Shown piece by piece: positions 1 to 64,000 of a stretch of 64,000 nucleotides of DNA; position 1 is the first letter of the stretch; the number at the start of each line of letters is the position of its first letter. The position numbers and the translations under genes were made by a program. The notes under the pieces were generated by a model. That model searched no databases, was not told the DNA's origin, and saw only the letters and a list, made by a program, of their open reading frames with translations. Location of the stretch: the NCBI RefSeq assembly GCF_006345805.1, contig NC_042999.1:23002001-23066000 (forward strand), given 5' to 3'. This stretch comes from Octopus sinensis. Taxonomy: Eukaryota.

Positions 1-409
1 TATTTATTGTTTTATATCGAAAAAATCTTTCAATTTTTATGTAGACATCTAGATTTATAGAGTGTGAAGCCAATTATTTGTGTTCAGACACATTCAAAAT
101 ATGGTTTCCAATAGATCTTTAAGTGGTTATCAGCAGTGAACACGAAACGGCGATAAAAGTAACGGTTTGGTTGCTTTTGTTGTTGTTGTTGTAATTATTG
201 TTAATGATTCTATTATTGCCTTTGTTGTTTATCTTCAGATAATATCAAACCGAGGTGACCTATGACCAAAGGTATTGATTTCATGACCATTCAAGCTTTC
301 CTTGAACTAAACCACTACTATATTATCCAACAAAATCTCGTTATAATTTAATACAGTAGGATGAGACTGAACAGCGATTTAGCTGCTTTTTCTAGCAGGT
401 CATATAGTA

Positions 410-723
410 GGAGCACTCCGTCGGTTGCGACGATGAGGGTCCCACGTGTACCCTTAACGTAGTTCTCGAGGAGATTCAGCGTGACACAGAGTGTGACAAG
501 GCTGGCCCTTTGAAATACAGGTACAAGAGAAACAGGAAGAAAGCGTGAGAGAAAGTTGTGGTGAAAGAGTACAGCAGGGTTCACCACCACCCCCTGCCGG
601 AGCCTCTTGGAGCTTTAGGTGTTTTCGCTCAATAAACACTCACAACGCCCGGTCTGGGAATCGAAACCGCGATCCTCCGACCGCGAGTCCGCTGCCCTAA
701 CCACTGGACCATTGCGCCTCCAC
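410..723 (-). mobile_element. tRNA-derived SINE family S2 with tail type i
   Basis: Minus strand starts GTGGAGGCGCAATGGTCCAGTGG (A box) ... GGTTTCGATTCC (B box); same head at 6666, 29746, 46300 and 56504. Confidence 0.85.
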
Positions 724-1098
724 TTGCGGGGTCATATATAAAGTGACTATATAAACGCTCCCTCGTTGGCTCGTGGTTTAGGAATTAGGTAGGTCATGTG
801 ATTTGTCACGTCATTTGGGTAATTGATAGGATACTTAATGAGCAGAATATGTTCCATATTGTGTCTTTACGCCTCCAAATTTACATTCGAAATTCATTCG
901 ATATTTGCCTCGCCAGATTCATCGACTGTTCTACATACACCCGGAATTAAGAAGACCAAAGTGTGCAACACATCTTGTGTTTTGTGAGGAAACCTAACGT
1001 ACCGGGAATATCGGAGATTCGTGATATCCCCTCCAACGCAAAATTTCTAGAACGCATGTATTTAGCCCCAGTTTCGACGACTACAAGACGTACTCATC

Positions 1099-1329
1099 GT
1101 ATTTCTTTACTACCCACAAGGGGCTAAACATAGCGGGGACAAACAAGGACAGACAAAGGGATTAAGTCAATTACATCGACTCCAGTGCGTAACTGGTGCT
1201 TAATTTATTGACCCCGAAAGGATGAAAGACAAAGTCGACCTCGGCGGAATTTGAACTCAGACCGTGACGGCAGACGAAACACCGCTATTTCGCCCGGCAT
1301 GCTACCGTTTCTGCCAGCTCGCCGCCTTA
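1099..1329 (-). mobile_element. SINE family S1 (core GCCTTTCATCCTTTCGGGGTCGATAAATTAAGTACC), full length
   Basis: 17-bp TSD TACAAGACGTACTCATC at 1082-1098 and 1330-1346; many related copies in the window. Confidence 0.9.
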
Positions 1330-1346
1330 TACAAGACGTACTCATC

Positions 1347-2340
1347 TTCAGGTCTGATGGGATCGGTGCTTTTCCAGAAAGAATTAGGTCTAACGGTACA
1401 GATGATCATCCTGAATCCGGCAGATAAATTGACGGTTCTAAAGATGAATGACAGTAAAGGCAGCACCTTCAGACTTACGACTGTTTATGCACCCACCGGG
1501 GTAGGCCGGCCAGACTTATTTAGAGGTCTAGAAACCTTCCTAGAGACATCCTGTTCTTTAATACAAGCAGGGGATTGAAATGATATTTTGGACGCTCATG
1601 GGACTGTACAGGGTTAATCCATAGAAGGGGATACAATAGCCTCGAAAACATGCTCAGAGTTTTCAAATGCCTGACAGGCATCGACTGGATTTCCCGAATG
1701 TGCCAACGTGGATTTGGAGCAACTACAATAGATCTTACAGTTGATACTTAGCGAATTCGTTAGATTAACCGACAGAAATACTTTAGGGTGTCCACAATTT
1801 AAACTGGTCGGCTATACAGATCATAAATTTGTGATCTGCACAGTCCTTTAGAGATGATTCATAGACTAAGTCCCAGCTGCTGGAAGTTGAACGTCTACAG
1901 AGATTGGATTAGTGAGCTGGTCAAGAGGCATCTGACAGGAGCAACAGTCAACAAAAAGTGGTGGGGAGCCAAGAAGAGAGCCGTTAAATATGAGCCAATA
2001 GCATTTCGTAAAGAGTTAGTGATAGAGAGTAATAGATTAGAAGAGGTAGTTAGTTAGTAAACTAGAAGAGGCAATTCGAAGTAGCATCGCTACCAACGTG
2101 CTAGCAGCAACAATGTCTCTCGACTATTTCTTCAATGTGAAACACGAAGGCTACGTTGTTAGGATTAGAGATTGTGCGCTAAAACAGGGAAGAATAAAAT
2201 CTGTTCAATGGGTTCGGATGGTAGAGGTGCGACGTGGCAACGGAGCTAGAATTCAATCTTTCACAGATCAGGATGGACCTGTATTGCCCTGTTCAAAGCA
2301 AGTGTTAGCGGCTTTCTAAGAAAGCATTAGGTCACAGAGA
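1347..2340 (+). pseudogene. Decayed LINE ORF2 APE-endonuclease region, L1/Tx1-like
   Basis: Translates to FRLTTVYAP, LIQAGD*ND (GDFN motif), YTDHKFV (SDH motif) and CWKLN; stops and frameshifts. Confidence 0.75.
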
Positions 2341-2577
2341 ATTATGGACTTCGGTAGTTTTCAACTATTTTTCTTACCTATAAACCCTTTTCATTAGTCT
2401 TTTATTCTGGCGGACCCCCATAGCCAGTCGATATTTAAAAACCTGTTTTATAGACACTTCTTTCAAAATTCTTTTTGTATTTTGTTTTTCGCACGCTCAC
2501 TTGCAATATCTCTCCCTCTGAGATAACATGTTTCAGTCGCCGGAAACAAATTATATAAAACATTAGATAACGACTCC

Positions 2578-2734
2578 CAGCTGTTTCTTGCATTAAATAT
2601 ATCTAAATCAAACTTTTTTCATGGACCCTCAAAATACAACTACAGGTCCCTAATTTACTACTTTTCTACCCTGAACCCACCAAAATCTTACGGACCACTC
2701 AGGGATCATATGGATCCCGTTTAAGAATCACTGG
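2578..2734. mobile_element. Possible degenerate hAT-type MITE
   Basis: CAGCTGTTTCTT ... AAGAATCACTG ends resemble CAGTGGTTCTT-type TIRs; no clear TSD. Confidence 0.3.
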
Positions 2735-2904
2735 ACTAAACCTTTCAAAGCGGTTCCCAGCATGGTCGTAGTCCAATGACTGAAACAAGTAAACGATAAA
2801 AGCTTTGCAAATAGCAGTATGGTCAGTTCAAGAGAAACACCAGTTTCTAGGTGGTGTTAAACACTATTTCTCAGTATGAATACTGCTTCCATCACATATA
2901 AAGA

Positions 2905-3106
2905 TTTCTATGGTGTATGTGCTCCCCAGCTGGACAGGACGCCAGTCCATCGCAGTGTTACTCATTTTTGCCAGCTGAGTGGACTGGAGCAACGTGAAAT
3001 GAAGTGTTTTGCTCAAGAACACAACGCGTCACTCGGTTCAGAAATCGAAACCACAATCTTACGATCATGATGCTGACACCCTAACCACTAAGCCACGTAC
3101 CTCCAC
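2905..3106 (-). mobile_element. SINE family S3 (V-SINE-like core)
   Basis: tRNA-like head, TTGTGTTCTTGAGCAAAACACTT core and GCGATGGACTGGCGTCC motif; homologous to 41554-42075. Confidence 0.8.
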
Positions 3107-4314
3107 ACACACGTGCCTTCACTAAAGTAAACAAATTAAGATAATGCCATCTTAAATTGTTCTAAGTAATCACCGATGAAATAAAATTTTAGACTTTTTA
3201 ACTTTAGTAATTTCTAAGATAGCAGAGTGAACACTCAATCATACAAGTAATCAAGCAAAGAAATGGGATAAAAATAGAGACACGTAACTTTGTTATGGTT
3301 GCATACGCTAAAGGAAATGAATTGCGGTAGCGGTGAGCAATGATATACGGACTTAAGAGCATAAAGTAATTACTAGACGTGACGATAATCACAACGCACA
3401 TTCGATTTCCGTTTAAACCCATCTAACTTCACTGATGTTATGATTGCACTTGAGAAAGGCATAGATATCACGACTTCTCATTTTCCCTTTTCGGTAAGTG
3501 CGGTACTGTGTCTACTTAAAAATATAATCAATATTCTATTTTGATTTAATTGGCGTTTTAAAAAAAAAATAATTTTACCAGCTTAAGAAAGCTTTATTTA
3601 CATTTTGGGTTGCTCGGGATTTAATCATTATATTTTGTTCTTATTGTTTATTGCTTTTGTTGTCGTTGTTGTTATTGTCGTCGTTGTTGTTGTTGTTGTT
3701 TGGTTTTTAATCTATTTTCTAATTCTATGGTGGAAGTCTGTTGATAAGGTTCTATTTAAGTTCCTGTCACTTGTCCAGCAGCGGAAATTATCGTTCGACA
3801 AATACGACAGTAATTTATCTTAAACTACTTTTCAGAAATCGTATCTACGACTTCACTGACACGACAAGAAGTGCTAAAATGTGGAAGTGTACTGAAGCAA
3901 TTTAATTGAATTGAGATAAGACAAACTTTCAACGAAAAATATCTCTGGAAAACAAAAGAAAGAAAATCATAGAAAAAAAAAACAAAAAGTAAAAAATTGA
4001 ATACATAAAAGTAATTATATCTGTTATGTGAATAAAAAGAAAACAAAAAAAATCTTCTTGTTTTTCTCCAAATTAGAATAGAAAATAAATTGAAATCAAA
4101 ACAATGGATGATTCTTGTTTTGTTGCTTTCTTCATTTTGTTGAACTTGGATGTGGTATTTTTTAAAATTTTATCTGAGCACTAGACCACCGAAGACTATT
4201 CATAGAATAAAACAACGTTGATATACATATTTTTTTCTTTCTTTCTCCACAGGCGTAAGTGAAGTGAATTAGGTTTGACTTCGGATCGTCATAGAAATGA
4301 AAATGTTATTAGAT

Positions 4315-4335
4315 ATGTATATGTTGTATATATTA

Positions 4336-4383
<48 letters not shown>

Positions 4384-4426
4384 TATAGATATATTATATA
4401 TATATATATAATATATATATAGTATA

Positions 4427-4503
<77 letters not shown>

Positions 4504-4704
4504 ATATATATATAGTATATATACATATGTATATATATACATATGTTATTAATATAATATATGTGTATTATAGATATAATATATGTGTGGTGTGTGTGGG
4601 TGTATATATATATATATATATGTATATTAGATATATATGTATATTATATATATATATATTATATGTTATATATATATATAATATATATGTATATTATATA
4701 TATG

Positions 4705-4754
<50 letters not shown>

Positions 4755-4766
4755 TATATATATATA
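4315..4766. repeat. (TA)n-rich microsatellite
   Basis: Direct inspection. Confidence 0.95.
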
Positions 4767-4825
4767 AGGAAAGTAAGACAAGGTAGAAAATGAAAATGCT
4801 AAAACAATTTTATCACGAAGAAGAT

Positions 4826-4866
4826 TTTAGTACCGCTTTCAGTCTTTTCGACTTCATCAACTTAGA
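4826..4866 (-). ncRNA. Degenerate minimal type I hammerhead-like motif
   Basis: Minus strand: tctaag TTGATGA AGTC gaaaa GACT GAAA gcg GTA ctaaa; perfect stem II, C3>U, imperfect stem I. Confidence 0.5.
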
Positions 4867-5365
4867 GTAAAGCAAGAAAAACAATTAAATTGAAGAAAAA
4901 TTAAATGAAATGTTTTTTTTTTTTTAATATTAACTATCTCTTCAGATCTGCTACTACCTACCGAGCCTTCACAGAAGTAAAAGAAAGAGAGGGAGAGGGT
5001 GGAAGGGAAGTGCCTTGCCTTTCAGAAGACTATGGAATATTTTTTTAAAACATTTCATTTAATTTTTCTTCAATCTAAATGTTTTTCATGCTTTAAAGTC
5101 GAAAAGACTGGAACCGGTTTTAAAATGTTCTTCGTGATAAAATTATTTTACCATTTTCTATCTTGTCTTATTTTCCTTATACATATCAACTCGTGCGTTA
5201 CGTTTCAGCCTTCTACATACATACATCATACATACTACATACATAATACATACATACATACATACATACATACATACATACATACACACACACATACATA
5301 CATACATACATACATCTACATACATACATACATACATACCTAAATACATACACATACATAAATAC

Positions 5366-5410
<45 letters not shown>

Positions 5411-5511
5411 AGATAGTAGATAGATAGATACATAGATACATGTTGTGTGTAAAGGTCAAAAAGTAACACACGAGCTGATACGTATAAGGAAAATGATATA
5501 TATATATATAT

Positions 5512-5556
<45 letters not shown>

Positions 5557-5557
<1 letters not shown>

Positions 5558-5610
5558 ACAACAAATTAAGGAACGGCCATAATATTATGGCCGTTCCTTA
5601 ATTTGTTGTT
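5557..5610. repeat. Perfect 54-bp palindrome
   Basis: AACAACAAATTAAGGAACGGCCATAAT followed directly by its exact reverse complement. Confidence 0.95.
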
Positions 5611-5700
5611 GAATTATTATAGTCTCTGACTATTTCCTTTTTCTCACTAGACCGCTGGTGGCAAATAATTTCTGCTGAATTTTTTGCTACCCTATATTGG

Positions 5701-5769
<69 letters not shown>

Positions 5770-5898
5770 TATCATAAGCAAGGGCTAAAGAAAGTTTTCA
5801 AAAGCAAATATACTGAAATCCACGTTTAATCTACTTGCTACAGAAAGTTGAACTGAAATGCGGGCAACTCTACCTTTGGAACATTTAAATTTCGTTAT

Positions 5899-5956
5899 CT
5901 TAATATTGAATCAATTCGGAATCAACACTATAAGTGTTTGTTCTTCTTCAGTTAAG
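5899..5956 (-). ncRNA. Degenerate type I hammerhead-like motif
   Basis: Minus strand: CTTAA CTGAAGA agaac..hairpin..gattcc GAA TTGA t TCAA TA TTAAG; perfect 5-bp stem I, one core A missing. Confidence 0.55.
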
Positions 5957-6146
5957 CTTACGAGAGAATATAAGTGAGATACTCACACGCGCCCATGGAA
6001 AACAGTGGAAGCGAATAACACAAGCACATCTGAGTAACCCCGTTATATCCAAAAATAAAAGTTCGTAGGTTAAGTCTCAGAACAACCTGTTGACTTGCCG
6101 CCGCTACATATTGTAGTGGTTACAAGTCCCCTTGCAGCAAGTAGTA

Positions 6147-6180
<34 letters not shown>

Positions 6181-6294
6181 TATTACTGTTTAGCCCTAGG
6201 AAGCAGCAACGCTTCCTGTCAGCCTTGACACATTTACTGTGTCCTTATGTTTGCAAGGGGGAGATAAGCATCCCCACCCAGCTAAGCCTGCAAC

Positions 6295-6333
6295 CAGAGA
6301 CTAGTTTCTGAGTCTTTGCTCGTTATCAGTCTG
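6295..6333 (-). ncRNA. Degenerate minimal hammerhead-like motif
   Basis: Minus strand: CAGA CTGATAA cGAGcaaagaCTCa GAAA CTA GTC TCTG; palindromic ACTAGT stem III, G8>A. Confidence 0.5.
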
Positions 6334-6593
6334 ATGGAATTTGGCTTTATCAAAGTACGGTACGTTCAATACGAAGTCTTCAGTTGTTCTTTTAATTATC
6401 AATAGGTTAATAAAAATCAACATATATTTCAGCCTTAATCTTCATAAGCCAATGAGATAATATCTATGTAGTCGTCTGATTTACTGGAAACAGCGGCTAA
6501 ATCTCCTTCAAATAACAGTTTCTACTTTAGGCGCAGGGATAGAATATTTGAGTGGAAGAGACTAGTCTATATCATCGACCCTAGTATGTACAC

Positions 6594-6982
6594 GTGGAGC
6601 CACATGGCCTAGTGGCTAGAGCAGCGGACTCGCAGGTTCGAATCTCAGACCGGGGGGATGTGTGTGTGGAGGCGCAATGGCCCAGTGGTTAGGGCAGCGG
6701 ACTCGTGGTCATAGGATCGCGGTTTCGATTCCCAGACCGCCGGGCGTTGTGTGTTTTTTGAATGAAAACGCATAAAAGCTCCACGAGGCTCCGGCAGGGG
6801 ATGGTGGCGATCCCTGCTGTACTCTTTCACCGCAACTTTCTCTCACTCTTTCCGCCTTCATCTTGCAGCTCACCTGCGACGGACGGCATCCCTTCCAGGT
6901 GAGGGAGCTATACGCCAAAGAGACCGGGAAACCGGCCCTTATGAGCCAGGCGTGGCTCGAGAAGGAGCAAACAACAACAACA
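6594..6982 (+). mobile_element. Double-headed S2 SINE with tail type ii, ending in (CAA)n
   Basis: Two tRNA-like heads (6594 and 6666); TSD AGTATGTACAC at 6583-6593 and 6983-6993. Confidence 0.8.
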
Positions 6983-7208
6983 AGTATGTACACAGGGGTG
7001 GGGAGCGGTCGCTCCCTTTGATCCCTCATTAGTTACACCACTGCGCATGTATGCATACATGCATGTACATATATATGCATGTATTTATGCATGTATGTAT
7101 ATAGGTATGCTTTTAAGTATAGAATTGTTCCGGGAATGTTTATTCTCGAAGCATTGTAGAAAATAAATAAGCATAACTTACATTTATTAATAACTGAAGT
7201 ATCTATTA

Positions 7209-7625
7209 TTACTCTTTTACTCGTTTACTTGTTTCAGTCATGTGACTGTGGCCATGCTGGAGCACCGCCTTTAGTCGAGCAAATCGACCCCAGGACTTAT
7301 TCTTTGTAAGCCTAGAACTTATTCTATCGGACTCTTTTGCCTGAACCGCTTTATTATGGGGACGATAACACACCAGCATCGGTGCCAAGCGATGTTGGGG
7401 TGGGGAACAAACACACACACACACAAACACGCACACATATATATATACATACATATACATATATACGACGGGCTTCTTTCAGTTTCCGTCTTCTAAATCC
7501 ATTCACAAGTCTTTGGTCGGCCCGAGGCTTTAGTAGAAGACACTTGCCCAAAGTGCCATGCAGTGGGACTGAACCCGGAACCATGTGGTTGGTAAGCAAA
7601 CTACTTACCACACAGCCACTCCTGC
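7209..7625 (-). mobile_element. SINE family S4, full length, with internal TA/CA microsatellite
   Basis: A box TGGCTGTGTGG, B box GGGTTCAGTCCC, GATTT(A/G)GTAGACGGAAACTGAAAGAAGCCCGTCG-type core, GTAAAAGA tail. Confidence 0.9.
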
Positions 7626-7629
7626 GATC

Positions 7630-7844
7630 TTTCTTTTATTTGTTTCAGTCATTAGACTGTGGCCATACTGGGGCACCGCCTTGAAGAATTCTTTAGTTGA
7701 ATGAATCGAGCCCAATACTTATTTTTTTTCTTTTCAACTTGTAACTTAATTTATCGAACTCTTTTGTCGAAGCGCTAAGTTACAGGGACGTAAATACACC
7801 AACATCGTTGTCAACTGATGCGGGAGGCAGGGATAAACACAAAG

Positions 7845-7883
<39 letters not shown>

Positions 7884-8042
7884 TATTCTAAATATACTCA
7901 CGTGTCTCTTGAGTCCTGCTGGTGCCTTGCAAACCTTTTGACAAATGGAACAAGTTGAGGACGAGTGTTTGTGGATCATTTACAAGATGTTTTCCTGAAT
8001 GGACGCCAAGGCCTGCTTTGTCCCGTTCCTCAAAACCACAAC

Positions 8043-8081
<39 letters not shown>

Positions 8082-8227
8082 TGGGCTTCTTTCAGTTTTC
8101 GTCTGCAAAATCCACTCATAAGATTTTGGTCGGCCCGAGGCAATAGTAGATGACATTTACCCAAGGTGCCATGCAGTGGGACTGAACCTGGAACCATATG
8201 ATTGAGAAACAAGATTCTTACCACACA
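7630..8227 (-). mobile_element. Diverged S4 SINE with about 160 bp inserted in its CA tract
   Basis: Homology to 7209-7625. Confidence 0.75.
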
Positions 8228-8765
8228 ATATTTAAGATTTTTAATTTCAGAAATTTAAAGAAATCAATTTTCTTTTATAGAAAATAGACATTCGTCAGTG
8301 CAGAAGCAATTTCCTTCTAAAATATAAATGCAGTGTTCATCGTTAATGAATTTAAGATTTTTAATTAAAATTATTAATTCTATCTTTGAGATTATGAACT
8401 TCTCTTAGATGTCCCTCTATGCAAAATATCAGTGACCTAAGTGCAAACGAGTGGCCTACAGCCTGGAACATGCAGACTTCCATATATATATATATATATA
8501 TATAGACTTCAATATGTGTGTATCTGTGCGTATGTGTATGTGCATGTGTATCATTTAATATATACAGAATTTCATAAAAAGCTACTAAGAATTTCATGCC
8601 ATAGAGATATTATAATTTGGTACTTATATTAATTATTGTATCCTTTCAGCATGAAACTATTGGTAACTTTTGTTTTAGACAATTCCGTGAATATTAAATT
8701 AAATATATATCTCACTAGTGGAGTACTTTTTTGTTAATCTTATCTATAACGGAACAGTAATCTAC

Positions 8766-8818
<53 letters not shown>

Positions 8819-8956
8819 GTATTGTATATATATATATATATGTGTATGTATGTATGTATGTATGTATGTATATATGTATATAAATTTAAGTGTTTATGAA
8901 TAGCTGCCTAAACGTACTCCTTCCTGTTGACACTATTCAATTTTATGTGTGTATAG

Positions 8957-8991
<35 letters not shown>

Positions 8992-9169
8992 TATATGCTA
9001 CATGCATACTATATACATGCAAGCATACATACATGCATATATACATACATGCATGGATACGTATTCACAATTACATACATGTGTGTGTGTGTGTTTGTGT
9101 TTGTGTCTGTATGTGTATAGAATTCAGAGTAATTACATATACATAAATACAGGACAAGATTAAAATAGC

Positions 9170-9246
9170 GTGCTACATAATCGTTTCACCGGGTGAGATG
9201 CATAATTATATAAAAGTGTATACTGAATCAGTGTTTCATCAAGCAC
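9170..9246 (-). ncRNA. Degenerate type I hammerhead-like motif
   Basis: Minus strand: GTGC TTGATGA ... GAAA C gattat GTA GCAC; stem I closes at a GUA site, stem II poor. Confidence 0.4.
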
Positions 9247-9667
9247 AATTCACTGTTTGGAATTCAAACTCTGAATTTTAAGTACGATTGACCACCAAAT
9301 CATAATAAAATCCAACGATAGTAATTGGTGATTTAAAAGCAATGGGGATAATTAAAGGTCTCGATTTACACAATATGATTGTGTAGATTTCTTCGTCTGA
9401 TAATCCCTTTTTGACTTCGCTAAACAATATTCTGATATATACTTGGAATCCATTACCCATTCCAGGAAAACCGCTTCTCTTTGATAAATTCGTTCTGAAT
9501 AAAAACTTGCGAACAGACATGCCCTTTCTTCGTAAGTATTAGATCATACTTCATCGCTAATGTATGCAATATCGTTAGCCTATATAAACTAAAGTTTCTG
9601 ACAGAAAAATTTAAGAGACATGACATTGCTTCATAATCGATATAATCGTTTTTATTTTTCATTATAC

Positions 9668-10220
9668 TTGCTTCAGTCATTGGACTGCAGCCATGCTGGA
9701 AGACCGCCTTGAAGGGTTTAGTCGAAGGAATCGACCCTGGTTCTTATTATTAAGCCTAGTACTTATTATATTGGTACCTTTTCCCGAACCGCTAAGTTAC
9801 GGGAACGTTAAAAGAGAAACAGCGCCGCGTGTTCTTTTATCATGCCATAGCCCACCTTCGATTGCAGAAGGCCCACGTATACACGCGATGGTGGGAGTTG
9901 AACACGGTTAACATTAGGGCCGAAAATTGAATAGTTTTATTGTGGCGTGTCAAGCTCATCTAATCATATATAACATACATACATACATACATACATACAT
10001 ACATACATACATACATACATGTAAATGTATGTATGTATATATCTATGCATGTATGTGTGCATGTATGCGACAAGCTTCTTTCCGTTTCTGTCTACCATAT
10101 CCACCTAGAAGGCATTGGTCGGCCTGAGGCTATAGTAGAAGACACTTGTCCAAGGTGCCATGCAGTGGGACTGAACCTAGGACCATGTGGTTGGGAAACA
10201 AAATTATTACCACACAGCCA
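9668..10220 (-). mobile_element. Diverged, interrupted S4 SINE
   Basis: Homology to other S4 copies. Confidence 0.75.
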
Positions 10221-10259
10221 TTGTGTCAAACACTCGCCCGGTCAACACTGTTTTAGTTT

Positions 10260-10720
10260 GTCTCGTCAAAAGAAACTGCTTTAAATTACCAATGGCAGCA
10301 TCCCCATATATGAGAAACATAATAATACTCCAACCAAAATCACCAACGATTGGTAAATTGATATGCATAAATAAAGAGGCATTCCCATTCAATCAATGTT
10401 GCAACACAAACGATGATGTGCAAGGACGAAGTTAACTCTTGTAATAAGACAAAATGCATTATCGGAAATAGTAGAAAAACATTTAAACAACGCAAACCGC
10501 AGTACTTCCTTCAAAAAGAAAAGGTCATCAACATCATTGTCCAACTATGTTTGGTGGCTAAAAGAACATAACATCGAAAATAATATAAAATAGAGATCCG
10601 ATAACAATGCAAACCGTATTTCAGTAGCATGAGGTATTGCCAGATTTGCATGATGGGAAAAAGGCACAATACTGAATATCATAAAGACCTCAAAGAAATG
10701 TCGGAGTACTCGTCTCTGAT
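10260..10720 (+). pseudogene. Penelope-like element linker and GIY-YIG endonuclease remnant
   Basis: Fragments CIIGNSRKTFKQR, STSLSNYVWWLKEHNIENNIK* and PYFSSMRYCQICMM match the PLE GIY-YIG pattern (YIG..TFKxR..STxLSxYxWxLK..CxLC). Confidence 0.75.
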
Positions 10721-10974
10721 TTTTTGGGCAGTTAATTCCAGGTACCCTACAACACTACCAAATTTTGTATATGAAGCTAGATGAAATAGCCATTTCTGAA
10801 GACTTCCTACTTAGCTAAGTAACCTACGTAGAACACTATCCCTTTCATTTAGACTACTTATCTTAGAAGGTAGAACTATAATATTTATAAACTTTCCAAC
10901 TTCGTCAACTCATATACTATAAGAAAACTCTTGTCTGCTTGCATTCTAAATAATTCACATTAATTTAGAATATA

Positions 10975-11408
10975 ATTGGTTTCAAATTTAGGCACAAGGC
11001 TAGCAATTTCGTGGAAGAGAGTAAGTCCATTACATCGATCCCAGTGCTCAACTGGTACTTATTTTATCGACCCCGAAAGGATGAAAAGCAAAGCCAACCT
11101 CGACAGAGTTTGAGCTCAGAATGTAAAGACAGATAAAATGTTGCTATGCATTGTATCGGCGTTCAAACAATCCAACCAGCTTGCTGCCTTAATAATAATA
11201 ACGTTCCTTTCTACTATAGAAATTTGATGGGGGTGGGCTAGTCGATTACATCGACAAGGGTTCTCAAATGGTGCTTTTTTTTATTGACTCAGGAAAGATA
11301 AAAGGCAAGTCAACCTCAGCGGAATTTGAACTCAGAGCGTAAAGACGGACGAAATGTTGCTAAGCATTTTGCCCGGCATACTCACGATTCTGCTAGCTTG
11401 CCGCCTTT
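10975..11408 (-). mobile_element. Two tandem diverged S1 SINEs
   Basis: S1 core present twice. Confidence 0.8.
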
Positions 11409-12589
11409 AATTCGTTTTTATTATGTTAAACTATCGTATGTCCAAATTTGGCCAAATGCGGGTTTTTTTTTTTTTTTTTTTTTTTCAATATTTAATTTGC
11501 TTGGTCAAACTGTCGTATCTCTAGCTGCTTCAGACGCCAAGATATGAAAATTGTCAAAGTGTAGTACAACGGTTCAGCATTTTTCAAAAGTGTAGTAAGT
11601 CCCACATACAACAGTTTTGCAAAAATATATCTGACTGAAAATATCATACATGCATGGAGTTACGCTTTTATGCATCCAACAAAGTATTATCAAATAGAAA
11701 TATTACATTTCTAAATATCTCAGAGAGATATAAGCAGTAGTGGTGCGATAGAGTAGTTGTATAGAGTAGTAGTTGTATACTGTCAACTTAATGTGACAGT
11801 CCCATGAAGGGAATTATACTACTGCTATTTAGCCCCAGGAAGCATCAACGCTTCCTGTCGGCCTTGACACATTTCCTGTGTCCTTATGTTTTATTATTGT
11901 TAAGCTGAAACTGTTGCTAATGTAAAAAGAAATAAAATGGTGAAACTATTCTTTCGTTTTCCGAAAAAGCAACGTTTTGGACTTACGACACTTTTGCATA
12001 ATAACAACGAATTGGAATATAATTAAAAAATAAAATCAAAGAACACTCTTCTACTTGCGTTCGAAAACAAAATAATGTATTTATTCAATTAAAGAAACCG
12101 CCACCATCACAGTCATTGCCGGAAAATAAAGGGGAAAACCATGATTTACTTTCCGTCTATTACCTTGTAAATGTGGCCACACTTAAGATTCTAGCTGTGA
12201 GTGTTCACAGACCGTGGCTCATTGTAGTCTTCCATTTATGTAACAGTTCAAAAATGGCGTTTACGAAGAGAAAAGACGAAAAGATGAATGATCACATTTT
12301 ACGGCACTTTAACAAGGCGAAATGTTTGAGAGTTGCGATTTTAATGATTAGTTGCACTTGGTTATTCTCTGATTTCGTAGAACACTCTTGGATATTGGTT
12401 TGAAATTTTTTGCACGAAGCCAGAAATTTCGAGGGAGGGGTAAGTCGGTTATATCGACCCCCAGTTCTCAGCTGGTACTTATTTTATCGAACTTGTGGGA
12501 GATTAAAAGCAAAGCCGACTTCGGCGGAATTTGAACTCGGAACGTCTAAGCTACACCAGGCGAAAACGTGTGTGTGTGTGTGTGTTCTT

Positions 12590-12774
12590 TTCTTTTATTT
12601 GCTTCAGTCATTTGACTACAGCCATGCTGGAGTACCGTCTTTAGTCGAACAAATCGACCCTAGTACTTATTCTATCGGCCTCTTTTGCCGAACTGCTAAG
12701 ATTACGGGGACGTAAACACACCAACATCAGTTGTCAAGCGATGGTGGGGGACAAACACCAGACACACAAACATT

Positions 12775-12840
<66 letters not shown>

Positions 12841-13155
12841 CTATATATATATCTATATATATATATATATATATATTACAACTGGCTTCTTTCAGTTTCC
12901 GTCTACTAAATCCGCTCACACAAGACTTTGGTCGGCCCGAGGCTATAGTAGAAAACACTTGCCCAAGGTGCCACGCAGTGGGACTGAACCCGGAACCATG
13001 TGGCTCGTAAGCAAGCTACTTTATTTCATTAAACTTGTCATGGAGACAGTACAAATATAAGGATGGAAGAAGACAGAAAGTGCCCGCCGACCCTCTGCTT
13101 CTTATCATACAGCTTCTTACCACACACAAGCTACTTTCCACCCAGCCACTCCTGC
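12590..13155 (-). mobile_element. S4 SINE with expanded internal microsatellite and an insert of about 105 bp in its head
   Basis: S4 homology; CAAGCTACTT duplicated around 13021-13126. Confidence 0.8.
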
Positions 13156-13524
13156 GCCTAAACATTTTGCCCGGCGTGCTAACGATTCTGCACGCTCTTC
13201 GCCTTATATTCTCTTGGATATTACCATGCAATTCTTCAAGCGAAACTTGAAATACCATATTATATCTTTCTTGTACGGTATTTATCATGCGTGTACGTGT
13301 GCGGTTACGTATGCGCGTATTTGTGTTGCGTGCACAATGCACTACTTAGGATAATTTCAAGTGTAAGGCATACTTATATAAGCGTATCCTTTTAACTTCG
13401 CTCGAACAGCAAGCAAAGTGGTCACCGAAAAATTAGATCGTTTTGATCTGTTTTTAATTGTGCTTGGCGTTCATGAGAGAGACAGAAAGAATAAACATGA
13501 AGAGAACAGAAATTTATAGTATTA

Positions 13525-13924
13525 CTAGCAGTATCGCCCGGCGTTTTTCGGGTTTGTAAGGGAAATAACTATATAAGCATTTTTAGAGAGTTATAGCCTA
13601 AAAATAGCAAAAAAAAATGCATTAAAAATGGAAAAAAAATGATGGTAAATTTTTTTTTAAATCGTTGACTCATCGTAGACATTTTTAGAGAGTTACTTCC
13701 CTTATATAATAGCGAAAAAATGCATTAAAATAGAAAAAAATGATGGTAATTTTTTTTTTAAATCGTAGACTCATCGTAGACGCGCGCTAATACCCAGAAG
13801 GGTTCGATATGAATCACGACTATAAGATACCCGGTTTTGGTTAAACTGCACCGCAAAATGTGGGAGTAGTTAGGAATCTAAATCATAGGAGACAGACACA
13901 CAACTTCACTTTTATATATAAAGA
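13525..13924 (-). mobile_element. Non-autonomous Helitron, family H1
   Basis: Minus strand A|TCTTTATATATAAAAG ... CCCG-N-CCGGG hairpin ... CTAG|T; no TSD; close copy at 51213-51605. Confidence 0.85.
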
Positions 13925-14006
13925 TATAAAGAAACTCAGACTATGTTAAAATAAATTATACCCCAGAACACACGCACACACACACACACACACCACACAC
14001 ACACAC

Positions 14007-14063
<57 letters not shown>

Positions 14064-14369
14064 TACACACACACACACACACACACGTTTTCGCCTGGTG
14101 TAGCTTAGACGATGGTCATTCTTTTACATTTATATAATTCTAAAGAAAGAAATTCAATACAAATATTCATTAGAAATTTTTGAAACAGAAGAAATATTCT
14201 TTGAACTATTTTCAGAAACGGATTCTAAATCAATATTGGGGTGAAAATAAAACTACAGAAATGCAGATTTTAACAAGAATTAAAGAATATAAAACTTTTA
14301 TTCCGTTAGGTGATCAGAATATAATGAATAAAATGCAAAACATCTTAACTGCCAACATTCAGATATATC

Positions 14370-14822
14370 TCTTTTACTCTTTTACTTGTTTCAGTCATTT
14401 GATTGTAGCCATGCTGGAGCACCACTTTTAGTCGAGCAAATCGACCCCAGGACTTATTCTTTGTAAGCCTAGTAATTATTCTATCGGTCTCTTTTGCCGA
14501 ACAGCTAAGTTACGGGGACGTAAACACACCAGCATCGGTTGTCAAGCGATGTTGGGGGGACAAGCACAGACATACAAACACGCAAGCATACACACACACA
14601 CACACACACCACACACACACACACACACAAACAAACACACACACGCACACACACACACACACACACATACACACACATATATATATATATACATATATAC
14701 GACGGGCTTCTTTCAGTTTCCGTCTACCAAATCCACTCACAAGGCTTTGGTCAGCCCAATGCTATAGTAGAAGACACTTGCCCAAGGTGCCACGCAACCT
14801 ACTTACCACACAGCCACTCCTG
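14370..14822 (-). mobile_element. S4 SINE
   Basis: S4 homology; followed by (CTA/CTG)n. Confidence 0.85.
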
Positions 14823-14858
14823 CTGCTACTACCTATACTACAACTGCTGCTGCTGGTT

Positions 14859-14895
<37 letters not shown>

Positions 14896-14912
14896 AACTG
14901 CTGCTGCTGCTG

Positions 14913-14945
<33 letters not shown>

Positions 14946-15319
14946 TACGTTGTGAGTTTGAATGCCACCGAGGTCAACTTTGCCTTTCATGTTTTGGGAA
15001 TCGCTAAAATACTGTATATAACATTGGCAGTTTAGGAATGGAGAGAAAGAGAAAACATTTCTGGTGGTTACGTACAGAGTAATAGTCGTTTCCAGGAGAA
15101 TTCTATCTTCCGAAAATTACTTAAAGTATCCAATAGTTTCAACTAATTTAATAGACATCAGCCGTATTGCCGTTTAAGGCTATAGCCAACGTTTGATGGT
15201 GATTCTAAGTTGCACTTGAAATGAATTCATCTCTTAATAGTTCTGAATACCGTTCCTGCTAAAAAGACAAGTAATATAACGTTGCGACGATACCTAACCA
15301 GAGCGCCATCTATTAGACA

Positions 15320-15630
15320 TTTCTACTACAGGCACGGGACTTGAAATTTTAGAAGGAAGGGGCTCGGCGATTATATTGACCCCAGTGCACAACTGGTAGT
15401 TATTTTATCGATCTCCGAAAGGATGACAGGCAAAGTCGACTTCGTCGGAATTTAAACTCAGAACGTAAAGACGGCAAAATACCGCTAAGCATTTTTGCCC
15501 GGCGCGCTAATGATTCTTTATCACTCTAGGGCACAAGGCCCGAAATTTTAGGGGAGGGGACCAGTCGATTAAATCGATCCCCGTACGCAACTGGTACTAA
15601 TTTATCGACCCCGAAGGATGAAAGGCACTA
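15320..15630 (-). mobile_element. S1 SINE copies (one near complete, one fragment)
   Basis: S1 core. Confidence 0.75.
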
Positions 15631-15747
15631 ATCATTCTGTATGTATGTATGTATGTAATGTGTGTGTGTGTGTGTGTATGTGTGTGTGTGTGTGTTGTAT
15701 AGATGTATATATATATATATGATCGTAAGATATGTGATTTCGATTCC

Positions 15748-15936
15748 TGGACCAAACATGAACAAGAGAAAACACAACCATGCGAGGACGTGGAACAAGT
15801 CTACGTGCTTATTGGACGCTCAGGAAATGAAGAAAGAGAGGGATTAACGTGCCGAGTGGGGCTTCGTCGTCAGAAACATATATAATAGGATAATATCCAA
15901 GGAAGGGAAGACTGGAGAAAGAAAAAATCCGCTAAT
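15748..15936 (-). mobile_element. Penelope-type terminal repeat fragment, homolog of 30415-30596
   Basis: Reverse-complement similarity to 30415-30596, including a decayed CTGACGA motif. Confidence 0.6.
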
Positions 15937-17014
15937 ACTCACAATGCAGGATCGTCTCCTCACTCTCTCTCTCTCTCTCTCTCATCACACACACAAAACA
16001 CACACACCAGATTATAGATTTAGATATATACATATAGGATATTATAGATATATATTAATATATCTATACATACACACACATACATATATATTGTAATTAT
16101 TTGTATTGTCTTTTGTGAAAAAAGTAATGGAATAAGTACTAGGCTTAAAACAGAAGTGCTGGGTCGATTCATTCGAATCTATTTCAAAGCTACCCCAGCA
16201 TGGCCGCAGTCTAATGACTGAAACACTTAAAAGATAAAAGACACACACAACACACACACATCACAGGTTTCCAGTTTTCGTCAATTAAATTCACCACTGC
16301 TCGGTCCGGGGCTGTCGTAGAAAGTAGTTTTACAGCCTACGGTACTGCGCAGTGAGACTGAACCCAAAACCACGTATTTACAAAGCGAGCTTCTTAACCA
16401 CATAAAATACCAATTTTTACCTCCACTATCCATACTTCATTATAACGTTGCTGTCGAATAATATTCTTCAAATAATTTAAACACAAAACATAACTATGAA
16501 AGATTTAGTATAGAATTATGTATAAAGCTTGGTATGGCGTTTATAGCAGACGTTCAGTTTTGATTATTTATTAGAAATCATCGTGGCGCACAGAAAAATA
16601 TAAACAAACCTTTATTCAATAAATGACAATGAAAAGAAAATAATTTCTTTCCGTTTTGTTTTGTTTTATCATTCATATTTTCTCATATGAATTATATTTT
16701 TAATTTACAATTTTTGCGCCAGATGTTTTCAACCGACATTCAAAACGAACTTTGATAAACGACATTTGCATTTTCGTTTCCACATTAAATATTTATAAGA
16801 AACAAAAAGATGTAATATTTAAATAATTCGATAATAGAAGAGCAACTAAAAGAAGAAGAAGAAGAATATTAAATTCATACATAATAGATGTATTTATCAA
16901 ACAAACAAAAATATAATGTTAACTATCGATCTTTCACCAAAAATATATATTCCATCATATAAACGTTTTGTTTTGATACATTCTTTCACAAAAGACAAAA
17001 CAAATAACTACAAA

Positions 17015-17067
17015 TATATATATATGGTGTATATATATATATATATGTATGTATGTATATATGTATG

Positions 17068-17149
<82 letters not shown>

Positions 17150-17166
17150 ATATATATACATACATA

Positions 17167-17208
<42 letters not shown>

Positions 17209-17673
17209 TATGTCTGTATTATAATAAATATATATATATATATATATATGCAAATACATCATTAATCTTTAATTAATTAACGAATTCACCGTTCATATGA
17301 CATCATGTGAATTCCCATGATTTACCTATTTCAAAACAAAATTAATCTGTTATTAAAATTCAAGAAATAAATTAACTGAGAAGATATTGAAAATGTATTT
17401 CATTAAATTGGGTTTGTTTTATTGTTTTTGTTTTATTGTTTTTGTCTTTGTTTTTTGTTGTAATTTTTACTTCCTTCTGTTTTTCTTTCTATTGTGATTT
17501 CATTTGTTGAGAGAAAATGTTTGGTTTTACAAATTAAATCCGTACTTTAAGAAGAAAACGCCATATACAATATGTGTGTTTGTGTGTGTGTATGTATAAA
17601 TATGTATACATACATATATATATATATATATATGCATACATTTATGTATAAATATGTATATATACAGGCATAC

Positions 17674-17712
<39 letters not shown>

Positions 17713-17934
17713 GCATATATATATGTATATAAATCATTACATATGTACATACATGCATATACATATATATACATGTGTACATAAATATGTGTGTGTATGA
17801 TAATGTATATATATATATATATGCATATATGTATATATATTTATATACACATACAAACATATATACATGCATACATACATATATACATATATACATGCAT
17901 ACATATATACATATATACATACATACATTCATAC

Positions 17935-17965
<31 letters not shown>

Positions 17966-18007
17966 CATACATACATACATACATACATACATACATACAT
18001 ACATACA

Positions 18008-18043
<36 letters not shown>

Positions 18044-18050
18044 TACAAAG
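17015..18050. repeat. (TA)n and (TACA)n microsatellite blocks
   Basis: Direct inspection. Confidence 0.9.
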
Positions 18051-18664
18051 ACAAGCACGCATATTTGTATATGAGGGAACTATTCAATACTAAAAGGCGA
18101 ACAAAGTACAACCATCCCTGAACAAAATAAAAGAAAGCAAGTGGAAGGCAAACAGGTGTTGTTATGATATAATTAATATCGTCTATTGATTAATTTTCAA
18201 ATTAGTTATAAAGGAAGTATTACATAAACTAGCATTAAGTCGAAGAATGTACATGTGACAAAAGCCTAATATGAAGAATCCCAGCCTACTTCTTTCGAAA
18301 ACCGATAAGTTAGCACCACGTGCATGTAAAACAGTGAAAATCAAAACAATGGTGTGCATATTGATTCTTAATACGTCAGACATCAGCACGAATAAGCGAA
18401 TTATGTATTTGTTGAATTCTATAAACAGGAAGCATTATTCTTCTTTTTAAATTCATTAATCCAGTGGCGGCTTTCACTGAAGGGACAAAACTAAATCAAA
18501 ACACAGGTGTCTCAAAGTCCCTTTACGTCAATAAATCGAATGTGGTGTCAACAGATATTGTCTGAAAGGGAAAGGTGCTCTCAGAAGGCGAACTACAAAA
18601 TGTGATTTACATATTCATGCTCAAATCTGGTGAAATGTATTAAGAATGAATATATAAGAGCGAC

Positions 18665-18834
18665 TATGTGGTAACTTGTTTACCAGCCACATGGTTCCAG
18701 GTTCAGTCCCACTGCATGGTACCTTGGGCAAGTGCCTTCTACTATAGCCTCAGGCAGACCAAAGCCTTGTGAGTGGATTTGGTAGACGGAAACTGAAAGA
18801 AGCCCGTCGTATATATATGTGTGTGTGTGTGTGT

Positions 18835-18866
<32 letters not shown>

Positions 18867-19078
18867 TGTTACTGTGTTTGTTTGTCTCCCCACCATCGCT
18901 TGACAACCGATGTTGGTGTGTTTACGTCCCCGTAACCTAGCGGTTCTGCAAAAGAGACCGATACAATAAGTACTAAGGCTTACAAAGAATACGTCTCGAG
19001 GTCGATTTGCTCGACTAAAATGCGGTGCTCCAGCATGGCCGCGGTCAAAGGACTGAAACAAATAAAAGAACAAAAGAA
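18665..19078 (+). mobile_element. S4 SINE
   Basis: S4 homology. Confidence 0.85.
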
Positions 19079-19921
19079 TATATACGCTATCGTTTTGATT
19101 TTCGCTGTTTTTGCGTGCACACGATGATTATCTATAAATAATGTTTCCTGCAAATATAAGAAGACACGACGTCATTAAACTACAGTTTCAATCTTACGAC
19201 AACTTCAGAAATAACACAAGCATTACTTGAGTACGTATTTGTATTTACTAAGCTGTAACTTTGTTGCTTATTTGTATGTATGTGATGCATATACACGCAC
19301 TGTGTATGTTTTGTAATGCTTATTCATGAGTGATAACATGGTAAAATATAGAAAAACACCGAGGATTCAATGCTGTTGTTTGGCGTATATTTGTGTATTA
19401 AACTGTATAATAGATTATTTATGCTTCCATTATTGCACAATTTCTCCGTTATGAATAATTCAAACAATATGCGGTGCACTATCTTAATTCATAACGGTGA
19501 AACTGTGCAGTAACTGAAGCATGGCTAACATTATATATTTTAAAATGCAAGCATGCGTGCGTGAATACATACATACACACACATAAACACACACACAAAC
19601 ACACACACACATACAGACACAGCTATCCGCAACAGCAAATTACTTTGCCAAGATCTATGACGATAAAAAGCGACAATGATAACGACAGCGGAAGATTTTA
19701 TGTTAACGACAACGAGATCAAGATAATAACGATGTTATCGATGACGATGATGATGACGATGATGATGATGATGATGATGATGATGGTTATGATGATGATG
19801 ATGATGATGATGATGATGGTGATGATGATGTCGGAAGGTCAAACAGAAACATTGAAGTATAATATATACATATATTGTTGTATTTTGGAATGGTCATTTT
19901 GCCAGTTTAGCCAACATATTG

Positions 19922-20150
19922 AAGGCGGCGAGCTGGCAGACACGTTAGCGCGCCGGGCGAAATGCTTAGCGGTATTTCGTCTGTCGTTACGTTCTGAGTT
20001 CAAATTCCGCCGAGGTCAACTTTGCCTTTCATCCTTTCGGGGTCGATTAAATAAAGTACCAGTTTCGCACTGGGGTCGATATAATCGACTCAATCCCTTC
20101 GTCTGTCTTTGTTTGTCCCCTCTATGTTTAGCCCCTTCTGGGCAGTAAAG

Positions 20151-20152
<2 letters not shown>
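19922..20152 (+). mobile_element. S1 SINE, full length
   Basis: AAGGCGGCGAGCTGGCAGA start, GAGTTCAAATTCC B box, AAAGAAAT end. Confidence 0.9.
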
Positions 20153-20213
<61 letters not shown>

Positions 20214-20279
20214 GAGAGAGGAGAGAGGAGAGAGAGAGAGAGGTTGTGAGATAGATAGATAGATAGATAGAAGATAGAT

Positions 20280-20313
<34 letters not shown>

Positions 20314-20433
20314 CATACATATATAAATTGTTATTAATCCAAACAAGTGGAAACATAGAATAAATGAAGCTGAAAATGTACAGAACGTATATTAGAAATA
20401 ATTAGAATTTAATTATATTTCAAAATATAGGAA

Positions 20434-20472
20434 TACACTTTACTGGATTCACATTAGATCCTCAAAAGTGTA
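20434..20472 (-). ncRNA. Degenerate minimal hammerhead-like motif
   Basis: Minus strand: TACACTT TTGAGGA tctaatgt GAAT CCA GTA AAGTGTA; perfect 7-bp stem I, two core substitutions. Confidence 0.5.
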
Positions 20473-20889
20473 TAATATATGGAGATGTGCCACGAATTAT
20501 GTCTATTCTGGTTGTTGTTATAAAAAGTAGCTCCTATATAAAGTAGTAATGTGGTTCAGGTCGCTATCCGTTAACGTACAAATTGATTGGTCAACGTTCA
20601 TGTATTAAGCATATATAGCGGTCACGTGAGAAGGTCACATAAAAGCTTTTCTCCACTGAATATGTCATATGACAGTTAGAAAAGAGAGATATGAATAAAG
20701 GATATAATAAGTGTATATATAAAAGGGTTATAGATAACTATTGCCTTTACTCTGTCGAAGAATAGCGTTATCAATTTGAGCTAATTTCTTACCATTGAAT
20801 AATGCTAGGTAATATATATGGTTAAATATAAGTGTGTGTGTTTATATACGTACATAAAACTAAAATATATTATATGATTACAATATAAC

Positions 20890-20927
<38 letters not shown>

Positions 20928-20931
<4 letters not shown>

Positions 20932-21560
20932 TACTTGGAGAAGAGAAATAGAGAAATAACGCGTGCGTTCGGTCATATAATAATATAATAAATAAATAAA
21001 ATATATGCATTAAGTAAAATTCTTTTGCAGAGGGGTAAAACAAGTGACAAGAACGGGACGTAAAAGCAATACAAATGAAGAAAAAACAGTAGAAAAAACA
21101 GTACAAATAAAGAAACAGGACAGGGAAGGGCTACTAAAGCCGATTTTTCACATGCGTTCTAACTAATTTTTCCACCGTCTAGGCCTAAAAAAAGCCCTTA
21201 TTGTTGGTTCCCTGTCCTGTTTCTTTTACGTCCTGTTCTTGTCACTTGTTTTACCCCTCTGCAAAAGAATTTTACTTAATTCCTTTTGCAGGAAGGATTG
21301 TTTCGGGCTGGCCGTGTTCTGCCCTTACCTTCGAAACACGCATTGAGTCGAACCAGGGGCAGATGATGAAGGAGAATTTTCCTGTATGTTTGTCCTGACT
21401 CTGTTTTTCGTTGTTTAAAACAGTCGGTTCCTTGATTTTATGTTTTGGTTTCTCGTTGTGTTCTACGTTTATTTGTGGTGTCCTTACTCATATTTATATC
21501 TATATATATGCATGTATATTACATGTAGATGTAAGTATGTACAGTAAATGTATGTATATG
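20928..21560 (+). mobile_element. TA-flanked repeat with inverted 5' duplication; homolog at 44270-44760 on the minus strand
   Basis: 21009-21127 is inverted relative to 21208-21280; shared CCTTCGAAAC...TGATGA motif. Confidence 0.6.
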
Positions 21561-21615
21561 CATATATTGTATTGATTATTATATTATATATATACATATA
21601 TGTATTATATATATA

Positions 21616-21685
<70 letters not shown>

Positions 21686-21753
21686 AATATATATATACAT
21701 ATGTATGTATGTATGTATGTGTGTATGTAGTATGTATGTATGTATGTATGTAT

Positions 21754-22315
21754 TTTTTATTTCTCTTTCCATTTCAGAAATACAACAATTAGTGGTTTGG
21801 ACTTTAGCTGCTCTTTCTAGTGAGTCAGATGTCCTATTATGGCCATCCCTTATATGTTTGAATGTATATTACATAGTCTATTGACTATTTTTCTTTCTCA
21901 CTTGACGGCTAGTAGCGGAGAATTTCTCTTGAATTTTTTGCTACCCTAAAATTTATTAATTAAGGATTTTTTGGCTAATTTTGAAATTAAATCGGCAGTT
22001 TATATTTACTGCTGAGAAAACCGCGCGAGTGTGGTGGATTTTGAACAGTTATAGCATATAGACTCGAGGCATGGTTATTATCACCTCGTGACTATATGGT
22101 AGTCCTTTGCTTTCTGCTGAAGAGGCAATGCCAGTTGTAAATAAATTATTTTATTTACAAAAGATTGCCGAAACTATGCATTGTCCAGAAAGGAGAGGGT
22201 AAACGTTTTTATTTCTCTTTCCATTTCAGAATTACAACTATTAGTGGTTTGGAGTTTAGCTGCTCTTTCTAGTGAGTCAGATGTCCTATTATGGCCATCC
22301 CTTATATGTTTGAAA

Positions 22316-22320
<5 letters not shown>
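21754..22320 (+). mobile_element. Partial tandem unit (period 452 bp) carrying a hammerhead; retrozyme or Penelope pseudo-LTR-like
   Basis: 115-bp direct repeats at 21754-21868 and 22206-22320; microsatellite on both sides; homologous fragment at 5583-5695. Confidence 0.75.
22110..22192 (+). ncRNA. Type I hammerhead ribozyme with intact core, predicted cleavage after GUC at 22185
   Basis: Stem I CTTTCTG/CAGAAAG; CTGAAGA; stem II GGCAAT/ATTGCC with an 11-bp distal hairpin; GAAA; stem III AC-tATGCATt-GT; GTC. Confidence 0.85.
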
Positions 22321-22357
<37 letters not shown>

Positions 22358-22468
22358 CACACTTACGAGTATATATATAGTTGAAATTTACGGAAGAACA
22401 AAAGACGAAGTCACGTGTATAAACAACAAGCAGGTGTGTTAGTTTGACGCTTGGAATCGTAAGAATGT

Positions 22469-22504
22469 CTTTTACGTTTCGAGCCTACGCTCTTCAACAG
22501 AAAG
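22469..22504 (-). ncRNA. Variant ultra-minimal hammerhead-like motif within repeat 22385-22565
   Basis: Minus strand: CTTT CTGTTGA A GAGC gtag GCTC GAAA C GTA AAAG. Confidence 0.55.
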
Positions 22505-22827
22505 GAACACGATGAAATAAACAGAGAGAGAGAATAAAAAATCTTGTGGATTTAGCGATCAATCATATATCACATGGAATAATGCGGGTAAGAAAAATAA
22601 TATTCTTAAGATTATAAACCTGGACAATTACATGAAAAGTTATTACACTTGGAAAAGTTTAGAACAACTTATTATATGTGGTAAAGTACGGAACAAGAAA
22701 ATTTTTACTTAAAATATTGTAGCTAAGGATAAAATTTGAATATTAAAACTTATTTGATTTTAATCTACAAAGTAACATTATAATTTTTTTTAAAAGTACC
22801 ATCATTTTGTTAAAATGGAGGAAGGAA

Positions 22828-23141
22828 GGAGCACTCCGTCGGTTACGACGACGAGGGTCCCAGCTGATACGATCAACGGAACAGCTTGCTCGTGAAATTA
22901 ATGTGCAAGTGGCTAAGCACTCCACAGACACGTGTACCCTTAACGTACTTCTCAGGGAGATTCAACGTGACAAGGCTGGCCCTTTGAAATACAGGTACAA
23001 CTAATTTTTGCCAGCTGAGCGGACTGGAGCAACGTGAAATAAAGTGTCTTGTTCAAGGACACAACGCATCGCTGGAAATTGAACTCACGACGTTACGGTC
23101 GTGAACCGAATGTCCTAACCACTAAGCTATGCGCCTTCACT
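22828..23141 (-). mobile_element. S3-headed SINE with tail type i
   Basis: S3-like head joined to the tail seen at 410-520. Confidence 0.8.
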
Positions 23142-23787
23142 GCTTGTTAAAATATCAACACACGAGAATACTTTAAAAATGACAACCAGAAGTACCAATA
23201 AGCGAAAGTTTTATGGAAAGCAGAATAGTATATATGGTAAGTAAATTTATTATGTAAAAAATAGGCTTTGGGTCAGCCCTGGGAACAGTGAGTAAAAATC
23301 TTGAGAAGTACGTGGGACAAATAGGGGCTGCAATAAGGGTGGAGCACTTGCAGAAAACAGCACTGATTGGAACCGCTCGAATACTCCGGATGGTGCTCGA
23401 AAAATAAGGAGTGTTACCTTAGTTCGCCGATAGTGACAGCTGTCACCGTTGTACATCTCTAGGATATGAAGACTTGGCAATAACTTAGGCAATAACGCAA
23501 GCAAATGTTAGCGTGAATTTTTTGTTATAGGTAGATTTTACTGTAATAACTGATGTTTGTATTATTTTATTCATTGTACTAATTATGTACTACTATTAAT
23601 TTTATAGCTTGTTTTCAAATTTCTAATAATTAATTATTAATTAAAGAAATGATTTTTTAAGTACAAAAAAATTTTTGAGTTATTTTAAATTTTTATAGAA
23701 GTAACAAGTAATAACAAATAAAATAACTTGTAATATATTTTTTTAGTTTTAATAAAAGCTAATATTTTCTAAATCTAAATATTTTAT

Positions 23788-24245
23788 TTGAGCAGTTCCA
23801 AGTTGAATGTTGCTGAAGATTTCAAGTACTTAGGTGGTTGGGTGAGCAATTCGGAAGGAGACACCAAGATCAGGAAGGCACAAGCATGGACAACCTGTCA
23901 CAAACTAAAGAAGGTCTGGAGCTCCAAATTACCCAGGCAAATCAAAGTGAAGCTGTTCATTGCAACCCTCGAATCAGTGCTATTACACGGCAGTGAGAAA
24001 TAGACACTGACAAAGGAATTATCAAACAGGCTAAATGGATGCTACACAAGGCTGCTACGAACGGCTCTAAATGTGAAATTGTAACAATATATAACAAATA
24101 GAGACCTGCCGAAAGTTAGTGAGATCAGGCAAAGACGGCTGCGACTATCTGGTCACTGCGTGCGCCACCCTGAACTGGAAGCATCCAAATTAGTCTCGTG
24201 GAATCCACTTCATTGTGATGTAAGAAGAGGAAGACACTCTTGATT
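23788..24245 (+). pseudogene. RTE-clade LINE RT thumb and C-terminal fragment
   Basis: DFKYLG, VLLHGSEK*TLT (LLYGxETWTLT), LNGCYTRLLR, RRLRLSGHCVR. Confidence 0.85.
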
Positions 24246-24431
24246 GCTGACATTAGCCTAGAATGTGACGGGTGGACTTTGTAGTTGAGGGCCGGGTTGA
24301 AACCTTGTAATAATAATAATAATATAATAATAATAATAATAATAATAACAACAACAACAACAACAACAACAATTATAATAATAATAATAATAATAATAAT
24401 AACAGCAACAACAACAACAACAATAATAATC

Positions 24432-24643
24432 CTTTCTATTATAAGCACAAGGGTTGAAGTTTTGGGGGAGGAGTAGTCGATTACATTGACCCCATAATTT
24501 CACTGGTACTCAATTTATCGACCCTGAAAAGATGAAAGGCAAAGTCGATCTCGGCAGAATTTAAACCCAGAACATAGAGACAAGCGAGATACCGCTAAGC
24601 ATTTCGTCCAGCGTGCTAACGATTCTGCCATCTCGCTGCCTTA
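24432..24643 (-). mobile_element. S1 SINE
   Basis: S1 core. Confidence 0.8.
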
Positions 24644-24646
24644 AAC

Positions 24647-24686
<40 letters not shown>

Positions 24687-24690
<4 letters not shown>

Positions 24691-25173
24691 GCTCTGATGC
24701 AGTACCAGGCAGTGGCTCTTATGGCTGCTGATCTTAACTGATTGGAAGTGTTATCATGTACATTGTTTTGTCCTGGTATAAAAGATGGGCTACAGCAAAT
24801 ATTCTGCTCAATACCACAGATTTGCTTGTCAGTTGTTTGACCTTAACCAGTTGAGCATGTCCCTTAGTGGCTGATGATATGTGCATCTCTGATCACGAGC
24901 AGAAGTAGAGGTTTGGATAATTCACCTTTGGAAACATGGGCGCTTTGTTCAATATCCTTAAACAACCCTTTTTCAGAGACCTTTTGAACGGAATGGGTTA
25001 CTCGACCAGAAGAAAATTCTGTTTATCTTGATATGAGATCACCATGTCGCGCACATATGGTTGTGATACATGTGCCTAGTGTACCCTTATCATACGGGTA
25101 GTCATGATGGGTATACTGAGTTTCGTATATTCTACCCCAGTATCACTTTGATGGCATACACTGCTCCCTCACT
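24687..25173 (+). mobile_element. Non-coding element embedded in (AAT)n; same family as 38609-39166
   Basis: End-to-end similarity to 38609-39166 with internal deletions; AAT/GAT repeats on both flanks. Confidence 0.8.
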
Positions 25174-25174
25174 A

Positions 25175-25229
25175 AATGATGATGATGATGATGATGATGA
25201 TGATAATAATAATAATAATAATAATAATA

Positions 25230-25279
<50 letters not shown>

Positions 25280-25332
25280 TATAATAATAATAATAATAAT
25301 ATAATAATATAATAATAATAATGATAATAATG

Positions 25333-25375
<43 letters not shown>

Positions 25376-25946
25376 ATACAGGAATTTATATTCAGTTCTC
25401 AGAATGCAAAAACGCAAAGAAAAACAGTCACAGAAATAGGAACCAAAAACAAAAACAACTATAGTTATGATAATAAAGCAAACAATATGAAAGGAAATAT
25501 AACAACAAAAAAAGCTGAAAAATTCAATAATAATGTGATTAATTATAAGTTCAAGAAACAGCTTTTTTTATTTTGAGGTGGCTGTGACGAAGTCGTCGTC
25601 GTTGTTTGCGCCGCCGCCGTTGTCGTCAACGTTGTCGTCGTCGTCGTCATCACCACTACAACCACCGCCAAAAACATCATCGTCATCATCATCATCATCA
25701 TCATCGTCATCATCATCCTCATCGTTGTTGTCGTCGTCGTTTTCTTCTTCTTCTTCTTCTTCTCCTTCTTCTTCTCCTTCTTCTTCTTCTTCTCCTTCTT
25801 CTTCTTCTTCTTCTTCTTCTTCTTCTTCTTCTTCTTCTTTATATTGTTTTAATCTCTTGGTAATGTTTTCCTAATCCTAGGTTAGATGGGTAGATCTCTT
25901 TCCCTTCCATAATTGGAACCAAAAATATAAATAAAGGTAATAATGA

Positions 25947-25987
<41 letters not shown>

Positions 25988-26330
25988 ACAATAACAACAA
26001 CAACAATAATAATAATAATAATAAGAAGAAGAAGAATGATAATGAAGGTAGCGGTGGTGGTGGTGTTGGTGGTGTTGGTGGTGGTGGTGGTGGTGGTGGT
26101 GATGATGATGATGATGACGATGATGATGGTGGTGGTGTTGGTGGTGTTGGTGGTGGTGGTGGTGGTGATGATGATGATGATGATGATGATGATGGTGATG
26201 GTGATGGTGATGGTGGTGGTGGTGGTGGTGGTGGTGATGATGATGATGATGATGATGATGGTGATGGTGATGGTGGTGGTGGTGGTGGTGATGGTGATGG
26301 TGGTGGTGGTGATTAATAACGATGATGATA
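25175..26330. repeat. Series of trinucleotide microsatellites (AAT, TCG, TCA, TCT, GTA, GGT, GAT)
   Basis: Direct inspection. Confidence 0.9.
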
Positions 26331-26432
26331 GAAGAAGTAAAAAGAGATGAATTCGAAATAATTAACGTAGCTGAATTTCTTTGTGTGCCTGTATGAGAGT
26401 GAGTGTGCCTCTGGGTGTGTGTGCGTGCGTGC

Positions 26433-26482
<50 letters not shown>

Positions 26483-26870
26483 CTATGTGGTGTATAAATG
26501 CGTATGTGTGTGTGTGTGTGTGGTTTTGTTTTCTTTCCAACGTTATTATTCTCCGTTCCGTATATTATTTATTCGGTGCGTTCGGTTAAACTCAGCGAGT
26601 AAATATGAGATTACTTAAAATCAAGCTTGATTGAATGAAACAGCCAAAACAAACGCAATGTTGAGCAAATATGAATATCTCTTTTTTTTCTCTGTGTGTG
26701 TGTGAGTGTGTGTGTGTGTGTATGTGTGTGTGTTTGTGTATGAAAGGGAGAGAGAGAGAGAGAGCGAAAGAGCTAGTGTATATCTGTATCTCTCTCTTTC
26801 TTTCTCTCTCTTCCTTTGTTTCTCTATCACTTAGTGACGTAAACAGAAACTTAATGTACACATGTGTGTC

Positions 26871-26961
<91 letters not shown>

Positions 26962-26970
26962 AATCAAGTA

Positions 26971-28183
26971 TGGGTTGTCCGGAAAGTTCGTGCCGATTAT
27001 AGTAGCTTACCTTTTGACTTATTTTAGAACATGGTTGAGTCCATAAAATAGGATTGAACTACACATCCATTTAGAGCACAGTTTAAGCTATCTTTTTGTG
27101 GAAGAAGGTTTATGTTCCTTTAACCTGTGTTAATTCTGTAACCCTTTAAAATGGAAGATAAGAAAGTTCATTTTCGGCACTTGATGCTTTTCTTTTTCCG
27201 TAAAGGGAAACATGCCTCACAAGCAACCAAAGAAATATGCGCAGTTTACGGTGATGTTTCTTTATCCGAAAGAACTGTACGGAATTGGTTCGCAAGGTTC
27301 CGAGCTGGAGATTGTAGCCTTATTGATAAAGAGCGATCAGATAGACCATCCACTATAGATGATGACCAAATCAAGTCATTAATTGGGAATAACCCACATT
27401 GCACAACCCGAGAATTGGCAGAAGGCCTCAACCTATCAAAATCCGTTGTTCATGAGCACCTGGGTACACAAATCGCTACGATGTTTGGGTACCACAGAAG
27501 TTGAGTGAGAAGAACCTTTTGGATCGCATTTCCATCTGTGATTCGCTTTATAAACGGAATGAAAACGCACCTTTTTTAAAGCAAATTGTGACAGGTGATG
27601 AGAAATGGATTATCTACCGAAGTGTTCAGAGAGAGCGATCCTGGAGTAAGCGACATGAGCCACCCTTAGCCACCTCAAAAGCGGGTCTTCACCCTAAAAA
27701 TTCTTGCTTTGTGTCTGGTGGGTTTGGAATGGAATTCTGTACTATGAGCTTCTCCCAAGTAACCAGACAATTAATTCTGAAAAATAGTGCACACAACTGG
27801 ACAAGTTAAAAGCAGCAATTCAAGAGAAACGTCCATAATTGGCCAACTGGAAGGGTTTGTTTTTCAACATGAAAATGCAAGACCGTACGTTTCTTTGAGA
27901 GCCAGAAAAAAATTGCTGTAGCTCGGCTGGGATGTGTTACCCCACCCGCCATATTCACCATATATTGCCCCTTCAGATTTCCACTTATTCAGGTCACTGC
28001 AGAATAATGGTAAAAATTTCAATTCCTTGGATGACGTAAAAAGATACCTTGATGAATTCTTTGCCATGAAACCACCTCAATTCTGGGAAGAGGGTATTTT
28101 CAAATTAAAGGAAAGATGGAGACGCATTGTGCAACAAAATGGTTCATATTTGGTCGATTAAAAATGTAATGGCAAGTATTTAT
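26971..28183 (+). mobile_element. Mariner DNA transposon, right TIR missing
   Basis: TA|TGGGTTGTCCGGAAAG left end; transposase remnant inside; right end replaced by a truncated S4 SINE. Confidence 0.9.
27151..28161 (+). pseudogene. Mariner (DD34D-type) transposase, frameshifted
   Basis: HFRHLMLFFFRKGK N-terminus, [50 protein letters not shown]. Confidence 0.92.
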
Positions 28184-28236
28184 TGACCAAAGCCTTGTGA
28201 GTGGATTTGGTAGATGGAAACTGAAAGAAGCCCGTC

Positions 28237-28328
<92 letters not shown>

Positions 28329-28601
28329 CATGTATGTATGTATGTATGTATGTATGTATGTATGTATGTATGTGTATATGTTTGTGCGTCTGTATTTGTC
28401 CCCCCAACATCACTTGACAATCGATGCTAGTGTGTTTACGTCTCTGTAACTTAGCGTTTCGGCAAAAGAGACTTATAGAAGTACTAGGCTTGTAAAGAAT
28501 AAGTCCTGGGGTCGATTTGCCCGACTAAAGACGGTGCTCCAGCATGGCCGCAGTCAAATGACTGAAACATGTAAAAGAGAAAAGAGTAAAAGAGTAAAAG
28601 A
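28184..28601 (+). mobile_element. 5'-truncated S4 SINE
   Basis: S4 homology. Confidence 0.85.
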
Positions 28602-28696
28602 GATATACATACATATATACATACATACATACATACACACATACATACATACATACATACATACATACATACATACATACATACATACTCACGTAT

Positions 28697-29067
28697 ACTC
28701 TTTACTCCTTCTTTCACTCTCTTACTTGTTTCAGTCATTTGACTGCGGCCATGCTGGAGCAGCGCCTTTAGTCGAGCAAATCGATCCCAGGACTTATTCT
28801 TTCTAAGCCTAGTACTTATTCTATCGGTCTCTTTTCCCGAACCGCTAAGTTACGGGGACGTAAACACACCAGCATCGGTTGTCAAACGATGTTGGGAGGG
28901 ACAAACACAGACGCACAAACACACACACACACATATATATACATATATACGACGGGCTTCTTTCAGTTTCCGTCTACCAAATTCACTCACAAGGCTTAGG
29001 TCGGCCCGAGGCTATAGTAGAAGCCACTTGCCCAAGGTGCCACGCAGTGGGACTGAACCCGGAACCG
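28697..29067 (-). mobile_element. S4 SINE, tail-to-tail with the previous copy
   Basis: S4 homology. Confidence 0.88.
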
Positions 29068-29235
29068 TATGTTCTCTTTGTTCTTTTTAATTTAAAGTAA
29101 ATTTTGACGGCCACATACTTGATAGCAAGGTTGTGAAAAAAAAATATATGCATGAACTGAGGGAAGAACGATTGTCACCGATGTTATAAACATTTCGAAG
29201 GGAACATTCCAAGGAGTAAAAGAGTAAAGAGAGTA

Positions 29236-30371
29236 TAGGAATGGTACTTAACCAAAAGAACTGTTCATATTTGATTGTTGAGCTTGGAAAATTAGTCCCT
29301 CAGACCCCAAATTTGTACATCAATGACCTCATTATCTCTTCTACCTCACACAAAGAATGCTACAAGAACCTAGGAATTGATGGAATCATATCATGCGAAG
29401 GTACTGTAAATAAAGATAGAGTGATCCAAGAATATTATACCAGACTTAGAAAAATATGATAGATGAAACTCTCCTCTTACAAGAAATGGCTCATAATGCT
29501 TTTGCAGTACCAGAGCTGGTTCCAACATTTGGGATGCTTGACTGGTCTGCTGAGGATATCCACTACATAGGCGATAAAACGCGCAAAATACTGATACCAA
29601 CTAGAAATCTCCACAGAAATAATGATATTGATGGGTTCTACCAAAGAAGAGATGAAGGTGGTGGAGGTTTGAGATCAGTGCAGACAGCATTCTAATGTCG
29701 TATAGTCTCTCTCAAACAGTACTTGCTAAACAACAGCAGCAAAAAGTGGAGGCACAATGGCCCAGTGGTTAGGGCAGCGGACTCGCGGTCATAAGACCGC
29801 GGTTTCGATTCCCAGACCGGGCGCTGTGAGTGTTTATCGAGCAAAAACACGTAAGCTCCACCAGGTGAACCCCGCTGTACTCTTTCACCACAACTTTCTC
29901 TCACAAAGCAGAGGAACCATGGTGTAGCCCATTATGGTGTGGTAATCTTTCAGACCCTAGTCTAGATTGCGAATCCTCTGTACCCCAGGATGGTTCAGCT
30001 CTCCACCCGTTAAAAGCCATCGTTTACGGAATGAGGATAACAACGTAGCTTTCGCGCCCGTGCAACCGGCAGTCTATCGCATGTGGTGGGTGGATCTTCA
30101 ACAGCATTCTTAGTAGTTTAGAGTAGGCTAAGAGTGGCTAACGGTGTGAGTCCTGATTGGAAGAAGAAGAAGAAGAAGAAGAAGAAGAAGAAGAAGACAG
30201 CAGCAAAAGGAAGGTATTAACTTAATGCTGGAAAGTGAAGAGAATAATATCCTACGTGTCGGCAGTGAGCTCCTCGGGAAGTACTCTCTTCTTGTTGACC
30301 GTCTTTACAACGCTAAAACAGCTGGACTAACATACCTCAAAGAAGACCTGGATGTGAAATGCTCAGCATAA
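29236..30371 (+). pseudogene. R4/Dong-like non-LTR retrotransposon RT fragment, interrupted by a SINE
   Basis: YKNLGID (YKYLG), HNAFAVPELVPTFGMLDW, KTRKIL, DIDGFYQRRDEGGGGLRS (RLYxxRxEGGRGL). Confidence 0.82.
29745..30196 (+). mobile_element. S2-headed SINE with a unique body and (GAA)n tail
   Basis: TSD ACAGCAGCAAAA at 29733-29744 and 30197-30208. Confidence 0.85.
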
Positions 30372-30468
30372 GATATATATATATATACATTCAAAATGTG
30401 AGCGCGTGTGTACCGTTGGCGATTTTTTCCCCTCCGTCTTCCCTTCCTTGGATCTTTCCTTTTCCTAT

Positions 30469-30503
30469 GTTTCTGACGAAGAGTTCCGCTCGATACGTTA
30501 AAC
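30469..30503 (+). ncRNA. Degenerate minimal hammerhead-like motif in TA-flanked island 30390-30596
   Basis: GTTT CTGACGA A GAGttccgCTC GATA CG TT AAAC. Confidence 0.45.
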
Positions 30504-30613
30504 CCTCCCTTTTTCCTTAGCGTCCAATAACACTATACTTGTTCCACGTCCTCGCGTTGTTGTTTTCTCTTTGTGCTTTCATGTTTGGATTAACTTTATA
30601 TATATTATATATA

Positions 30614-30687
<74 letters not shown>

Positions 30688-30839
30688 TATGCTGAGCATT
30701 TCACATCCAGGTCTTCTTTGAGGTATGTTAGTCCAGCTGTTTTAGCGTTGTAAGGACGGTCAACAAGAAGAGAGTACTTCCCGAAGAGCACACTGCCGAC
30801 ACGTAGGATATTATGTGTATATATATATATATATATATA

Positions 30840-30901
<62 letters not shown>

Positions 30902-31389
30902 CATACATACATACATACATACATACATACATACATACATACATACATACCACATATATGCAGACATACATACGGACATACATGCATGCATACAGACAGA
31001 CAGACAGACAGACAGACGGACAGACAGACAGCTATACGCACGAAAATGTTCTTTCATTACAGTAAACGTGACGAAAAACAATTTCCTTCATTATTAAATG
31101 TATCTTTCGTTCACCACTAATTTTGTTGTTATATATTTATGTTTATGAAAACTCACCCAAAACGAAATATGCTCACGAGGAAGTCGTGTCTCTAACACGA
31201 TTTTGATATTCGCTTGAAGTTAATTGATTTTATTTACTTTAAATAACGACCAATAAATCTCGAGTTGTATAAGTATATATGATACGTGTTCTATTGTGTT
31301 TATTCTCTCTAATAATCAACATTTACTAGGACTGGAAAGGCAATTTATTTCACGTTGCACCACTCTTATCACCCACAATGCATACTCCT

Positions 31390-31856
31390 TCTCTCTCTCT
31401 CTCTCTCTCTCTCATCTCTCTTCTCGTCTGCTCTCTCTCTCTCTCTCTCTCTCTCCGTCTCTTTGTTTATCTGTCTGTCTTTCTCATTCTCTCTCTCTCT
31501 CTCTCTCCGTCCCTTTGTTTATCTGTCTGTCTTTCTCATTCTCTCTCTCTCTCTCTCCGTCCCTTTGTTTACCTGTCTGTCTTTCTTTCTCATTCTCTTT
31601 CTCTCCGTCCCTTTGTTTATTTGTCTCTCTCTCTCACACACACTCTCTCTCACACACACTCTCTCTCTCACACACTCTCTCTCTCTCACACACACTCTCT
31701 CTCTCACACTCTCTCTCTCTCACACACACTCTCTCTCTCTCACACACACTCTCTCACACACACTCTCTCTCTCTCTCCGGCCTTTTGTCTGTTTGTCTGT
31801 CTCTCTCTCTCTCTCCGTCTCTTTGTCTGTTTATCTGTCTCTCTCTCTCTGTCTCT
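31390..31856. repeat. Complex CT-rich minisatellite
   Basis: Recurring CTCTCCGTCCCTTTGT(C/T)T...TCTGTCTGTCT units; also at 32300-32470 and 33910-34422. Confidence 0.85.
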
Positions 31857-32563
31857 GTACCCCAGGATGGTTCAGCTCTTGACTTTGATTGTTGAGCTTG
31901 GAAAATTAGTCCCTCAGACTCCAAATTTGTATATCAATGGCCTCATTATCTCTTCTACCTCACACAAAGAATGCTACAAGAACCGTCCGTCCGTCTGTCT
32001 GTCTGTCTGTCTGTCTGTCTGTATGTATGTATGTATGTATGTATGTATGTATGTATGTATGTATATAATCCGTTCTGTCTTCTAGGATCTCGGGCATCCT
32101 CCATCCGATTGCGCTCAAATCATATCGTGCGAAGGTACTGTGAATAAAGATAGAGTGATCCAAGAATATTATACCAGACTTAGAAAAATATAATTGATGA
32201 AATTAAGAGATGGCCTTGTACCAATGTAAAGAATCGTTATATATCAAAAATCGTACCTAAGCCATCTTCACTCGTCCGTCTGTTTATCCATCTGTTCACT
32301 CTCACTCTCTCTCTCTCTTAGTCATTTTTGTCTGTTTATCTGTCTGTCTCTCTCTCTCTCATTCTCCCTCTCCATCCCTTTGTTTGTTTATCTGTCTGTC
32401 TGTCTGTCTCTCTGTCTCTCTGTCTCTCTCTCTCTCTCTCATTCTCTCTCTCTCCGTCCCTTTGTCTGTTTATGGAAACAACTCTGGATAAATCGTGTGA
32501 CTTCAGAAAGGGATTAATTCGTAGAAGATTAAATGCCGATTTGATACGTGTTGTAGTTTTTTG

Positions 32564-32866
32564 GGATCTTTTCATTTTGAAGGCCAGATTTTCCTAGTTA
32601 ACTAAAAAATTTGAAACTTCGTATACTGGTGGAATGTGTCAAAAGAAAACATTATTGTAAACAAAATTGAAAACAAAATTGTTATTCGTAACTTAAACGT
32701 AGTTTAATTTTTACGAATTTTAACCAATGAAATCCCGGCATTGCTGCGTTATCGATATTGATAAAGAAATATAGCAGACGCACCACACACACACACACAC
32801 ATACACACACACATTTGCACAAGCACATAGTAATTAATATATAAGCGTACACACACATACAAACGG

Positions 32867-32912
<46 letters not shown>

Positions 32913-33326
32913 TAATTAATATATAAGCGTACACACACATACAAACAGGCATATTATTGTTTTGTTTTTGTTGTTTCTGGCCCTTCAAAAACATGGGAGA
33001 AGCCTTTTCGGTAAAAAATAATAAAGAAAATATTCAAAAAATATCGTTAATATTTTTATTGGGCGACGAAATTAATCGATTTAAGAGATATAGCTGTTAT
33101 TTCTAGCACATGCAGAAGACAGAAGAAGAGGTAAATAATTTGAGCTCGAATGCTGCGATTTCATTGGTTAAAATTTTTAAAATTAAACTACGTTTAAGTT
33201 ACGAATTACAATTTTGTTTTCAATTTTGTTTACAATAATGTTTTCTTTTGACACATTCTATCAGTATACGAAGTTTCAAATTGTTTAGTTAACTAGGAAA
33301 ATCTGGCCTTCAAAATGAAAAGATCC
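32564..33326. mobile_element. Long-TIR non-autonomous DNA transposon, Merlin-like
   Basis: GGATCTTTTC...GAAAAGATCC ends, TIRs of roughly 175 bp, exact 8-bp TSD GTTTTTTG. Confidence 0.85.
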
Positions 33327-33968
33327 GTTTTTTGGGGGGGTTTTTATAGCACCAGTCCTGATACTTTTCGATCATCCCTCCTACACACCTTTCCTATGTA
33401 CTTAAAACAATTAGCATAGTACCTATCCCCTAGCCTTACTTGCTTATGAGCAACAGCTGTACTTTTATGTAATAGGACAGTGAAACACCGGACAAAATGC
33501 CTTGTGGCATGTAGGTATGACCTGTAGCGCCCTCTCAGTTAATTAAATAAAAAATTAAAAAGGGATGTAGCTTGAGTGACCTTCCGTAGAATGTTCTGGA
33601 ATATTCCATGCATTTCCGGATGACGTGAACATTTCATGAATTTCCGCTCCACGTATTATAAAATGAAAAAACGAAAGTTAATCCTCCCTTTTTGTATTTG
33701 AGCTTTGGATGAGAAGCATTGTGCGTATGTAGGTGGTTCTTAGAACCGTCTTCCAGTTATAAAATGTATCGTATTTGTTTCAAGGTTTTCTTATATATTA
33801 TGCTGCATACATAACATTGAGAAACTATTCTCTGTAAAATTGCAGCACACACCACAATGAATAAAAACCATTATTTTATTCCCGTTTAAGGATTTTCTTC
33901 GAGCTGTTTATCTGTCTCTCTGTCTGTCTCTCTCTCTCACTTTCTCTCTTCGTCCCTTTGTCTGTTTA

Positions 33969-34003
<35 letters not shown>

Positions 34004-34104
34004 GTCTCTCTCTCTCGCTCTCTCATTCTCTCTCTCCGTCCCTTTGTCTGTTTATCTGTCTCTCTCTCTCTCTCTTTCTCTCCGTCCCTTTATCTGTTTA
34101 TCTG

Positions 34105-34155
<51 letters not shown>

Positions 34156-34809
34156 TTCTTCCCGTACCTTTGTCTGTTTATCTGTCTGTCTGTCTCTCTC
34201 GCTCTCTCCGTCCCTTTGTCTATTTATCTGTCTGTCTCTCTCATTCTCTTCTCTCTCTCTCTCTCTCCCCTCCCTCTCTCTGTCCCTTTGTTTATCTCTC
34301 TGTCTGTCTGTCTCTCTTTCTCTCTCCTCTCTTTGTTTATCTGTATGTCTGTCTTACTCTTCTCTCTCTCCTTCCTCTCTCCTCTCTCTCTCTCTCTCTC
34401 CCCTCTCTCTCTCTCTCTCTCTATAACTGTCACGTCCTGAATGTTCTGTTGCGCAACAGTAAGGATTTTCTTCGAGTTGTTTCGCTCTGTTGAACGTTGA
34501 GGAGTTTTTCACCCAGAAGATGAATATGTTATCGTAATCCTGCCTTCAAAGCTTCCTTCAAAGTTTCCTTCAAAGCTAAATTAGTGGTTGGCACGCCAGA
34601 GATGTCTACCGGAGTAGACAACCCAACGTCTAATTCACTAAAGACGCTCTGCGTTCTAATTTCAAATTCTGCCCGAGTCGATCTTACCTCCATCCTTCAA
34701 AAGTTTCTAAAATGAATACTAACCAAGAATTGAAATCTAATTGATTATATATAACCCACTCCAAAATTTGTCATCTTAAGCCTATGAAAGAAATACTTCC
34801 GTTTTCATT

Positions 34810-35530
34810 GGCGTGGCTGTGTGGTAAAAAGTTCTAATTTGAAATTAGAACGCAAAGCATCTTTAGTGAATTAGACATTGGGTTGTCTACTCCAGTAGAC
34901 ATTTCTGGCATGCCAACCACTAATTGAGAAGGCGGCGAGCTGGCAGAAACGTTAGCACGCCGGGCGAAATGTTTAGCCGTATTTCATCTGCCGCTACGTT
35001 CTGAGTTCAAATTCCGCCGAGGTCGACTTTGCCTTTCATCCTTTCGGGGTCGATTAAATAAGTACCAGTTACGCACTAAGGTCGATATAATCGACTTAAT
35101 CCCTTTGTCTGTCCTTGTTTTTCCCCTTTGTGTTTAACCCCCTGTGCGTAATAAAGAAATAAGAAGCTTGCATCTCAACAGCATAGTTCCGGGTTCAGTC
35201 CCACTGTATGGTATCTTGGGTCAGTATCTTTTACTATAGCTTCGGTCCAACCAAAGTCTTGTGAAAGGATTTGGTAGATGGAAACTGAAAGAAGCCCGTC
35301 GTATATATGTATATTTCTGTGTGTGTATCTTTGTCCTCCACCACTGCTTGACAACCGGTGTTGGTGAGTTTATGTCTCCGTAACTTAGCGATTCGGCTGA
35401 AGAGACCGATAGAATAAGTACTAGGCTTTTAAAAATAAATCCTACGGTCGATTTGTTCGACTAAATCTCCTTCAATGCAGTGCTCCAGCATGGCCGCAGG
35501 CAGATGAGTGAAGCAATTAAATGGTAAAAG
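34810..35530 (+). mobile_element. S4 SINE interrupted by an S1 SINE (34929-35161) and an inverted local copy
   Basis: S4 head at 34810 resumes at about 35162. Confidence 0.8.
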
Positions 35531-35967
35531 AAAGTTAGAGTACATTGGCTGAAACAATAGAGTATCATGCAAAAATACCTCGTGGTATTAAGTTATGAAG
35601 CTTTATGTAGTGAATTCAGAACCTATAGAAGTCAACTTTTCTTTTTGTCCTTCCAATGTCAATAAAATAAATTTCCTGTAGAGAATTGATTCTTATATAA
35701 TCTGCTACACCCCGACCATGAAGTATTTAAGTTATGTTTATTGTTATTCAGTAGTGGGTAGTGATTTCCTTCACTACTTCAGGGAGTGTCGACCCTGTCT
35801 CACATGAGTCCCAGGCTCACCTGGCTCCAAAGCAGAGTTGGAACAAAAGTGCCACAACGTTGTCTCTTTGGTGCTCTAACGACTCTGCGACTACATTATA
35901 AAAATTAAGGTGGTGAGGAGCAGAAACAGTAGAGAGACAGGGAAAATATATGGCCACATTTAATTAC

Positions 35968-36384
35968 TCTCTTACTCTTTTTACTCTTTTATTTGTTTCA
36001 GTCATTTGACTGCGGCCATGCTGAAGCACCACATTTAGTCGAGCAAATCGACCCCAGGACTTATTCTTTGTAAGCCTAGTACTTATTCTATAGGTCTCTT
36101 TTGCCGTACCGCTAAGTTACGGGGACGTAAATACACCGGCATCGGTTGCCAAGGGATGTTGGGGAGACAAACACAGATACACAAACACACACACATACAT
36201 ACATAAATATATTTTTACATATACACGACAGGATTCTTTCAGTTTCCGTCTACCAAATCCACTCACAAGGCTTTGGTCAGCCCGAGGCTATAGTAGAAGA
36301 CACTTGCCCAACGTGCCACGCAGTGGTACTGAACCTGGAACCATGTAGTTGGTAAGCAAGCCACTTACCACACAGCCACTCCTG
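35968..36384 (-). mobile_element. S4 SINE, full length
   Basis: S4 homology. Confidence 0.88.
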
Positions 36385-36419
36385 CGCTTCCTCCTGATGA
36401 TTAGGTTATTTAAAAGGAA

Positions 36420-36850
36420 TAAATCGAATTGTTAGCACGCCCGGCTAAATGTCCGTCTTTATATTTAGAGTTCAAATGCCGCCGAGGTTGGCTTTGCCTT
36501 TCAGGATCGATAAAATAAGTAGCAGTTGAGCCCTGGGGGTCGATGTAATTGACTTACCCCCTTCCCTGAACTTGCTGGGCTTGTACCTAAATGTGAAATC
36601 GATATTTAATTAGGTTTTAAGGTGGCGAGCTGGCAGAACCGTTCGCGCGCCGGGCGAAAAGCTTCGCGGTATTTCGTCCATCTTTATGTTCCGAGTTCAA
36701 ATTCCACCGAGGTCGTTTTTTTCTTTTCATCTTTTCAGGGTCGACGAAATAAGTACCAGTTGAGCACTGGGGATTAATATAATCGACTTATACCCTGCCC
36801 CGAATTTGCTGGACTTGTACCAAAATATAAAACCGATATTTAAGTAGGTT
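36420..36850 (+). mobile_element. Two tandem S1 SINEs
   Basis: S1 core twice, each followed by CGATATTTAA(T/G)TAGGTTT. Confidence 0.78.
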
Positions 36851-37788
36851 TCTCTATGTTTTGTTTAAAGAAGGAGAGACAGTATTTGATTTTTATCTTC
36901 CCTGAGGGGTTCAATATAAATAACGGTAATAAAGATGTTCAATAGTTCTATCATCAATATTTGTTTCTTCAAATTATGTGATGGCCTTGTACTAATATAA
37001 AGAATCGTTATATATCAAAAATCGTACCTAAGCCATCTTCACTCGTCTGTCTATTTATCCATCTGTTCACCCCCAAAATCGGTTAATCTATTTGAGAAAT
37101 GGAATAGAAACCTGTTAGTTGGCTTTTATGAATATGAAATAAAAGGAACTAGAATTTGGTTTTTTTTTTTGTGGTTTGGTTTTTGTTTTCATCAATCTCT
37201 ACACAGAAGATAAAATCAAAAGCAATGAAAAATGAAGCAAAACAAAACCAAAGAAAAAAATGTAAAAAAAAAACCAGAAAATATTCCAACAACAATACCA
37301 AAACGCACAGTTTCATAATGAAAGAATAATGGTAGAATGGAACAAACGAAAAAATATATATATTCAACTCAGACATCAATAGAGTTCTCTTTTGGCATCA
37401 AGATGAAGCCAAATGAAGTGAAATATTAAAAAGAAAGACATGAATCGCGAACAATCTTTGAGAAGGTTGGTCGGTCGGTAGAGAGTCTTTCTATAGCAAC
37501 AAGCAGACAATTAAGACATCGGCAGGTATGAAAACCGGAAAAGAAGAAGAACAAGAAGAACAAAAATATGGAATGTAAAAGAGAAAGGAATAGAAATGGT
37601 GTTAGATGAAAGAAGCTCAGCTTCTTTGTTTTCTTTCCTTCTTCCTCTTTTGTTTTTGTTTTTTTTTTTAATCTCAATTCAATATTTAAAGTAGCTTTAT
37701 TGAATGTTCGCAGCTCGGAAGTATTACTGAAGACCGTCGAAAGTTGATTGCTTAATGCATCTATGTATTTCTATACACACACAAATGC

Positions 37789-37867
<79 letters not shown>

Positions 37868-37915
37868 GTGTGTGTGTGTGTGTGTGTATATGTGTGTGTA
37901 TTATATATATATGTG

Positions 37916-38037
<122 letters not shown>

Positions 38038-38052
38038 GTATATATATATATA

Positions 38053-38098
<46 letters not shown>

Positions 38099-38124
38099 TG
38101 CACGTACATACATACATACATACA

Positions 38125-38157
<33 letters not shown>

Positions 38158-38282
38158 GAATGTATATATGGATATATGTACAGATATACAAACATGCACG
38201 TGCACCATACATATAAACCTTTATTATAATTGAGAGATTATTGTCATCATCATCATCATCATCATCATTATAATCATTATTA

Positions 38283-38316
<34 letters not shown>

Positions 38317-38332
38317 CATAATTATTATTATT

Positions 38333-38548
38333 CTATGTTTGACTTTTGCTTTATATTTTACAAGTTGGCTCCAAGTCTCACCCAGAGACCTTAAGAGACA
38401 ACAGGTTGGAAGTTCGTGATGTTGTTATGCCTAGTGTGCCATATATTTGGTTTTGTATTTTGTGTTGTACTAGTGAATGTCAAAAAAAAAGCCAAAATTA
38501 TGTTTGTTTTAAAACTTGAGATTACATAGAAAGTATTTTGCGTAGGAT
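38333..38548 (-). mobile_element. 3' end of an R4/Dong-like element (ORF stop plus UTR)
   Basis: Minus strand ATC CTA CGC AAA ATA CTT TCT ATG TAA = ILRKILSM*; (TAA)n on both sides. Confidence 0.6.
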
Positions 38549-38555
38549 ATTATTA

Positions 38556-38608
<53 letters not shown>

Positions 38609-39166
38609 GAGTGAGAGAGCCGTGCATGCCATCAAAGTGACACTGGGTTAAAATATACGAAGCCCAGTATACCCATCATGACTACCCGTCTGATAAGGGT
38701 ACACCAGGCACATGCATCACAACCAAATGTGCGCGACATGGTGATTTCATATCAAGATAAACAGCACATGACCTTGCAGGTGGGGCCCAGTTAGAATTTT
38801 CTTCTTGTCGAGTAGCCCATCCCGCTCAAAAGGTCCCTGAATAAGGATTGTTTAAGGATGTTGAACGAAACACCCATGTTTCCAAAGGTGAATTAGTCAA
38901 ACCTCTAAGAATCCCTCTCAACACACGGCTATGATGCTCCCCAACTACTTCTACTTGTGATCAGAGATGCACATATCGTCAGCCACTAAGGGACATGGTC
39001 AACTGGTTAAGGTCAAACAACTGACAAGCAAATCTGTGGCCTGGAGCAGAGTATTTGCGGTAGCCCGTCTTTTATACGAATACAAAACAATGTACATGAT
39101 AACACTTCCAATCAGTTAAGATCAGAAGCCACGAGAGCCACTGCCTGGTACTGCATCAGGGCATTT
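38609..39166 (-). mobile_element. Non-coding element embedded in (AAT)n; same family as 24687-25173
   Basis: Reverse-complement homology with the same termini. Confidence 0.8.
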
Positions 39167-39204
39167 ATCATCATCACCATCGTCATCATCATCATTATTA
39201 TTAT

Positions 39205-39556
39205 GTTTTTTCCTTCTTTCTTCAAATTTTCTTCCGTTTCTCGCCGAGTGTTTTCCGTACACCTAGGGCAGAGAAGCTCATTGTATGCATTCCCAGATTA
39301 CACGCGCAAATTCACAGATAAAATATGTATTTAAAAATTAATTAATAAATTCATGGATGGATGTTGTTTGCACAGCGATAATGCTCTTCTCAGTGCATGA
39401 GCCGTTCCAGTTAATACGATTTTTTGCACTTCCTGTAGGGATGGTAAGCCTGGAATCATTTTCAAATAGGTTTCGGTACCTTTTTTTATCATTCCTAGAG
39501 ATCCTACAATCACTGGTACTGTAGTCGCCTTGAGATGCCACATTTTTTTCAATTTC

Positions 39557-39558
<2 letters not shown>
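39205..39558 (-). mobile_element. 5'-truncated R4/Dong-like element, C-terminal RLE region plus 3' UTR
   Basis: MWHLKATTVPVIVGSLGMIKKG...LQEVQKIVLTGTAHALRRALS; flanked by (TAA)n. Confidence 0.85.
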
Positions 39559-39602
<44 letters not shown>

Positions 39603-39604
<2 letters not shown>

Positions 39605-39810
39605 GGCTGCGAGCTGGCAGAATCGCTGATACGCCGGTTAAAATGGTTAGCGACATTTGGTCCGTCTTTGCGTTCTGAGTTCAAATTCAACCGAGATCGA
39701 CTTTGCTTTTCATCCTTTCGGGGCTGATAAATTAAGTACCAGTGAAACACTGAGGTCAATGTAATCAACTAGTCCCCCTCCCTCAAAATTTCAGTAGTAG
39801 AAAGGATTAT
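39603..39810 (+). mobile_element. S1 SINE
   Basis: S1 core. Confidence 0.8.
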
Positions 39811-40567
39811 TATATAGTAGAAACGATCATCATCATCATCATCATCATCATCTGCTGCTGCTGCTGCTGCTGCAGTCTCTAGAAAAGTTAATTCGAGTTT
39901 CACGTCACCCATTAATTCACACGGTTGAAAATAAGAATTGGTTTGACAATATATAAGTAAAAAAAAAATATTCGCAAACAAATAGAAGTGTGATTTGTCA
40001 TAGAGATTCGATTAGTTGCCGGAATAAACCTTTCGAAAAACCACCATACATTCATCTTTTCAGTTACATGCGACGTATCCGCTATTCACACGAAAAAGAA
40101 AGAAAAGACGTAGTATTTTCAAATCTATATAATTAGTAACTAATGATATTTCGATGTTAGTGTGATTACGAATATTTATATATATATACACTACACCATA
40201 CAACATTACACATCCCCACACACCCACAGCACACCACCCACACACCCATCTGCACATCTTTACACCTACACATACATACACATATCACATCACAACACAC
40301 CACCCACACACCCATCCCCACATCTCCACACCCACACATACATACACACACACGTCCAGACCACCAGCCCTCTTTCACATGCACATACATACTCTCTTAT
40401 ACACACGCGAACCTTTGTGTTGGGGGCACCTTCGTATTGGAAGTCACTTGACCCTGTTATCTCCCCTACTGTCCTTCTTGCGTCTGACCACTGTCCGAAG
40501 TCAGGACGCCATGATAGATCGTTAGCTCCTACACGCATTTTTTCTCTCTCCTTGTTTTTTCTGTGTA

Positions 40568-40605
40568 TCTTTCTGTCGAAGAGCGTAGGCTCGAAACGTA
40601 AAAGA
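40568..40605 (+). ncRNA. Variant ultra-minimal hammerhead-like motif within repeat 40420-40697
   Basis: TCTTT CTGTCGA A GAGC gtag GCTC GAAA C GTA AAAGA; same family as 22469-22504. Confidence 0.55.
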
Positions 40606-40829
40606 CTTTTTCTATTCCTGAGCGCTATACTAATACATTTGTTTGTTTGTACTCCACCTGCCTTCGTCTTTTGTTTATTTTCGTAAACTTTCCCTTTATA
40701 TATATATATATATATACATACATAATGTAGTAGATCTGGTTGGTACCCATCCATGGTTGCAGACACTGTTGATTGTTAGGATCACCGTACCACAGCTCTC
40801 ATCAGCCACACCAGCACGATCATGGTGAT

Positions 40830-42365
40830 AATTCTGCTGAAGAAAATGGAACGAAATGCCGAACTGCAATTCGTGGAGGTATAGATGAGGTTTTGTAAGG
40901 GAGAGGGCACCAGAAACTAGACTTTTTATATCAGGATCCTCATCAGAAGAAACTCAAGGAACATAATGTTCCATTATACGTGGCATTTATCTAGCATTCC
41001 ACTTTGTGGGAAAATGTTACAGATAATAGAAATCGAAAATTCTGCAGTTGACAAACTGTACATTGGTCAACAGTTATTATAGGGGATCGCGAGCATACAG
41101 ACGGGTTTAACCTCAGGAAAGGAGTTTGGAAAGGATATATTCTTTTCTATTTTGGGCACAAGACCCGAAAGTTTTTATGAGGGGACCACTTGATTAGATC
41201 GACTCCAGTACGCAACTGGCATTTAATTCATCGACCCCGAAAGAATAAAGGGTAAAGTCAACCTCGGCGGAATTTGAACTCAGAACGTTAAGACAGACGA
41301 AATAACGCCAAGCATTTCGCCCGGCGTGTTAACGATTCTGCCAGCTCGCCACCTTTTTTAGCAAGGTTATATTGTTTCACCTCTGGTGAGTTCATCTGTA
41401 ATGATCTCGGCTGGGTCAGTGTATGCATTAGTGGCTGACAGCCTGTGTTATGCTGATGATCACTACCTTATCAGCAGCGTGCTGATTGCTGGCTGAACTC
41501 CAGATTCTGATTGACAAACTTAGTTGAGTTTCTGGCGAGTTTCAACTGGAAATGTGGAGGCGCGTGGCTTAGTGGTTAGGGTTTCAGCACCATGATCGTA
41601 AGATTGTGGTTTCGATTCCTGGACCGGGCGATGAGTTGTGTTCTTGAGCAAAACACTTCATTTCACGTTGCTCCAGTCCACTCAGCTGGCAAAAATGAGT
41701 AACGCTGCGATGGACTGGCGTCCCGTCCAGCTGGAGAACACATATGCCATAGAAACCGGGAAACCGGGCCCATGAGCCTGGCTAGGCTTTAAAAGGGCAA
41801 TTTATTAGTGAAAGCGCGTGGGTTAGTGGTTGGGGTATCAGCATCATGATCGTAAGATTGTGGTTTCGATTCCTGGACCGGGCGACGCGTTGTGTTCTTG
41901 AGCAAAACACTTCATTTCACGTTGCTCCAGTCCACTCAGCTGTCAAAAATGAGTAACGCTGCGATGGACTGGGCTAGCGTGGTCCCTTGGCGTCGCAGGA
42001 TGAGCTGCATAGAAACAGGGAAAGCGGGCCCATGAACCTGGCTAGGCTTTAAAAGGGCGCATTTATTTTATTTATTTTCAACTGAAAATCACTACCAAAA
42101 GACCAAGTTCATTGCAGCCCTGGGTAACCAGTGCAGCTCATCCTGCGACGCCAAGGGACCACGCTAGCCCAGGTTGACAAATTCAAGTACCTGGACCTCA
42201 ATGTTGACTAAACAGCCGGCAGCAGTCAAGAAATCAGCGAAAGTCTTGCTGCAGGACGATCAACCCTGAAGTCACTCGATACAATATGGACCTCAGCAAA
42301 ATCAAGCTGAACCTTCTAAATACCCTGGTCTGGTCAATAGCGTTATATGGGTGTGAAGCAGAGGT
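40830..42365 (+). pseudogene. Decayed RTE-clade LINE reverse transcriptase, interrupted by SINEs
   Basis: LCYADD at about 41443-41460, VDKFKYLD at about 42173, WSIALYGCEA at about 42331. Confidence 0.75.
41554..42075 (+). mobile_element. Head-to-tail dimer of S3 SINE
   Basis: One TSD TTTCAACTG(G/A)AAAT at 41540-41553 and 42076-42089 brackets both units. Confidence 0.88.
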
Positions 42366-42761
42366 GTTAAGGGTCTTTGCCTTACTCCCATACAGATTGT
42401 TTTAATGTTTAACAGAGAAAAAACAGCGTTTAGTCATGTGGTTTACAACACATTCACGTACACATAAATACGCGTGCCAGCGCGCACACAGATTTACGCA
42501 TATATATATGTATATATATCACGTGATCACGTGATCGACCAGACCATCAGATCTTGTTACACATCGCTGGTCACAATGCGTTCGCATTGTTTTAGCCTTT
42601 AAATGACGCCACTCCGCTGGCTAAGCGAGCAGTCCAATATGTATATATACACACACACATATATATAAATGCACACATGTACATGTGTATGTGTGTGTGT
42701 GAATATGTGTGCATGTATATAATATATACATACATACATATATATATGTATATATATATGT

Positions 42762-42803
<42 letters not shown>

Positions 42804-42845
42804 GTACACACACGCACACATGCGCATACACATATATATATTTAC

Positions 42846-43011
42846 TGGCTGTGTGGTAAGTAGCTTGCTCCCCCACCACATGGTTCCAGGAACAGTCCCA
42901 ACTGCGTGGCACCATGGGAAAGTGTTTTCTTCTATAGCCTCGGGCCGACCAAAGCCTTGTGAATGGATTTGGTTGAAGGAAACTGAAAGAAGCCCGTCGA
43001 ATATATGTATA

Positions 43012-43042
<31 letters not shown>

Positions 43043-43228
43043 CTGTGTCTGTGTCTGTGTTTGTCCCCCCACCATCGCTTGACAACCGATGTTGGTGTGT
43101 TTGCGTCTCCGTAACTTAGCGGTTCGGCAAAAGAGAACGATAGAATAAGTACTAGGCTTACAAAGAGTAAGTCCTGAAATCGATGCTCCAGCATGGCCAC
43201 ATTCAGATGACTAAAACAAGTAAAGGAA
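42846..43228 (+). mobile_element. S4 SINE
   Basis: S4 homology. Confidence 0.85.
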
Positions 43229-44224
43229 TAAATGAAAATACAGTATACGTATATAGAGAGACAGCGAGAGAGAGAGACACACACACACACATACCCACAG
43301 AGGAAGAGAAAGTTGGTGGGGGGACGCATAGACGGACGCATAGACAGACAAAGAGTGAAAACAGATGGCAGCAGATATCGATCATTTATTTAGTAACTCG
43401 GCAACAAAATTCAGCAAATAACAATTTAAAGACAAAAAAAAAATTGCGCAATATTTAAATTTTATTGTTGATGTATTTATTACAAAAATGAAGAACAAAA
43501 AAAAACACGAACAAATACCATATTTTACTCTTCCGTATATTTCCAACTCTTGAATTTGATCGATACCGATATCTTTCCAGTATTAGAATAATGCAACACA
43601 GTTTAAAAGGTGGAGTTCGATAATCGATTATATAAGCAACACCCGGTGCTTTGCCGTGTCCTTATTTTATCGACTCTTGAGAGTAAGAGATTAAAGATAG
43701 ACTTTTGTGAGAATGTGAACTTCAGAATTTGATAAATAAGCAAGTGAACATTGCAAGCACGGCTGTGTGGTTAAGAAGCTTGCTTTGCAACCATGTGGTT
43801 TTGAGTTCAGTCTCACTGCGCAGCATCTTTCGAGAGTTGTCTTCCATTGGGTCATCCCATAAATAATGCGGTTCTTTTTTTTTTTTTGTACTTATTCTGA
43901 TGACGGAATGCCCAGTGTACAGAGATGCTAATCTATCACTTGGGATATCCAAGGAACAGCTGTAAGACATCCAATAATTAATTAATTAATTTAATCACTT
44001 CAAACTCATCTTACTCTAATGAAATATTCTAAACGACTTGGTTTTTGTTGTCCATTTTCCTCTAATATATACCTGCTAACTCGGAAGCCTACAACGGAAC
44101 CCTAGCTCCAGCGTCAGCTGTGAACTTCGAACCTAACGGACGACCAATTATAGCGTAATTATGCGTTCGTTTGGATCACCAGTGAACTAAACCCCTTATA
44201 TTCTCTCTATCTCTCTCTCTCCCT

Positions 44225-44277
<53 letters not shown>

Positions 44278-44866
44278 GATAAATAAAAATATATAAAAAT
44301 ATATGCATACATACAAACATATATGTACGTACCTACATCTACATGTATATATACATGCATATATAAATAATTATACGTGAGTACAGGACACCACAATAAG
44401 ACGTAGAAACGAGAAAAACAAAAAAAACAAAAAACAAGAAAACGAAAAAACAAAAAAAAACAAGAAAACGAAAAAAACAGTTACAGGACGAGCTACACAA
44501 GGAAAAAAACCCCCGTCATCAGCTGTCGCTAGTAGAGTCAAGCATGTTTCGAAGGCAGAGACAGAACACTAATCCACTAGGCCTTCCTGCGAGAGAATTA
44601 AAATAAAATTCCAAGCAGCGGGGCAAAATGAGTACGAACACGAACAGGATGTAACAATAAAACTGCAAAAATAAAAATACATGTACAAAAAATACAAATA
44701 ATTACAAAACGAGAAAATAAAGAGAGAATACGATACAGGAAATCAAACACACAAGAGGACGAACGAAAAAGCCTTTTTTTGGCATAGACGAAGGATACTG
44801 TGGCAGCGCGTGGAGGCAGTCTTTTCAGTAGTAAGAGCAACGTGTAAAAGAAATTTTATTTTATAG

Positions 44867-44956
44867 TGAGGGGTGTATGAAAAGTTTTGAGCCTCATCAG
44901 GAGTCTTGTTCCATGTTTTGCTTTTTTGAGGCTCTAGACTTTTTATACACACTTTG
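44867..44956. mobile_element. Very small mariner-type MITE
   Basis: GTGTATGAAAAGTTTTGAGCCTC / GAGGCTCTAGACTTTTTATACAC imperfect TIRs. Confidence 0.55.
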
Positions 44957-45013
44957 TATATATGTATATATATATAAGGATAAGATGGTTATTTAAATAC
45001 CGATGTATATATA

Positions 45014-45736
45014 TGTGGCGATTCCGGCACTCGGGCTGTTCGAGCTTAGCCTGAGTATAAATTTAATAAGGTGGGCGTGTATTTGCAAGCTGATTTAATT
45101 TCTACCAGCACTGACTTCAAGTATGTAATTGCAGCCAATAACTCGGGCTCCTTTTATTGAGCCTGGTTGCAGTTTAGCGTCTGGCGATCGTCTTAGAGGT
45201 ACCCTGTGTCAAAAAATATCATTCGTAGCAGACGTTCTTTCGACATCATTCACACGCGCCTGACTCGGTTTCAGAAGTCACAGCCCGAGTTGTTATCTAT
45301 GATTGTAAAGACAAAATGCAATTCAAATTCAATGTTTTCTTGAAACTATAAATTTCTATAGAGAATCTACGAAAAGTTTTCGTTCTAAAATATTCTTAAA
45401 GGAACGAAAAATTACTCAGCAACTCGGTATAAAAGACTAACTGTCATCTCTTGTCAAGAGTACAGGCGACAGTTAGATCGCTGATGCTTGTTGTGCACTC
45501 TGCGGTCGTAATTTGTCGTTATTCTGTGCGCCTGTGTGTAAAGATCAGTTGAGTTTTGCAGGGTTTTAGTTTTACCCATAACTTAGAAATGAAGAAAGAC
45601 ATAGTGTTAGATATAAAAAAAAATAAATAAGCCATTTGGGGCTAGAAAAAAAGTGGGAAAAATATGAAATTCTTCAAGTGTCTTATGCGGTATCTGTGAT
45701 GAGCCCGAGTGACACTAATGACTTGGAGTCGCCTCT
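45014..45736 (+). mobile_element. Possible solo LTR
   Basis: TGTGGCGATTCC...GGAGTCGCCTCT imperfect terminal inverted repeat; internal TATAAAA (45428) and AATAAA (about 45621); inserted in TA tract. Confidence 0.4.
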
Positions 45737-45738
45737 GG

Positions 45739-45827
<89 letters not shown>

Positions 45828-46067
45828 ACGAACGAATCATTTCGCTATAATTGGTCACCCGTTAGGTTCGAAGTTCACAGCTGAGGCTGGAGCTAGGGTT
45901 CCGTTGTAGGCTTCCGAGTTAGCAGGTACTAGCACTATAATCCGGCTTTGCCGCAGTATAAGCAGTAGCTGCATTATTATTATTATTATTATTTAAAAAT
46001 AATAATAATAATAATAATAATAATCCTTTCTACTATAGGCACAGAAACGAGTAGATGATAAAAGATC

Positions 46068-46328
46068 ACATGATCACGTAACCGACCAGGCCAAATGCGC
46101 TTCGCATTGTTTTAGCCTTCAATGACGCCACTCCTCTGGCTAAGCGAGCAGGCCAACAGAAGAAAGAGCGAGAGAAAGTTGTGGAGAAAGAGTACAGCAG
46201 GGATCACCACCAAACCCTGCCGGAGCCTCTTGGTGCTTTAGGTGTTTTCGTTCAATAAACACTCACAACGCCCGGTCTCGGATTCGAAACCGCGATCCTA
46301 TGACCGCGAGTCCACTGCCCTAACAACT
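46068..46328 (-). mobile_element. S2 SINE with tail type iii
   Basis: S2 body; tail also present alone at 42515-42637. Confidence 0.8.
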
Positions 46329-46368
46329 GTCTGGTGTGTTATCGATTCTACTGATTCGTCGTCCTTTT

Positions 46369-46856
46369 AATATTGATCTGTAATTTTATTCCTCCGAGGT
46401 CGACTTTGCTTTTCATCCTTTCGGGGTCAATAAATTAAGTACCAGTTGCGTACTGGGTCGATCTAATCAACAGCCCCAATCTCCTCCCCAAACACTTCGG
46501 GCCTTGAGCCTAGAGTAGAAAACAAAAGAATATCGATTTGTAATTTTATTCCTCCGAGGTCGACTTTACCTGTCATCTTTTCGGGGTCGATAAATTAAGT
46601 ACCAGTTGCGTACTGGGGTCGATCTAATCGACTGCCCCACTCCCCAAAGATTTCGGGCCTTGTGTCCTAAAGTAGAAAAGATAAGAATATTGATCCGTAA
46701 TTTTATTCCTCCGAGGTCGACTTTACCTGTCATCCTTTAGGGGTCGATAAATTAGGTAATAGTTGTGTACTGAGGTCGATTTAGTTGACTGGCTCCCTCC
46801 CCCAAAATTTCGGTCCTTCTGCCTAAAGCAGAAAAGAATATTGATTCGTAATTTTG
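46369..46856 (+). repeat. Tandem trimer of identically truncated S1 3' halves
   Basis: Three units of about 160 bp, each preceded by AATAT(T/C)GAT..GTAATTTT. Confidence 0.85.
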
Positions 46857-47135
46857 GCAGAACGCCAAAATATTTAGGAGCTGAAAAACCGAATAAATCG
46901 ACCACACTTTTGACATTTACTTAAATTATTGATTGCAAAAAACTAACAGGCGGTACCCGGCCTTGCTTCGGTTTATAAATACGATCGCATGAATTCGTCA
47001 TTAATTTTTTTTTTTTTTTTACGAAGTGATTTCAAAATATATACCGAGAATCTTCAGTCGGTTCGATGACGTTAATTCACTAAGAGGAGATGATTCAAGT
47101 TGAACTTCAAGAAAGAGGAACCAAATGAATAGATA

Positions 47136-47670
47136 GTGGAGGCACATGGCCTAGTAAGGCGGCGAGCTGGCAGGAACGTTAGCACGCCGGGCGAAATGCT
47201 TAGCGGTATTTCGTCTGCCGTTACGTTCCGAGTTCAAATTCCGCCGAGGTCGACTTTGCCTTTCATCCTTTCGGGGTCGATAAATTAAGTACCAGTTACG
47301 AACTGGGGTCGATGCAATCGACTTAATACCTATGTCTGTCCTTGTTTGTTCCCTCTGTGTTTAGCCCCTTGTGGGTAATAAAGAAATAGGTTAGAGCAAC
47401 GGACTCGCGGGTTCGAATCTCAGACCGGGCGATGTGTGTATTTATGAGATGAGCGAAACACAATTAATCTCCACGCGGCGCCGGTTGAAGGTAATGGCGT
47501 ACTTCTGCTGACTCTTTCGCCACAACTTTCTCTCATTCTTTCCTCCTGCATCTTGCAGCTCACCTGCGACAGACTGGCGTCCCGCCAAAGAAACCGGGAA
47601 ACCGGCCCTTATGAGCCAGGCGTGGCTCGAGAAGGAACAAACAAAATAAATAGATAAATAAACAAACAAA
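47136..47670 (+). mobile_element. S2-like SINE with a nested full-length S1 (47156-47388)
   Basis: GTGGAGGCACATGGCCTAGT [S1] GGTTAGAGCAACGGACTCG. Confidence 0.85.
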
Positions 47671-47919
47671 CAAGCAAAGGTAAAATTTTACTCTTACGGT
47701 TATTTTCTTTTTATTTTGGGGGGAAAGCTTTTGTTTTTCTCCCCCAAACAGGTATGGCTGTGCAGTTAAGAATGCTCGCTGTGCAACTACGCAGTTTGGG
47801 GTTCAGTCCCAACTCGCGGTACCTTGAGCAAGTGTTTTCTATATAGCTCTGGGCCGACCAATATCTTGTCGGTGAATTTAGTAGATGGAAACTATGGTGA
47901 AGCCCGTCGTGTTTATATA

Positions 47920-47996
47920 CAAGGTGTCCAGAAAATTTCGCCCGATTATATATGTACAATAAGATTAAAATCGGACGAAACTTTTTGGACACCCTG
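47920..47996. mobile_element. 77-bp Tc1/mariner MITE inside an S4 SINE
   Basis: TA|CAAGGTGTCCAGAAAATTTCG...CGAAACTTTTTGGACACCCTG|TA. Confidence 0.75.
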
Positions 47997-48013
47997 TATG
48001 TGTGTGTGAGAGA

Positions 48014-48053
<40 letters not shown>

Positions 48054-48383
48054 AGAGAGAGAAAGAGAGAGAAAGTGAGTGAGTGTGTGTGTGTGTGATA
48101 AGACCTCCAATAAGCTTTCATTCATTCTCCGTAAACTCACTTTTACTCGCGAGACTTGGGTCGACCCAAAGTTATTGTAAAAAAAACACTTGCACAAGAT
48201 TCCACACAGTAAGATCAAAAACGGTACTTCGTAAATGTAAACCAGTCTTCGTAACCATTCAGGTGTGTTACCATCCACAATGTTTTTTTATTTCTTTGTT
48301 AACCAATCCGTGCGCGTGTGTGTGTGTCTATGTAAATTAAAATGCTCTTATAGTAGCCTTAGATTAAAATACCGATATGTATT

Positions 48384-48678
48384 GTTTGTTCCTTTTCGAG
48401 CCACGCTTGGCTCATAAGGGCCGGTTTCCCGGTTTCCTTGGCGTATAGGTTCCCCACCTATAGGAGGCGCCGGTCCGTCGAAGGTGAGCTGCAAGAAGAA
48501 AGAGTGAGAGAAAGTTGTGGCGAAAGAGTCAGCAGAAGTTCGCCATTACCTTCTGCCGGAGCCGCGTGGAACTTAGGTATTTCGCTCATAAACACACACA
48601 TCGCCCTGTCTGAGATTTGAACCCGCGCTCCCTCGACTACGAGTCCGCTGCTTTAACCACTGGGCCATGTGCCTCCAC
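48384..48678 (-). mobile_element. S2-like SINE with tail type ii
   Basis: TSD ACCGATAT(G/A)TAT. Confidence 0.85.
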
Positions 48679-48760
48679 ACCGATATATATAGCATATATG
48701 AAAAGGCCTGTTGCGTTGAAGTGGAGTTGGCATCATTTACCATTAAGCAATTGACTTATT

Positions 48761-50750
48761 GGATCTTTTCCTTTTGAAAGCCAGATTTTCCTAGTTAACT
48801 AAACAATTTGAAACTTCGTATACTGGTAGAATGTGTCAAAAGAAAACATAATTGTAAACCAAAAATGAAAACGGAATTGTAATTTCTAAGTTTAACGTTG
48901 TTTAAAAATTCGAATTTTAACCAATGATATTCTTTCTTTCGGCCTCATATTATTTACTGCTTCTCAAAATATTGTTACTGTGACGTAAACAGCTATTTTG
49001 TGACGTAGTTAACATAGCTAAAATGTAAACATCACCGTCCCATATAACAAAGTCCTAAACAGACAGAATAATAATACAAATACGGCGGGCTTTCGAAATA
49101 GCTGTCGAGAATAAAATGAAATTTCGATGGTAAATTTTTGGAGGGGATTCGGTAATTTTCGTCACTCTTAAATACATGTAATTCGCATTAAATCTTATTT
49201 TTCTGAAAAATCCACGTTTTAAAACATTTTAACTGCCCACCACTTCATCGTGCCTTTGGAGTAGGTGTCACACTTGGGATGGTCAAACCTAGAATACCTT
49301 TCATCATAGGTAATTGCTTGGAGTTCACCTTGAGAGCTAAAACTATATATTTAGTTTCGATATAAAAAATAAAATTGCACAAAATTTTGGCACAAGACCA
49401 ACAATTTGGGAGGAGGGGTTAATCGATTACATTGACTGGTACTTAATTGATCATGAAAGGTAAAGTCGACGACGACGGTAACGTGAGGAGTCGGAAGAAA
49501 TGCCACAAGGTATTTTGTCCGACGCACGAACGATTCTGCCAGCTTGCCCCACCCCCTTCCTTAATAATATTTCTTTCCCAAGTAAGTACAAGGCCTGAAG
49601 CTGATGGGAAGAACTAGTCGATTGTATTCAACTGGTACTTATTCTATAAGCACCGCCCGAAAGAAGGAAAGCTCAGCAATATTCGAACACGGAACGTAAA
49701 GATTCGTAAGAAATGACGCTAGGCATTTTATCCGATGCACAATCGATTCTGCCAGCTTTACATTATATTTTTCGTCGAAGTTTAACTATGTCACCTTGAT
49801 GATATATTTTTACGCGTGGACAAATAATAGAGAGATAATGTGGATCAGATGATATTACATACTGACAAGGGCTTGGTAAAGGACTGTTAGAATGTTTAGG
49901 GATACGGTCCTATACGTTCGGGTTTCAACCCTCACCGGAATTCAAAACAAGCCGTCTGTTCTTCCACGGTCGAGAAAATACATCGATCAAGTATTGGAGA
50001 TCGATATAAATGATTATACTCTCCACTCACCCCAAAATATATGCTTTGTGTCTATAATCAATATTACAAATATATTGTTATTGCTATTTAACTCAGGTCA
50101 TCCTGATAAACCCGGTTGAGGATCAAAGGGTTCCAACTATGACCAACCCGTATTTTTGCGCCCCCACCCTTTTTTCAGATATAGCATCTATGATTATATT
50201 AGCCAATGTACCCTTCCTTTAACCCAGTAGTATATGGTTTTAAGGGGATTTGGGTGTTATTCCTAGCACATCGACGAGCGAAAACGCAGAGGGGCCCTGA
50301 TTATGTGCGAGTATTCGTATAGATGGGTTACGTGTGTGTATGTGGGTGCATACAAGCCAAATAACCGGTTCAAGGCGTGTGTCAAACTGAAGAATCAAAG
50401 CGTGTGCACAAGTTTATAGTAAATATATACATTGTATAGAGAAAACACCCGAAGCCTATACAAAAACACTGAATATGTGTTTATTATTCATCCAAAATAA
50501 ACAGTACGTGTGTGGTCACAGTAACAATATGTTTAGACGGAGCAAATAATTTCAACTCAATACAGAGAATACGATTGGTTAAAATTCGCAGATTTAAACT
50601 ACGTTTAAACTTATAAAATACATTTTTGTCAAAAAAAAACTAGTTGAAATTATTGTTTTCTTTTGACACATTCTACCAGTATACGAAGTTTCAAATTATT
50701 TAGTTAACTAGAAAAATCTGAAAAATCTGGCTTTCAAAAAGAAAAGATCC
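48761..50750. mobile_element. 2-kb long-TIR Merlin-like element with nested S1 SINEs
   Basis: GGATCTTTTC/GAAAAGATCC ends; TSD GACTTATT/GAGTTATT; TIR homologous to 32564-33326. Confidence 0.8.
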
Positions 50751-51212
50751 GAGTTATTTCGATCAACCTTCTCCAGAAGCAGGTGGAAATAACGTTTATT
50801 GCAGTGTTTTTTTTTCTCTCGATCAAGAAATACAAATAAGAAATAATCTGAGAAAATTACATAACTTAAGACTTACCTTCTCCAGGCAAAAATGTGCCCC
50901 TATTCAAAATTACAGCTACATAGGTGCAAAACTGCGGCCTTTATTTTGAAACATAGATGCATACATCAGGAGTTTCTCATTAATCTCCCAGTATAGAGAT
51001 AAAACACAAGGGATCAGACATTCGTCTGACGAGCAACAAATGTGTGTGGATTCGGTTTCGAATCTCAGTCAGGCAGGGCTAAGCGGTCTCCCACATGTGG
51101 CACAGGCCGATATCTTATTTCTCTTTGCACGTTTTTGTTACAAACATACATACACGAGTCAACGAACGAAAGAAATGACACTCAACACATTTGACTGGAA
51201 CTGAATTAGATA

Positions 51213-51605
51213 TTTTTATATATAAAAGTCAAGTTGTGTGTCTATCTCCTACGATTTAGATTCCTTACTCCCACATTTTGCGGTGCCTTTTAACCAAAAC
51301 CGGGTATCTTATAGTCGTGATTCATATCGAGCCCTTCTGGGTATTAGCGCGCGTCTACGATGAGTCTACGATTTTAAAAGAAATTTACCATCATTTTTTC
51401 CATTTTAATGCATTTTTTCGCTATTATATAAGGGAAGTAACTCTCTAAAAATGTCTACGATGAGTCAACGATTTAAAAAAAAATTTACCATCATTTTTTT
51501 CCATTTTTAATGCATTTTTTTGCTACTTTTTGGCTATAACTCTCTAAAAATGCTTATATAGTTATTTCCCTTACAAACCCGAGCAACGCCGGGCGATACT
51601 GCTAG
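51213..51605 (+). mobile_element. Non-autonomous Helitron, family H1
   Basis: 3' CCCGAGCAACGCCGGG hairpin then CTAG|T; homolog of 13525-13924. Confidence 0.85.
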
Positions 51606-51820
51606 TATTTAATAATTTGATTTACCTCCACATTACGGGGAGGGCGGTTTTAAAACATGTTCAAATCCATAGCGAAAAAAATAAAAGGCTAGCCACTATA
51701 AAGTCATTTTATCCAGAATGGAATTCAATTCATTCCATCATATCAGAGCTATAACTAAATCCTTAAATGTCCTTTGTTATTTTGAGCTCATTTGAGTTTT
51801 CTTTATTTCTCAACAGAGAA

Positions 51821-52236
51821 TGATCTTTTCGGTTTGAACGGCAGTTTTTAACTTTATTTCTAGGTAACTAAAAAATTTTAAACTTCGTATACTGGTAGAA
51901 TGTGTTTATAAAACATCTTTTTCTCTTGGCTTTATTGAGAAAATTCTATAGTTTGTAAGATATTTGTTATTTTTTTTTCTTCAATTTCTGCAATTTCAAC
52001 CAATCACTGACGCCCATTGAAGTAAAAAACATTCTGTGCCGTATGAATATGTCCCTCGTTTAAGAAACAGATTGGGTTTATTTACATTTGTGAAGAAAAA
52101 AAGATACCCTTTCCCCCACCCCTAACCAACATTAACACAGATTGAATTGCAATAGATAGATACTAGGGTCATAATTATGGGTGACAATTTCATATGACAC
52201 CGCTAGAAAAAACTGCCGTTCAAACCGAAAAGATCC
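51821..52236. mobile_element. Short-TIR Merlin-like MITE
   Basis: GATCTTTTCGGTTTGAACGGCAGTTTTT TIRs; TSD ACAGAGAA/ACAGAGAG. Confidence 0.8.
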
Positions 52237-52812
52237 ACAGAGAGTAATGCAATATTCTGAGCCGCACTAATGTTGTAATGTTTCGAATGAAGTTGAGTTT
52301 TAGATTTATTTTGCTTCGTTTGCTCGTTTTGTTTGCTTAAAAACTCATGTTTTACAACGGAGATAGCTTTCGGCATTTCCAACATGTTTTTGATAAAGTG
52401 TTATTAGCCTGAAGTGATTTACAAGGGTTTCTATAAGCAGGTTTTAAAATATAAGAATTTTATATAACGTTTACTAGCGTGAGTATGTGTGCGTGAGGTG
52501 GCTGTGGTGAGGGTGATTATTGTGGCATGTTTGCTTTTCTCACGAACAGTATGATACGTAGGTAAAATAACATGGCTTTAATCGAAACCATCCATCCATT
52601 TTCTCCATCCACTATTAAAGTAACCGTCATTACACTTTCCGGCTGGATTCCCAAACATGACCAACTGAAAATAACGATATTATTCAACCAGTTTCTTTAT
52701 TAACCACAAGGGCCCAACATAGAGGGGTACAAACAAGAACAGACAGGACACCACAGAGAGGACAATACATAAAACGAATATGAATGAGATGATTATATAT
52801 AACAATGAGGAT

Positions 52813-53039
52813 AAGGCGGCGAGCTGGCAGAAACGTTAGCACGCCGGGCGAAATGCGTAGCTGTATTTCGTCTGTCGTTACGTTCTGAGTTCAAATTCCG
52901 CCGAGGTCGACTTTGCCTTTCATCCTTTCGGGGTCGATAAATTAAGTACCCCACTGGGGTCGATGTAATCGACTTAATCCCTTTGTCTGTCCTTGTTTGT
53001 CCCCTCTATGTTTAGCCCCTTGTGGGCAATAAAGAAATA
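52813..53039 (+). mobile_element. S1 SINE with a very long TSD
   Basis: Duplication of about 45 bp at 52764-52810 and 53040-53084. Confidence 0.9.
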
Positions 53040-53365
53040 AATACATAAAACGAATATGAATGAGATGATTATATAACAATGAGGTTATGAATGGCTGCAT
53101 GCTCCCCTCATCACATGCAGTACCATTAATCTTTTTTTACTACAGTCCATTATTATCATGTATTTACATAACAATTAATTATCATGTTACATGCCATTGC
53201 AAGTATTTGAACCATTATATACATTCTCTTCAATTGTTCTATTTTTTAATCTTTTTTAAACATAACATAAAACACTTTACTCTTTCTTTTTTTTTTTTTT
53301 CCTTTTTTTCCTGTCAATTTAACATACCTATTTTCTTTTTATACCGATATTATTCAACCATCTAG

Positions 53366-53675
53366 CTCGTTGTCTACCCAACTAGGTCTCCAGTCGGTTG
53401 ACTCGACCTGAAGAGTCCGCTTTGTGATTCCTTCCTGCGACATTCTGATCACACGCCTGTTGTGAGCTTTCATACGAAGAAGTTACTGAAAAAACTTCCT
53501 GATTTCCGACCTATGCACACAGGGTAGTATAACACTACTCCAGAAATACCTCCGAGGAATCCCATTTCGACTGCTTGTATTCGCAATCGTACTTTATCAC
53601 TCATTACCTAGAATTCACAGCCATATGTGCACACAGGCACGAAAAAAAAAAACGAATTAAAGATAGTAACTTTTT
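53366..53675 (-). pseudogene. RTE-clade LINE fragment
   Basis: FVPVCTYGCEF*VMSDKVRLRIQAVEMGFLGGISG. Confidence 0.75.
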
Positions 53676-54668
53676 ACCAACCTCTCCTCCTAAATCGAAA
53701 TCCTATTTCAAAATTCAATTCACCCATAACTAACTTTAGACTTTACGGCCAAGGCTACCTAGAAACATAAACCATTCCAAATAATGCATTACACACACTA
53801 GATTTTTATGGCTGTGACTATAGCAAAATAAATAGCGGGGAAATGAAGCATAGTAATTCAAGTCTCAATGGATCTGCACAATACGACGGCATTAATCTGA
53901 CAGTCGAAATAAACTGAGAGAGCTATTAATGCTGTATTATTAGAATTTGGTGAAGATGGATGAGACATTGAGGCGAAAACGCTTTTAGCTGTTTCAGTTA
54001 CTATAATGAAAGTATAATTATCAAAAGTAAACGTGTTTCAGCCACTGGTAAAACCATTTGGGAATATTAAAAGCCTTTAATGGTAAAAGTTTAAAATGTC
54101 ACAGATACAAGTACAATTAAATGTACCGCCGAGATAAAAGGAGAATGCATTGCATTGGTCATGAGTGAAGTGTGTATGGAAATAGCTGTAGAGTTCTGTC
54201 TACCGTACCAGCTGGAAAAATTAGGTCATACTGCAGTATTACGTACTTTTAACAGCGCAATCTTTTTGCATTTAAGCCGGCCATATCCAGCCAAAATATT
54301 TTACCCGTTTTATGAGTTCAAATTCCGCCGAGGTCGACTTTGTCTTTCATCCTTCCGAGGTCGATAAATTAAGCACCAGTTGCGTACTGGGGTCGATCTA
54401 ATCGACTGGCAACCCTCCCCAAAACTTTCAGGTCTTGTGTTTAGAGAAGAAAAGAATATTGTACCTGTTTTGTGTTCAAACGAACCAGATCAAGTCTCTC
54501 ACACCTACCCTACAATGTCATTCTAAAAATAAAACAATTATATCATCGAAATCTCCAAGTTATGTGATAAGGCTTGATAGCTCAAAACAATATGAGTGAA
54601 TAAGTATTACATTTGAACGGATTAATCTGACTGCTAAACCATTTAAACCAACGGTCTTTCAGAGTATA

Positions 54669-55505
54669 CGTGGTCTGATCAGTAAGTATCCAGGGTGTTG
54701 CTATAGTAACGAAGCTAAAACACGCACAGTGAAGCCGCTTGGCGCATATTGACCTTGACCTCTGCTGTTGACGGTCTAGCTCACTTTCGCTTTTTACAGC
54801 AGTGCTTGGAAGGAAGGTGTGTAGCGTGTGATCGTCGCATTGATCATTACAGAGAAAGTTGAGCGGAGAATTTGCATCAAATTTTGCCAAAAGCTTAGCG
54901 ATACCTGCTCAGAGGCCTATGCAAAGTTTTCAAAAAGTTTTCATCGCTCTCGACACAATCAAGATCTTGTGCAACTGAAATCTGAGTGTCTTTTTGATCA
55001 GCTGAAAGCAATTTTTACCCAAAGTTGGCAGACACGCGTATCATACCCAAATCTTCACATCCTCTGATAACTAATCTGCACATGGTGAGCCGACAATTTC
55101 TCCTCACAGCTGCACGCACATCTGCAATATTTTTCTCAGGTCTTCTTGTTGTGTGTCTCCTAGAACGTTCAATATCGACATTTTTCGGCCATCTTGGAAA
55201 CGTCTGAAACACTCGTACACTTGTGTGCGGCACATACACTCCTCTCCATACACTTTCTGCAACTTTGCGTAAACCTGTGAGCAGTATCGTCATGACAACT
55301 TTCTCTCTGTCATGGCCTACGACGATCACACGCTACACACCTTCCTTCCAAGCACTGTTGTAAACAGCGGAAGTGTACTAGAACGTTAAAACTTAGTGCG
55401 CATGTACAGCAGAGCTTGAGGTTGATCTGTGCCAAGCGACTTTACTCTGCGTGTTTTAGCTTCGTTACTATGGCAACAGTTCGGATACTTATTGATCAGA
55501 CCTTA
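54669..55505. mobile_element. Non-autonomous mariner derivative made of two converging left arms
   Basis: TA TSD; arms of about 190 bp are inverted; ERRICIKFCQKL on plus, LQKVYGEECM..QVYECFRRFQDGR and EDLGMIRVSA on minus. Confidence 0.85.
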
Positions 55506-55806
55506 TATTCCTGCAAACTAACCGCACATTCCCCTCTCCAAATCACTCCACTTCACTCAGTCGATATATTACTCTCGAACTTTGCACAGGGGATACATAG
55601 GAGTCGCAACAAGAAAGCTTTCAGGCGCATCTTCTAACCACTATGTTTGTTTTGTAGTTGTTGTTGTTTTTATGAAGATGATGATGAAGGGAGACGGAAA
55701 AAGTCGAAGGAAACTGAAGACTGCCACGGATGAGTTTATTATAGGATATTTATTTCAAGGTTCAATCCACTATATGAAAAGCAGCAGCAATAGTAGTAGT
55801 AGCAGC

Positions 55807-55837
<31 letters not shown>

Positions 55838-56503
55838 ACAGCAGCAGCAACCTATTTTGCTCTTCGTCATTTTGAGTTTGTCCCCTTCTTCCTTTTTATT
55901 GTATTAAGTTGCCTAACCCACCCAGAACTTTTACCTTCTTGTATTTTCTTTTACCTGTATTTTCTTTCCCTTCACTGTCGTCATCATTCTCATTACCACT
56001 TATTTTTCCTCTTCATTAATATCAAACTTTTCGATATTAAGCCGTTATTGCTGTTTAACTCCAAGTTAGCCTTCACTAAGCAAACCTATGATCAAAAGGC
56101 ATTCAAGCCGTAACCGACACTCTTTGTTAAAGATATAGCACATCCAGGACAGTACTAAAAAAATTTGTAGAGCACAGCTACCCAATTTCTAGACGTTAAA
56201 CTTCACATCTAAGACAAATAAATGCTAGTAGGGACACTGTATTTCGTTACGCAACCGTAATACCAGGGGCGTGCTGCCTGGGTAAGTAATGCCTACATTG
56301 AATAAACTAGACTGATAGCAACATTTTCTTTTTATGGCAAAATATACACCAAATTCAGTAAAATTATGAAGGTTACTCTGATTACTATGCTTCATATATA
56401 TATATATATATATTTGTAGATATTAGATAGGCATAATTCGCCCCTGTTTTTCAATCTCAGTATTAAAGCTACGCATAGTAATGATGTAGTACACGTACTG
56501 CGT

Positions 56504-57715
56504 GCGGAGGCGCAATGGCCCAGTGTTTAGGGTTTTGAAAGCCAGATTTTTCTAGTTAACTAAATAATTTGAAACTTCGTATACTGGTAGAATGTGTCAA
56601 AAGAAAACAATAATTTCAACTAGTTTTTTTTTGACAAAAATGTATTTTATAAGTTTATACGTAGTTTAAATCTGCGAATTTTAACCAATCGTATTCTCTG
56701 TATTCAGTTGAAATTATTTGCTCCGTCTAAACATATTGTTACTGTGACGTAAACAGCACACACGTACTGTTTACTTTGGATGAATAATAAACACATATTC
56801 GATGTTTTTGTATAGGCTTCGGGTGTTTTCTCTATACAATGTATATATTTACTATAAACTTGTGCACACGCTTTGATTCTTCAGTTTGACACACGCCTTG
56901 AACCGGTTATTTGGCTTGTATGCACCCACATACACACACGTACCCATCCATATGCATACTCGCACATAATCAGGGGCCCCTCTGCGTTTTCGATCGTCGA
57001 TGTGCTAGGAAAAACACCCAAATCCCTTTAAAACCATATACTACTGGGTTAAAGGAAGGGTACATTGGCTAATATAATCATAGATGCTATATCTGAAAAA
57101 AGGGTGGGGGCGCAAAAATACGGGTTGGTCATAGTTGGAACCCTTTGATCCTCAACCGGGTTTATCAGGATGACCTGAGTTAAATAGCAATAACAATATA
57201 TTTGTAATATTGATTATAGACACAAAGCATATATTTTGGGGTGAGTGGAGAGTATAATCATTTATATCGATCTCCAATACTTGATCGATGTATTTTCTCG
57301 ACCGTGGAAGAACAGACGGCTTGTTTTGAATTCCGGTGAGGGTTGAAACCCGAACGTATAGGACCGTATGCCTAAACATTCTAACAGTCCTTTACCAAGC
57401 CCTTGTCAGTATGTAATATCATCTGATCCACATTATCTCTCTATTATTTGTCCACGCGTAAAAATATATCATCAAGGTGACATAGTTAAACTTCGACGAA
57501 AAATATTTGTGTGTGTTTATTGAGCGAAAACACCTAAAAGCTCCACGAGTTTCCGGCAGAGGGTGGCGGTGACCCCTGTTGTACTCTTTCGCCCCAACTT
57601 TTTTTCACTCTTTCTTGAATAACGCTGCGATGGACTGGCGTCCCGTCCAGCTGGGGGGGGGGGGACACATACGCCACAGGAACCGGGCCCATGAAAAGGA
57701 CGCATAAATAAATAA
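56504..57715 (+). mobile_element. S2 SINE split by a 974-bp inverted local duplication
   Basis: TSD ACACGT(A/G)CTGCGT; head at 56504-56532, body resumes at 57507. Confidence 0.85.
56533..57506 (-). repeat. Inverted duplicate of 49765-50739
   Basis: Near-identical reverse complement; ORFs 49892..50119 and 57152..57379 differ by one residue. Confidence 0.95.
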
Positions 57716-57748
57716 ACACGTGCTGCGTACACTGTTTTCTTTACGGGC

Positions 57749-57784
57749 TATAAAGGCAGAAGTAAATCTGCTTTCAACTCAGTC
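57749..57784 (+). promoter_or_regulatory. Candidate TATA box plus initiator upstream of a hammerhead
   Basis: TATAAA at 57749 and TCAGTC with the A at 57781, 32 nt apart. Confidence 0.35.
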
Positions 57785-58058
57785 GCGTGCCTCTATTACG
57801 TTTGTTTTGTGTGTTTTATTCCATAAAGGTCACCAACTACCTGAGTAATTACTGACAGCGCGTGCCTACATAATACACTAACCAAGTACGTTAAAGGCTT
57901 ATAAGTAAATACTGCGTCCTACCTGTGTTAGCAGTGCGATTCAATCGTACTAGTTGCCAGGAATGTGTTTAATATGCAAAACTGGTATATCCAATTGTGA
58001 TACGCTGCTAAACTTAGTGGCTGTTTAAGCAATGTGTTATAGTTAATGGCTTAGATCT

Positions 58059-58103
58059 GATGCTGAAGAAGGAACAATAAATCCTGAAATATCCATATAC
58101 GTC
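58059..58103 (+). ncRNA. Type I hammerhead ribozyme with intact core, predicted cleavage after AUA at 58099
   Basis: GATG CTGAAGA AGGA acaataaa TCCT GAA ATAT cc ATAT A CGTC; stem I is 4 bp with one G-U pair. Confidence 0.7.
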
Positions 58104-58619
58104 CTTTACTTTTATTTTCGATCGCATTTTTTACATAGACGTATTCGTATACGAAACAGCGTAACTTTCAGTGACGGCTCTAATTTCTATAGAAAATCTG
58201 TAGCAATAAGTTTACAAATAAATGTGCATATTCAGAAGGCAGTGAATGTCTACCAATGCATATATTATACTTATAGTGTTTTGCATTAATCATGAGCCAA
58301 GAGACTTATACATATACAACAAGAGTAGAACACATTTGTGGCCAAGGTAATTTGTATAATTTAAGCAAATATGATCAAAGAGAAATAACTTAGGCTGGCC
58401 AGTGGGATATATTTGAACAACATAGACAAATTCAAATATGTCAAATACTATACAAAATAATTTTGGATTTATTAAAAGAGTCATTTCCATCTCAAGAAAA
58501 TGCTATAATTACAAAATTGCAATTAAGACCGACTCTATCTGAGAAGTGGGGACAGTGACAAGAATTAAATTCCTTTATCTTGAGGGTTCCAGTGCCCAGA
58601 AATGTACTGGCGGGAAATA

Positions 58620-58824
58620 CAGCAATCCATCGACTATCGCAGGTGTTACGTTCCAAAACCCCTCGCGATAGGTGAAAATCCGCGAAGTAGAAATAGTGCT
58701 GTATTGTATTTTTATTTTATTTTAATAATTTGTATATATTTATTTTATCATAAATGCAAAACAACACCACGGAGGAATCAACGTAAGCTTAAATAATAAA
58801 CCGTGATATAGCGAAGGATTACTG
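58620..58824. mobile_element. Tigger/pogo-like MITE
   Basis: TA|CAGCAATCCATCG...CGAAGGATTACTG|CA. Confidence 0.7.
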
Positions 58825-58846
58825 CATAATCATTTTATCTGATAAA

Positions 58847-59237
58847 CTCGCAGTTATTGCTCGGCGTTGCTCGGGTCTGTTTCGACCCTTTAGAATTGGA
58901 ATTTTTGAAAAGAAAAAATTGTGCATTATGTAGCTTATTATTCTCTTTAAGTGAACATTTTTCTGGTTGAAATACACCAAAAAATGGCGACACAGCAGTC
59001 AAAAAATCGTAAAAAATAGGGATTTTCATAGGAAAAAAGCACCTTTTCGATGTAAATAATTTTTGGTGTTAACATGGTCCGATTTGAATTTTATCTTCTA
59101 CGGAAGGAAGAGCAAGCCTTCTTCTATCATACTCTCAATTTTGGTCAACTTGCACCGCAGAGTCTCGGAAGAGATAGTGTTAGTTGAAGGCTACCAAACC
59201 TGTCACACACAGACAACTTCAGCTTTATAAATATAGG
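58847..59237 (-). mobile_element. Non-autonomous Helitron, family H2
   Basis: 3' hairpin end like H1 but different interior; homolog at 61320-61698. Confidence 0.78.
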
Positions 59238-59667
59238 TTAAGAGCTTGAGAGTTACAAATGTAGAAGGAGCGAATTGTAAAACAAAATTTTTTTTTATTT
59301 TTTGTTTTTTCCAAAATAGAAACTCGTACAAGAAGAACAATAATAAGGGAGTTGCACCAAACCCCACTCAATGCGAACCTGTTTCGTTTTCTTTCGCTTT
59401 ACTCACTCCGCACCAGCGCCATATTTAGGCATAAGAATAACAATCTTCATTCTTAGGCACTCAAAATACGCATTGGCATTTTTTTTTGTTATCTCGCCAT
59501 CATTAAAAATTTGGGCTATCTCCCCACTAAAAAGTTTAGTTATTGTGGCGACAAGAGATTGGATTAAAAGAGTCAGATCCTTTTGATTCAATACTTCAAC
59601 ACATTGTTGATATTTTGGCCTCCTCAATAGAAATTGTATGATTTGTTATAAAAATGTTATCATAAGT

Positions 59668-60046
59668 GTAGGAGCGGCAGTATGGTAAGTAGCTTGCTTA
59701 CCAACCACATGGTTCCAGGTTCAGTCCCATTGTATGGCACCTTGAGCAAGTGTCTTCAACCTCGGGCCGACCAAAGCCTTGTGAGTGGATTTGGTAGACG
59801 GAAACGCAAAGAAGTCCGTCGTATATATGTGTTTATGTGTCTGTGTTTGTCCCGCCAATATCGCTTCACAACCGATGCTGGTGTGCTTACGGTTTTATGT
59901 CCCCGTAACTTAGCGGTTCGGCAACCGAGAGAATAAGTATTGGGCTTACAAAGAATAAGTCCTGAGGTCGATTTGCTCGACTAAAGGCGGTGGCTCTAGC
60001 ATGGCCGCTGTGAAATGACTGAAACAAGTAAAAGAGTAAAAAAGAG
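59668..60046 (+). mobile_element. S4 SINE
   Basis: S4 homology. Confidence 0.88.
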
Positions 60047-60227
60047 ATATTTCCGACGTACTATACCCCCCAAAATTACCCAAGGTGTCCTTCCATTTTT
60101 TAAGACGATTAGAATATCAAGCAGCTATTTTTAATACTTCGTACGACTACGTAACGACTTCTTCATTGGTTCGTCTTTGTCCACATTTTTATTAGTTTTA
60201 TTTTTTTTTATACTCTGCCAAATCAAG

Positions 60228-60333
60228 ATTGGAGCCTGGTGCAGCCATCTGGTTCGCCAGCCCTCAGTCAAAATCGTCCAACCCATGCTAGCATGGGAAG
60301 CGGACGTTAAACGATGATGATGATGATGATGAT
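60228..60333 (+). mobile_element. Retroposon 3' end with (GAT)n tail
   Basis: CCCATGCTAGCATGGG hairpin followed by GGACGTTAAACGATGATGAT. Confidence 0.55.
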
Positions 60334-60909
60334 TTCCTATTTCTTTCTGGAGGCATTGACCTATACATTAGGGATAGAACTGATCGTTAATCCCATTGAT
60401 TTCACGAAACCGGAAAAGCCTTAAAAAAAGATCACAGATGCTTCTTCACCTGCTCTGACTAACGAATAAAATAGATGATAACAATTATTTAAAAAATCTG
60501 AAGTCAACCAGTACAAACGTAGCTACTGTTTACCATTTTTGCTATCATGCTGTGATTTACCAAATCAATTAGCAAAGTTCAAGGCCGCCCTTAAAGTAGT
60601 TTGAACCTGGAGACGCTCTGTTTCCCTTATCACCAAATATATTACGCGTGATGTTTAGGAGAGTAAGCAGTGGAAATAACTTGCTTATATTGATCTCATA
60701 CAAAAGGCATAATTGATAAATATTGTTTATCGAAAAGCGTGATATCGATCGCTGCTTCATTACTTCGTTTCGTGTGATGTAATAAAACAGCACCTTTGGT
60801 TGATTTTTTTTTTAGAATGTAAAGAACACCCCCAGAGGGAGTTTTTATCGACTAATTACATGGATAATTTCAGTTAATCGAAATTATTTTTTTCCTGCTG
60901 ACTCTAACT

Positions 60910-61218
60910 GGCACTCCGTCGGTTACGACGGCGAATGTTGATCCGATCAACAGGACAGCCTGCTTGTGAAATTAATGTGCGACTGGCCGAGTACTCCACA
61001 GACACGCGTACTCTAAACGTAGTCCTAAGGGAGATTCAGCGTGACACAGTGTATGGAAAGGCTAGCCCTTTAAATTACTGGTACAACTCATTTTTGCCAA
61101 CTGAGTGGACTGGACCACTGTAGAATGATTGTCTTACTCAAGGATACAACGCAAAGCTGGGAATTGAACTCAACACTTGTGAACCAAATGCCCAAACCAC
61201 TTAACCATGCACCTTCAC
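60910..61218 (-). mobile_element. Diverged S3-headed SINE with tail type i
   Basis: Homolog of 22828-23141. Confidence 0.75.
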
Positions 61219-61289
61219 ACTCCTACACACTGTTATTACATAGGTAAGACCCAAGAGTATTAGGTGAAGATGTTACATAGAGATAGGCC

Positions 61290-61319
<30 letters not shown>

Positions 61320-61331
<12 letters not shown>

Positions 61332-61698
61332 CTAAAGTCTGTATATGGCAGGTTTGGTAGCCTTCAACTAACACTATCTCCTCAGAGACCCTGCGGCGCA
61401 AGTTGACCAAAATTGAGAGTATGATAGAAGGCTTGCTCTTCCTTACGTAGAAGAAAAAATTCAAATCGGACCATGTTAACACAAAAATTATTTACATCAA
61501 AAGGTGCTTTTTTTTTAATGAAAATCCTATTTTTTACGATGTTTTGACTGCCGTGTTGCCATTTTTCGGTGTATTTCAACCAGGAAAATGTTCACTTAAA
61601 GAGAATAACAAGCTACATAATGCAAAAGTTTTACTTTTCAAAAATTTCAATTCTAAAGGGTCGAAACAAACCCGAGCAATACCGGGCGATACTGCTAG
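61320..61698 (+). mobile_element. Non-autonomous Helitron, family H2
   Basis: CCCGAGCAATACCGGG hairpin then CTAG|T. Confidence 0.82.
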
Positions 61699-61711
61699 TG
61701 TAAAATATATT

Positions 61712-62136
61712 GGTTTCCAATTTTTAAACAATTACGGAGGAGGGATTAAGTCGATTACATCGACCCCGATCAGTGTTAAACTGGTACCTATTTTGTCGAT
61801 CTCGAAAGGATGAAAGGCAAAGTCGACCTCGACGGAATTTTACCTCAGAACGTAAAGTCGGAAGAAATGCCGCTAAGCATTTAGTCCGACTTGCTTACGA
61901 TTCTTTTTTTGTTTTTTTGCCCACAAGGGGCTAAACATAGAGGGGACAAACAAGGACAAAGGGATTAAGTCGATTACATCGATCCCAGCGCGTAACTGAT
62001 ACTTAATTTATCGACCCCGAAAGGATGAAAGGCAAAGTCGACCTCGGCGGAATTTGAACTCAGAACGTAAAGACAGACGAAATACCGCTAGGCATTTCGC
62101 CCGGCATGCTAACGATTCTGTCAGCTCATCGCCTTT
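61712..62136 (-). mobile_element. Two S1 SINEs
   Basis: S1 cores bracketed by CTAGT(G/A)TAAAATATATT. Confidence 0.82.
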
Positions 62137-62189
62137 CTAGTATAAAATATATTAAATGCTTATTAAACATATGGGATACACAGGTATAA

Positions 62190-62390
62190 CCCCATGCTAA
62201 CCCAACAGAGGGACTAGTGATTTAAGCTGACAGATGTGTGGTGGATAAAGTAATCAAGGATATGAAGGACAAGAAGAGGGCCCATCAGATGCGGGTCCAC
62301 CAGGGATTGTTACAGAGATGCTTAAAACATCTTTGGAAGTAGGATACAAGATTACTACCTAGATAGTTAATCGGGTCATACAGAAATGAA
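62190..62390 (+). pseudogene. Short LINE RT N-terminal fragment, RTE-like
   Basis: AGPPGIVTEMLK resembles the KAxGPDGIxxEMLK motif. Confidence 0.5.
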
Positions 62391-62551
62391 ATAACAGTAT
62401 CGTTGTAAACAATGTTAACTGCACCAATAACAGTTTACTTATTATTTTCGCTTTTTTCTTGTACATGTATATATCCAAAAACAACAGGGACTTCAATAAT
62501 GGTAATAATATTAGTTTGAAATTCTGGCTCAGAGGAGGGGTAAGTCAATTA

Positions 62552-62763
62552 TAAGGGGGTGCTGAAAAGTTCTTTAAGGATATCTTTAAGGCCTGGCTGG
62601 AGGCCCAAACCTTCCAAGTTCTTTTGCAAGGCTTAGAAAAACTGAAGGACCACTGCAATAAGTGTGTTAATCTGAGAAGGGAATATGTTGATTAAAATCA
62701 TAATTAACTGATCCGTCTGTATTTTCTTTTACCCAAAGCCAGGAACATTTCAGCACTACCTCG
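62552..62763 (+). mobile_element. Mariner deletion derivative inserted in an S1 SINE
   Basis: TA TSD; GGGGGTGCTGAAAAGTTC TIR; transposase C-terminus KLKDHCNKCVNLRREYVD*. Confidence 0.78.
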
Positions 62764-63253
62764 TAAATCAAGCCCAGTATTCAACTGGTACTTGATTTAT
62801 CGACCCCGAAAGAATGAAAGGCAAAGTCAACCTCAGTGGAATTTGAACTCAGTACGTAAAGACATGAAATGACACGAAGTATTTTGCCTGGCTTGCTAAC
62901 AATTCTGCCAGCTCACCACATCTAGTGTGTAATGGTGGTTTCAAATTTTGGCACAAGGCCAGCAAGTCTGGGGAAGGACGTAAGTTGACTACATCAACCC
63001 CAGTACTTAACTGGTACTTGTTTTATCAATGCCAAAGAGATGAAAGGCAAAGTCGAACTCAGTGGAATTTGAACTCAGAATGTAAGGACAGACAGAATGC
63101 TGCTAAGCACTTTGCCTAATCTGCTAATGACTTTCCCAGCTCGTCACCTTAATGGCCCTTTCTCCTATAGGCACAAGGCCTGAAACTTTGTGGGAGGGCG
63201 GGGGAGGGCTAATTGATTACATTGGCTCTGGCTCCAGTGCGTAACTGAGGAAT

Positions 63254-63800
63254 TTCAACGTGTTTTGTGGTCTGCTACTACAACAGCTCCTTTATAGGAT
63301 CCAGTTAGCTCAAGACATCATCAGGAGGAACCACGTCTGGTTTTGGCCCCTACTCCTCCACCGTTTTGATGTGGCGGGTCCCCCCACCCTTTCAAAGGTG
63401 TCTTCAGCTCTGGTGTTGGGTGCATGTCTTCTTTCTTCTTCTTTCTTCTGTTTCCTGGCCTCTTCGATGTAGCGTCAACGAGTGTCAACAGGCAACTGCC
63501 TGTCTTTTCAAATTTCCCTTTAAATACCTGCTGCTAGGCTCCAGCAGGTAGTCCCAGCAAGTTGTCACATGACACTGTCTCAACTTTAACTAACCAATGG
63601 AGGGTGCATAGTCTTAGCCCATGCATTCTCTAAACGAGACCGTCACCTGTCAATCAGGAAGCTAATTCAGTGTCAGCTTGTCTCACCTAGTGATGTTATT
63701 TCCTGCCGGCATGTAATGACTTTCAAGACATTTTTGGTCTTCCTGCTTCAGCCATATATAGAAGCTGGCTTTTTCGACCACCTCCTGTACTCTCCTTATT
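63254..63800 (-). mobile_element. Possible Penelope-like remnant with decayed terminal hammerhead motif
   Basis: LLYMAEAGR resembles YIGETGR; downstream CTC CTGATGA TGTCT...AGACCAC AAAA CAC GTT. Confidence 0.4.
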
Positions 63801-64000
63801 AGCTTTCTCAGTTCCGAGCTCTCAGTTCATCAAAAAAATGAAAGGAAAAGTCAACCTCGGCAGAATTTGAACCCAGAATGTAAAAACAGTTGAAATGCTG
63901 CTAAGCATTTTGCTCAGAGTGCGAACGATTCTGCCAGCTCACCACCCTAATAACGGTAATATCCTTTTCTACTCTAGGCACAAGGCCTGAAATTTTTCGA

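Follow-up and report, generated by a model that had tools for sequence, protein, structure and literature searches.

The 64,000-nucleotide stretch of Octopus sinensis DNA analysed here (64 kb, the window) carries, truncated at its 5' end, one member of a hammerhead-bearing repeat family that has no ORF and is scattered through the genome. The family is likely a non-LTR retrozyme for which a Penelope-like element (PLE) likely supplies the mobilising enzyme in trans, a reading to which a probability of roughly 0.85 is assigned. That these are non-autonomous, PLE-mobilised elements is held with still greater confidence. The class itself, non-LTR retrozyme or non-autonomous PLE, is already known, and the value of the feature lies in the footprint left by the family as a whole and not in the window copy itself. 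The insertion ends bear the PLE-specific signature of two start sites. Published accounts of how animal retrozymes spread are still hypothetical, and this family-level footprint makes the PLE-helper and rolling-circle models testable in vitro. The strongest data come from a sister family (family 2) and not from the family of the window copy (family 1); family 2 is young, with hundreds of copies and per-insertion haplotypes, and points to the sites where reverse transcription (RT) starts, to the target, and to two candidate helper clades with intact ORFs.

The window copy and its hammerhead motif

The features of the window copy, and of a small relative elsewhere in the window, are the following, sites A and B being the two fixed 3' ends of the families.

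21580..21753: target tract flanking the 5' end, a (TA)n/(TATG)n microsatellite
21754..22315, + strand: one-armed, 5'-truncated family 1 (452-bp) insertion of ~1.25 units, with its fixed 3' end at site A
21754..21869, + strand: first copy of the 116-nt repeat, its truncated 5' end 21 nt downstream of the would-be cut site of the preceding unit
21864..21960, + strand: 'tail' between sites A and B, unit positions ~111-207, which the window copy has internally only
22110..22192, + strand: type I hammerhead motif with a long helix II and a predicted cut after GUC at 22185, from a pattern scan
22110-22116/22186-22192, + strand: hammerhead stem I (7 bp)
22117-22123, + strand: hammerhead CUGAAGA
22124-22129/22164-22169, + strand: hammerhead stem II (6 bp), enclosing an AU-rich hairpin
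22170-22173, + strand: hammerhead GAAA
22183-22185, + strand: hammerhead GUC
22206..22315, + strand: second repeat copy, ending at site A, the inferred RT start, ~130 nt past the cut site
22317..22357: target tract touching the 3' end, a (TA)n microsatellite
5557..5705: small inverted insertion of family 3 (483-490-bp unit), with two arms and TA runs on either side
5557-5584, - strand: minus arm of the family 3 insertion, ending at site A
5583-5705, + strand: plus arm of the family 3 insertion, ending at site B

Comparison of the window with itself by blastn showed a direct repeat of 116 nt (21754-21869 versus 22206-22321) at an offset of 452, identical at 112 of 116 positions (E 4e-51), with mismatches at 21780, 21787, 21802 and 21863. 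Since the final bases of the second copy already belong to the TA target, the end of the element is placed at ~22315. The preliminary description of this DNA had reported 115-bp repeats with about four mismatches 452 bp apart, microsatellites on either side and no credible ORF, and all of this agrees with the present analysis, the longest stop-free stretch in the unit being 63 aa. No PLE protein match was found within the 64-kb window, and no target-site duplication was discernible within the flanking microsatellites. An intron-like GT...AG stretch at the unit junction (22197-22228) was discarded because it is too short to be plausible as an intron, and no spliced junction turned up.

The hammerhead that had been attributed to the unit was recovered as the type I motif on the + strand, which is the sole match of the pattern scan in the window, whereas 30 dinucleotide-shuffled windows gave 0 strict matches. 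Rfam matched no hammerhead in the window at gathering score or at E<=10, probably because of the long helix II. Stem III of this copy is short, and T22182, which is A in 74 of 79 family calls, breaks one of its pairs; each core position is intact in 75-80 of 78-80 family calls. The isolated window ribozyme is predicted to adopt an alternative helix, that is, to misfold, and this copy would probably be a poor ribozyme. Two consecutive complete hammerheads, by which the 2026 preprint discussed below recognises 'active' copies, are absent from the window copy, which has one, and are present in other copies. With its single hammerhead and private stem III mismatch, the window copy is an unlikely source of circles. 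It differs from the family 1 majority at 19 of 452 sites, is an old, truncated and probably inactive offspring, and shows no sign of host function.

Four families (families 1 to 4) were recognised, and all keep the hammerhead with differing stems, helix II being 46-70 nt long across these units. Among eight hand-picked sequences from the four families, both partners have changed in 7 of the 11 stem I/III pairs, and 96% of stem I/III cells pair, against at most 50% in slid controls; these figures count as support and not as a probability, because the structure was derived from one of the eight related sequences. A G-C/A-U swap in stem I also segregates within family 2 (14 versus 32-34 insertions). 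Folding of the monomers gave z values of -4.7 and -5.7, and the 452-bp unit (z -4.7) beats 100 of 100 shuffles. In a position-sampled set of family 2, the 5' ends form no clear cluster at the cut site (6 of 100 within 13 nt, p=0.05 post hoc), so that cleavage in vivo has left no clear trace in them; clustering at or just after the cut site had been apparent in score-selected sets and was dropped after the position-sampled set. The fidelity of the cut-site junction is swamped by homopolymer assembly errors, with 56 of 143 units altered and control windows ranging from 11 to 80%.

Two fixed 3' ends and the PLE footprint

A search of the 2.7-Gb genome with the element returned 3077 candidates, 40 of them scored, and a 23-mer of family 1 had 62 exact genome matches (control 0). 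From 120 loci fetched, 72 distinct loci with 106 arms were obtained; they were picked by score or exact motif, which biases the distributions of lengths and starts. The 3' ends of these arms fall at site A in 58 cases, at site B in 36 and elsewhere in 12. Site A corresponds to unit position ~110, ~130 nt past the cut, and site B to position ~207, ~97 nt apart, and TA-rich sequence abuts 80 of the 94 A or B ends. The 5' ends are scattered over the unit, and the arms, up to 1199 nt long, extend upstream head-to-tail into more units, up to 2.6 units. Among 26 inverted head-to-head pairs, 20 combine A with B, six have a non-standard end, and none is A+A or B+B (p=2e-6 for 20/20). Repeated passes within an arm differ by 3.8% compared with 9.7% between arms (29 arms), a contrast that is inflated by a few arms of diverged subfamilies. 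At one locus (L019, G000:C1:189769911-189771467) a whole family 1 insertion together with its TA tract is tandemly triplicated with a period of 528, a DNA-level duplication that followed insertion.

The preliminary description had proposed a retrozyme or circular RNA and had suggested a genome search for tandem arrays and circularly permuted ends. The retrozyme-like identity and a multimeric or circular template are supported, as are multiple copies and head-to-tail units, but no circular permutation is seen: the 3' ends are fixed at two sites, and variation is confined to the 5' ends. The 'terminal redundancy' of 115 bp is thus real but incidental, marking where the reverse transcript stopped after 1.25 units. 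The variable 5' ends also argue against LTRs.

The arrangement of these ends can be compared with that of PLEs. The PLE protein of Anolis nicks both strands of AT-rich DNA and starts RT at two internal sites, which define an optional genomic 'tail' (PMC11167929). A typical PLE insertion includes an arm that is inverted and truncated at its 5' end, and only one of its two ends bears a tail; microsatellites are preferred by the Neptune, Naiad and Hydra clades, the preference of Naiad and Hydra being for (TA)n (PMC8557442). Family 1, with its two fixed 3' ends, variable 5' truncation, inverted second arm and (TA)n target, displays the whole PLE 'tail' footprint without an ORF. The footprint, found in both families 1 and 2, supports the Penelope-like helper that had been put forward earlier.

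Hammerhead, tail, inversions and (TA)n target are all features of PLE pseudo-LTRs (pLTRs), and the insertion could thus be imagined as a plain pseudo-LTR remnant of an autonomous PLE left by 5' truncation, the alternative named in the preliminary description. This reading also draws on a locus (L046, 1303-2605; G000:C6:38788767-38790070) that joins the unit directly to a PLE end: the insertion is two-armed, and its plus arm switches from the family 1 unit to a Neptune-type GIY-YIG 3' end with 3 nt of microhomology. This single case may reflect template switching by a Neptune enzyme or, alternatively, an insertion that came later and was accompanied by a deletion. PLE protein matches were seen in 20 entries among 254 unit-bearing loci (duplicates included), but this is the one distinct locus at which the match is directly joined, with the ORF piece downstream of the unit; the others lie at least 59 nt away. 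In the unit loci checked, no RT plus GIY-YIG ORF was found upstream of the repeat, and the upstream extensions consist of further units (up to 2.6 in family 1 and up to 10 in family 2) instead of an ORF. The pseudo-LTR reading is therefore rejected as very improbable. The linkage to PLE ORFs that was to be checked thus gave a multicopy family that is unattached to such ORFs and carries the PLE insertion footprint. PLE fragments near three loci (L016, L362 and L373) proved to be separate insertions into the same TA tract and were set aside as partners; PLE fragments also lie near L007 and L261, and the base-by-base inspection covered the former three.

Three sister families were recognised. Family 2, reached via a 70%-identical match, has a 490-bp unit ~71% identical to that of family 1, copies that are 95-99% alike, and 477 exact site-A/TA junctions in the genome (control 0); one of its insertions (L204 and L205, G000:C2:154215600-154221040) comprises ~11 units in two inverted arms with one common haplotype. 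The diverged relative that had been noticed at 5583-5695 of the window is real (79% over 118 nt at 5583-5694, E 5e-18), but it belongs to a separate sister family, family 3, and comes with a short inverted arm at 5557-5584. A fourth family type is held by locus L373. Fragments of families 1 and 2 also occur in contigs from sequencing runs (four runs, then three of those and another; possibly RNA, with one of unknown kind), and as these contigs carry no strand, end or circle information they were counted neither way.

Template and candidate helper

The nature of the template was addressed in family 2 with 60 insertions taken in list order from the first 100 of the 477 junctions, three already sampled being skipped; 58 were parsed, and two (L219 and L265) could not be chained and were left out. 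In 42 of the 58 insertions two arms are present; the other arm terminates at site B in 39 of these, at site A in one and at a different position in two. The 100 arms measure 29-5046 nt (mean 684, or ~1.4 units) with a near-exponential length distribution; 43 exceed one unit and 25 exceed two, and no cut-off appears up to the maximum of 10 units. Variants were counted at sites covered by at least two units, with homopolymer edges masked: 85 are fixed across all units of an insertion (67 of these with coverage of both arms), compared with 16 partial and 91 single variants. The 25 insertions of at least two units carry 18 haplotypes, a count possibly inflated by uneven coverage, and 10 private fixed variants. 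Units of the same insertion diverge by 0.70%, arms by 0.58% and different insertions by 1.96%, and the score-selected set (n=26) gave 35 fixed, three partial and 53 single variants. Each insertion thus looks copied from one monomer type repeatedly, on both arms, and the single haplotype that mostly unites the units of an insertion across both arms fits repeated copying of one template, likely a circle. Linear transcripts of homogeneous arrays would also be expected to give this haplotype signal, part of which reflects shared lineage.

Some of the 16 partial variants occupy adjacent units (L232, L242 and L246), and in one array (L275) the last unit differs. Sharing of variants by adjacent units points to some DNA-level expansion, and the partial variants together with this array show either such expansion or mixed templates. 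A satellite-like repeat spread at the DNA level by slippage, unequal exchange or extrachromosomal DNA circles, with the ribozyme as an inherited passenger, would account for the variants common to adjacent units and for the local triplication of one family 1 insertion; as it predicts neither two fixed 3' ends with A+B pairing of inverted arms, nor hundreds of scattered insertions into (TA)n, nor compensatory changes in the ribozyme, a satellite origin is given very little credence.

A PLE-mobilised element could also be copied from a multimeric transcript that is linear, remains mostly uncleaved and derives from a small number of homogeneous tandem arrays, the hammerhead acting later or in trimming only. 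Uncleaved RNA is the main substrate of the Anolis PLE, for whose insertion in vitro ribozyme cleavage is not required (PMC11167929); several haplotype markers are common to multiple insertions, as expected from master loci; partial variants make up 16 of 192 at multiply covered sites; and arrays of 10-12 units exist as possible masters. Daughters of a linear template would never be longer than their parent and average ~1.4 units per arm, yet each of numerous haplotypes, with 10 private fixed variants among them, occupies an entire two-armed insertion of several units, and this calls for a monomer bottleneck followed by re-multimerisation. No cut-off in arm length is seen up to 10 units. A linear transcript of a homogeneous array covers single events, but not short daughters that regenerate long arrays with new haplotypes. 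The linear template is considered unlikely, and a circular RNA, to which the variant patterns point, is somewhat favoured as the template of the insertions.

With a circular template, tandem loci would be transcribed and the ribozyme would excise monomers, which would probably be ligated into circles. A PLE protein would nick a (TA)n tract and start RT inside the unit at site A or site B, each strand of the DNA using one of them, and would copy backwards through the unit and beyond the ribozyme junction for a random length (in family 2, a mean of ~1.4 units). One or two arms would then be joined in, and the window copy would represent a single site-A arm that stopped after 1.25 units. In a more specific and tentative form of this model, the families would be genomic records of rolling-circle target-primed RT, in which a PLE enzyme acting as a dimer goes up to ten times round a single RNA circle produced by the ribozyme, starting from two fixed sites within it, each of which serves one strand of the target. 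An RNA without detectable sequence relation to its helper would have to be recognised by structure, and the element could then be described as a viroid-like parasite of Hydra-clade PLEs.

Intact PLE ORFs of at least two clades, Neptune-type and Hydra-type, are present in the genome. Neptune-type PLEs have RT plus GIY-YIG ORFs of 775-781 aa, a CxxxxCxxC-type linker, (TA)n ends and, by eye, a minimal U3/A8 hammerhead-like motif. One young Neptune-type family (L121-L128) has a 781-aa frame in many copies, 3' repeats rich in CCAAT/TGACGTCA and a minimal hammerhead-like motif with a U3/A8 core. Hydra-type PLEs, with 16,345 first-look candidates, show the CxCX5C, CxxC, CxH and DKT motifs described in PMC8557442; their hammerhead is canonical with a helix II of 54-60 nt, and their ends, ~35 and ~155 nt past the cut, occur in an inverted A+B arrangement at (TA)n. 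Very abundant Hydra-clade PLEs (L328-L377, e.g., G000:C5:61958200-61968100) have long open frames, 814 aa in L366, and an Asn-rich linker. The Hydra-clade tail of ~120 nt is far above the published 30-40 bp, and the long helix II and ~120-nt tail make the Hydra-type architecture a closer match to the units than the Neptune-type one. A Hydra-type PLE is the leading candidate for the helper, at about even odds, a Neptune-type PLE, to which the one chimera at L046 points, being a less probable one and any other helper improbable. The 73 and 50 GIY-YIG loci compared, a small sample of ~5,000 and ~16,000 candidates, yielded no autonomous PLE resembling the unit in DNA sequence, and no autonomous partner emerged from the GIY-YIG family search, the protein search or the DNA comparison.

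Relation to known elements and other repeats of the window

Non-LTR retrozymes with circular RNAs have been shown in coral, mussel and axolotl, and a PLE helper with a circular template has been proposed to yield their tandem cDNA (PMC7229834). A 2026 preprint regards retrozymes as non-autonomous PLE derivatives on the basis of co-occurrence and pLTR similarity, reports that one of nine Xenopus retrozyme dimers was cleaved and eight were not, and calls the mobilisation mechanism open (bioRxiv 10.64898/2026.07.22.740005). Like the metazoan non-LTR retrozymes described in these two sources, the octopus families consist of short, AT-rich, non-coding head-to-tail units with a type I hammerhead each, and are highly self-paired, dispersed in hundreds of copies and found alongside autonomous PLEs. 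With 452-490 bp, the unit lies at the top of the 150-450 bp range of PMC7229834 or beyond it, and within the 51-972 bp of the preprint. For the octopus families, circular RNA and cleavage are predictions. The two-site tail, A+B pairing and per-insertion haplotypes of the octopus families have no such description in the consulted parts of the retrozyme papers. In Xenopus, 24 of 57 families matched known elements, and 21 of 22 matched elements were PLEs, while no homologous pLTR was found for the octopus families.

The octopus families also resemble canonical EN+ PLEs (Poseidon_Ac: PMC11167929; Hydra, Neptune: PMC8557442) in their two internal RT starts, optional tail, 5' truncation, inverted arms, AT-rich or (TA)n target and hammerhead upstream of the 3' ends. 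They differ from PLEs in lacking an ORF, their arms being multimers of the non-coding unit alone, and in a tail of ~97-106 nt compared with the 30-40 bp published for PLEs. Multicopy head-to-tail insertions are shared with non-autonomous PLEs of Chlamys such as MRC1; PLEs of Chlamys are described as mostly without canonical hammerheads, and their non-autonomous elements resemble autonomous partners at the 3' end (PMC8557442), whereas no 3'-similar autonomous partner was found for the octopus units. A literature search, mostly of titles and abstracts and without Repbase, most subscription journals or supplements, returned no work on these families or on a retrozyme tail or haplotype footprint, and the families may already be annotated as a Penelope non-autonomous element.

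Further repeats were observed in the window. Just upstream of the family 1 copy lies a TA-flanked, two-armed inverted element (21009-21500; arms 21009-21069 and 21220-21280, 97%), which has a 68% relative at 44378-44654, and at ~21315-21385 hammerhead-like blocks occur in permuted order, with GAAAC...GTC before an AUGAUGA-type core. Inverted arms at 49765-50720 and 56543-57506 are 98-99% complementary and ~5.8 kb apart with no long ORF between them, and are possibly a recent DNA transposon or foldback. At 46369-46838, a 157-bp unit is present three times in tandem and looks like part of an abundant dispersed short repeat.
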